NCBI RefSeq assembly: GCF_000022265.1
Contig: NC_011979.1
Span: 2,610,001-2,642,000, forward strand
Reading direction: 5' to 3'
Length of the DNA stretch: 32,000 bases
From: Geotalea daltonii FRC-32
GTDB lineage: Bacteria; Desulfobacterota; Desulfuromonadia; Geobacterales; Geobacteraceae
A model generated the notes under the pieces. The model searched no databases and had not been told where the DNA came from. It worked only from the letters and a program-made list of their open reading frames with translations. This document shows, piece after piece, positions 1 through 32,000 of the stretch; the stretch's first letter is position 1; every line of letters starts with the position of its first letter. The translations under genes and the position numbers were made by a program.

Positions 1-199
1 CAGCATTGTTCCCCCTGGGCATTGCAATCTGCCGAAACCGCGTGCATGGCAGGTGATTGGTATCAAGTGGGAGCGGAAGTCCCGATGTGATAATTATATC
101 GATAAAAAGCAGGTTTACACTGATCCGGCCGAGTGCTTCGGGCTTTATTCATCACCCGGATCTGACGGATAGAAATGACTGTTTAGAGCGGGAACATTA

Positions 200-243
200 T
201 CATCCACAGCAATTGTGGATAACTTGCCTTCATCTGTGGATAA
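200..243. promoter_or_regulatory. Cluster of three DnaA-box 9-mers
   Basis: TGTGGATAA, the exact reverse complement of consensus TTATCCACA, occurs at 214-222 and 235-243. TCATCCACA (8/9) at 200-208 forms an inverted pair with the 214-222 box across a 5-bp spacer. The cluster lies in a low-GC non-coding tract, followed by very AT-rich sequence at about 300-460. Confidence 0.5.
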
Positions 244-463
244 GGGTAAAAAAGTATACGTTTCCTCAGGTACTTTTACAGTCTGCACAAGAGATAGGCA
301 GAAGATGTAAGTATTTGAAATTACGTGTCAATATAAATTTGTTATTTTTAAGATTATAATAATATAATGTTAGCGAAGGGTAAGATATGGATATTTACCT
401 GCTTGTGCATAACTACAAGAAAATCAATGAAATAGCGCTTCTTTAAAATCCAAAATCATATAA

Positions 464-778
464 ATGCACGCCAAACGTGCATATATGACCAATTTGGGAT
501 TTCAGAATCCCCCCTCAACCCCGTTCTCTGCATTAAAACCTATGTCTATCTGGTGCAAAGGAAACCGAGAATGCACTCGCTTAGGGGCCGAATCGCTTTC
601 GAACAACAATTTCAAATCGAGGATGCGGATGCTACTGTTTGCAGTAATAGGGTTGCAGAGAAAAATATTGACATCGGCCGAGGTGAAAGGAAACAGGGGA
701 GTTGAAATCAGTCTTGACCAGATGGATGCACTGATCGAGCGGACGATGCAGGTGGCAAGACACAGGAGCGGCCTGTGA
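464..778 (+). CDS. Hypothetical ORF, possibly a gene remnant, translationally coupled to the downstream metallopeptidase
   Basis: Its TGA stop (776-778) overlaps the GTG start (775-777) of the next gene as GTGA. It has low GC, no recognisable motif and an uncertain start (several in-frame Met codons). Confidence 0.2.
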   Translation: MHAKRAYMTNLGFQNPPSTPFSALKPMSIWCKGNRECTRLGAESLSNNNFKSRMRMLLFAVIGLQRKILTSAEVKGNRGVEISLDQMDALIERTMQVARHRSGL

Positions 779-1485
779 ATCTCTCCAGAGGCACCATTAT
801 CCACGGGAAGGACACCATCTGCTTCAATGTCTTATATGTGGCCAGAAAGACGTTGGAAATAGCGGTCCATCCTGACAGCAGAGTGGTGGTGAAGGCTCCA
901 GTCGGCACCCTTTTCGACGAGGTGCAAAAGAGGGTAGTAAAACGTGCAGGGTGGATAAAAAGGCAGTTGGATTACTTTCGGCAATTCGAACCGAGAACGC
1001 CGCCAAGGCGGTATCTGGGGGGAGAGACACACCTGTACCTTGGACGGCATTACCGGCTGAAGGTAGTTAAGGGGGACGAAAATATGGTGAAGCTGGTCCG
1101 GGGCCATATGTGTGTTTCTCTGGCCGAGCCTTCCCCTGAAACGGTGAAGGCACTACTGGATCAATGGTACAGACAAAAAGCAGTAGCTAAATTCAATGAC
1201 AACTTTGACCGATGCTGGCCGTCATTCAAGAAAATACTAGGAGAAAAGCCGAAGATTCAGATTCGGCGGATGAGTAAACGATGGGGAAGCTTGTCCAAAG
1301 GGGGAATTCTTACCCTCAACACCGAGCTGATCCGTGCGCCGAGGGAATGTATCGAGTATGTCATTACCCACGAGTTGTGCCATATGGAGTGCCACGACCA
1401 CAGCTCAGCCTTTTATGATCTACTGGAAAAGGTAATGCCTGACTGGGAAAAGCGAAAGCATAAGCTGGAGTTGGCACTGGTTTAA
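775..1485 (+). CDS. YgjP/DUF45-type (M48-like) zinc metallopeptidase
   Basis: The C-terminal HELCHMECHDHSSAFYDLLEKVMPDWEKRK carries the HExxH signature of the YgjP/DUF45 family. The N-terminal pattern (LEIAVHPDSRVVVKAP) and 236-aa length are typical. Only a GTG start is available. Confidence 0.85.
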   Translation: MNLSRGTIIHGKDTICFNVLYVARKTLEIAVHPDSRVVVKAPVGTLFDEVQKRVVKRAGWIKRQLDYFRQFEPRTPPRRYLGGETHLYLGRHYRLKVVKGDENMVKLVRGHMCVSLAEPSPETVKALLDQWYRQKAVAKFNDNFDRCWPSFKKILGEKPKIQIRRMSKRWGSLSKGGILTLNTELIRAPRECIEYVITHELCHMECHDHSSAFYDLLEKVMPDWEKRKHKLELALV

Positions 1486-1835
1486 TTGGGAGGGGCGCAA
1501 CTTGGACGCAGGGTGGGACAAAACATCCGTTGGTGCAGAAGTTACGCAATACGCAGGCTTATTTTTTGATGAATGACACCAGACCTGATATTGTGAATGA
1601 AGAATATGGCTGGAAGAGCATGCATTCGCTTCAACTTTTCCTTAATAAAAAGAACGCGCTTTGTTTGCCAAGAGCAGGGCTTACTGCAGAAAGGCAGCTT
1701 TATCGGAGCGACTCTGCCGGGTGCGGCGAGCGCTAAGGCAGAACTAAACCCCTTCCACATTGACAAGACCGGCTGCTGTTCGGTACACTCCCCCCAGCAA
1801 AAAAGAACAATCCCCCTGTCTGCCGGAGATCAGAA

Positions 1836-2051
1836 ATGAATGTCAACACGCGGGTGCTGCGCCGGCTTTTGGCCAGCCGCACCGATGAAATCGAAAAAGC
1901 CGTTGCCGGTACCGGTTTTCTGCCGAGAACCGTCATGGGCGTCGCCACCTTTCTCTTGGACAACGAGGGCAACACCGATCTGTTTACTGCAAAGCAGCAG
2001 GAGATCTTCGACAGATTCATCAAGCCCCTACTGGAATCCACCCGCAGATAA
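1836..2051 (+). CDS. Small hypothetical protein (71 aa)
   Basis: GGAGA (1825-1829) lies 6 nt upstream of the ATG. The ORF ends 35 nt before the exonuclease gene. No motif was recognised. The overlapping 162-aa frame (1840-2328) looks like out-of-frame Pro/Arg-rich noise. Confidence 0.4.
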   Translation: MNVNTRVLRRLLASRTDEIEKAVAGTGFLPRTVMGVATFLLDNEGNTDLFTAKQQEIFDRFIKPLLESTRR

Positions 2052-2086
2052 TTGGCTCAAGCTTTCAAAACGAAAACAAGAAAGTG

Positions 2087-3541
2087 ATGGGAGAGAAGGT
2101 GAACCAGCCGCCGCAGCTCTATTTACTGGATGGCTCCAGTTACATCTACCGCGCCTATTATGGCATCCGGGACCTTGCCACTTCTGGCGGCATGCCGACC
2201 AATGCCGTCTTCGGTTTCACCAGGATGCTCCTGACCCTCCTGCAGGAAAACCGCCCCGACTATGTGGCCGTCGTCTTCGACCCTCCCCGGGAGGATACTT
2301 TCCGCCGGGAAATCTATCCCCCTTATAAAGCCCACCGGGACGCCATGCCCGAGGATCTGGTGCCCCAGATTCCCTACATCAGGAAGATGGTGCAGGCCTT
2401 GAATATTCCTGCACTGGAAGCGCCCGGCTTTGAGGCCGACGATGTCATTGCTACCCTGGCGCGGCGCTTTGCCGCGGAAGGAATCCAGGTGACGGTGGTC
2501 ACCGGCGACAAGGATCTGCTGCAGATCGTCGGGGAGGGGATCGGCCTCCTGGACACCATGAACGAAAGGCGTTCCGGAACCGAGGAGGTCCTGGACCGCT
2601 TCGGCGTAACGCCGGAGCAGGTGGCGGATGTGTTGGGACTTGCCGGCGACACCGCGGACAATATCCCGGGGGTTCCCGGCATTGGTGAAAAGACTGCTGC
2701 CAAGCTGGTGCGGCAATTCGGCTCTCTGGAAGGGGTCCTGGAGTGGAAAAGCCTGGTCAGCGGCAAGGCGCGCCGGGAAAACCTACATGCCTGTGCCGAT
2801 CAGGCCCGGTTGTCGAAACGGCTGGCCACGGTCCGCTACGATGTTCCCCTGCAGGTGTCCCTGGTCGACCTGCAACGGCGGACCCCGGACCTCCCGGTTC
2901 TGGTTCCCCTGCTGCGTGAGCTGGGCTTTGCGGCCCTGGAGGTCGCCTTCACCCCGCCGCCAACCGGTGTGGTGGAGCTTTACAGCGACGGTTCGGGAAG
3001 GGACTCGGGGCTTGGCGGCTATGGAGTGATTCTGCGCTATGGAGATCATGAGAAGGAGCTGAGCGGTTTCGAAGCCGCCACCACCTCCCAGCGGATGGAA
3101 CTGATCGCGGCGATCAGGGGGCTGGAAGCATTGCATAGTCCGCGGAAGGTGCACCTTTTCAGCGATTCCCAGTACCTGGTGCGGGGGATGAACGAATGGC
3201 TGCAGGGCTGGATTCGTACCGGACGCCTGGAGACGCCGGACGCCCTGAAAAATCAGGATCTGTGGCAGCAACTGGCACTCCTGTCGGGCAAGCATCAGGT
3301 GACTTGCGAGTGGCTGCCGGGCCATGCCGGGCACCCCTTCAACGAGCGGTGCGACAAGCTGGCGAAACGGGCGGCAGCACAGGGGATAGCGCCCGAAGTA
3401 TCGGCAATTGCTGCAGAGGAGGTAACTAAAGAGGAAACGGTGCTGCCGGTGCCGGCCGCTCCTGTCCAGACGGTGCCGCTTGCGGCTACCGTGGAAACGG
3501 AATACGATGCCGATGCCGATGGTCAGCTGCTGCTCTGCTGA
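2087..3541 (+). CDS. Fusion protein: 5'-3' exonuclease (Pol I N-terminal/FEN-like, with H3TH) plus RNase HI domain
   Basis: N-terminal FEN motifs are LYLLDGSSYIYRAYYG, VVFDPPREDTFRREIYPPYKAHRD, FEADDVIATLA, VVTGDKDLLQIV and GLAGDTADNIPGVPGIGEKTAAKLV. The C-terminal RNase HI domain has all DEDD(H) positions (YSDGSG, SQRMELIAAI, LFSDSQY, GHAGHPFNERCDKLA). ATG at 2087 is preferred over GTG at 2084. Confidence 0.9.
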   Translation: MGEKVNQPPQLYLLDGSSYIYRAYYGIRDLATSGGMPTNAVFGFTRMLLTLLQENRPDYVAVVFDPPREDTFRREIYPPYKAHRDAMPEDLVPQIPYIRKMVQALNIPALEAPGFEADDVIATLARRFAAEGIQVTVVTGDKDLLQIVGEGIGLLDTMNERRSGTEEVLDRFGVTPEQVADVLGLAGDTADNIPGVPGIGEKTAAKLVRQFGSLEGVLEWKSLVSGKARRENLHACADQARLSKRLATVRYDVPLQVSLVDLQRRTPDLPVLVPLLRELGFAALEVAFTPPPTGVVELYSDGSGRDSGLGGYGVILRYGDHEKELSGFEAATTSQRMELIAAIRGLEALHSPRKVHLFSDSQYLVRGMNEWLQGWIRTGRLETPDALKNQDLWQQLALLSGKHQVTCEWLPGHAGHPFNERCDKLAKRAAAQGIAPEVSAIAAEEVTKEETVLPVPAAPVQTVPLAATVETEYDADADGQLLLC

Positions 3542-3764
3542 AAGGCACGGGGTCACATAGCTCAGCCGATAGAGTAGCTGGCTGCCCGAGATTTGTTTTT
3601 CATCCGTTCCACTACTGTTGTCATAAAGACTTTAATCTCCGTATTTCTTCTCCTGAGGCTTTTAATGTTAAAGGCATTGCGCATAAAAAACAATTTATGT
3701 TAATTTCCTTAGACTAGAGGTCACAGATCCGGCCAAAACCAGATCCATATAAGGAGGGGTATTT

Positions 3765-4616
3765 ATGAGGAAAACTGTTTTCGTATCGTTACTGCTTGTC
3801 TCAATGCTGTTTGTCTCGACCCTGGCGTTTGCAAAGGCTGATAAGTGGGGTAACAAGGAAGACCGCTGTGAAAAGTGCCATAGCGAGAAGCAAAACGCTC
3901 TGACCGCTGCAAGCGCGGTAACCACCAATAGCCTGATGGCTGCGGAGGCAACGGTAGCGGTGGTCAACAGCCACAAGACTTCGGCACCAATTCCGTCGTC
4001 AATGAAGCAGCAGATGATCACCTGGCTGACCGCGAACAACCTGCCGCTACCGGCCGACCCTGCCGTCAACTGGTCCATGTCCTGCAATACATGTCACGTC
4101 GTGCATGGTACCAACCCGCGGGTCTATCCAGGGCTCTTGCGTTATAACCTGCTCAATGGCGAACTCTGCCAGATGTGCCATGGCGGAACCATCAACACTG
4201 CCATCAACTGGACCACCCCCGAGGCCCGCCGGGTCCTCTATGCCCCCAGTAATCCGGGAAAACTTCAGGCAGACGGTATCACCGAAATTGTACCTCCGGC
4301 CGCGCCCAAATACGCCCAGACGGTCCGCGGTACCGTCAACTTCCCCCTTACCGCCTTCACCGGCATTCACTCGGGTAGAGTCACCGCTGATCTGGCGTAT
4401 AAAGTCACCATTCCAGGGTCGATCTTCGGCGAGCGGATCGTTTCGCCCGCCAGCCACATGAGCTGGCAGTTCGAGCCTGAAATGATCACCTGGGATACGA
4501 CTCTGGAGGCCAACCGCCCCTACATTGTCGTCATAACCCCTTTCACACCGTCAACATCCGTTGAGGCAACACCGGTCGTCCTCTCGGTATTAGTCGACAA
4601 TACGACAGCGCCATAA
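3765..4616 (+). CDS. Secreted trihaem c-type cytochrome with a C-terminal Ig-like/beta-rich domain
   Basis: It has a signal peptide (MRKTVFVSLLLVSMLFVSTLAFA) and three CxxCH motifs (CEKCH, CNTCH, CQMCH). A strong RBS, AAGGAGGGG, precedes the ATG. Confidence 0.85.
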   Translation: MRKTVFVSLLLVSMLFVSTLAFAKADKWGNKEDRCEKCHSEKQNALTAASAVTTNSLMAAEATVAVVNSHKTSAPIPSSMKQQMITWLTANNLPLPADPAVNWSMSCNTCHVVHGTNPRVYPGLLRYNLLNGELCQMCHGGTINTAINWTTPEARRVLYAPSNPGKLQADGITEIVPPAAPKYAQTVRGTVNFPLTAFTGIHSGRVTADLAYKVTIPGSIFGERIVSPASHMSWQFEPEMITWDTTLEANRPYIVVITPFTPSTSVEATPVVLSVLVDNTTAP

Positions 4617-4627
4617 TGTACTGCCAC

Positions 4628-4660
4628 GGCGGAGCAGACGGACCTGTTGTCTGCTCCGCC
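4628..4660. terminator. 12-bp perfect hairpin between convergent genes, with no U-tract
   Basis: GGCGGAGCAGAC (4628-4639) pairs with GTCTGCTCCGCC (4649-4660) across a 9-nt loop. It lies between the cytochrome stop (4616) and the minus-strand gene end (4753). Neither strand has a T-run. Confidence 0.4.
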
Positions 4661-4752
4661 GGATCAGCTCATGGAACTCTTTCCGGACCAGCCGGTATTT
4701 TCCGGCTCTTGACCAGGGACGCCGACCATAACTGAACCAGCGCCCTTTTTCC

Positions 4753-5433
4753 CTACTTTCGTTGCCAAGGTGTCAGAACGTCCTTTACATTCATGCCGAG
4801 AAGTGAAGCTATCTCGCGAAAGAGGGGGAGTCCGAGCCCTAAGACGATAATCCATTTTCCTATCTTCGGCAGGTTGGAGAGGAGAAAGAAAGGGATCATC
4901 ACCCACATGGAATCGGTTTCCACAACCTTTTGCAGGGCAAGGAACGTTCCGCCGACGAACATGCCATAGATGCTTTCCAGGATGCCCCAAAGCATCAATG
5001 CGACGGAGAGCAATACGAATCGCAGCAGAAGTAGCATGAGCCGCTCCCCTTTGACCAGGGGAGTAACAAGCTCGTGCGACATTCCTCCCGCTTCTGCCGC
5101 TTGCATCAGATCCCTTTCCTTGTCCTGTATCTCCAATTCGGTTTTTCTTGCTTCCAAACCGGTTTTGCGTATCAAGACGATGGAGTAGACCAGGCCGACA
5201 ATTCCTGCCGGAATTGCAATGACTCCTGAGACGACCTGCCACCAGTGGGGCTGCCGGGCTGCTTCTTCTGCCGCCAGAACAGCAGTGGGACAGGTCAGTA
5301 TGCCAAGAACGATAATTATGAGTTTTCGCAGCCGATCAGGTGGGCGCGGCAGAGCGGCCGCGCCCATCCTTCCGGCGTTTAACGGGTAGAGGACCCTACC
5401 CTTATGAATTCCAGAGCATTTGCTCAAGCACAT
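4753..5433 (-). CDS. Integral membrane protein, function unknown
   Basis: It has several hydrophobic helices (IIIVLGILTCPTAVLAA, VVSGVIAIPAGIVGLVYSIVLI, LLLLRFVLLSVALMLWGIL, WIIVLGLGLPLF). It lies 15 nt downstream of the lipoprotein gene on the same strand. The start is uncertain; Met at 5367 is an alternative. Confidence 0.6.
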   Translation of the reverse strand: MCLSKCSGIHKGRVLYPLNAGRMGAAALPRPPDRLRKLIIIVLGILTCPTAVLAAEEAARQPHWWQVVSGVIAIPAGIVGLVYSIVLIRKTGLEARKTELEIQDKERDLMQAAEAGGMSHELVTPLVKGERLMLLLLRFVLLSVALMLWGILESIYGMFVGGTFLALQKVVETDSMWVMIPFFLLSNLPKIGKWIIVLGLGLPLFREIASLLGMNVKDVLTPWQRK

Positions 5434-5448
5434 TGCTTTGTGATACCG

Positions 5449-6123
5449 TTATTGCCCGCCAGCCGCGGCCCCACTACCTTCGCGAGCCATCTCGGACATT
5501 ACCCGTTCCATTGCGGTTATGACAGGCTCTGCCGTATCCTTAAGCCTTCCACCATCACTAAGTGCCTTCTGGGCGGCAGGAGTAATTGATTCGATTCCTT
5601 TGTTGGTGAGGTCGAGTGAAAGCTGAGTCTGTATCTGTTTGATTTGGGACAGGTAGCCATTGAGCGCATCCTGAAATTGCGTGCTCGCCTTGGGTACTTC
5701 GCTATAAGCGCTGTTCAACGCGGCACGGCGCTGGCCGCTGGCCTCTCTAAGACTAGGATCGGTGTAGGTTCTTTCTTTCTTCTCCCATTCGGCTAGATAT
5801 TCCCTTTGTTGTTCCTGCATTTTAGATTGGTCTTTCTCCAATTGTTTTGCCATCTTGTCCATCTTTTCCACATCGGCTGAATAGGCATCGAATTTGTTCT
5901 TTACATCGGCCTGACCCGGCTCGATGAGGCTATCCAGCGAAGCCTGAGTTGCGTCCACCTGCGCAAGAGTTTGTTTCAAACCGGTTTCTGCGGCTTGTAC
6001 CTTGGTGGTTGTCTTTGCGGCTTCGCCTTTTCCCATTCCCATCGTTGCGCAGCCGTTCAAATAGGCAGTGCTGCCGAGGAGCAGTGTTGTGACGATGATT
6101 CCGAACCGAGTTTTGACTTTCAT
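5449..6123 (-). CDS. Coiled-coil lipoprotein, possibly DUF2959-like
   Basis: It has a signal peptide with a lipobox (LLGSTAYLNGC). The mature part is Gln/Lys/Glu-rich and alpha-helical. The DUF2959 resemblance (REYLAEWEKKERTYTDPSLREAS) is from memory only. Confidence 0.75.
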   Translation of the reverse strand: MKVKTRFGIIVTTLLLGSTAYLNGCATMGMGKGEAAKTTTKVQAAETGLKQTLAQVDATQASLDSLIEPGQADVKNKFDAYSADVEKMDKMAKQLEKDQSKMQEQQREYLAEWEKKERTYTDPSLREASGQRRAALNSAYSEVPKASTQFQDALNGYLSQIKQIQTQLSLDLTNKGIESITPAAQKALSDGGRLKDTAEPVITAMERVMSEMAREGSGAAAGGQ

Positions 6124-6442
6124 TGTGACCTCCCTTTTTGTGATTGTGGCGGTGGTTGATGCAATGAACGCGGCCCATGTGATGCTTTAATCGAAATATT
6201 GTCTGAATTAATTGTAATTAATTATACTTTAGCATCATGGGAGCCGTCTGCAACATTTCGGACTGGAGTAATGACTTGCATGAAGGACGAAAGGCCTTGC
6301 AATCGGACCTTGAACCTTTTGCTGTTCCATTATGGCCTTCCCTTTATTACCGGTTAATCGGGATTCCGCTTCTTCCCATCCTTTAGTGTACTAATGCCCA
6401 TCTCCTTATTATTTGGACGTAAAGAATTTATTAATAAATTAC

Positions 6443-6471
6443 TTGAAATTAGTAATCCTTTTTGTTATCAA
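6443..6471 (+). promoter_or_regulatory. Candidate sigma-70 promoter for the surface-protein gene
   Basis: TTGAAA (6443-6448), a 17-nt spacer, then TATCAA (6466-6471). It lies about 50 nt upstream of the ATG at 6523. Confidence 0.3.
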
Positions 6472-6522
6472 GGGGGGCGGTGTTATTGCCTATTTCTTAA
6501 TGAACACACGGAGGAAACACTG

Positions 6523-8601
6523 ATGGGAAAACAAAGATTCAAGATATTCATGGCTGTGGTTGTTGCATTGCTTTGTGGGGCAGCCGGGCAGGGCGAGGCC
6601 GGTACACCTGTCTTCGGCAACATGTCGGGGCTTACCGTACCGGCAAGCTACAAGGTGACTAACCTGGATTTCAGTGCCATCGCAATCAACGACGCAGGGC
6701 AGGTGCTTTCCAGTGACTGCCGTTTCTATGACAAAGGCAATGTCATAAGTATCTACACGCCGGTGCAGCCGTGCATCGGTGTCGGTCTGAACAACGCCGG
6801 CCAGGCTCTTGTCTTTGGTGGCTACCAGAGTCCCGTCACCTACATTTACTCCAACGGGAATCTAACCCAGCTCAACACGGCACCATGGTACTCCCCTTCA
6901 TGGATTGTCAGACCTGAAGGCATTAACGATTCGGGAAAGGTCATTGCTACTGCCGAGTACAGTGGCTGGCTCAGCTACTCGGTTCTTTTCGACACGGTTA
7001 ATGGGACCAGTACCAACCTTTCGGCGATGATTCCCGGCGTGGGCTATAATGGCCCGCGAACCATTACCAATAAGGGGGATGTTTCCGGCTGGTACTGGGA
7101 TGCAAACTACTCTTCACAGGGCTATGTCATACGGAGCAATATCTTTTCCCAGGTGCCCTACTTTTACCCCGTCATAAATGATAACGGAGTGACCGTGGGG
7201 AATCGCTCGGTGCTTGATCCTGTTACCGGCACCAGGTACGAGCACATGTTTTATTCGAAAAACGGGATGGAGGTGGATCTGGGCAATTTCGGCGGTTCCT
7301 ACATCAGGGCGGAAGCAGTCAACGAGGCGGGGCTGGCCGTGGGATACGGTGCCTATAACCCTACTATCAATGGGTTGAACTACGGTTTTGTTACCGATGG
7401 GCGCAAGCTCTATAACCTCAATGACCTGGTCCCGGCCGGAACACCGACGATTTCGACTGCAAGCGGCATCAACGCCTATGGACAGATCGCAGCGGGGGTG
7501 ATCCTGACCCCGATTACTCCTCCTGTTACCACAGCGTATCCTGACATTGCCGCAGGGAAGGTCAGTCTGCAGGCTTTAGATTACGATTTCGGCGTTAAAG
7601 CTCTCCATTACTCTCTCAACGGGGAGGCCGAAGTCGTTGAGGCTTCCGGTGCTGCAACCATTCAGCTCGTTCCCGGGGTAACCAACACCGTCAGCTATTA
7701 TGCAATCGATAACGCCGATAATGTGGAAACGGCCCGAACCATCACCGTCAATCTCGACACCGTTCCCCCTGTGACCACCCCGGTGCTCAATGGCTATGTC
7801 GGGCAAAACGGCTGGTTTACATCGGCGGTTCAGGTGGCCCTATCGGCAATCGATAACTCATCGGGGATCGCCAGAACCGAATACAGCCCGGACGGCGTTA
7901 ACTGGACGGTCTACACCGCTCCGCTCAACATAACTGCCAGCGGCGTCACCACCGTTTACTATCGGTCTGTGGACACAAATAACAACACCGAGGCTACGAA
8001 ATCCATTGCCGTGTCCATAGATCAGGCTGCTCCGGTTACGACTGCCGTCGTCTCTGGAACCCTGGGAACCAATGGTTTGTACACCTCTGCCGTAAAAGTG
8101 GCACTAAGCGGCATCGATACAGCATCGGGTATTGCCAGGACAGAATACAGCGTTGATCAAACTACCTGGACTGCCTATGCTGCTACCGTCGATATCCAAA
8201 CCGATAGCACCACCACGGTATACTACCGCTCGGTTGATTTGGCCGGAAACGTCGAAGCAGTGAAGAGCGTAACCTTTACCATCGACAAAACCGCTCCCTT
8301 CATCGGCAGCATGAATCCTGCTGCCAATGCCGTCAACGTCCCAATCGCCTCAAGCATTACTATCATCTTCAGCGAAGATATATCAACGGGAGGGGCATTT
8401 GCCGGCGTCGCTCTCATGCGGGGCTTGACCAAAGTTGCAACCTTAAATACCGTTTCGGGCAACACTGTTACCATCAAGCCTGTCAAATTGCTTGGCAAGA
8501 TGGCTACTTACACTGTTACCGTTCCGGCCGGTGCCGTCATCGATGCTGCGGGTAACAACAGTGCCGCCAGTAGCTTCAGCTTCACCACCGGCAGACGCTA
8601 G
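6523..8601 (+). CDS. Large secreted surface protein: HAF-type repeat N-terminal region, three tandem Ig-like modules and a C-terminal SbsA/Big_5-like Ig domain
   Basis: ATG at 6523 is preceded by GGAGGA (6510-6515) and followed by a signal peptide (MGKQRFKIFMAVVVALLCGAAGQGEA). Repeated INDAGQV / LNNAGQA / INDSGKV / VNEAGLAVGY motifs match the HAF extracellular repeat. The three tandem modules contain YS.DG..W..Y...VYYRSVD..GN.E. The C-terminus (MNPAANAVNVPIASSITIIFSEDI) is SbsA-Ig-like. Confidence 0.85.
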   Translation: MGKQRFKIFMAVVVALLCGAAGQGEAGTPVFGNMSGLTVPASYKVTNLDFSAIAINDAGQVLSSDCRFYDKGNVISIYTPVQPCIGVGLNNAGQALVFGGYQSPVTYIYSNGNLTQLNTAPWYSPSWIVRPEGINDSGKVIATAEYSGWLSYSVLFDTVNGTSTNLSAMIPGVGYNGPRTITNKGDVSGWYWDANYSSQGYVIRSNIFSQVPYFYPVINDNGVTVGNRSVLDPVTGTRYEHMFYSKNGMEVDLGNFGGSYIRAEAVNEAGLAVGYGAYNPTINGLNYGFVTDGRKLYNLNDLVPAGTPTISTASGINAYGQIAAGVILTPITPPVTTAYPDIAAGKVSLQALDYDFGVKALHYSLNGEAEVVEASGAATIQLVPGVTNTVSYYAIDNADNVETARTITVNLDTVPPVTTPVLNGYVGQNGWFTSAVQVALSAIDNSSGIARTEYSPDGVNWTVYTAPLNITASGVTTVYYRSVDTNNNTEATKSIAVSIDQAAPVTTAVVSGTLGTNGLYTSAVKVALSGIDTASGIARTEYSVDQTTWTAYAATVDIQTDSTTTVYYRSVDLAGNVEAVKSVTFTIDKTAPFIGSMNPAANAVNVPIASSITIIFSEDISTGGAFAGVALMRGLTKVATLNTVSGNTVTIKPVKLLGKMATYTVTVPAGAVIDAAGNNSAASSFSFTTGRR
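7519..8298 (+). repeat. Three tandem 82-90 codon intragenic repeats (Ig-like modules)
   Basis: The units run 7519-7764, 7765-8028 and 8029-8298. Each begins with P(P/A)VTT and ends with (L/I)D..(P/A)P. Units 2 and 3 are clearly similar to each other at the protein level. Confidence 0.7.
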
Positions 8602-8656
8602 ATTTGAACGTCGACGGTTCACATGGCTTTAATTTTGAACTTGCAACCTGAAAAAA

Positions 8657-8692
8657 GGCCCATACAAGATTTTCTTGTATGGGGCCTTTTGG
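8657..8692 (+). terminator. Rho-independent terminator of the surface-protein gene
   Basis: GGCCCATACAAG, loop, CTTGTATGGGGCC (one bulge), followed by TTTTGG. Confidence 0.75.
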
Positions 8693-8752
8693 TGTGAATC
8701 TGTATGATCTTTTGTCGTTAGCATCTTGAGTTTCATCGGAAGGAAATGAAAG

Positions 8753-8791
8753 GGGGGCGGGATGACCTGCGAAAGGTCAATCTCTGCCCCC
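8753..8791 (-). terminator. Candidate terminator downstream of the 53-codon ORF
   Basis: On the minus strand, GGGGGGC...GCCCCCC encloses a nested GACCT/AGGTC hairpin and is followed by TTTCATTT. Confidence 0.5.
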
Positions 8792-8810
8792 CATAAGACC
8801 GAAGCGGTCC

Positions 8811-8972
8811 CTAATGTTTATTCATGGCAAGTAGAAACTCCATCACGCCGAGAAGATTCACCAGCCTCCTGAACAATCTGTTTTTCTCCTGAATACTTCC
8901 TGCAGTTCGCAGCTTTTTCTTTAATAACTGAATCTGTTCCTGGACGAGATCTAGGGGATAAAGCGCCTTCAT
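8811..8972 (-). CDS. Small alpha-helical protein (53 aa), below the ORF-track cutoff
   Basis: Hand translation gives MKALYPLDLVQEQIQLLKKKLRTAGSIQEKNRLFRRLVNLLGVMEFLLAMNKH*. GGAGG lies 5 nt upstream of the ATG (GGAGGTGACAATG). TATAAT (8993-8988) and TTGACA (9027-9022) hexamers lie upstream but 28 nt apart; TTGACA-17 nt-TAACTT is the alternative pairing. A terminator-like hairpin lies downstream. Confidence 0.5.
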   Translation of the reverse strand: MKALYPLDLVQEQIQLLKKKLRTAGSIQEKNRLFRRLVNLLGVMEFLLAMNKH

Positions 8973-9059
8973 TGTCACCTCCGTGAGATTATAAAGATAA
9001 GTTAATCATCCCGGAGCATCTTGTCAAGGCCGCCAGCAGCCGATTCGTACCTTCATTTT

Positions 9060-10058
9060 TCACTTCTTTGCCGGAAAGACTATGGCCAAGCCCTTGTCAT
9101 TCCGGTCAATTCTGTAGGAGGGAAAATTGCTTCCGTCAGCATCGAAAACCATGCGGACTTTGTCTGGGTAATTACCGACACGTGCCTTTGACAACCCGAA
9201 GCGTCGCAAGGGGATTTCTTTCGCTGCCAGAGGGGTTTTGCTCATGGGCACATCTATTACAAGCCGGGCCGGATTGATCAGGGTAAAGGCTTTATAGTCA
9301 TCCAGCCGTGAATTGGCCGCAATTTCCAGGCTATTGTTATTGATGCGGATCCCATTGATGGTGCGGGACGGATTGGGCTGCGGCACGACCGGCAGCAGTA
9401 TGCGTTTGTCAGCTGGAAGGGTTTTCAGTGGCTCCGGAGCTGGTGCGGCGGCTACTTTTTCGACGGCAGAACCGGGTATTGCAGCTGCCAGCGGCTGAGA
9501 GACTGGTATCGGGACGGGGACAGGGGCAGGAACTGACACGAGGGCAGCGGTTTCAGGGACTCCGACAGGGGCAGCGGCAGAGTCTTCAAGTATTTTATCG
9601 TGCATCTGTTCTGCGTGGCTATCTTCTGTTTTCCCGGTCACAGTTTCACTGCTCCTGGGCCGAAAGCTAACCATCAACCTGGACCTGTCGCCTGCATCGG
9701 GATGAACCGAAAAATCGGCGTCCGATTCCAGATTGATCACGATTCTGGTCAGTGAAAAGGTTGTTACCTCTTTTTTCTCAACGGTTATTTTGGATATGAG
9801 ACCGGAACTGGAGATGACTGGGCTTACCTCGCCAGGATCAACGAGGGCCAGGTCGATAACAACCTTAAGCAGGTCCGGCATGCGGTAATAGGTGTAGGTG
9901 AGGGGACTGTCGGCGATGATTTCCATATGGGCGCCAGAACCTGGTCTTGAGACACGCACGTCTTGCAGGGTAGGATTGGATTTGGCGAGAGCAGTGCCGT
10001 TAAGGCCGGAAAATACGAGAAACATCCACACCAAACAAAGGGATCTGAAGTTTTGCAT
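9060..10058 (-). CDS. Secreted protein with two AMIN domains joined by a Pro/Ala-rich linker
   Basis: It has a signal peptide (MQNFRSLCLVWMFLVFSGLNGTALA). AMIN-like modules sit at the N-terminus (VRVSRPGSGAHMEIIADSPLTYTYYRMPDLLKVVIDL) and the C-terminus (IRINNNSLEIAANSRLDDYKAFTLINPARLVIDV...VRMVFD). Confidence 0.85.
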   Translation of the reverse strand: MQNFRSLCLVWMFLVFSGLNGTALAKSNPTLQDVRVSRPGSGAHMEIIADSPLTYTYYRMPDLLKVVIDLALVDPGEVSPVISSSGLISKITVEKKEVTTFSLTRIVINLESDADFSVHPDAGDRSRLMVSFRPRSSETVTGKTEDSHAEQMHDKILEDSAAAPVGVPETAALVSVPAPVPVPIPVSQPLAAAIPGSAVEKVAAAPAPEPLKTLPADKRILLPVVPQPNPSRTINGIRINNNSLEIAANSRLDDYKAFTLINPARLVIDVPMSKTPLAAKEIPLRRFGLSKARVGNYPDKVRMVFDADGSNFPSYRIDRNDKGLAIVFPAKK

Positions 10059-10112
10059 GATGAATTCTCCAATGCATTAAAATAGTGTAACTGTAATAGC
10101 CAACGGTGATAC

Positions 10113-10138
10113 AGAAAAGGCGAAGCCGGGGCTTCGCC
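10113..10138 (-). terminator. Rho-independent terminator after the dodecahaem cytochrome gene
   Basis: On the minus strand, GGCGAAGCC / GGCTTCGCC forms the stem and is followed by TTTTCT. Confidence 0.7.
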
Positions 10139-10170
10139 TTGTTCTTTCAAGGGGCTTTATTGTTTCACTT

Positions 10171-11193
10171 TTACATTTTGTGGCATTTCTCGCAGTCTCC
10201 TGCTACCGAGAAGGCATCCTTGGCATTGTGGCATGCGCCGCAGGATGCGCCGCTTTCCATCTGGCCCATGGTAGCGTGCTTTGCGCCGGCCTTATAGGGG
10301 AAAACCTTGGTGTGACAATCTATACATTTGTACATGCCCAGATGGAAATCATGACTGAAAGTTGCGTCCCCTGAGTCGGTCTTGAAGGTAATGTTGCCAG
10401 GCTTGAACCCTTTGTGGCACTTGTCGCAATCACCGCTGGAGGAGAAGGCTTCCTTGCCGTTGTGACATGCACCGCAGGATTTTCCCTTCCCCATGTCTTC
10501 CATGGTGAAGTGCTTTGCACCGGCCTTGTATGAAAAAATCTTGGTATGACAATCCTTGCAGCTGAACATTCCGGTGTGGACTTTATGGCTGAAGGATGCA
10601 GCACTTATACCCTTTGTTTTGAAGGTTAGCTCCTTCGGAGTCATACCCTTGTGGCAGTTACCGCAGTTGCCGGCAACAGTGAAGGCTTTGCTGCCGTTGT
10701 GGCATGCGCCGCAGGTTTTGCCTTTTTCCATCTGCGCCATGGTCACACGACCTTCCTTGCCGGTTATGACCTTGCCGTTGTGGCAGCTTTTGCATTTTCC
10801 CCCCAGCGATTTAAGGTGGGAATTGTGGCTGAAAGCTGCGTCTGTGGCACCTTTGACCTTGTAGGTTATATTGCGTGGTTTTCCTTTGTGACAGCGGTCG
10901 CAGGATTTTTCATCGGCAACGCTGAAGGTTTTGACGCCGGAATGGCAGGCGCCGCAGGACTTTGTCTTTTCCATTTCGGCCATGGTGAAGTGGCGGCGCT
11001 TTCTCAGATCAAAGATGGCATTGTGGCAAATTCTGCAGTTGTTGTTGTATTGTTTCAAATGAATGTCGTGACTGAATACGACCGGGTCGGCATTGTCAAA
11101 CTTGAACTGGACGTCTTTGGTTTCCTTTGCCTGACTGAAAAGCGGGGTGGCCAAAAGAAAGAGAAATGCCAGGAGGGTGAGGCGAAGCTGCAT
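10171..11193 (-). CDS. Periplasmic dodecahaem c-type cytochrome made of four c7-type trihaem modules (GSU1996-like)
   Basis: It has a signal peptide and exactly 12 CxxCH motifs (CRICH, CGACH, CDRCH, CKSCH, CGACH, CGNCH, CKDCH, CGACH, CDKCH, CIDCH, CGACH, CEKCH). They fall in four units of about 80 aa, each with F(S)H..H and TM(A/E/G)(E/Q/D)M motifs. Confidence 0.95.
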   Translation of the reverse strand: MQLRLTLLAFLFLLATPLFSQAKETKDVQFKFDNADPVVFSHDIHLKQYNNNCRICHNAIFDLRKRRHFTMAEMEKTKSCGACHSGVKTFSVADEKSCDRCHKGKPRNITYKVKGATDAAFSHNSHLKSLGGKCKSCHNGKVITGKEGRVTMAQMEKGKTCGACHNGSKAFTVAGNCGNCHKGMTPKELTFKTKGISAASFSHKVHTGMFSCKDCHTKIFSYKAGAKHFTMEDMGKGKSCGACHNGKEAFSSSGDCDKCHKGFKPGNITFKTDSGDATFSHDFHLGMYKCIDCHTKVFPYKAGAKHATMGQMESGASCGACHNAKDAFSVAGDCEKCHKM

Positions 11194-11284
11194 GATACAC
11201 TCCTTTATGAGAAATTTTTTTTATTTGAAATTGAGGTTTTTGACTATACACTCTGACTTATAAATCGTCAATACTATTGTACTC

Positions 11285-11301
11285 ATGCAGACAGGCTGCC
11301 T
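11285..11301 (-). promoter_or_regulatory. Degenerate sigma-54 (-24/-12) type promoter candidate upstream of the dodecahaem cytochrome
   Basis: The minus strand reads AGGCAGcctgtCTGCAT. GG-N10-GC spacing is correct relative to TGGCAC-N5-TTGCW. It lies about 95 nt upstream of the ATG at 11193. Confidence 0.3.
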
Positions 11302-11325
11302 GAGCTTCTATCCGGGAGTTACGCC

Positions 11326-11853
11326 ATGAAGATCGTTTTTATTGTCCTGATGTCCGTCTGCCTTTGGATGCCGGCATCAGAATCACAGGCTGCAGTTTAC
11401 CAGTGGGTGGACGACAAGGGGGTCGTTCATTTCACCGACAATGCCGACAAAATACCCTCGAAATATTTGAACAAGGTGCGGGAGAGAGAATCGGTCAATG
11501 GTTCGGTCACTGTCACCCCTTCAACTGTTCAGCCAAGCAAACAGCCGGATAGGGGAGATACTGTCGACAGGGCACCCGTCCGTGAAGACGAAGGAGTGTG
11601 GCGCTCCCGTTTCAGTGGATTGCGTGAGGAGAAAAAGCAGGTCGAACGCGGGCTTGTGGCAAAGAAGGAAAAACTGGCTACCTTGAGGCGAAAAAAGGCC
11701 GCTTATGGGCGAGGCAGTGACCGAACTGCTTATTATGACCAATATGCCGAGATTGAAAGGGATGAAACGCGGATCAAGGAGTTGGAACAGAGACTTCGAG
11801 ATCTGGACGCTGAGGCGGGAAGGGCGGGGGTTCCTCTGGAGTGGCGGCAGTAA
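11326..11853 (+). CDS. DUF4124 domain-containing secreted protein
   Basis: A signal peptide is followed by the DUF4124 signature YQWVDDKGVVHFTDNADKIP. The C-terminal half is a charged coiled coil. Confidence 0.8.
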   Translation: MKIVFIVLMSVCLWMPASESQAAVYQWVDDKGVVHFTDNADKIPSKYLNKVRERESVNGSVTVTPSTVQPSKQPDRGDTVDRAPVREDEGVWRSRFSGLREEKKQVERGLVAKKEKLATLRRKKAAYGRGSDRTAYYDQYAEIERDETRIKELEQRLRDLDAEAGRAGVPLEWRQ

Positions 11854-11857
11854 CCTT

Positions 11858-12373
11858 CTAACGCCGCCTCGGTTTCTTTTCCAGTTCCATATCCAGATGT
11901 TTCAGCTGCTCAATGGTCTTCCGCAGTTCCTTGTTTTCCTTTATCAGTGAGAGGTTGTGTCCCTTCAGACTGGGTATTTCCCTGGCCAGCGCCCTTATCT
12001 CCCTGTTCTGGCGTTGGGCCTCTTTGATGACGGCCACAAGCGGCACGGACAACCGCGTCCATGGACTGGATGGATAATCCCGTTGCAGTGTTTCCAGCCT
12101 TTTCAAGGACTGCTCCATGTCCTCCCTGACAATGCCGGCTTTCAGCTGTATCAGGCTCAGGCGAAACAGAGCTTCGTCGGTTACTCCCGCTACCCCTTCC
12201 TTTGAGACCACCTCTCTGAGCCATTTTTCCGCTTCATGTTCTTTTCCTTCATCATACAGCTTCACTGCCCGTGCAAGGCTGCTGTCCCGACCATGGTGCA
12301 GGACGCCGCTTCCTTCCCTGCCGGTGGCGCAGCCGCTCAGTATCAAAAACATCATGAATAGTATTTTCTTCAT
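11858..12373 (-). CDS. Lipoprotein with a TPR-like region and a C-terminal coiled coil
   Basis: The lipobox is FLILSGC. Its ATG overlaps the stop of the upstream GGDEF-family gene as ATGA (12370-12373). Confidence 0.75.
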   Translation of the reverse strand: MKKILFMMFLILSGCATGREGSGVLHHGRDSSLARAVKLYDEGKEHEAEKWLREVVSKEGVAGVTDEALFRLSLIQLKAGIVREDMEQSLKRLETLQRDYPSSPWTRLSVPLVAVIKEAQRQNREIRALAREIPSLKGHNLSLIKENKELRKTIEQLKHLDMELEKKPRRR

Positions 12374-13698
12374 CTTTTGACCTTGCGCCGATTTATCAGG
12401 TAATTGCTCCCCGGCATTGATTTGACGTAATCCTTGATTTCGGCGGCGGCTTTGGCAATGGCCACGGCAGAGTCAAACTCCCCTTTTCGGCATATGGTTA
12501 TGGCAATGGAAATGGTCATGATCGGAAAGGTGCGCGGCACTCCATAACGGTCTACCGCATCGATCGCCCCTCTGGCCAGATCGTCCGGTGTGTAGTGGTT
12601 GCGGATCTCTTCGTCGAACATCTTGATGACTGCCTCGCAAACGGGAACCGAATTTTCCATGGCAACGACCATGACGAAGTCGTCCCCGCCGATGTGGCCG
12701 ACAAACGCACTGTCTTCCGCCTTCGCCTTTACCGCCTCGTAAATGATCTCGCCGGCCTTTTTGATGACTTCGCTTGCTTTTATGTAGCCGTAATGGTCGT
12801 TATAGGCCTTCAGATTGTCCAGATCAGCATAGCATACGGCAAAGGGCACGTCTTCCTGCAGCCTTTTATTTAGAATGCCTTCTATTGCTATATTGCCCGG
12901 TAGCCTGGTCAGTGGACTGGCGTCCAGGCTCATCTGTTCCAGTACCTTGAGTCTCGCCGCCATATTGATAAAATCCCTTGCCAGTTCGCCGATCTCATCA
13001 TCTGCCTTTATCTTCGGGTCATAATCGAAATCCCCTTCGGCGATCTTGTGGGTTGCCGTCTTCAGCCTTCTGATGGCGGTGGAGACATTATAGATGAAGA
13101 GGCTGGCCACGGTCATCGCCAATGCAAATCCTGTGAAGGAGAGGGCAATGGTCCAGGCGATGGTGAATTTTTCCTTTTCGTCAGCCGCCTCCAGCTTTAC
13201 CCTGAGCTGGTCCTTGGTATTGTTATAAATGAGGTCGATGGCGTTGAAGACTTGAGCGGTGGAGCTTTTGAGCGCCTCCGGGTTGCCCTTACCTGAAAAC
13301 AGCCGGTCGGCATTTATTCTATACTCTTCATAGCTCTTTAACAGAGGGGCAACATCCGGCTGCTGCCTGCTTTTTGCCAGTTTTTGCAACAGATCAAGAA
13401 ACTCCAGTTCCCGCCCACGAAACATATCCGTGAATTCGGAGCTTTTCAGTATCTGATACTTTGCGGCATATCTTTCCTGGGCCTGCATCGTTTCCCGCAG
13501 CTTGCTCGTTGCATTCAATATGGCCAGATCGTTTCTGGCAATCTCGGTGGCTATCTTATGCACGGAAAAAAGACCGAAAATGGCGAAAGCGATTGCTGCG
13601 GCAGTAAAAAAAGCCATTGCCGCATAACCGGCAACCAGTCTTTGAACAAGGGTCAGTTTTGGTGAAAATGATTTAATTTTCATGAGCTGATTGACCAT
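12370..13698 (-). CDS. Membrane sensor: periplasmic helical-bundle domain, HAMP, and a GGDEF-family domain with a non-canonical GGDDF motif
   Basis: Two TM segments flank a helical periplasmic region of about 150 aa. The HAMP region is AIRRLKTATHKIAEGDFDYD...DEIGELARDFINMAARL. The GGDEF-family core is PLTRLPGN, YADLDNLKAYNDHYGY and HIGGDDFVMVV. There is no RxxD I-site. Confidence 0.85.
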   Translation of the reverse strand: MVNQLMKIKSFSPKLTLVQRLVAGYAAMAFFTAAAIAFAIFGLFSVHKIATEIARNDLAILNATSKLRETMQAQERYAAKYQILKSSEFTDMFRGRELEFLDLLQKLAKSRQQPDVAPLLKSYEEYRINADRLFSGKGNPEALKSSTAQVFNAIDLIYNNTKDQLRVKLEAADEKEKFTIAWTIALSFTGFALAMTVASLFIYNVSTAIRRLKTATHKIAEGDFDYDPKIKADDEIGELARDFINMAARLKVLEQMSLDASPLTRLPGNIAIEGILNKRLQEDVPFAVCYADLDNLKAYNDHYGYIKASEVIKKAGEIIYEAVKAKAEDSAFVGHIGGDDFVMVVAMENSVPVCEAVIKMFDEEIRNHYTPDDLARGAIDAVDRYGVPRTFPIMTISIAITICRKGEFDSAVAIAKAAAEIKDYVKSMPGSNYLINRRKVKR

Positions 13699-13821
13699 GG
13701 CTTGGCCATTCTATTGCAATGCCCTGTTTTAGTCAAATCATTAGCTTGGCATAATTGCTGTTGAGAGCCGATTGGATTGAGATAATCGGCTTAGGGCAAT
13801 GTAACTGCCATGTATTAGCGG

Positions 13822-13850
13822 TTGCGAGTGGTGTATAGCTGTGTTATAAA
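13822..13850 (+). promoter_or_regulatory. Sigma-70 type promoter upstream of the structured element and nadC
   Basis: TTGCGA (13822-13827), a 17-nt spacer, then TATAAA (13845-13850). The predicted start at about 13857 is just before the 5' arm of the long stem. Confidence 0.5.
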
Positions 13851-13862
13851 AAACCACTTAAA

Positions 13863-14042
13863 TAGTTTCCATCCGGAAACTCCGGATGAGAAACTAGTGG
13901 TTTCCGATTCGGAAAGAGGGGATTTTTTGTTCTGGCAAGGGAATCAAGGGCTTGCGCGGAGACGTACATCGGTACGTCGCACAAGTAAGCCCGCAGATTG
14001 ACGCTGCCAGGGCAGAAAAGAACCCTTTCCGGATGGAAACTA
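13863..14042 (+). ncRNA. Candidate structured RNA, or 5'-leader or MITE-like element, closed by a 17-bp perfect stem
   Basis: TAGTTTCCATCCGGAAA (13863-13879) is perfectly complementary to TTTCCGGATGGAAACTA (14026-14042). Internal helices are GGG/TTTTTT/CTGGC (13917-13936) with GCCAG/AAAAG/CCC (14006-14025), an imperfect roughly 20-bp hairpin at 13948-13992 tipped by GACGTAC-ATCG-GTACGTC, and small hairpins at 13880-13916. The strand is assigned from the upstream promoter. Confidence 0.4.
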
Positions 14043-14064
14043 AATAAATAAATGGGAGACGGCA

Positions 14065-14895
14065 ATGATCGGTCTGGACAGGATAATAGAAAACGCCCTG
14101 ATGGAGGATATTCATACCGGCGATCTTACCACCCAGGCTGTGATGCGTGAAAACAGGGCAATGCGTGCCACGCTGAAAGCCAAGGAGAACCTGGTCTTGG
14201 CCGGTATCAAGGTCGCCGCCCGTGTCTTTCACATTCTCGACAATTCCATTATCTTCGATGCACATTTCGCCGACGGTTCCCGTATCGAGAAAGGGGCCAC
14301 ACTGGCGGAAATCTCCGGCGACGCTTCCTTTCTCCTCCAGGGGGAGCGGGTTGCCCTTAATCTTTTGCAGCGCATGTGCGGAGTGGCAACCCAGACTGCT
14401 GCCTATGTGGAAGCTGTCAAGGGGACCGGCGCACGAGTGGTGGATACGCGCAAAACGACCCCGGGGCTGAGAATTCTGGAAAAATATGCCGTCAGGATCG
14501 GCGGCGGTATCAATCACCGCACCGGTCTTTACGACGGAATTCTGATCAAGGAAAATCATATTGCAGCTGCCGGCGGCATTACCGAAGCGATCAATCGTGC
14601 CAGGGCCTATATTCCCCACACATTGAAGATCGAAGTGGAAACTGAGAACCTCACCGAGGTGACCGAAGCTCTTGCAGCGGGTGCCGACATCATCATGCTC
14701 GACAACATGGATGTAGTGACCATGCGTGAGGCGGTTGCCATGATCGGTGGCAGGGCTCTGACCGAAGCCTCCGGCGGGGTTAATCTGTCCACGGTCAGGC
14801 AGATTGCCGAAACCGGCGTTGATATCATCTCTGTCGGTGCACTGACCCATTCAGTGCGGGCCATGGATATTTCCATGCTCATGGAGGGGTGTTGA
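14065..14895 (+). CDS. nadC: Nicotinate-nucleotide pyrophosphorylase (carboxylating) / quinolinate phosphoribosyltransferase
   Basis: Full-length similarity to NadC: GDLTTQAV, LLQGERVALNLLQRMCGVAT, VVDTRKTTPGLR, GGGINHRTGLYDGILIKENH, KIEVETENL, GADIIMLDNM, EASGGV. Confidence 0.95.
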   Translation: MIGLDRIIENALMEDIHTGDLTTQAVMRENRAMRATLKAKENLVLAGIKVAARVFHILDNSIIFDAHFADGSRIEKGATLAEISGDASFLLQGERVALNLLQRMCGVATQTAAYVEAVKGTGARVVDTRKTTPGLRILEKYAVRIGGGINHRTGLYDGILIKENHIAAAGGITEAINRARAYIPHTLKIEVETENLTEVTEALAAGADIIMLDNMDVVTMREAVAMIGGRALTEASGGVNLSTVRQIAETGVDIISVGALTHSVRAMDISMLMEGC

Positions 14896-15902
14896 AAGGG
14901 ACAAAGCTCCAGACCGCAGACCTGGATAAACAGACCTTCAACCGGCGAATCCTTCAGATATTCAGGGACAGGAAAGGGGATGTGATCTCTGGCGAAGAAC
15001 TGAGCAGCATGCTCGGCATCTCCCGAACGGCCGTCTGGAAGCACATCAAGGACCTGCGCAGGCTTGGCTACACCGTCCTTGCTGTTCCGGCCAGGGGATA
15101 TCGCATGGTATCCTCTCCGGAGCGTCTTGTAGCCGAAGAAATAGCTGCAGGACTTCCGACCAAACGGATCGGCAAAAGAATAATCTGCCTCGAAGAGACT
15201 GACTCCACCAACAATGTTACCTTCAGGCTGGCCGAAGAAGGTACCGCCGAAGGAACGGTGGTCATTGCCGATGCCCAGTCCCGTGGCAAGGGAAGGCTTG
15301 GCCGGTCATGGGCATCCCCCAAAGGGGTCAACCTCTATTGCTCGGTAGTGCTCAGGCCATCGATGCCGCCTGTAGCCGCATCTCAGCTAACCTTTCTCTC
15401 CGTGGTCGCCGTAGCCAGGGCCATCGAGCTTTCAACCAGCCTCAAGGCATGGATTAAATGGCCCAATGACATCCTGATCAATGGCAGGAAGATTGCCGGC
15501 CTCCTCAACGAGATGAGCGCGGAAACGGAAAAGGTGAATTTTGTCGTGCTCGGCATCGGCATCAACATCAACATGCGTCAGGAGCAGTTTCCGACAGACC
15601 TCCGTCATCCTGCCAGTTCGCTGTACATTGAAAGCGGAGCAGAACTGGATCGAAACCGGTTCATCCGTACGCTGCTCAAGGAACTTGATGACCTCTATGA
15701 TGTCTATCTCCAGCGGGGATACGGTCCGGTCAGGGAGGAATGGCTGTCGCGCTCCCAGTTATATGGTCGCAAGGCCCGGATTGACTGCCAGGATCGGACT
15801 ATGACGGGAATTATAAGAGGAATTGACGATATGGGCGCACTGCTGCTCGATCTGGACGGCCGGGAGGAACGTATTCTTTCCGGGGATGTGACGCTGCTGT
15901 AA
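14889..15902 (+). CDS. birA: Bifunctional biotin--[acetyl-CoA-carboxylase] ligase / biotin operon repressor
   Basis: An N-terminal wHTH ([29 protein letters not shown]) is followed by the ligase core ([36 protein letters not shown]). The GTG start overlaps the end of nadC by 7 nt. Confidence 0.93.
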
Positions 15903-15912
15903 TGGGGGAAAT

Positions 15913-16683
15913 GTGCTTCTGGTAATTGACGTTGGCAACAGTAATATTGTTCTGGGAATCTATGACGGAGACAGCCTTGTCAGGGACTGGCGCGTATCTA
16001 CGGATAAATCAAAGACTACCGACGAGTACGGCATCCTGGTACATGAGCTTTTCCGATTGGCGGGTATCGATTTTTCCCGCATTACCGATATAATTATCTC
16101 TTCTGTCGTGCCGACTCTCACGGGAGTGCTGGAGAAGCTTTCCCTGCAGTATTTCGACTTCAAACCATATGTAGTCGGGCCCGGCATCAAGACCGGCATG
16201 TCCATCCACTACGATAATCCCAAGGAAGTGGGAGCCGACCGCATAGTCAATGCCGTCGCCGGGTACGAAAAGCACCACACTGCCTTGATCATTGTCGATT
16301 TCGGCACTGCCACCACCTTTGATTATGTGAACAAGCGGGGTGAGTACTGCGGCGGGGCCATTGCCCCCGGTCTCATGATATCAATGGAAGCGCTGTTTCA
16401 GAAAGCGAGCAAACTGCCTCGAGTGGAGATTACAAAACCACCGGCAATAGTTGCTAAAAATACGGTCAACTCCATGCAGGCTGGCATTTTTTACGGTTAT
16501 GTGGGGCTGGTTGACGGAATCGTGACAAGGATGAAGGGAGAGGGTAAGGAAAATCCGAAGGTTATCGCCACCGGGGGGCTTGCCGGACTGATCGCGCCGG
16601 AATCCACTACCATCGAGGAAGTGGACGAGTATTTGACCCTGGAGGGACTGCGGATACTGTACCAGAGAAACCGGGAGAGTTAA
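15913..16683 (+). CDS. coaX: Type III pantothenate kinase
   Basis: [27 protein letters not shown] and [12 protein letters not shown] are characteristic CoaX motifs. It has a GTG start and the conserved birA-coaX synteny. Confidence 0.95.
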
Positions 16684-16747
16684 GGGAGGTACTGCAGTTT
16701 CCCTGCGGCCTCGACTTTAACGTTTACCTATTTAATAAGGGGGGCGT

Positions 16748-18841
16748 ATGGGAAAGTATGACACTGCAAAGTTGAGAAACCTTGGTATTGTCGCTCACGG
16801 CGGGGCCGGAAAAACCTCTTTAACTGAAGCGATCCTTTTCAATGCGGGCATGATTGACCGACTGGGCAGGGTTGACGACGGTACCTCCACAATGGATTTC
16901 GAACCGGAGGAGGTCAAGCGCAAGATCACGATTTCCTCATCCCTCAATCACTGTGAATGGAACGGGTATTCCATCCATATCGTCGATACTCCCGGCTACG
17001 GCAATTTTATTGCCGATACCCGTTCCTGCATGCGGGCCCTCGGTGGGGCGGTCCTGATCCTGTCAGCCATTTCCGGGGTCAAGGTTCAGACGGAAGAAGT
17101 GTGGGAGTGGGCTGATGAATTCGAAATACCGCGTATAGCATTTGTAAACAAGATGGACCGGGAGCGGGCCAGCTTTTTTCGCGCCATAGATGATATGGAA
17201 AAGGTGCTCGGGGTTAAAGGCGTTGCGATCCAGTTGCCCATGGGGGCGGAGGATAATTTCAGCGGCGTCATTGACCTGGTAAAGATGAAGGCCTATCGGT
17301 ATGAAAAGGACCTGTCCGGCAAGTTCACCGAGGGAGAAATTCCCACCGAATATCTGGACGAGGCCAAGAAGCTCAGGGAGCAGATGGTGGAGACTGTTGC
17401 CGAGGCCTATGATTCCCTTACCGAGAAATACCTTGAGGCGGGTGAATTGACAGAGGAAGAGATAATCGACGGTTTGCGGGTCGGTACCCTTCGCTACACC
17501 TTTACCCCAGTTCTATGCGGCTCCGCTGTGATGAACATCGGCATAGGCCAGCTTCTGGATTATATCTGCAACTGTCTGCCTTCGCCACTGGATCGAGGCA
17601 GCGTAGTGGGGACCAATCCGAAAACCGGCGATGTGGTAGAGCGTTCTCCCGACGAGAACGAACCCTTTTCCGCCCTGGTTTTCAAGACGACTTCCGATCC
17701 CTACACCGGAAAAATCACCGTTTTCAGGGTTTATTCCGGCACGCTCAACTCCGATTCCACCGTCTTTAATTCTACCCGGGATTGTACCGAGCGGATAGGT
17801 CAGATATACGAACTGGAGGGGAAGAAGCAAAAGCCGATCAAACAGGCTGTTGCCGGGGATATCGTTGCCGTATCGAAACTCAAGGATACCCTGACCGGCG
17901 ACACCCTCTGTGATCCTGATAAACCCATAGTCTATGAACCTGCAAAACCCTTGCAACCGGTCATTTCCTATGCCATTCTGCCCAAGACCAAAAACGACGA
18001 AGACAAGATTCACGGCGCCCTGCAGAGACTCATGGAAGAGGACCAGACCCTTGAGGTCCACCGTGATGAAAAGACCCGCGAGCTGGTCATATCAGGCATG
18101 GGGCAGGTGCACCTTGAGGTCACCGTAGAGAAGCTGAAACGCAAATTCAGTGTCGATGTTGAGCTGAAGACGCCCAAGGTGCCTTACCTGGAGACATTCA
18201 AAGGGATGGCCAAGGTCCAGGGCAAGTACAAGAAGCAGTCGGGTGGGCGTGGTCAGTATGGGGACTGCTGGGTCGAGTTCAGCCCGCTGCCCCGCGGAGA
18301 AGGCTTCCTCTTTGAGGATAAAATAGTTGGGGGTGTTGTTCCTCGCCAGTATATTCCAGCTGTGGAAAAAGGCATTTTCGAGGCTTCCCAGGAGGGTTTT
18401 CTTGCCGGATACCCCCTGGTCGATTTCAAGGCGGCTCTCTATGACGGCTCTTTTCACACGGTGGATTCATCGGAGATGGCCTTCAAGGTTGCCGGCTCCC
18501 TTGCCCTGAAAAAAGCCATGGAAACGGCTAAGCCGGTATTGCTCGAACCGATCATGAACATGAAGATCACGGTACCGGAAGAGACCATGGGCGATGTCAT
18601 CGGTGACCTGAATTCGAGACGCGGCAAGGTCGTCGGTGTGGAGCCGAAAGCCAATTCGCAAATTATCAGGGCGGTAGTGCCCATGTCCGAAGTGCTTGCC
18701 TATTCGTCGGACCTGCGGTCCATGACCAGCGACCGCGGCCTTTTTACAACTGAATTTTCCCATTATGAAGAGGTGCCGGGGCATCTGGCCCAGAAAATTA
18801 TCAGCGAGTCTGCAGCAAAGCAAAAACACGCGAACCATTAG
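16748..18841 (+). CDS. fusA: Elongation factor G paralogue (EF-G II-like) with divergent G-domain motifs
   Basis: The five-domain EF-G architecture is recognisable throughout (FVNKMD, KKQSGGRGQYG, SSEMAFK). G1 is AHGGAGKT rather than AHIDAGKT. The G3 region is DTPGYGNF rather than DTPGHVDF. Confidence 0.93.
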   Translation: MGKYDTAKLRNLGIVAHGGAGKTSLTEAILFNAGMIDRLGRVDDGTSTMDFEPEEVKRKITISSSLNHCEWNGYSIHIVDTPGYGNFIADTRSCMRALGGAVLILSAISGVKVQTEEVWEWADEFEIPRIAFVNKMDRERASFFRAIDDMEKVLGVKGVAIQLPMGAEDNFSGVIDLVKMKAYRYEKDLSGKFTEGEIPTEYLDEAKKLREQMVETVAEAYDSLTEKYLEAGELTEEEIIDGLRVGTLRYTFTPVLCGSAVMNIGIGQLLDYICNCLPSPLDRGSVVGTNPKTGDVVERSPDENEPFSALVFKTTSDPYTGKITVFRVYSGTLNSDSTVFNSTRDCTERIGQIYELEGKKQKPIKQAVAGDIVAVSKLKDTLTGDTLCDPDKPIVYEPAKPLQPVISYAILPKTKNDEDKIHGALQRLMEEDQTLEVHRDEKTRELVISGMGQVHLEVTVEKLKRKFSVDVELKTPKVPYLETFKGMAKVQGKYKKQSGGRGQYGDCWVEFSPLPRGEGFLFEDKIVGGVVPRQYIPAVEKGIFEASQEGFLAGYPLVDFKAALYDGSFHTVDSSEMAFKVAGSLALKKAMETAKPVLLEPIMNMKITVPEETMGDVIGDLNSRRGKVVGVEPKANSQIIRAVVPMSEVLAYSSDLRSMTSDRGLFTTEFSHYEEVPGHLAQKIISESAAKQKHANH

Positions 18842-18861
18842 CATGAGGAGGAATTGTTACA

Positions 18862-19920
18862 ATGTCCAAGCAGTTTTCAGCGGATTCAGAGGAAACCGAA
18901 CTTAAGGGATCAAAAGGTAAAAGCCAGGCCCAGCTTCTTGTCCTGTTGCTGCTGGTTGCGGTCGGCGGATACGTCTATTTTTTCACCGGATTGATCAAGC
19001 CCCGTGAAGAAACGCCCAAACCCCAGCCGCCACAGGCTGCCCAGGTGAAAAAGCCGATGCCGCCCCGGCAGGCCGAACAAACGCCGGCAGCTGCTAAACC
19101 TGAACAACCCAATTCCGCGGCAGCTCCTGCTCCTGTACCTGCATCTTCATCTCCTGCCCCTGCTCAGACTGCCGGTGGACAGAAAACTGCTCCAGTGCAG
19201 AATCCGGCCAAACCTGAACCGGCTAAAACAACTAAAAACCAGGCACCTGCTGTACCGACGGCTCCCGGCAAACAGGCTGCTGCAGTTCCTGAAAAGCCAG
19301 GCGGCAAAAAGACAGCCAAAGATGCTGCTCCGGCCAAGACGACAGACAAAGTCGCTGCTCCTACTGGCAAGCCGACGACTGTTGCAGGAAAAACTGCTGC
19401 TCCAGCCGTGGAAAAGCAGCAACAGCCGACGGCCAAAAAAGTCGCCGGCGCTTTCAGTCTGAAAACCGGGGAAATCGTTTTCGCCAAGGATGCAGGTGCA
19501 GTGGAGGCAAAGCTGAAAAAGGCGGGCCTGAAGCCTGTAGTACGGCATACAACCATGATGCAAGAGCCCATGAACAGGCTCTTTTACGCCGAGTATCCCG
19601 ACCGAGAATCGGCAGGCGTCGACCTGGAACAACTCCGTGCCAAGGCTCCCGATGCCTTTATCATTCAGGAGGGCGGCAAGTATGTTATCTATGCAGGTTC
19701 GTATCTAAAGGAAGCCCGTGCAGCCATTGAGCAGGACCGGCTTTTCGATAAAGGGTTGCGGCTGGTGATGAAAAAGACCCAGGTGAAGATCCCGGTCACC
19801 TACATTACCGCCGGCAGCTTCCCCAGCCAGGATGATGCCCGCAAGGCAGCCGACAGGCTGAAGAAGAGCGGAATCAAGCTGGCTGTGGTCAAATCCGGCA
19901 AAGTGTCGATCAAAAAGTGA
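18862..19920 (+). CDS. SPOR domain-containing membrane protein with a long Pro/Ala/Lys-rich linker
   Basis: It has one N-terminal TM segment (LLVLLLLVAVGGYVYFFTGLI) and about 150 aa of low-complexity PAK-rich linker. Two C-terminal SPOR-like modules follow (FSLKTGEIVF...LKKAGLKPVV; YITAGSFPSQDDARKAADRLKKSGIKLAVV). Confidence 0.85.
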   Translation: MSKQFSADSEETELKGSKGKSQAQLLVLLLLVAVGGYVYFFTGLIKPREETPKPQPPQAAQVKKPMPPRQAEQTPAAAKPEQPNSAAAPAPVPASSSPAPAQTAGGQKTAPVQNPAKPEPAKTTKNQAPAVPTAPGKQAAAVPEKPGGKKTAKDAAPAKTTDKVAAPTGKPTTVAGKTAAPAVEKQQQPTAKKVAGAFSLKTGEIVFAKDAGAVEAKLKKAGLKPVVRHTTMMQEPMNRLFYAEYPDRESAGVDLEQLRAKAPDAFIIQEGGKYVIYAGSYLKEARAAIEQDRLFDKGLRLVMKKTQVKIPVTYITAGSFPSQDDARKAADRLKKSGIKLAVVKSGKVSIKK

Positions 19921-20813
19921 CCCAAAAAATCACCTTGAGAATGTCAGCCGCGGCTGCTCCATATGTACGGCCCGATACCCCTGGCGAAATCAGGCTTCAA
20001 GCAGCCCGCGGCCAGGTCTCTCTTGGTGCCTCAGACATGGTGGTGCTCCTTTATTTCCTGACCCACGACAATGATGCCGAAATAAAACATGCCGCACTAA
20101 AGTCCCTGCGAGACCTGCCCGAGGCCGTACTCCACGAGGTGGTCCAACTTTCGGAAACAAACGGAAAAATCCTGGATGTCATCGCCCGACTCCATTTTTC
20201 AAAACTGGCTGTTGCGGAAAAAATCACCATACACCCCAATTGCAGCGAGGCTACCTGTGACTTTCTCGTGGGAAAAGGGGTGCAGGACCTGCGGGGGCGG
20301 GTGGGAATGGAAGAATGCAGCAGCCCGGGTGTCGGTGATGTGGATGAAGACGCCGAGACCGCTGACGACGAAGTGATAAACGAAGAAGATGAGGAATTTA
20401 AATCCAAATACCAGCTGTCCCAGCAGTTGGGGGTTTCGGAAAAGATAAAGATGTCATTGACAGGTGACAAGGAATGGCGTTCCATTCTCATCAAGGACTC
20501 CAACAAGCTGGTCTCCGGTGCGGTGGTGAAAAATCCCCGCATTACGGAAGCCGAAATACTTGCCATCTCCAAGTCGAAGATTCAAAACGATGAGATCATG
20601 CGTGTTATCTGCGCCAATAAGGAATGGACCAAGAACTACATGATCAAGAAGGCTCTGGTGGAAAACACCAAGACGCCATTGGCCGTGGCACTACGCTTCA
20701 TGGGAACCCTGACGGAAAAGGACCTGTCAGGTCTGGCGAAAAGTAAGAATGTATCCTCGGTTATTGCCACCCAGGCACGCCGGGTTCTGCTGAATAAAAG
20801 CAAAAAAAGCTAG
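19917..20813 (+). CDS. Alpha-helical repeat (HEAT/LRV-like) protein with a central acidic linker
   Basis: The GTG start overlaps the SPOR gene stop as GTGA; ATG at 19941 is an alternative. An acidic stretch (GDVDEDAETADDEVINEEDEEF) separates two helical halves. The C-terminal half has repeated NP.IT.AEIL / N..T.....AL motifs like LRV/HEAT repeats. Confidence 0.7.
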   Translation: MTQKITLRMSAAAAPYVRPDTPGEIRLQAARGQVSLGASDMVVLLYFLTHDNDAEIKHAALKSLRDLPEAVLHEVVQLSETNGKILDVIARLHFSKLAVAEKITIHPNCSEATCDFLVGKGVQDLRGRVGMEECSSPGVGDVDEDAETADDEVINEEDEEFKSKYQLSQQLGVSEKIKMSLTGDKEWRSILIKDSNKLVSGAVVKNPRITEAEILAISKSKIQNDEIMRVICANKEWTKNYMIKKALVENTKTPLAVALRFMGTLTEKDLSGLAKSKNVSSVIATQARRVLLNKSKKS

Positions 20814-20823
20814 GAGGACGCCA

Positions 20824-21675
20824 ATGGCTCTGGTGAATAATAACAAGCGGGAAATAAATGCCAAGTTGGTCTACTATGGCCCTGGGCTATCGGGGAAAAC
20901 GACCAGCCTGAACCACGTTTACGCCAAATTGAAGCCGGAGTTCCGGGGACAGCTGAAGACAATGAATGTTCAGGCTGACAAGATGTACTTTTTCGATTTT
21001 ACTCCCCCCGGTGATGCCAACGTGAACGGTTACAGTGTTCGTCTGCACATATATACGTTGAAAGGTGAGCCGGCCGGTCCCGCTCCCTGGAAAATGGTGC
21101 TGAAAGGAGTGGACGGCATCGTTTTCGTTGCCGATTCGGCCCCGGAGAAAATGGCTGCTAATCGGGAAAGCCTGCAAAACCTGGATGAATTTCTGAGAGG
21201 ATTTGGACAGTCTATTTCTGATATCCCCCTTGTCTTTGCCTACAACAAGCGTGACCGCGCTGATGCGGTTCCGGTGGAAGAGATGCAACGGATGCTGAAT
21301 CCCCGCAATCGTCCGGGAGTTCCTGTAGCGGCCAATAAAGGTGAGGGGGTTCTCAATGCCCTGCTGACCCTGGTCAAGATGGTACTGAAAAAGCTGCGTG
21401 AAGAGGGTGCTGGAGAGAAAAACATCTATGAGCCTGCTTTCCAGCAGTCAATTGCTGTACAGGGCGATGAAGACATCAGCAGATATGCGGTAGAGGATGA
21501 ACTTGTTACTGAAACCGGAACGGGTTCCCTTTTGCCGGCCGGCGAAGGAGCCGAACCCGAAATCTCCTTTTTCGGTAATGCGGAGATATTGGGCAACGGG
21601 CACATGCGCCTGCCGTTGGTCATAAGTTATGGGGGCAGGGAAAAAACTGTCACCCTGGATCTGAAACTTGGCTGA
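20824..21675 (+). CDS. MglA-family Ras-like small GTPase paralogue with substituted catalytic residues and a roughly 90-aa C-terminal extension
   Basis: Residues 1-82 align without gaps to Myxococcus MglA as recalled (REINAKLVYYGPGLSGKTT, FFDF, LKGVDGIVFVADS, YNKRD). MglA R53/T54/Q82 are K53/M54/E82 here. The protein is 283 aa against about 195 aa for MglA. Confidence 0.85.
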   Translation: MALVNNNKREINAKLVYYGPGLSGKTTSLNHVYAKLKPEFRGQLKTMNVQADKMYFFDFTPPGDANVNGYSVRLHIYTLKGEPAGPAPWKMVLKGVDGIVFVADSAPEKMAANRESLQNLDEFLRGFGQSISDIPLVFAYNKRDRADAVPVEEMQRMLNPRNRPGVPVAANKGEGVLNALLTLVKMVLKKLREEGAGEKNIYEPAFQQSIAVQGDEDISRYAVEDELVTETGTGSLLPAGEGAEPEISFFGNAEILGNGHMRLPLVISYGGREKTVTLDLKLG

Positions 21676-21696
21676 TCAAATCTGGAGATAGGTAAC

Positions 21697-22380
21697 ATGT
21701 CTTTGGCTGTTGATGTGGAAATGGTAGTTCGGCTTCTCCTCGCATCACTGTTGGGTGGGATCATAGGCCTGGAGAGAGAGATTCACGGCAGGCCTGCCGG
21801 TTTCAGGACCCATCTCCTGGTTTCTCTTGGTTCATCCCTCTTTGTGGTTTCTTCCATTGAATTTTACTGGGTCTTCGGCAATTTCAACGGCACTTTGCCG
21901 GTGGGTGTCGATCCGGGAAGGGTTGCCGCCCAGGTTGTAACGGGAATCGGTTTCCTTGGTGCCGGGGCCATAATCAGGGAAAATGCTTCCGTCAGGGGAT
22001 TGACAACCGCAGCCTGTCTCTGGATTGCGTCTGCCATTGGTATTGCCTGCGGCATCGGACTTTTCGGTATTGCCTCTGTTGTAACTGGAATTTCTCTTGT
22101 CAGCCTGCTGTTCCTGAAGAGGATCGAGCGTGTGCTTGCCCGGGATGTTTATGCCACGGTAAAAGTATCCGGTAATGACCGGGAAGGGCTGATTGCCGAC
22201 ATGGAAACGCTGATGAATAAGAATAAGCTGGAGATAACTGCCGCCAGAATCGAGAAGAATATTGAAGAAAAACTGATCCACGTGGAGTACGATCTCAAAC
22301 TTAGCAGCCGCAACGAGATTTTTGCCCTGATTGATAAAATCGCCCTTGTAACCGGAGTCAAGAAAGTAAGTTTTACCTGA
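21697..22380 (+). CDS. MgtC/SapB family membrane protein
   Basis: It has the MgtC N-terminal signature LLGGIIGLEREIHGRPAGFRTHLLVSLGSSLF, several TM helices and a soluble ACT-like C-terminal domain. Confidence 0.9.
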   Translation: MSLAVDVEMVVRLLLASLLGGIIGLEREIHGRPAGFRTHLLVSLGSSLFVVSSIEFYWVFGNFNGTLPVGVDPGRVAAQVVTGIGFLGAGAIIRENASVRGLTTAACLWIASAIGIACGIGLFGIASVVTGISLVSLLFLKRIERVLARDVYATVKVSGNDREGLIADMETLMNKNKLEITAARIEKNIEEKLIHVEYDLKLSSRNEIFALIDKIALVTGVKKVSFT

Positions 22381-22418
22381 GAAGGTTTCGCAGGGCCAGA
22401 CCGAATTTAGCAAATGTC

Positions 22419-22447
22419 TTGTATACAGAATATTTACATGCTAATAT
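22419..22447 (+). promoter_or_regulatory. Sigma-70 type promoter overlapping a 7-bp inverted repeat
   Basis: TTGTAT (22419-22424), a 17-nt spacer, then TAATAT (22442-22447). The inverted repeat GAATATT-N8-AATATTC spans the spacer and the -10 element. Confidence 0.5.
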
Positions 22448-22477
22448 TCGGCAGTTTTCTAATGAAAGGAGATGAGA

Positions 22478-23299
22478 ATGGCGATCGTTACCATATCCAG
22501 ACAGATGGGCACTGGTGCATATGCAATGGCCAAGGAACTGTCGAAAAAGTTGAAATATACACTGATTGATGGACCCAAAATTGCGGAGCTGGCCAAAAGT
22601 TATGGGTTGGCAGAAGATATTCTGGAGAGGGTCGATGAAAAACCTCCCGCTTACATAACTGCAGAAGACAGGCTGCAGGCTGCCAACCTGAGCACCATGG
22701 AACTGATTCTGCTGGATGCTGCCAGAAAAGGAAATGTGGTTATGTATGGCAGGGGAGCCCAATATCTTCTTGAGGGCATGACCAACGTCCTGCGGGTGCG
22801 CATCATAGCACCCTTTGAGGAAAGGGTTGAAAATCTTGCCGAACGCGAATGGATCGACCCTGATCTGGCCCGCGACCTTATCCGCAGGAGCGACCACCAG
22901 CGTGGCGGCTTCACCCATTTTTATTTCGACAGGGACTGGCAAAGCCCTTTTGAATATGATCTTGTGTTCAACACCTCTCGACTGTCAAAGAGCGCTATCG
23001 TCGAAGCCATTGTTGCTGCGGCCAAGGATCCTAAACTCAAAGAAGGGGAGGCCGACCTGACTTCCCACCTTGATGATCTTATCCTGCGCAAACGGGTGGA
23101 GGTTGCACTGCTGAAATCAGGCAAGATCGGTAGCCTGCACTTCAAGATCGAGTGTATGGACGGAGCGATCTCCCTGACGGGCCATGTGCATAACGATGAA
23201 GAGCGGGAAGAGGCTGTGAGAATTGCCGAAAAGGTCAAAGGAGTAAAACAGGTGGACGATGATCTCCAGGTGATGAATTACCAGCATCACCTGGAATAA
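22478..23299 (+). CDS. Cytidylate kinase-like family protein fused to a C-terminal BON domain
   Basis: The N-terminus MAIVTISRQMGTGAYAMAKELSKKL is typical of the cytidylate-kinase-like (AAA-type) family. The C-terminus (ISLTGHVHNDEEREEAVRIAEKVKGVKQVDDDLQV) is BON-like. ATG at 22478 lies 6 nt after AAAGGAG and is preferred over 22472. Confidence 0.8.
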   Translation: MAIVTISRQMGTGAYAMAKELSKKLKYTLIDGPKIAELAKSYGLAEDILERVDEKPPAYITAEDRLQAANLSTMELILLDAARKGNVVMYGRGAQYLLEGMTNVLRVRIIAPFEERVENLAEREWIDPDLARDLIRRSDHQRGGFTHFYFDRDWQSPFEYDLVFNTSRLSKSAIVEAIVAAAKDPKLKEGEADLTSHLDDLILRKRVEVALLKSGKIGSLHFKIECMDGAISLTGHVHNDEEREEAVRIAEKVKGVKQVDDDLQVMNYQHHLE

Positions 23300-23330
23300 A
23301 TGCGGTTCCATTGATATTGAATTGAAGCTG

Positions 23331-23358
23331 AAAGGCCCCTTACCAAGGGGCCTTTTTT
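23331..23358. terminator. Bidirectional rho-independent terminator between convergent genes
   Basis: AAAGGCCCCTT, loop ACC, AAGGGGCCTTT, followed by a T-run. It sits between the stops at 23299 (+) and 23371 (-). Confidence 0.8.
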
Positions 23359-23370
23359 CATTTTGCGTTT

Positions 23371-24213
23371 TTAAAGATGGTGCATGTTTTTCAGGGCAGT
23401 TGCCAAGGTATGGGGAATGGCCAACTGGCCACGTCCACTGCCCATCTCGATACCGCCCTCGATGCCATGGAAGTCGGAGCCACCGGTAGCTGCAAGACCG
23501 AGATCTTCGGCAAGCCTGGCAAGAAAGGCAGACTCATCGGCATTGCACATATTATTGTAGACCTCGACTCCCTGGAGCCCTTTTCCAGCCAGCTTGCCTA
23601 TGACAGTGGCAAGTACCTTTCTCTCTTCGCTGATGCTTGTGGGATGAGCTAACACGGCAATCCCCCCCAGTCTTCTTATTTCTGCCAGTGCTTCATCCAT
23701 GGGAAAATAACGCTTTGGTTCATCGCATGGGATAAGGTAACGCTCGAAAGCATCCTGCATGTCCTTTGCATACCCCCTGTTTACAAGCACGCGGGCAATG
23801 TGAGGCCTGCCGAAGGCGCCATCAGCAAAGTTTACCGCTTCGTCATAGGTAATGGCCTCTTTTTTCTCATGTTGGAGTTTTACATTGATATTGGCGATGA
23901 TGGCCTGGCCCCGCTGGTCCCGGATGGTGCGGAATTCAGCAAGCTTGTCGAGAAATATCCGGTCCCGGTGGTCAATCAGGTAACCCAGAAGGTGAACGTC
24001 CTGGTAAGTGTCGAACTGCACCGACAGTTCGACGGCCGGAATCACTTCCACATTCCGGCTTTGGCCTGCTTCAAGTGCCTCGTCGATACCGGCGACGGTA
24101 TCGTGATCGGCCAGGGCAATGGTCTTAAGTCCTTTTGCTGCAGCCATGGCCACCAGCTCGGCCGGCTTGTAAATGCCGTCGGAATAGGTTGAGTGGATAT
24201 GAAGATCTATCAT
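23371..24213 (-). CDS. PHP-domain phosphoesterase (TrpH/YciV, RNase AM-like)
   Basis: MIDLHIHSTYSDGIYKPAELVAMAAAKGLKTIALADHDTVAGIDEA, AHP and GGSDFHG are PHP metal-binding motifs. The start is placed at Met36 of the tracked ORF (ATG at 24213), where similarity begins. Confidence 0.88.
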   Translation of the reverse strand: MIDLHIHSTYSDGIYKPAELVAMAAAKGLKTIALADHDTVAGIDEALEAGQSRNVEVIPAVELSVQFDTYQDVHLLGYLIDHRDRIFLDKLAEFRTIRDQRGQAIIANINVKLQHEKKEAITYDEAVNFADGAFGRPHIARVLVNRGYAKDMQDAFERYLIPCDEPKRYFPMDEALAEIRRLGGIAVLAHPTSISEERKVLATVIGKLAGKGLQGVEVYNNMCNADESAFLARLAEDLGLAATGGSDFHGIEGGIEMGSGRGQLAIPHTLATALKNMHHL

Positions 24214-24380
24214 TGATTGAAATGTTCCTTTCCTTTCGCAGAATGCTCTCAAGATATAAACCCTAATCGGGAGAAAGGCAATTGCATATATTAATACAGT
24301 TGCCTTGCTGCTTAGCATACAGTAGAATGCGTCCGATTATCGCAGCTGGGTGATCAGAACTCAATTGAGGTATTTCTCCT

Positions 24381-24611
24381 ATGGCAAAAAAGCAGGGCAT
24401 CGCATTGGCCCTCGTGGCATTTGTAGTTTACATTGTAGGTGGCATTTCCACCTTTGCCGGCCTTGGCCTGATACTGTTCATGCGTGGGCGGGATCTGTTG
24501 GGGCTTGGGGACGGCAGCAGCATAGGCTACCTGTTCCTCTGCGTTGGGCTCTCCTTCTGCATCCTGGGCATTCTCTTCATGCGTATCTTTAAAAACAGAG
24601 GCTTGGTTTGA
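24381..24611 (+). CDS. Small two-TM membrane protein (76 aa)
   Basis: It has two clear hydrophobic helices. Its stop overlaps the TTG start of nth (24608-24611). Confidence 0.5.
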   Translation: MAKKQGIALALVAFVVYIVGGISTFAGLGLILFMRGRDLLGLGDGSSIGYLFLCVGLSFCILGILFMRIFKNRGLV

Positions 24612-25264
24612 GGGATTCGGAAATTCACCGGGCTGTCACCCTGCTTCTGGAAGCGGTGAGAGTCTGGCAGAGTCCTGCCGTCACAATCGTTTCCCAGCGT
24701 CAGGGGAGCCCTTTCAAGGTTTTGATCTCTTGTATTCTTTCTCTTCGCACCCAGGATAAGACCACATCGGCAGCTTCAGATCGGCTGTTCGCACTGGCAG
24801 ATACTCCTGATAAACTTGCTGCACTACCCGTCGAAATCATTGAAAAGTTGGTTTATCCGGTAGGCTTTTTCCGGGTCAAGGCTGCCCAGATAAAGGAAAT
24901 CAGCCGCCTGCTCATGGAAAGATACCAGGGAAAGGTCCCAGATGAAATAGAGGAACTTCTTACTTTCAAAGGGGTCGGCAGGAAAACTGCCAACCTTGTG
25001 GTAACACTTGGTTATGGAAAACCGGGTATCTGCGTGGATACCCACGTTCACCGCATCTGCAACCGCTGGGGATATGTGGTGACCAGAACCCCGGAGCAGA
25101 CCGAACAGGCATTGAGGGGCAAATTGCCCACCGAGTACTGGCTCATGATCAACGATCTGCTGGTTACCTTTGGTCAGAATCAATGTTATCCCATATCACC
25201 AATCTGTTCCACCTGCCCATTGAGAGAGATGTGCGACAGAGTCGGGGTAAAAAAGTCCAGGTAA
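24608..25264 (+). CDS. nth: Endonuclease III family DNA glycosylase/AP lyase
   Basis: HhH-GPD motifs are LLTFKGVGRKTANLVV and CVDTHVHRICNRWG. The C-terminal 4Fe-4S cluster loop follows C-x6-C-x2-C-x5-C (CYPISPICSTCPLREMC). Confidence 0.9.
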   Translation: MRDSEIHRAVTLLLEAVRVWQSPAVTIVSQRQGSPFKVLISCILSLRTQDKTTSAASDRLFALADTPDKLAALPVEIIEKLVYPVGFFRVKAAQIKEISRLLMERYQGKVPDEIEELLTFKGVGRKTANLVVTLGYGKPGICVDTHVHRICNRWGYVVTRTPEQTEQALRGKLPTEYWLMINDLLVTFGQNQCYPISPICSTCPLREMCDRVGVKKSR

Positions 25265-25374
25265 AGGAGTTGCCGCTGATTTTTTAATCTATTATGGCTT
25301 GTCTCGGCGGCTGAGAGGTTGTAAACTTCATATCCATGACATGAAGATGTAATTTATTATTGCGGGAGGCCATT

Positions 25375-26242
25375 ATGTTGAGAAAGCTTGGTTTTATCGG
25401 TTTGGGTACTGTCGGCAGGCATATGGCTGCCAATCTGACAAAGGCGGATTATGATCTCACTGTCTATGACGATGATGCGGAACCGCTAAATGAGCTGGTC
25501 AAGCTGGGAGCAAAAGCTGCCGCAACCCCCCAGCGAAGCTGCAAAGGGCAAAGATCTTGTTATAGTCATTCTTCCCGAGAGTCATGGATTGGAAACGTTC
25601 GTCTTCGGCAAAGATGGAGTTCTCGAAGGGCTCGATCCCGGTACGATATTGGTGGATATGGGTACCCACTCCCTGGAAACAACCTTGAAACTTGCCGACG
25701 AAGCCATAAAACGCCGGGTGATGTTCCTGGAAGCGCCGGTGTGGGGAACCAAGGAGCATGCTGCCAACGGTCTGGTGACCATTCTTGCCGGCGGGGATCC
25801 TTCCCTGCTCGGGCGTTGCCGCGAAACATTCTCCTATTTCGGTCTTAACATCATCCATATCGGCAAGATAGGCGATGCCACCAGGATGAAATTCATCGTC
25901 AACCTGGTGCAGGCCGAACTGATGCAATCTTTGGCAGAGGGCATCGTCTTTGGCGAGAAGCTTGGCTTTACTGCCGATAAAATTCTCGAAGTACTCGATT
26001 CCGGCGGCGTTGCTTCGCCTCTCTTCCATTCCAAGGGGCGCAGCATAGCTAGGGGGGATTTCAGTCGTAATCTCGCTCTCAAATATGTACACGAACAACT
26101 TCTTTTGGTTATGGATGCTGCCAGAAAGGTTAATTTGGATCTCCCCGGAGCGGAAACGGCCTGCAAACTCTACGAACAGGCGGTGCAGGATGGCCGCGGC
26201 GAAGAAGACTATTCCGCTGTGGTTAAAGTCTTGAGAAAATAA
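25375..26242 (+). pseudogene. NAD(P)-dependent beta-hydroxyacid (3-hydroxyisobutyrate/6-phosphogluconate family) dehydrogenase, interrupted by a +1 frameshift
   Basis: The Rossmann N-terminus (KLGFIGLGTVGRHMAANL...LGAKAAATP) is in one frame. The rest of the family-typical sequence (SEAAKGKDLVIVILPES...GKIGDATRMKFIVNL...) continues in the +1 frame. The switch is at a C6 run (25526-25531); a C5 run would restore a single ORF of about 288 aa. RBS GGGAGG lies 5 nt before the ATG at 25375. Confidence 0.8.
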
Positions 26243-26273
26243 GGAACTTCAAGAAACGAGAAAAGCGAGAAGA

Positions 26274-26305
26274 GGGCGCGACCATCAGTGGCGCCCTGTT
26301 TTTTT
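26274..26305 (+). terminator. Rho-independent terminator
   Basis: GGGCGC, 11-nt loop, GCGCCC, followed by TGTTTTTTT. Confidence 0.7.
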
Positions 26306-26350
26306 GTTTAAAACAAAATTTATTTGCTTTAATTTGCCAACACAAATTAA

Positions 26351-26379
26351 TGGACAAAATTAATTGAACTTGTTATAAA
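26351..26379 (+). promoter_or_regulatory. Sigma-70 type promoter for the HD-GYP gene
   Basis: TGGACA (26351-26356), a 17-nt spacer, then TATAAA (26374-26379). It lies within an AT-rich tract that has ACAAAATT(T/A)A repeats. Confidence 0.45.
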
Positions 26380-26422
26380 GCACCGGAACCGAGAAACAAA
26401 TATTTACTTCAATGTCAGGAGA

Positions 26423-27787
26423 GTGTGTTTGCCGTTTCTGGGAATCAGGTTCAAACTTTCTTTCGTTAGTTTCCTGCTGGTGACAGCGGTTATAGCGGTG
26501 TCGTCTGTGGCTGTCATGGGAATTATGGACAGGTTTCTTCTTGGGGAATTGGTCAAACGCGGCACGTCGCTGTCAAGGGGAGCGGCCAACACTGCAGCTT
26601 TCGGACTGCTTGCCCATGATCGTCTTGTGGTGGACAATCTTGTCGCCAAGCTGAAGGAACGGCAGCCTGATGTTCTGTACGTGGCGGCCGTGGATCATGA
26701 TGGAATCATCACGGCCCATAGCGATCTAAGGAAAAACGGAGCAAGGTACGAACAGAAGGCGCCAGCCAAGGTGATCAGCAGGGATGTGGACGGCACCATG
26801 GTTACACTGGATAGCAGGGGCGGCAGAGACATCTACGAGTTCAGTACTCCCATAAGGTTTGCAGCCAGAAAGATCGGTTCATTACATCTGACCATAGATG
26901 GCGTCACTTTGGTGGATGCCCGGGGAGATGCGCGCCGAATGGTGGCCCTTGCTTCCGGTCTGATTCTCGTCGTCGCGGTTCTGGCTTCATATTATCTTGC
27001 CGGGTTTTTTACAACCCCCATCAAAAAGCTGCAAGAAGGTGTTTCGCAGCTCCGGTCGGGTAAATACCAAGGGGCATTGACGGTAAAACTCCATGACGAA
27101 TTGGGGGAGTTAACGAGTAATTTTAACCAGATGGCCCAGGTAATCGTACAGCAGCAGGACAAGCTGGAGGAATATGCGCATGGCCTTGAAGAATCTTACC
27201 TGGCCACGGTAAAGATCCTTGCCACATCCATCGATGCCAGGGATGATTACACACTCCGTCATTCGACCCGCGTGGCGGCATTATCCGTCATGCTGGGTCA
27301 GCAGTTGGGGCTTCACACTGAAGAATTGCGGGATCTTGAGGTGGCTGCCCTGGTGCACGACCTGGGGAAAATACGAATTCCCGACAAGGTCTTGAAAAAG
27401 GCAGCACCTCTGAATGAAGAAGAATTGGAGATGGTCAGGCTGCATACACGTCACGGTGCAGAAATTCTCAGCCATTCCCGGGCGCTTCAAAGGTTTGTTC
27501 CAGCCGTTCTTTATCACCACGAGTGGTATGACGGTCAGGGGTACCCCGAAGGATTGAAAGGTGCTGAAATCCCGTTATTTGCCAAGATCATTGCGATTGC
27601 CGATGCCTATGATGCAATGACCACTTCACGACCATATCGCAGTGGTCTGCCTGCGGCAATTGCCATTAATGAAATCACTCGCTACAGCGGATCCCAATTT
27701 GAGCCGGCACTGGTCGATCTTTTTGTTAGATCTTTGGGGCAGCCCAACCATGCCATCCCCCAGTTAATGCTCAGGCTGTCGGCATGA
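26423..27787 (+). CDS. Membrane sensor with a periplasmic domain, HAMP and an HD-GYP domain (c-di-GMP phosphodiesterase family)
   Basis: Two TM segments flank a periplasmic domain of about 150 aa. The HAMP region is IKKLQEGVSQLRSGKY...DELGELTSNFNQMAQ. HD-GYP motifs are HDLGKIRIP and HHEWYDGQGYPEGL. The start is uncertain: GTG at 26423 or TTG at 26429, after AGGAGAG. Confidence 0.92.
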   Translation: MCLPFLGIRFKLSFVSFLLVTAVIAVSSVAVMGIMDRFLLGELVKRGTSLSRGAANTAAFGLLAHDRLVVDNLVAKLKERQPDVLYVAAVDHDGIITAHSDLRKNGARYEQKAPAKVISRDVDGTMVTLDSRGGRDIYEFSTPIRFAARKIGSLHLTIDGVTLVDARGDARRMVALASGLILVVAVLASYYLAGFFTTPIKKLQEGVSQLRSGKYQGALTVKLHDELGELTSNFNQMAQVIVQQQDKLEEYAHGLEESYLATVKILATSIDARDDYTLRHSTRVAALSVMLGQQLGLHTEELRDLEVAALVHDLGKIRIPDKVLKKAAPLNEEELEMVRLHTRHGAEILSHSRALQRFVPAVLYHHEWYDGQGYPEGLKGAEIPLFAKIIAIADAYDAMTTSRPYRSGLPAAIAINEITRYSGSQFEPALVDLFVRSLGQPNHAIPQLMLRLSA

Positions 27788-28377
27788 TGATCTTCTTCAG
27801 GCAAACAATATTCCTGCTTTTATTAATTAGTCTGGCCGCCTGTTCCACCCCGGAAAAGACTCTGCGGCCAGCAGGTGAAAAGCCGCCTCAGCCGATATCC
27901 GAGCGGCAGGTATCGACAATGCAGAAGAAGGTTGCCCTTCTTCTGGAAAAAAAACTGTATCGCCAAGCCCTGACAACCATTGCCTGCCGTAACCAGCTGA
28001 ACCAGCCTTCGCCGGGAATGGAAAATGAATTCATTACAGCAATCAATGGCCTCGTGGACACAGCTGAAGAAGCAATGGCACGCGGAGAGCATGTCTTTGC
28101 GGGCCAGGCATTCAGATTGGCCCTTGCTGCTTATCCGGCAGAGCGTTCTTTGCGGAGGAAAGTCAGGTCAGGGACAAGAAAGATAAGAATTCATCTTGAA
28201 TCATGTTCCAACAGGCTCATGGATCAGGGTCTGCAGGAATACAGATGGGGTGAATTGGACAGGGCAATCAGAACCTGGAAGAGCATTCTTTCGTTCAATG
28301 CCGGGCACAGCGAAGCACGAAAAGCTATTGAGACAGCAACAATACAGAAAAAATCCCTGCAGGTAATGGAAGATTGA
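27784..28377 (+). CDS. Lipoprotein with TPR-like helices
   Basis: The lipobox is LISLAAC. Its ATG overlaps the HD-GYP stop as ATGA (27784-27787). Confidence 0.7.
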   Translation: MMIFFRQTIFLLLLISLAACSTPEKTLRPAGEKPPQPISERQVSTMQKKVALLLEKKLYRQALTTIACRNQLNQPSPGMENEFITAINGLVDTAEEAMARGEHVFAGQAFRLALAAYPAERSLRRKVRSGTRKIRIHLESCSNRLMDQGLQEYRWGELDRAIRTWKSILSFNAGHSEARKAIETATIQKKSLQVMED

Positions 28378-28378
28378 A

Positions 28379-29785
28379 CTAATTTTTTTTCGTCAGCAAC
28401 GCTACATTTTCCACGTGGGGTGTTTGCGGAAACATGTCCACCGGCTGAATTTCCCTGGTTTCATAATCAAGGCCAGCCAGCAGGTTAAGGTCGCGGGCCA
28501 GGGTATCCGGCGAGCATGATACGTAGATGATCTTTGCCGGCCCCAGGGCGGAAGCCTGTTTCAGAACCTGTTCATCACAACCTTTGCGTGGCGGGTTCAG
28601 GACTATCAGGTCTACCTTTTTATCTTCCCGCCGCATTTCTTCAATAAGCTTTGCCACATCTCCCGCAATGAATCGGCAGTTGCCGATGCCATTCAGCTGT
28701 GCATTCCTTTCGGCATCGGCAACGGCAGCATCCACTGCCTCGATACCGGTCACCTCTTTACATTGTCTGGCCAGAAAAAGTGAAATTCCGCCAATGCCGC
28801 AATAAAGGTCGAGAACTCGTTCTGAGCCGGTCAGTGCTGCCCACTCGCGAACTTTCTCGTAAATAATCCGGGCACTGCCGCTGTTCACCTGGAAGAAAGA
28901 GCGGGGTGAGATAAGGAATTTCGTGTCCCCCATGATTGCAGACAGAACCTGCTCCTTGGTGACAAAGTGGTCCTTCTGCCCCAGGATTACATTGCCTAGG
29001 GAGCTGTTTATGTTCTGGGCGATGACACTGACTTCGGGGACTGCATTCTTCAGATGTTTCGCCAGGTGATGGAGCTCATTGTAGCTGCGCTCCGCGGTTA
29101 CGAATATTACCATGGCCTTGTTGGCAGATTCAGAAATGCGAATCACCAGATAACGCAAAAGACCCATCTGGCTTTTCGGGTTGTAAATGGGCACCTTGCC
29201 CTTTTTTATTCCGGCCTTGACCGCTTCGATAATCGTGTCGATGAGTGGATGATGGACAGCACAGCCTGCTACATCCAGAACCTCGTGACTGTTGCGGCGG
29301 TAGATGCCGATAACAGGGTCGGCAAACTTGCCGCTCACGACCAGCTTGGCAGAATTGCGGTAGTGAAGTTGATGTGGAGAGGGGATTACCTCATGCAGCC
29401 TGGCTTTTTCCAGAGTTTTGTGGCGGCGGATGAATTTGATGACCAGCTGTTTTTTCCAGGCCAGTTGAGCGGGGTACTTCATCTTCAGCAGTGCACAGCC
29501 GTCACATGCAGCTTTGTCGCAAGATAGATTTGTTAAACGGTCCGGAGAATGTTTGATGATCCTGGAAATGCTGGCAAAGGTTTCCCTTCTGCCCACATAG
29601 GAAATCCTGGCTCGTATCGACTCGCCGGGGAATGTACCGGCAATGAGAATGGGAGTGTTTTCGTAGCAAGAAACGCCGAACCCATCGTCATTTATGGCGG
29701 ATATGGCCACCTCGATCGTCTGGCCGGTTTTTAGTTTGCTGTCTTCTTTTTGGGCTGGAGAGCTTGGGCGGTTATCTTTTTTCAT
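28379..29785 (-). CDS. rlmD: 23S rRNA (uracil-C5)-methyltransferase, RlmD/RumA family (TRAM domain, Fe-S Cys cluster, SAM methyltransferase domain)
   Basis: It has a TRAM-like N-terminus, the Cys pattern CDKAACDGC plus a later GCAVHHP, and the SAM fold motif VLDLYCGIGGISL. NPPRKG and YVSCSP match the catalytic Cys region. The start is placed at ATG 29785 rather than the upstream TTG at 29845. Confidence 0.9.
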   Translation of the reverse strand: MKKDNRPSSPAQKEDSKLKTGQTIEVAISAINDDGFGVSCYENTPILIAGTFPGESIRARISYVGRRETFASISRIIKHSPDRLTNLSCDKAACDGCALLKMKYPAQLAWKKQLVIKFIRRHKTLEKARLHEVIPSPHQLHYRNSAKLVVSGKFADPVIGIYRRNSHEVLDVAGCAVHHPLIDTIIEAVKAGIKKGKVPIYNPKSQMGLLRYLVIRISESANKAMVIFVTAERSYNELHHLAKHLKNAVPEVSVIAQNINSSLGNVILGQKDHFVTKEQVLSAIMGDTKFLISPRSFFQVNSGSARIIYEKVREWAALTGSERVLDLYCGIGGISLFLARQCKEVTGIEAVDAAVADAERNAQLNGIGNCRFIAGDVAKLIEEMRREDKKVDLIVLNPPRKGCDEQVLKQASALGPAKIIYVSCSPDTLARDLNLLAGLDYETREIQPVDMFPQTPHVENVALLTKKN

Positions 29786-30022
29786 GGGAATACTAAATAG
29801 GAAAATAAACCATCTGTCAATGGTCGATTTTGTGTAGATGATCAAACTGGTGTGTAGAAAAAGTAATCACCTGGTAACGTTTTCTGAATAATTAATGTGC
29901 AGTTGCTTCTTGTTTGAGCAGGTTAAGTGATTGAAATACAATATAAAGAATCTTTCTCTGCATATTGTTTCCGCACATGCCTGTTTATGGTGCAGATGAT
30001 GCATAAAGTCTGATCATCTTCG

Positions 30023-30038
30023 TGGCAGCTGTATTGCT
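30023..30038 (+). promoter_or_regulatory. Sigma-54 (-24/-12) promoter upstream of gdhA
   Basis: TGGCAGctgtaTTGCT fits TGGCAC-N5-TTGCW with correct GG/GC spacing. It lies about 40 nt upstream of the gdhA ATG. Confidence 0.55.
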
Positions 30039-30054
30039 GACCTCAGACGTGTAA

Positions 30055-31425
<1,371 letters not shown>

Positions 31426-31451
31426 CGCAAGTATCAGAGTAAGTACAAAGG

Positions 31452-31479
31452 AGGCGGGGATCAAACCCCGCCTTTTTTG
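31452..31479 (+). terminator. Rho-independent terminator of gdhA
   Basis: AGGCGGGG, loop ATCAAA, CCCCGCCT, followed by TTTTTT. Confidence 0.85.
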
Positions 31480-31535
31480 CATCTGTTCAAAAGTTTTCCC
31501 CTCCCTCAAAACTCTGCATCGCCATGTCTCCTCCC

Positions 31536-31564
31536 TTGACTTTATCCCATTAACTGGCTACTAT
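31536..31564 (+). promoter_or_regulatory. Sigma-70 type promoter immediately upstream of ispG
   Basis: TTGACT (31536-31541), a 17-nt spacer, then TACTAT (31559-31564). The -10 element ends only 9 nt before the first ATG (31574). Confidence 0.45.
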
Positions 31565-31573
31565 GCCCCGGTT

Positions 31574-32000
31574 ATGAGAAAAATGACCAAACAGATAACT
31601 GTAGGCAATGTAAAAATCGGCAGAGACGCCCCATGCTCGGTCCAATCCATGTGCAGCACCGACACCCGGGACGTGGCCGCCACTCTTGATCAAATCCGCA
31701 GGCTGAATGATGTTGGCTGCGAACTGGTGCGTTGCGCTGTTCCAGATATGGATGCCGCCGTTGCCCTGGGCCGCATCAAGGCCGACAGTCCGATTCCGGT
31801 TATTGCCGATATCCATTTCGACTACAAACTGGCACTTAAGGTGCTGGAGAACGGCATTGACGGTCTGCGGCTTAATCCGGGCAACATCGGCGATCAGTGG
31901 AAGGTGGCCGAGGTGGTAAAGGTTGCGGCTGAGCGCCAGGTGCCAATACGTATCGGCGTCAATGCCGGTTCCCTGGAAAAGGAGCTGCTGCAGAAATATG
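31574..32000 (+). CDS. ispG: 4-hydroxy-3-methylbut-2-en-1-yl diphosphate synthase (flavodoxin), 5' partial, runs off the window
   Basis: Hand translation gives MRKMTKQITVGNVKIGRDAPCSVQSMCSTDTRDVAATLDQIRRLNDVGCELVRCAVPDMDAA...IPVIADIHFDYKLAL...LRLNPGNIG...IRIGVNAGSLEKELLQKY, which is typical IspG/GcpE. It is absent from the ORF track because the window contains no stop codon for it. Confidence 0.93.
   Translation, partial: MRKMTKQITVGNVKIGRDAPCSVQSMCSTDTRDVAATLDQIRRLNDVGCELVRCAVPDMDAAVALGRIKADSPIPVIADIHFDYKLALKVLENGIDGLRLNPGNIGDQWKVAEVVKVAAERQVPIRIGVNAGSLEKELLQKY

What the first reader, a model, noticed from the sequence alone, without database searches (positions are those of the whole stretch)
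2087..3541. 5'-3' flap exonuclease fused to RNase HI, ending in a clamp-binding-like QLLLC peptide
One polypeptide combines a complete Pol I-type 5' nuclease (all acidic motifs and the H3TH) with a complete RNase HI domain that has intact DEDD(H) residues. These are the two activities needed to remove Okazaki RNA primers. After a Pro/Ala/Glu-rich tail, the last five residues (QLLLC, 3524-3538) resemble the beta-sliding-clamp pentapeptide consensus QL(S/D)LF, which is often C-terminal. This suggests a clamp-tethered, dedicated primer-removal enzyme. I cannot tell from the sequence alone whether this architecture has been characterised biochemically.
Basis: partly seen in the sequence, partly recalled or inferred. 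Interest (0 to 1): 0.6.

Follow-up and report, generated by a model that had tools for sequence, protein, structure and literature searches.

The report
FEN–RNase HI fusion with docking tail
This gene encodes one protein that joins the two nucleases that can remove RNA primers from newly made DNA and ends in a short, very strongly conserved peptide that looks like a sliding-clamp-binding tag; it is an extra enzyme found only in some Geobacter-type bacteria, and no published study of it was found.

Summary
Window 2087-3541 (+) encodes a 484-aa protein. It has a complete Pol I-type 5' nuclease (residues 10-288), a six-residue Pro hinge and a complete RNase HI domain (295-434). A disordered, variable linker (435-472) and a conserved 12-residue C-terminal peptide follow.

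All catalytic carboxylates of both domains are invariant or nearly so in 62 orthologues. In 121 orthologues the tail reads [FY]-[DE]-A-[DE]-x-D-G-Q-[LF]-[LR]-L-[C/Y], with G and Q in 121 of 121.

The protein is an accessory paralogue. The same 4.3-Mb Geotalea-like genome keeps a full PolA with its own 5' nuclease, RnhA and RnhB. Orthologues were found in 57 of 301 sampled genomes of the class and in none of about 387 genomes from the rest of the phylum. Their nuclease domains form one clade nested among that class's PolA nucleases.

Clamp binding is plausible but untested. Q, L and L match QL(S/D)LF and the tail is flexible. However, the last residue is Cys, whereas this genome's own DnaE and DinB motifs end in Phe, and conservation extends seven residues upstream.

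I found no paper on this fusion. I rate it a new variant of known kinds, of moderate interest.

The parts
2087..3541 (+). Whole coding sequence of the FEN-RNase HI fusion protein (484 aa plus a TGA stop at 3539-3541)
   Evidence: ORF list and translation. 484-aa orthologues cover 100% of the query.
2114..2950 (+). Pol I-type 5' nuclease / flap endonuclease domain, residues 10-288. The N-terminal PIN-like part is 11-173 and the H3TH part is 174-268.
   Evidence: Pfam PF02739 E 2.5e-59 and PF01367 E 5e-32. It aligns to Taq and M. smegmatis Pol I N-termini with all acidic residues present. It is 51% identical to the genome's own PolA. AF2 pLDDT is about 90. Foldseek best matches are plastid exonuclease 1, M. 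smegmatis FenA and ExoIX.
2951..2968 (+). Short Pro-rich hinge (T289-P-P-P-T-G294) between the two nuclease domains. It is highly conserved.
   Evidence: Alignment A1: mean top-residue frequency 0.95.
2969..3388 (+). RNase HI domain, residues 295-434, with D301, E338, D360, H413 and D423, including the stretch that forms the basic protrusion in E. coli RNase HI
   Evidence: Pfam PF00075 E 1.6e-35. It aligns to E. coli RNase HI residues 5-141. It is 49% identical to the genome's own RnhA. The catalytic residues are invariant or at least 90% conserved.
3389..3502 (+). Variable, Pro/Ala/Glu/Val-rich flexible linker, residues 435-472
   Evidence: AF2 pLDDT is 31-47 with no secondary structure. Mean column entropy over residues 436-470 is 2.33 bits, against 0.5-0.6 in the domains. 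Its length varies among orthologues.
3503..3538 (+). Conserved 12-residue C-terminal docking peptide, here Y-D-A-D-A-D-G-Q-L-L-L-C (residues 473-484). The clamp-binding-like core QLLLC lies at nt 3524-3538.
   Evidence: Profile over 121 orthologues: [F71/Y49]-[D61/E51]-A101-[D100/E21]-x-D113-G121-Q121-[L98/F21]-[L65/R51]-L117-[C113/Y7/I1]. It is kept in the most divergent orthologues. It is unique in the window's own genome. In 301 genomes of the class it occurs only at the 3' ends of fusion genes.

Best explanation
The gene encodes an accessory, bifunctional nuclease for RNA-DNA junctions. It arose once within the class Desulfuromonadia, when a copy of the polA 5'-nuclease region became joined to an RNase HI domain. 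The proposed mechanism has three steps. [quoted passage not shown] Second, the covalently linked 5' nuclease / flap endonuclease removes that remnant, or a displaced 5' flap, and leaves a gap or nick for a polymerase and ligase. Third, a roughly 40-residue flexible linker carries a conserved C-terminal peptide, ...D-G-Q-[LF]-x-L-[C/Y], that tethers the enzyme in trans to a replisome hub. The most likely hub is the hydrophobic cleft of the beta sliding clamp (DnaN) left on the finished Okazaki fragment. Shown here: the domain identities, the intact and conserved active sites, the disordered linker, the extreme conservation and exclusivity of the tail, the paralogue status and the single origin. 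Inferred: the order of action on primers, and above all the clamp as partner. The confidence given is for the whole package including the clamp; that it is a conserved bifunctional nuclease with a trans-docking tail I hold at about 0.9.
For: Domains and catalytic residues. The AF2 model has two confident domains (pLDDT 83, pTM 0.77) and an undocked, disordered region at 436-484. Tail conservation is set against a variable linker. Q480, L481 and L483 fit positions 1, 2 and 4 of the QL(D/S)LF consensus, a consensus that is known to tolerate variation and usually lies in flexible termini (PMC6511837). The genome has a canonical DnaN ending in MPMRL. The tail occurs in no other gene of the genome, and in 301 genomes of the class it occurs only at the ends of fusion genes. 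This is what a motif tied to this enzyme's recruitment would look like. Single origin from PolA-type nucleases of the class: the tree gives the fusion clade 100% SH-aLRT support, nested among Desulfuromonadia PolA nucleases. Precedent from papers: FEN1 carries a C-terminal PIP box, T4 RNase H carries a clamp motif (PMC3012046), and FEN1 and RNase H2 act while bound to PCNA (PMC11731006).
Against: No binding test was possible. Position 5 is Cys in 113 of 121 orthologues (Y, I or S in others), whereas the clamp-binding-like motifs found in this genome's own DnaE and DinB end in Phe: QVSLF in DnaE at about residue 920, and QLPLF in DinB. The conserved block extends seven residues upstream ([FY]-[DE]-A-[DE]-x-D-G), which a pentapeptide clamp motif does not require and which hints at a different or additional contact. 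The enzyme is redundant with PolA, RnhA and RnhB and is patchily distributed, in 57 of 301 genomes, so it is not needed for bulk primer removal. Neighbouring genes give no link to replication. Expression is not shown; the only RNA data are weak metatranscriptome contigs from a relative.
Confidence: 0.52

Rival explanations
1. The enzyme is the same bifunctional nuclease, but the conserved tail docks to a partner other than the clamp. Candidates include SSB or an SSB-tail-binding site, Pol I, the BRCT domain of NAD-dependent ligase, primase or helicase, or RNA polymerase. The recruitment logic is then different, for example to R-loops or to repair patches rather than to clamps left on Okazaki fragments.
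For: The conserved block is 12 residues with an aromatic residue, three acidic positions and an invariant Gly before the Q. This is more than a clamp pentapeptide needs. An acidic run followed by a hydrophobic C-terminus is the general style of SSB-type tails; this genome's SSB ends in DDDIPF. E. coli RNase HI is recruited through SSB and not through the clamp, and E. coli RNase HII does not bind the clamp (PMC11253446). The last residue is not Phe.
Against: The tail lacks the Pro-Phe end that defines SSB tails. Q-[LF]-x-L at the very C-terminus is the best-known signature of clamp partners (PMC6511837). No other candidate partner has any positive evidence here.
Confidence: 0.27
2. The tail acts within the molecule or controls the protein's stability. 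It could be an acidic DNA-mimic that folds back on the basic nucleic-acid-binding surfaces of the nuclease domains to keep the enzyme off until it is engaged. Alternatively it could be a C-terminal degradation signal.
For: The acidic run D/E-x-D/E-x-D lies next to a hydrophobic end. Autoinhibitory acidic tails are known in single-strand-binding proteins (general knowledge). An unregulated double nuclease might be harmful to the cell, which is an inference.
Against: AF2 with a 63-sequence alignment does not dock the tail onto either domain; pLDDT is 31-47. The invariant G-Q and the strict spacing to the C-terminus look like a specific peptide-in-groove contact rather than a charge mimic. The tail does not resemble the known ssrA-type (LAA) end.
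Confidence: 0.1
3. The fusion is a functionless or decaying by-product of gene duplication, and the tail is a neutral leftover.
For: It is fully redundant with PolA, RnhA and RnhB and is patchily distributed.
Against: Identity is 60-89% across 16 families of the class, with no stops in the reading frame. Catalytic residues are invariant. The tail is far more conserved than the linker. Thousands of metagenomic copies exist.
Confidence: 0.02

Closest known systems
E. coli-type two-enzyme primer removal: the Pol I 5' nuclease domain plus free RNase HI
   Same: The two catalytic modules are the same. The nuclease domain is 51% identical to the genome's own PolA N-terminus. The RNase H domain is 49% identical to its own RnhA and aligns to E. 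coli RNase HI with all catalytic residues.
   Different: Here the two modules form one polypeptide with no polymerase or 3'-5' exonuclease, and a linker and conserved tail are added. E. coli RNase HI is recruited through the SSB tail, and how Pol I is recruited is unsettled (PMC11253446).
Eukaryotic and archaeal FEN1 and RNase H2 on PCNA (the RNase H/FEN1 route of Okazaki maturation)
   Same: The division of labour is the same: an RNase H cuts the primer RNA and a flap/5' nuclease removes the junction remnant. FEN1 has an unstructured C-terminal clamp-binding peptide (PMC3012046), and FEN1 and RNase H2 work while bound to PCNA (PMC11731006).
   Different: Those are separate proteins. Their RNase H is type 2, not type 1, and their motif is a PIP box (QxxLxxFF) that binds PCNA. 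Here a covalent fusion of bacterial-type domains carries a QLxL[C/Y] end, which would be a convergent solution. Clamp binding is not shown here.
Stand-alone bacterial FEN paralogues (E. coli ExoIX/Xni, M. smegmatis FenA, plastid exonuclease 1)
   Same: They share the fold and family and are the best structural matches (TM to target 0.78-0.91). All are extra 5' nucleases present beside Pol I.
   Different: Those proteins have no RNase HI domain and no such tail. Xni lacks the second metal site, whereas this protein keeps every acidic residue of both sites.
Other FEN/RNase HI fusions: the Piscirickettsia salmonis 441-aa protein (RNase HI then FEN, P0131) and an unnamed 460-aa metagenomic family (FEN then RNase HI, P0130)
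   Same: The same two domains lie in one chain.
   Different: These are independent origins. They fall outside the Desulfuromonadia fusion clade. One has the reverse domain order. Neither ends in the DGQLxLC tail.
Chimallivirus Rhc (an RNase HI domain fused to a sliding-clamp-like domain)
   Same: An RNase HI module is physically coupled to the processivity-clamp function of a replisome (bioRxiv 10.64898/2026.10.01.755736).
   Different: In Rhc the clamp-like domain is part of the protein itself, there is no FEN domain, and the protein is phage-encoded. Here the link to the clamp, if any, is made by a short peptide.
Bacterial beta-clamp-binding motifs (consensus QL(D/S)LF)
   Same: Q at position 1 and Leu/Phe at positions 2 and 4, placed at the extreme end of a disordered region and conserved among orthologues (PMC6511837).
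   Different: Position 5 is Cys, Tyr, Ile or Ser rather than Phe or Leu. There is an additional conserved acidic and aromatic stretch upstream. Binding has not been tested.

Membership tests
Pol I-type 5'-3' exonuclease / flap endonuclease (Pfam PF02739 + PF01367) | Both Pfam domains score above their gathering thresholds | tested here: met
   200.1 bits against a cut-off of 34.3, and 110.7 bits against 40.
Pol I-type 5'-3' exonuclease / flap endonuclease (Pfam PF02739 + PF01367) | A full set of acidic metal ligands for both metal sites, plus the H3TH GxPGxG element | tested here: met
   D15, D65, E116, D118, D119, D141, D143, D188 and D191 align with the Taq residues, and 'NIPGVPGIGEKTA' is present. 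These residues are invariant or at least 90% conserved in A1.
Pol I-type 5'-3' exonuclease / flap endonuclease (Pfam PF02739 + PF01367) | Structure-specific 5' nuclease activity | not testable with these tools
   This needs purified protein and flap or nick substrates.
Xni/ExoIX class of FEN (one metal site only) | Loss of the second-site aspartates | tested here: not met
   All second-site residues are present. The NCBIfam Xni model scores 175 bits against a cut-off of 261. The protein is not a member.
RNase HI (Pfam PF00075; NCBIfam PRK00203) | The D-E-D-D catalytic carboxylates plus the His equivalent to E. coli H124 | tested here: met
   D301, E338, D360, D423 and H413 align with E. coli D10, E48, D70, D134 and H124. 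They are invariant or at least 90% conserved.
RNase HI (Pfam PF00075; NCBIfam PRK00203) | Family model score above the curated cut-off | tested here: inconclusive
   Pfam is clearly met: 122.8 bits against 25.8. The NCBIfam equivalog model scores 157.2 bits, just under its cut-off of 160. It is therefore an RNase HI domain, but NCBI's model would not call it the RnhA equivalog.
RNase HI (Pfam PF00075; NCBIfam PRK00203) | Basic protrusion (handle) typical of E. coli-type RNase HI | tested here: met
   The alignment to E. coli residues 5-141 is continuous through the region at about 80-100, with only a 1-2 residue gap. The AF2 model has helices at 362-378 and 384-402.
Beta-clamp-binding motif, QL(D/S)LF | Q at position 1 and hydrophobic Leu/Phe/Met at positions 2 and 4 | tested here: met
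   Q in 121 of 121; L98/F21 at position 2; L117/F4 at position 4.
Beta-clamp-binding motif, QL(D/S)LF | Phe (or Leu) at position 5 | tested here: not met
   C113, Y7 and I1, and S or Y-R in the most divergent orthologues. The genome's own DnaE has QVSLF and its DinB has QLPLF.
Beta-clamp-binding motif, QL(D/S)LF | Located in a flexible terminal or loop region and conserved among orthologues | tested here: met
   AF2 pLDDT is below 50 for 436-484. Conservation is shown.
Beta-clamp-binding motif, QL(D/S)LF | Physical binding to the cleft of DnaN | not testable with these tools
   The structure tool folds single chains from the window only. No multimer prediction or assay is available.
SSB-type C-terminal tail (D-D-D-[IL]-P-F) | An acidic run followed by a terminal Pro-Phe | tested here: not met
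   An acidic run is present, but the end is Q-L-x-L-C and no Pro-Phe occurs in any of the 121 orthologues. The genome's own SSB ends in DDDIPF.

The most novel reading that the evidence does not exclude
Some Desulfuromonadia carry a bacterial, single-chain counterpart of the eukaryotic and archaeal FEN1 plus RNase H2 toolbelt on PCNA. It is a covalent 5'-nuclease/RNase HI enzyme that rides the beta clamp through a non-canonical C-terminal motif (D-G-Q-L-x-L-C, ending in Cys rather than Phe). It can remove whole RNA primers without strand-displacement synthesis by Pol I. This would be a distinct, clamp-coupled route of Okazaki maturation or hybrid removal in bacteria, and a new sequence class of clamp-binding motif.
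Probability: 0.4. Interest if true: 0.65.

Novelty: new variant of a known kind. Interest (0 to 1): 0.5.

Why it matters
How bacterial primer-removal enzymes find their substrates is still open. The reviews read here say the recruitment of Pol I remains to be uncovered. They also say E. coli RNase HI is brought in by SSB, while RNase HII does not bind the clamp (PMC11253446).

A natural protein that welds the two primer-removing nucleases together and carries a conserved terminal docking peptide is a ready-made experimental handle. Its partner can be identified with one peptide. Its activity on Okazaki-like substrates would show whether an RNase H/FEN route, as in eukaryotes, can work in bacteria.

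If the tail binds DnaN, it widens the accepted clamp-motif pattern to include a terminal Cys and an acidic lead-in, which would help motif searches. The family is also a clean example of domain recruitment from polA.

The limits are real. It is an accessory gene of one bacterial class, and both domains are textbook families.

Tried and rejected
(1) A complex prediction of the tail with DnaN was not possible. The structure tool takes single chains or alignments of window proteins only, so I did not attempt a work-around.

(2) Gene neighbourhood. The neighbours in the window are a YgjP-like metallopeptidase upstream and a multihaem cytochrome c downstream. In relatives they are a DbpA-type helicase upstream and a GNAT acetyltransferase downstream. 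Synteny is weak and carries no replication signal.

(3) A defence-system reading was rejected, because PADLOC gave no hit.

(4) I asked whether the tail is a general motif shared by other proteins. In the window's own genome only this gene carries it. In 301 genomes of the class, 41 of 42 matches of the DNA pattern lie at the 3' ends of fusion genes. The remaining match is a chance hit in a 19-aa frame.

(5) Expression. Only two rice-paddy metatranscriptome runs hold 5% of the sampled words. Contigs about 90-95% alike cover parts of the gene, including the 3' end. They come from a relative and could be carried-over DNA, so I do not use them as evidence of expression.

(6) Literature. Five successful full-text searches and eight papers consulted turned up no description of this fusion. 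The library lacks most subscription journals, so this is not proof that none exists.

(8) The simple scans found no sigma-70-like promoter and no terminator flanking the gene.

(9) The absence counts are soft. Fifty-four genomes contain withheld (N) stretches. One same-genus genome scored negative, although a named Geotalea toluenoxydans record carries a 93% identical orthologue.
Full report
**What is there.** Window 2087-3541 (+) is an open frame of 484 codons plus TGA. Pfam finds three domains far above threshold:
- 5_3_exonuc_N at residues 11-173, E 2.5e-59
- 5_3_exonuc/H3TH at 174-268, E 5e-32
- RNase_H at 296-430, E 1.6e-35

NCBIfam's best models for the N-terminal half are DNA polymerase I, residues 10-285 on model positions 2-278 of 889. 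For the C-terminal half the best model is ribonuclease HI, at 157.2 bits, just under the equivalog cut-off of 160.

No solved protein chain matches both halves. Every PDB hit covers either about 6-285 (Pol I N-termini, FEN paralogues) or about 296-431 (RNase HI). A fold search on the AlphaFold model gives the same picture.

**Active sites.**
- In the alignment to Taq Pol I, D15, D65, E116, D118, D119, D141, D143, D188 and D191 sit on the Taq acidic residues. The H3TH motif NIPGVPGIGEKTA is present.
- In the alignment to E. coli RNase HI residues 5-141, D301, E338, D360, H413 and D423 correspond to D10, E48, D70, H124 and D134. The alignment runs through the basic-protrusion region almost without gaps.
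- In an alignment of 62 orthologues plus one distant fusion (A1), these residues are invariant or at least 90% conserved.

Both halves therefore look catalytically competent. Activity itself is inferred.

**Shape.** AlphaFold2 with A1 gives mean pLDDT 83.4 and pTM 0.77. Residues 10-288 and 295-434 are confident. Residues 436-484 have no secondary structure and pLDDT 31-47. The tail is therefore not predicted to fold back on the enzyme.

**The tail.** Of the 120 best homologues, 119 end in a near-identical peptide; the one exception is a truncated entry. Over 121 full-length orthologues the last 12 positions read:

[F71/Y49]-[D61/E51]-A101-[D100/E21]-x-D113-G121-Q121-[L98/F21]-[L65/R51]-L117-[C113/Y7/I1]

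Mean column entropy:

| Region | Entropy (bits) |
|---|---|
| Nuclease domain | 0.59 |
| RNase H domain | 0.53 |
| Linker | 2.33 |
| Tail | 1.04 |

The most divergent orthologues found, at 60-62% identity, end in ...ECEEDGQFRFS and ...ECEEDGQLRLYR. The D-G-Q-[LF]-R-[LF] core persists while the final residue drifts.

The tail is exclusive to this family:
- In the window's own genome no other real ORF of at least 100 aa ends in Q[LF]x[LF]+hydrophobic, and the extended motif occurs only once in six frames.
- A DNA pattern for D-G-Q-[LF]-x-[LF]-C-stop hit 42 of 301 genomes of the class.
- Forty-one of those hits lie exactly at the 3' ends of fusion genes listed. The remaining hit lies in a 19-aa frame.
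- The reversed control pattern hit five times.

**Is it a clamp-binding motif?** These points favour it:
- Q, L and L occupy positions 1, 2 and 4 of the QL(D/S)LF consensus.
- The motif sits at the extreme end of a flexible region.
- The consensus is described as tolerant of variation (PMC6511837).
- The genome has a canonical DnaN whose sequence ends in MPMRL.

These points weigh against it or qualify it:
- This genome's own DnaE (QVSLF at about residue 920) and DinB (QLPLF) carry clamp-binding-like motifs that end in Phe. The fusion ends in Cys.
- The conserved block reaches seven residues upstream of the Q, with an aromatic residue, three acidic positions and an invariant Gly. A plain pentapeptide motif does not need these.
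- The tail is not an SSB-type tail. The genome's SSB ends in DDDIPF, and no orthologue of the fusion has a Pro-Phe end.

Binding could not be tested with the tools available. I put the clamp at roughly 0.5-0.55, another partner at about 0.27, and an intramolecular or stability role at about 0.1.

**Place in the genome and in evolution.** The genome is one contig of 4,304,501 bp. Its closest named relative for this protein is Geotalea toluenoxydans, at 93% identity. Other named carriers are Geobacter, Geomonas, Citrifermentans, Geomesophilobacter, Desulfuromonas, Pelobacter and Syntrophotalea. I infer that the window comes from a Geotalea/Geobacteraceae genome.

The genome also encodes three enzymes with overlapping activities, so the fusion is an extra paralogue:
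- a full-length PolA of 905 aa with its own 5' nuclease, 51% identical to the fusion
- a 146-aa RnhA, 49% identical to the fusion's RNase H domain
- an RnhB

Distribution:
- In a sample of 301 genomes of the class, 57 carry the fusion, in 16 of 27 families. Nearly all of these show three matches, which I read as the fusion, PolA and RnhA. Most non-carriers show two.
- In about 387 sampled genomes from the rest of the phylum, none has an orthologue at E <= 1e-120.
- The absence counts are soft, because some genomes contain withheld stretches.

A maximum-likelihood tree of the nuclease domains puts all 18 sampled fusions in one clade (SH-aLRT 100). That clade is nested among the PolA nucleases of the class. 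Two other fusions lie elsewhere and so arose independently:
- a 460-aa metagenomic family with the same domain order but no such tail
- the 441-aa Piscirickettsia salmonis protein, which has the reverse order, RNase HI then FEN

Databases label the Desulfuromonadia proteins simply 'ribonuclease HI'.

**Context.** The neighbours in the window are a YgjP-like metallopeptidase upstream and a multihaem cytochrome c downstream. In relatives they are a DbpA-type helicase and a GNAT acetyltransferase. Synteny is weak and uninformative. There is no PADLOC hit, and the simple scans found no promoter or terminator flanking the gene. RNA evidence is limited to metatranscriptome contigs of a relative and is not usable as proof of expression.

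**Mechanism proposed.** From established enzymology, RNase HI needs a run of ribonucleotides and leaves the junction ribonucleotides. Pol I-type 5' nucleases remove 5' RNA or DNA at nicks and flaps (PMC11253446, PMC7102940). Joining the two would let one molecule clear a whole primer, or the RNA of an R-loop plus its 5' remnant. The linker and tail would hold it on a replisome hub.

This is the same logic as FEN1 and RNase H2 on PCNA (PMC11731006). [quoted passage not shown] It also resembles the phage protein Rhc, in which an RNase HI domain is fused to a clamp-like domain (bioRxiv 10.64898/2026.10.01.755736).

- Shown here: the domains, residues, disorder, conservation, exclusivity, paralogy and single origin.
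- Inferred: the substrates, the order of action and the partner.

**Novelty.** Both domains are textbook families, and databases already hold the architecture under a generic name. I found no paper that describes it, but the library searched is incomplete. Three things appear new:
- recognition of a monophyletic, class-restricted accessory family
- its origin from polA
- the 12-residue invariant tail with a clamp-motif-like core ending in Cys

I rate it a new variant of a known kind, with interest 0.5.

Noticed in passing
ARAGORN finds no tRNA in 3400-3900. Rfam gives only a chance-level hit at E 0.21. The sequence can form a CAGCC/GGCTG hairpin followed by a T-rich run, but the terminator scan did not call it.
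   Followed up: partly
window 1-2000 versus 2001-4000: G+C rises from 0.479 upstream to 0.582 across the fusion gene; the genome mean is 0.535. Together with the patchy distribution and weak synteny, this may point to insertion or turnover at this locus. I did not analyse it further.
   Followed up: no
P0131 (Piscirickettsia salmonis, 441 aa) and P0130 (metagenomic, 460 aa): These are independent fusions of the same two nuclease domains. P0131 has the reverse order, with RNase HI at residues 4-140 and FEN at 157-427. P0130 has the same order as the window protein but no conserved QLxLC tail. FEN+RNase HI fusions have therefore arisen at least three times.
   Followed up: partly
own genome C1:3490920-3492227 (+), DinB: The Pol IV homologue carries its QLPLF clamp-like motif about 70 residues before the C-terminus and is followed by an extra C-terminal extension (...FGEFSVTYGTLL...ISPAWRPQGIRKVDVE). 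This is unlike E. coli Pol IV, where the motif is terminal.
   Followed up: no
L015:1557-2966, L017 and L028 (relatives): In several Desulfuromonadales genomes a DbpA-type DEAD-box RNA helicase lies directly upstream of the fusion gene and a GNAT acetyltransferase lies downstream. Neither is present next to the gene in this window.
   Followed up: partly
window 6394-8601 (+): A 735-aa secreted-looking protein contains three near-repeats of a module of roughly 90 residues ('...VTT..L.G..G.NGW/LYTSAV.VALS.ID..SGIARTEYS.DG..W..Y...'). I did not examine it.
   Followed up: no
(same-genus genome G053): The same-genus genome G053 shows no fusion in the whole-genome search but has 5,666 withheld bases. 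A named Geotalea toluenoxydans record has a 93% identical orthologue. Absences in the distribution table may therefore be artefacts of masked stretches.
   Followed up: partly

Follow-up and report, generated by a model that had tools for sequence, protein, structure and literature searches.

How a G protein of the MglA family might work once its catalytic residues have been replaced is the question raised by three consecutive genes of Geotalea daltonii FRC-32, analysed here in a window of 32,000 nucleotides (contig NC_011979.1, positions 2,610,001 to 2,642,000 of the forward strand). Like every feature given below, the three genes lie on the + strand of this window: Geob_2387 (18862–19920, a tag assigned by position), a 352-aa ORF for a SPOR protein; Geob_2388 (19917–20813, 100% identity to the catalogued protein), a 298-aa ORF with a GTG start for a helical protein here called HEL; and Geob_2389 (20824–21675), a 283-aa ORF for the GTPase. 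The close packing seen in the original prediction is real, with a start/stop overlap of 4 nt between the first two genes (GTGA at 19917–19920) and a gap of 10 nt before the third (20814–20823), where an AGGAGG sequence overlaps the HEL stop codon, and the GTG start is backed by the conserved N-termini of HEL homologues. The idea of a self-contained trio did not hold, since Geob_2387-2389 are part of a longer syntenic operon and not a free-standing unit. The co-directional run reads birA-coaX-EF-G-SPOR-HEL-GTPase-MgtC-CMK/BON with gaps of 20–91 nt; an EFG II-type EF-G paralogue (16748–18841, with Pfam and NCBIfam EF-G domains) ends 20 nt before the SPOR gene, and an MgtC/ACT membrane protein (21697–22380, Pfam MgtC plus ACT_4) follows 21 nt 3′ of the GTPase gene. 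A strong intrinsic-terminator-like hairpin with a 12-bp stem and a T run (23330–23356), which is the sole long-stem candidate on this strand between 14500 and 23600, is the likely 3′ end of the transcription unit. The literature searched contained no description of the trio and no mention of the locus tags Geob_2387-2389, as had been supposed.

Geob_2389 aligns to Myxococcus xanthus MglA without gaps over residues 1–197 (phmmer against PDB, E 1.4e-51), well past the 82 residues first proposed, and its AF2 model is matched by Foldseek to the MglA-GDP structure 6hjo (target TM 0.95, rmsd 1.2 Å). Likeness of an AF2 model to GDP-state structures is no evidence on the real nucleotide state of the protein. 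The P-loop GPGLSGKTT (G19 to T27, 20878–20904), T78xxG81 and the G4 motif NKRD (N141 to D144, 21244–21255) are intact. The codons AAG ATG (20980–20985) encode K53 and M54 where MglA has its intrinsic Arg finger (R53) and switch-I Thr (Thr54), and GAG (21067–21069) encodes E82 at the position of the catalytic Gln82; the phmmer alignment restored no Arg, Thr or Gln at these positions, so that the first reading of the residues stands. In MglA itself, Q82A abolishes and R53A strongly lowers hydrolysis, T26 and T54 coordinate Mg2+, loss of Q82 or R53 leaves the binding of GppNHp and MglB intact, and Mg2+ adds little to nucleotide affinity (Miertzschke 2011). Judged by its residues, Geob_2389 should not hydrolyse nucleotide at an MglA-like rate, and with GKTT and NKRD unaltered it probably still binds nucleotide. 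E82 might in principle take over catalysis, but its non-conservation speaks against this. The C-terminal extension, put originally at about 90 aa and without a recognised motif, measures 88 aa and is composed of a disordered, variable linker (aa 197–241, 21412–21546; pLDDT below 50, Pro/Ala/Glu-rich in the alignment) and a confidently predicted four-strand beta module (aa 246–281, 21559–21666; strands 246–249, 254–257, 260–269 and 272–281, pLDDT 79–92), with the pattern ...G..E..G.G..RLPL.I..G.R.K.V.L.L.L, in which G251, G259 and P264 are invariant among the aligned GTPase homologues. The protein itself has already been listed, as an orphan Group 1 MglA (Wuichet & Sogaard-Andersen), and the orthologue in G. 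sulfurreducens has been named 'MglA2'; its degeneracy and its partners were undescribed before. In keeping with this orphan listing and with the first reading, Pfam scans of the larger ORFs and single-sequence phmmer, of limited sensitivity, found no Roadblock/MglB-like ORF in the window.

All 120 close homologues of Geob_2389 have M54, preceded by R53 in 105 cases and by K53 in 15; K53 is a minor variant and T54M the invariant change in this set. Among 65 unique syntenic orthologues, Thr54 is found in none (M, L or I takes its place throughout), 28 retain R53 and some 4–6 Gln82, position 82 being taken by E (19), P (9), K (8), Q (6), R (6), N (5) and others. At P-loop position 26 about 40 of these carry G, A, R, V, D or N and about 23 have Ser or Thr; 17 have lost NKxD (e.g. 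NGST, NSFT, TGAG, SQHE, CNDD). This degenerate clade still conserves stretches of structural or surface character, namely the beta0 strand MALVN..KREINAK, FFDF, WKMVLKG.DG.VFVAD and the C-terminal RLPL module. On the other hand, the 120 closest relatives of the GTPase at locus L094, all of them long (262–408 aa), are canonical without exception (T26, RT, TxxGQ, NKxD), and where inspected their C-terminal tails are rich in beta-strands, many with the same xIP motif. The beta module, common to the L095 GTPase and the canonical long relatives, is the hallmark of a 'long MglA' family, for which the alignments indicate an ancestral form made up of a G domain, a linker and a small beta module at the C-terminus, with canonical residues. 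As these relatives are canonical in 120 of 120 cases, the Geobacter lineage is a degenerate offshoot, and the Geobacteraceae-type GTPases are very probably pseudo-GTPases. The losses of the P-loop Ser/Thr and of NKxD, together with a free position 82, imply that whatever function is conserved cannot require hydrolysis, and that in many members it probably requires no guanine-nucleotide binding either.

This decay weighs on an explanation that we consider unlikely, although it survives better than the other alternatives, in which Geob_2389 would bind GTP without hydrolysing it and act as a permanently 'on' MglA towards MglA-type effectors, with the SPOR protein and HEL as its localisers. The intact GKTT, T78xxG81 and NKRD of this genome agree with it, as does the behaviour of MglA, which without Q82 or R53 loses hydrolysis wholly or partly while keeping GppNHp and MglB, and whose small dependence on Mg2+ means that T54M need not block binding; Bdellovibrio, with an orphan MglA and no MglB, offers a precedent. 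However, a family in which so many syntenic orthologues have lost the P-loop Ser/Thr (about 40 of 65) or NKxD (17 of 65) cannot need a GTP-bound state for its function. Moreover, without Thr54 the canonical switch-I sensing of gamma-phosphate and Mg2+ would be compromised, so that the 'on' state may be structurally undefined, Glu82 would bring a negative charge close to the gamma-phosphate, and the AF2 model is nearest GDP-state structures, which is a weak argument. Of the original wording, 'GTP-locked or otherwise regulated', the catalytic loss is retained and the GTP-locked state has proved too narrow.

The second protein, HEL, matched no Pfam or NCBIfam family, and its own family comprises 3593 clusters at E<=1e-3 in a profile search. 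In agreement with the helical-repeat protein with an acidic linker that had been described, its AF2 model (pLDDT 85) shows two all-helical lobes, 14–120 and 159–297, and between them a disordered acidic linker (aa 129–152, 20301–20372; pLDDT below 50) that varies in length and sequence among homologues. The N-lobe (19956–20276; AF2 helices at 23–119, pLDDT above 90) is made of helical repeats and is moderately conserved, with 20–44% identity to family representatives in BLASTP. The C-lobe (20391–20807; GDKEWR...KNPRITE...ANKEW...LAKSKNV) is the best-conserved part of the family, with 37–77% identity to all 157 representatives and a cluster of invariant or near-invariant columns, and it is the lobe in which PATAN-fused proteins end. 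Foldseek matches are generic HEAT/ARM only, and from the model HEL would be a two-lobed alpha-solenoid of a large undescribed family without a Pfam model.

Geob_2387 has indeed a membrane anchor and two SPOR domains. Pfam SPOR (PF05036) matches two stretches (E 1e-13), at about aa 197–270, with approximate boundaries, and at aa 271–344 (together 19450–19893), the latter being the best and spanning profile positions 2–76. Hydropathy and composition place a hydrophobic segment at about 24–44, after a Lys-containing tail of 23 aa and before a Pro/Ala/Lys/Thr-rich linker (45–195), and the protein is predicted to be bitopic and N-in, with a cytoplasmic tail of 23 aa, one TM helix, a periplasmic linker and a tandem pair of SPOR domains. 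Its cytoplasmic residues for any contact would number only about 23. The start M[DS]x[KQ]F and the stretch LLLxLLLxxxxxGYLYFFTGLIKP[RQ] occur in nearly all of 56 unique orthologues, in which the SPOR domains also form conserved blocks and the linker is unconserved. The region comprising the cytoplasmic peptide (aa 1–23), the TM helix (aa 24–44) and the juxtamembrane motif YVYFFTGLIKPR (18862–19005, from hydropathy and orthologue conservation) is proposed as the contact region for cytoplasmic or membrane partners. SPOR domains recognise denuded glycan strands at septa and new cell poles, and by analogy the pair in Geob_2387 should bind septal or new-pole peptidoglycan.

The neighbours of HEL were surveyed in loci of which the metagenomic ones are the closest 80 of 377 matches and are not independent of one another. 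The GTPase gene lies directly 3′ of HEL in 72 of the 82 loci whose flank measures 700 nt or more (median gap about 15 nt), and SPOR orthologues lie upstream of HEL in 65 of the 73 with enough flank (median gap 6–7 nt, with 4-nt overlaps in several loci, the window included). No MgtC match came from about 24 loci with otherwise conserved synteny, of which 16 or more include the downstream flank (e.g. L046, L048, L051, L057, L061, L065, L073, L084, L089), and the MgtC/ACT gene is probably a variable neighbour outside the module. In all Geobacteraceae-type loci the whole region of 8–10 genes (birA-coaX-EF-G-SPOR-HEL-GTPase-...-PHP) is syntenic, and adjacency within them is therefore weak evidence, as it may reflect inheritance and not function. 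Outside this synteny, the co-conservation of the three genes extends to L094, where SPOR and HEL precede a canonical long MglA. L095-97 have birA-coaX-HEL-GTPase without EF-G or SPOR; in L007 a protein of 924 aa, in which PATAN domains precede both HEL lobes, is encoded immediately 5′ of a Roadblock/MglB and an MglA (PATAN proteins were previously known neighbours of MglA and MglB); HEL accompanies EF-G and SPOR without the GTPase in L008, L062, L087, L091 and L093, and EF-G and a different small membrane-anchored protein, without SPOR, in L012 and L099 (Candidatus Alcyoniella); and it stands alone in L098 and L100. HEL is thus found without the GTPase and without the SPOR protein, and neither of the two is an obligate partner. 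HEL, rather than the GTPase, looks like the hub or adaptor, because its large family recurs beside MglA-type genes, membrane-anchored proteins and the EF-G II paralogue, and its partnership with a G protein is likely, given that elsewhere it adjoins a long MglA or carries fused PATAN domains in a gene upstream of MglB-MglA. SPOR and HEL genes co-occur in two lineages, at times without the GTPase, and the chances that the SPOR protein is a functional partner of HEL and the GTPase are about even.

That HEL and the long MglA cooperate while SPOR and EF-G II are mere neighbours by inheritance in a housekeeping operon (birA, coaX, fusA2 and others), with no coupling to peptidoglycan, is a reading that we regard as improbable. 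The conserved neighbourhood of 8–10 genes, the loci L095-97 with HEL-GTPase and neither SPOR nor EF-G, the EF-G-HEL pairs of L012 and L099 without SPOR, and the shortness of every gap in the run, which leaves the gaps around the trio nothing special, all favour it. Yet SPOR and HEL stay adjacent in L008, L087 and L093, which differ in the GTPase and the genes downstream, and in the separate lineage of L094; the loci L012 and L099 have another membrane-anchored protein beside HEL, which suggests that HEL needs a membrane partner; and conservation in the SPOR protein extends to its cytoplasmic start and TM motif but not to its linker.

A short cytoplasmic N-terminus, one TM helix, a Pro/Gln-rich linker and a C-terminal SPOR domain make up the layout of FtsN, DedD and DamX-type proteins, which Geob_2387 shares, and its conserved juxtamembrane periplasmic segment lies where FtsN has its essential region. 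These likenesses would suit a late division protein of Geobacteraceae of the FtsN/DedD type, modulated from the cytoplasm by HEL and the pseudo-GTPase in place of or beside FtsA-type contacts, in a control of septal peptidoglycan synthesis and not of polarity; with no division genes found near the trio, and with the known relatives of the G protein working in polarity and motility, we hold this doubtful, and less probable than either of the alternatives above.

The EF-G paralogue has the P-loop AHGGAGKTS, in agreement with the EFG II consensus (Margus et al. 2011), and its DTPGH motif has Tyr for the catalytic His (DTPGYGNF). DTPG-Y occurs in 47 syntenic orthologues and DTPG-D in two distant ones; the L099 EF-G is likewise without the His, and the gene adjoins HEL-family genes even in the distant lineages L012 and L099, making it a conserved neighbour and possibly a fourth member of the module. 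Deoxyhypusine hydroxylase, the top Foldseek match of HEL (E 2.4e-3, TM just 0.21), is a two-lobed HEAT enzyme that modifies a translation factor. That HEL mainly serves this paralogue in translation or at the ribosome, the MglA-like and SPOR genes being lineage-specific additions without a common mechanism, is very unlikely, for although EF-G II adjoins HEL, or has only SPOR between, in Geobacteraceae-type, L008-type, L012 and L099 loci, its clade has itself lost the catalytic His and that Foldseek match points the same way, HEL occurs without EF-G in L007, L010, L095, L098 and L100, the PATAN fusion and MglB-MglA adjacency point to G-protein signalling, and the match is generic, with no His/Glu metal site conserved across the family.

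The explanation that we prefer is a conserved cassette, Geob_2387-2389, centred on the HEL adaptor, in which HEL would pair with long MglA. The SPOR protein would mark division sites and new poles, its cytoplasmic N-terminal peptide and/or its TM/juxtamembrane segment would recruit HEL, and one HEL lobe would hold the long MglA. The ancestral long MglA would have been a normal switch (T26, R53-T54, Q82), and the Geobacteraceae-type copy would have become a pseudo-GTPase; in view of the motif decay in this lineage, we propose that it is now a constitutive, hydrolysis-independent scaffold subunit and not a timer. From gene order, residues and predicted folds we infer the physical contacts, the localisation, the nucleotide state and the cellular process, polar or septal organisation, and a role as a septal or polar landmark is tentative. 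As a whole, with a probability of roughly 0.45, the locus would represent a form of the bacterial polarity G-protein system not described so far, whose G protein may serve as a fixed scaffold with HEL and the SPOR protein as its partners.

The three open reading frames of the original prediction are present as it described them, all on the forward strand: a SPOR gene at 18862-19920 (Geob_2387), a helical gene at 19917-20813 (Geob_2388 of Geotalea daltonii FRC-32, formerly Geobacter, 100% identical to the helical protein of the window), whose two-lobed alpha-solenoid family is called HEL here, and a GTPase gene at 20824-21675 (Geob_2389). The stop codon of the SPOR gene overlaps the GTG start of HEL (GTGA at 19917-19920), and a 10-nt gap precedes the ATG of the GTPase, with an AGGAGG Shine-Dalgarno motif within reach. 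This tight packing holds, but the trio is not a free-standing unit, as it lies within the co-directional run birA-coaX-EF-G-SPOR-helical-GTPase-MgtC-CMK/BON. An intrinsic-terminator-like hairpin at 23330-23356 (+), with a 12-bp GC-rich stem followed by a T run 3' of the CMK-like/BON gene, is the sole strong terminator candidate of the forward strand in 9 kb, which points to a long transcription unit starting at least at the EF-G gene. The MgtC/ACT gene found 21 nt past the GTPase (21697-22380, +) is unmatched in about 24 otherwise syntenic loci among the best 80 of 377 HEL matches, at least 16 of them with the downstream flank present, so that it seems to be a facultative insertion in the operon, outside the conserved cassette.

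The trio had been thought undescribed, and its locus tags are indeed absent from the literature searched, Geobacter papers included, although the GTPase itself is already catalogued. Geob_2389 (283 aa) was tabulated as an orphan 'MglA Group 1, MglA>', alongside two further entries for the same genome, namely Geob_0373, a canonical MglA of 195 aa that is coupled to MglB, and Geob_3508, another orphan, of 221 aa, together with one long orphan of 270-305 aa per Geobacter and Pelobacter propionicus: GSU1930, Gmet_1982, Gura_2812, Glov_1322 and Ppro_0659 (Wuichet & Sogaard-Andersen 2015, PMC4316618). The orthologue of G. sulfurreducens, NP_952979 (291 aa, without MglB), was placed in 'Group II: MglA2' (Fremgen et al. 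2010, PMC3000849). In the literature searched, what appears to be undescribed is the pseudo-GTPase character of the protein, its long-MglA architecture, i.e. an MglA G domain followed by a linker and a small C-terminal beta module, and the HEL family with its SPOR association.

The GTPase had been aligned to Myxococcus MglA without gaps over residues 1-82. The alignment is correct, and the gapless span is actually longer, covering residues 1-197 (phmmer, M. xanthus MglA, E 1.4e-51), with 46% identity and no gaps over 195 residues. The AF2 model fits the MglA-GDP structures with a target TM of 0.95 and an rmsd of 1.2 A (Foldseek). The P-loop GPGLSGKT and NKRD are intact, and the three replacements read from the DNA are borne out: AAG ATG at 20980-20985 encodes K53 and M54 where MglA has R53 and T54, and GAG at 21067-21069 encodes E82 in place of the catalytic Gln82. 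Work on MglA identifies R53 as its intrinsic Arg finger and T54 and T26 as the residues that coordinate Mg2+ and the gamma-phosphate, and hydrolysis is lost in the Q82A mutant (Miertzschke 2011, PMC3199381). Hydrolysis by the window GTPase is predicted to be impaired. In sequence and fold, including the bacterial G1-G2 insertion, the protein is similar to Group 1 MglAs, and its G3 motif also opens with the Thr of this group (T78-L-K-G81, TxxG and not DxxG), a position held by Thr or Ser in 118 of the 120 closest homologues, the rest of the TVPGQ consensus being lost. Missing from it are the Arg finger R53, switch-I Thr54, catalytic Gln82 and a cognate MglB within about four genes of the GTPase. 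In agreement with the first reading of the DNA, no MglB was found in the window, Robl_LC7/Roadblock being undetected by Pfam scans of the larger ORFs and by a single-sequence phmmer search of limited sensitivity; orphans count as accepted members of the MglA family, for which a missing MglB is not disqualifying. The C-terminal extension is 88 aa long and consists of a disordered linker and a four-strand beta unit (246-281, pLDDT 79-92, AF2), which carries GHMRLPLVI, in agreement with the G..[RK][LIV]P[LIV] core of the ~40-aa C-terminal beta module of long MglAs. The same module is common to the GTPase of the metagenome locus L095, the syntenic orthologues and the canonical relatives. With regard to both its residue states and its conserved fold and surfaces, the protein would be a pseudo-GTPase, having lost catalytic or nucleotide-binding residues in a fold that is under selection.

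This loss extends to the relatives of the protein, which were compared in two samples. Among its 120 closest database homologues, Geobacteraceae-like wherever named, Met occupies position 54 throughout (120/120); at position 53, 105 sequences have Arg and 15 have Lys; at position 82, 65 have Glu and the rest P, Q, D, A or L; and at P-loop position 26, 55 have Ala. The other sample comprises 65 unique syntenic orthologues, taken from the HEL-collected loci with the gene order of the window (best 80 of 377 matches), of which none shows Thr54 (all have M, L or I), 28 keep Arg53 and about 4 keep Gln82, at a position that varies; about 40 have G, A, R, V, D or N at position 26, and the NKxD motif is destroyed in 17 (NGST, NSFT, NSFI, NESC, TGAG, SQHE, CNDD, NRFE and others). 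A 'K-M...E signature' as the mark of the family was discarded, K53 and E82 being unconserved and the loss of Thr54 alone being constant. Retained across the orthologues are beta0 (MALVN..KREINAK), beta2 (FFDF), WKMVLKG.DG.VFVAD and the C-terminal core G..R[LIV]P[LI]. A scan of genome contigs with the single GTPase sequence as query recovered only the near-identical locus of G. toluenoxydans.

Against this decay stands a canonical ancestral family, found through the metagenome locus L094, where a long GTPase with canonical DRT...TVPGQ and NKRD motifs is encoded 3' of SPOR and helical genes. This protein has 56% identity with MglA and 49% with the GTPase of the window, and its 120 closest relatives (P0408-P0527), all of them long (262-408 aa), keep T26, R53-T54, Q82 and NKxD without exception (120/120), residues that the clade of the window lost. 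These relatives, found in MAGs with labels that include Deltaproteobacteria and Candidatus Dadabacteria, show a beta-strand-rich C-terminal tail where inspected, many with an xIP motif. Long MglAs share with the window GTPase a G domain, a variable linker and a C-terminal beta module, as well as a location 3' of a HEL gene and, in L094, also of a SPOR gene; the 'MglA2' proteins of Fremgen et al. 2010 (PMC3000849) probably belong with them. The most economical reading is that there exists a widespread family of long-MglA switches, of which a Geobacteraceae-type branch would have dropped the catalytic constraint, and often the nucleotide-binding constraint as well, while keeping the fold and the C-terminal module. 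The Arg finger and the G1-G3 motifs were reported as conserved in all Group 1 members (PMC4316618), a universal that, going by these residue states, does not hold for the Geobacteraceae-type branch.

The alternative that survives best is the one first proposed, a GTP-locked MglA paralogue. For the Geotalea protein itself it is alive, as GKTT and NKRD are retained and the protein may still be nucleotide-bound, but as the function of the family it is disfavoured by the motif loss of the orthologues, which speaks against any conserved role depending on the nucleotide state. The pattern of decay in the lineage would rather argue for a conserved function independent of that state.

As for the fold of the HEL protein, its AF2 model (pLDDT 85, built from a 48-sequence alignment) shows two all-helical lobes, 14-120 and 159-297, with a disordered acidic linker between them, in the modelled shape of a HEAT/ARM solenoid. 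Foldseek returned generic HEAT/ARM solenoids with probabilities up to 0.99, a best E of 2.4e-3 and low TM. The window protein belongs to no Pfam or NCBIfam family and has no above-threshold match to the HEAT, ARM or LRV repeat models of Pfam (a few relatives give sub-threshold matches to HEAT or HEAT_2); a sequence-profile search of the PDB gave nothing meaningful and no solved relative, and no description of the HEL lobes was found in the literature searched. A profile search of 1.84 billion cluster representatives (clusters at 50% identity) gathered 3593 HEL clusters at E<=1e-3, of which 713 reach E<=1e-30, with a common layout of N-lobe, variable linker and highly conserved C-lobe, the latter 37-77% identical to that of the window. 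Candidatus Binatota and Candidatus Alcyoniella australis are among the named members. Long members of 921-970 aa carry PF14332 domains (DUF4388, that is, PatA_N/PATAN) N-terminal to both lobes; by Pfam, this domain was confined to P0284, P0306 and P0316, which are long fused relatives, and it is absent from the HEL protein of the window. Genes for proteins with 2-4 PATAN domains and the HEL N- and C-lobes were observed at L007:8001-10775 and L010:6001-8913 (P0393, P0306, P0284). That genes for PATAN proteins lie near those of MglA and MglB had been noted before (Makarova 2006; Wuichet & Sogaard-Andersen 2015, PMC4316618).

The gene contexts of HEL were surveyed with a 13-sequence HEL alignment, which covered the best 80 of 377 matches and is biased to Geobacteraceae-like genomes. 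About 70 of the loci recovered show the order birA-coaX-EF-G-SPOR-HEL-GTPase. Elsewhere, EF-G-SPOR-HEL occurs without the GTPase and with a longer HEL of 340-353 aa (L008, L062, L087, L091, L093); EF-G-HEL is followed by a ~170-aa protein with a C-terminal TM anchor (L012/13, L099), L099 also holding two large PATAN/REC/TPR/DnaJ proteins beside the pair; birA-coaX-HEL-GTPase is found in L095-97, with a 332-aa GTPase that has TT...PGN at the catalytic positions and the common C-terminal module; SPOR-HEL precedes the canonical long MglA of L094; a PATAN-HEL fusion is followed by Roadblock/MglB and MglA in L007, or preceded by a CheA-like gene in L010/11; and HEL is solitary in L098 and L100. Among loci with enough flank, the GTPase lies directly 3' of HEL in 72 of 82, with a median gap of about 15 nt, and the SPOR gene lies 5' of HEL in 65 of 73, with a median gap of 6-7 nt, counts that are limited by the loci being not independent and tilted to close relatives. 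This neighbourhood evidence is partly confounded by synteny. The association is recurrent: an MglA-type gene is found beside HEL in four distinct contexts. Taken together with the HEL-PATAN fusion, this is the best support for a cooperation of HEL with MglA-type proteins.

The SPOR protein (Pfam PF05036, 51.8 bits against a cut-off of 21, E 1e-13, two matched stretches) starts with a 23-aa tail, which is followed by a hydrophobic helix (~24-44), a 150-aa linker rich in Pro, Ala, Lys and Thr, and the two SPOR matches. The periplasmic linker is unconserved among the orthologues; their TM/juxtamembrane segment is strongly conserved (LLLxLLLxxxxxGYLYFFTGLIKP[RQ]), and so is their short cytoplasmic start (MDFKFSKD, MSKxF..D). 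Since solenoid proteins typically bind extended peptides, this N-terminal tail is a plausible candidate for a HEL-binding motif. FtsN, DedD and DamX have a similar layout, being N-in bitopic proteins whose periplasmic part consists of a low-complexity linker and, at the C-terminus, a SPOR domain, whereas the window protein has two tandem SPOR domains, a distinct TM/juxtamembrane motif (YLYFFTGLIKPR) and another gene context; the match to FtsN is one of general architecture only. The persistence of SPOR-HEL without the GTPase, and the presence of another small membrane protein flanking HEL where SPOR is missing, fit a need of HEL for a membrane anchor. The ~170-aa proteins encoded 3' of HEL at L012:4116-4622 and L099:6234-6755, which combine a soluble N-terminal region with hydrophobic segments near the C-terminus, are homologues (31% identity, E 7e-21), match no Pfam family and occupy the slot of 'membrane partner' held by SPOR in Geobacteraceae.

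Just 5' of the SPOR gene lies an EF-G paralogue (16748-18841, +; equivalents at L012:552-2651 and L099:2863-4953), which has DTPGYGNF instead of DTPGHVDF, i.e. a Tyr for the catalytic His. This Tyr is found in 47 of 47 syntenic orthologues (best 80 of 377 matches), and Asp in the distant L012 and L099; the P-loop AHGGAGKTS and the relaxed G2 match the EFG II subfamily (Margus et al. 2011). Catalytic residues are hence altered in two G proteins encoded close together at this locus, EF-G and the long MglA. A four-gene module, or a functional link between EF-G and HEL, could be read from their adjacency, which reaches distant lineages, but is ranked lower, since EF-G is missing from some HEL loci and the ties of HEL with PATAN, MglB and MglA are more specific. 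Finally, a role in anti-phage defence was dropped, PADLOC giving zero matches for all three proteins of the trio.

Among known systems, the MglAs of M. xanthus and T. thermophilus (5ymx, 6hjo, 3t12) share with the window GTPase the fold, TxxG, beta0, FFDF beta2, P-loop and NKxD, and differ from it by R53K, T54M and Q82E, by its extension with the beta module, by the lack of an adjacent MglB and by the further G motifs lost in its orthologues. SofG (MXAN_6703), a paralogue of MglA in M. xanthus, which relies on the bactofilin BacP as a dedicated scaffold to position PilB and PilT, is likewise an orphan of Group 1 with a similar length (298 aa) and no adjacent MglB. However, its extension, which we take to be N-terminal, lies at the other end of the protein, its Arg finger and GTPase activity are presumably kept, and no bactofilin gene is found here. 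The MglA of Bdellovibrio bacteriovorus offers another MglB-less case with a helical-repeat partner; this orphan presumably acts through the TPR protein Bd2492 and RomR, and we assume that its 197 aa have no extension and keep the R53, T54 and Q82-type residues, while its partner is a TPR protein and not a member of HEL. The HEL lobes of L007 are fused C-terminally to PATAN in the neighbourhood of MglA and MglB, whereas the HEL of the window has no PATAN. SopA (MXAN_0371), which regulates type IVa pili in M. xanthus as part of the MglA/SgmX/FrzS network, is a cytoplasmic protein of ~400 aa with folded conserved N and C regions around a non-conserved disordered one and no known domains; reportedly restricted to Myxococcales and not encoded beside a GTPase, it resembles HEL by its described architecture only and is regarded as a lead. 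Eukaryotic pseudo-GTPases such as the Rnd proteins, RhoH and CENP-M keep the G-domain fold with decayed catalytic and, in some cases, nucleotide motifs, and act as constitutive scaffolds or adaptors, though they belong to a different branch of the superfamily and to different organisms. No bacterial pseudo-GTPase of the MglA type was found in the literature searched.

Other features of the window were also observed. The gene at 9060-10058 (-), about 9 kb from the SPOR gene, encodes a protein of 332 aa whose C-terminal domain is AMIN; AMIN is another type of domain targeting septal peptidoglycan, as in AmiC and PilQ. A gene for an NAD-binding protein similar to 3-hydroxyisobutyrate dehydrogenases (25360-26242, +) is split across two overlapping frames, with the ORF 25360-25848 covering positions 1-56 of the NAD_binding_2 profile and the ORF 25490-26242 positions 48-161 plus NAD_binding_11. 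Related genomes have a single gene of 285-290 aa in its place, and the split reads as an apparent frameshift, due either to a pseudogene or to a sequencing error. Two multihaem cytochromes, one of 340 aa with four cytochrome c7-type domains (10171-11193, -) and one of 283 aa with paired CXXCH motifs (3765-4616, +), are typical of Geobacteraceae, whereas a 485-aa ORF at 2084-3541 (+) joins the N- and C-terminal domains of a 5'-3' exonuclease to an RNase H domain in an unusual fusion.

In the mechanism that we propose, the SPOR protein would localise to septal and new-pole peptidoglycan, as established SPOR biology suggests, and its cytoplasmic and TM parts would recruit HEL, which would bind the long MglA; the Geobacteraceae-type G protein would then be a constitutive scaffold and not a switch. 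More generally, HEL could be an unrecognised family of partners of MglA-type proteins (effector, regulator or membrane tether) present in several phyla, possibly the wider family of SopA, and in Geobacteraceae HEL, the SPOR protein and the pseudo-GTPase might form a landmark across the envelope, which would read septal peptidoglycan and hold polar machinery, e.g. type IV pili, in place without a GTPase cycle. To this wider reading, which is tentative, we would give a probability of roughly one in four. The cellular process served is a candidate matter on either side: the analogy with MglA, SofG and SopA suggests polar organisation or type IV pili, and that with FtsN and DedD septal wall synthesis. 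As a lead, the locus seems well supported by its sequences and accessible to experiment, and its evolutionary story is clear.

Ras-like spatial switches of bacteria have MglA as their model, and its logic needs a GTPase cycle that MglB and RomR/RomX drive. A member turned from switch to scaffold would be an example of a bacterial pseudo-GTPase, and a lineage of MglA minus switching may reveal which of its surfaces matter. By its recurrence next to long MglA genes, and by its fusion to PATAN upstream of MglB-MglA, HEL becomes a concrete candidate for a new component of MglA signalling in organisms other than Myxococcus, while the tie to SPOR suggests how a periplasmic cue, the denuded septal glycan, could reach a cytoplasmic polarity module. 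The orthologues GSU1930-1932 are found in Geobacter sulfurreducens, a species amenable to genetics in which extracellular electron transfer is linked to pili and polarity.
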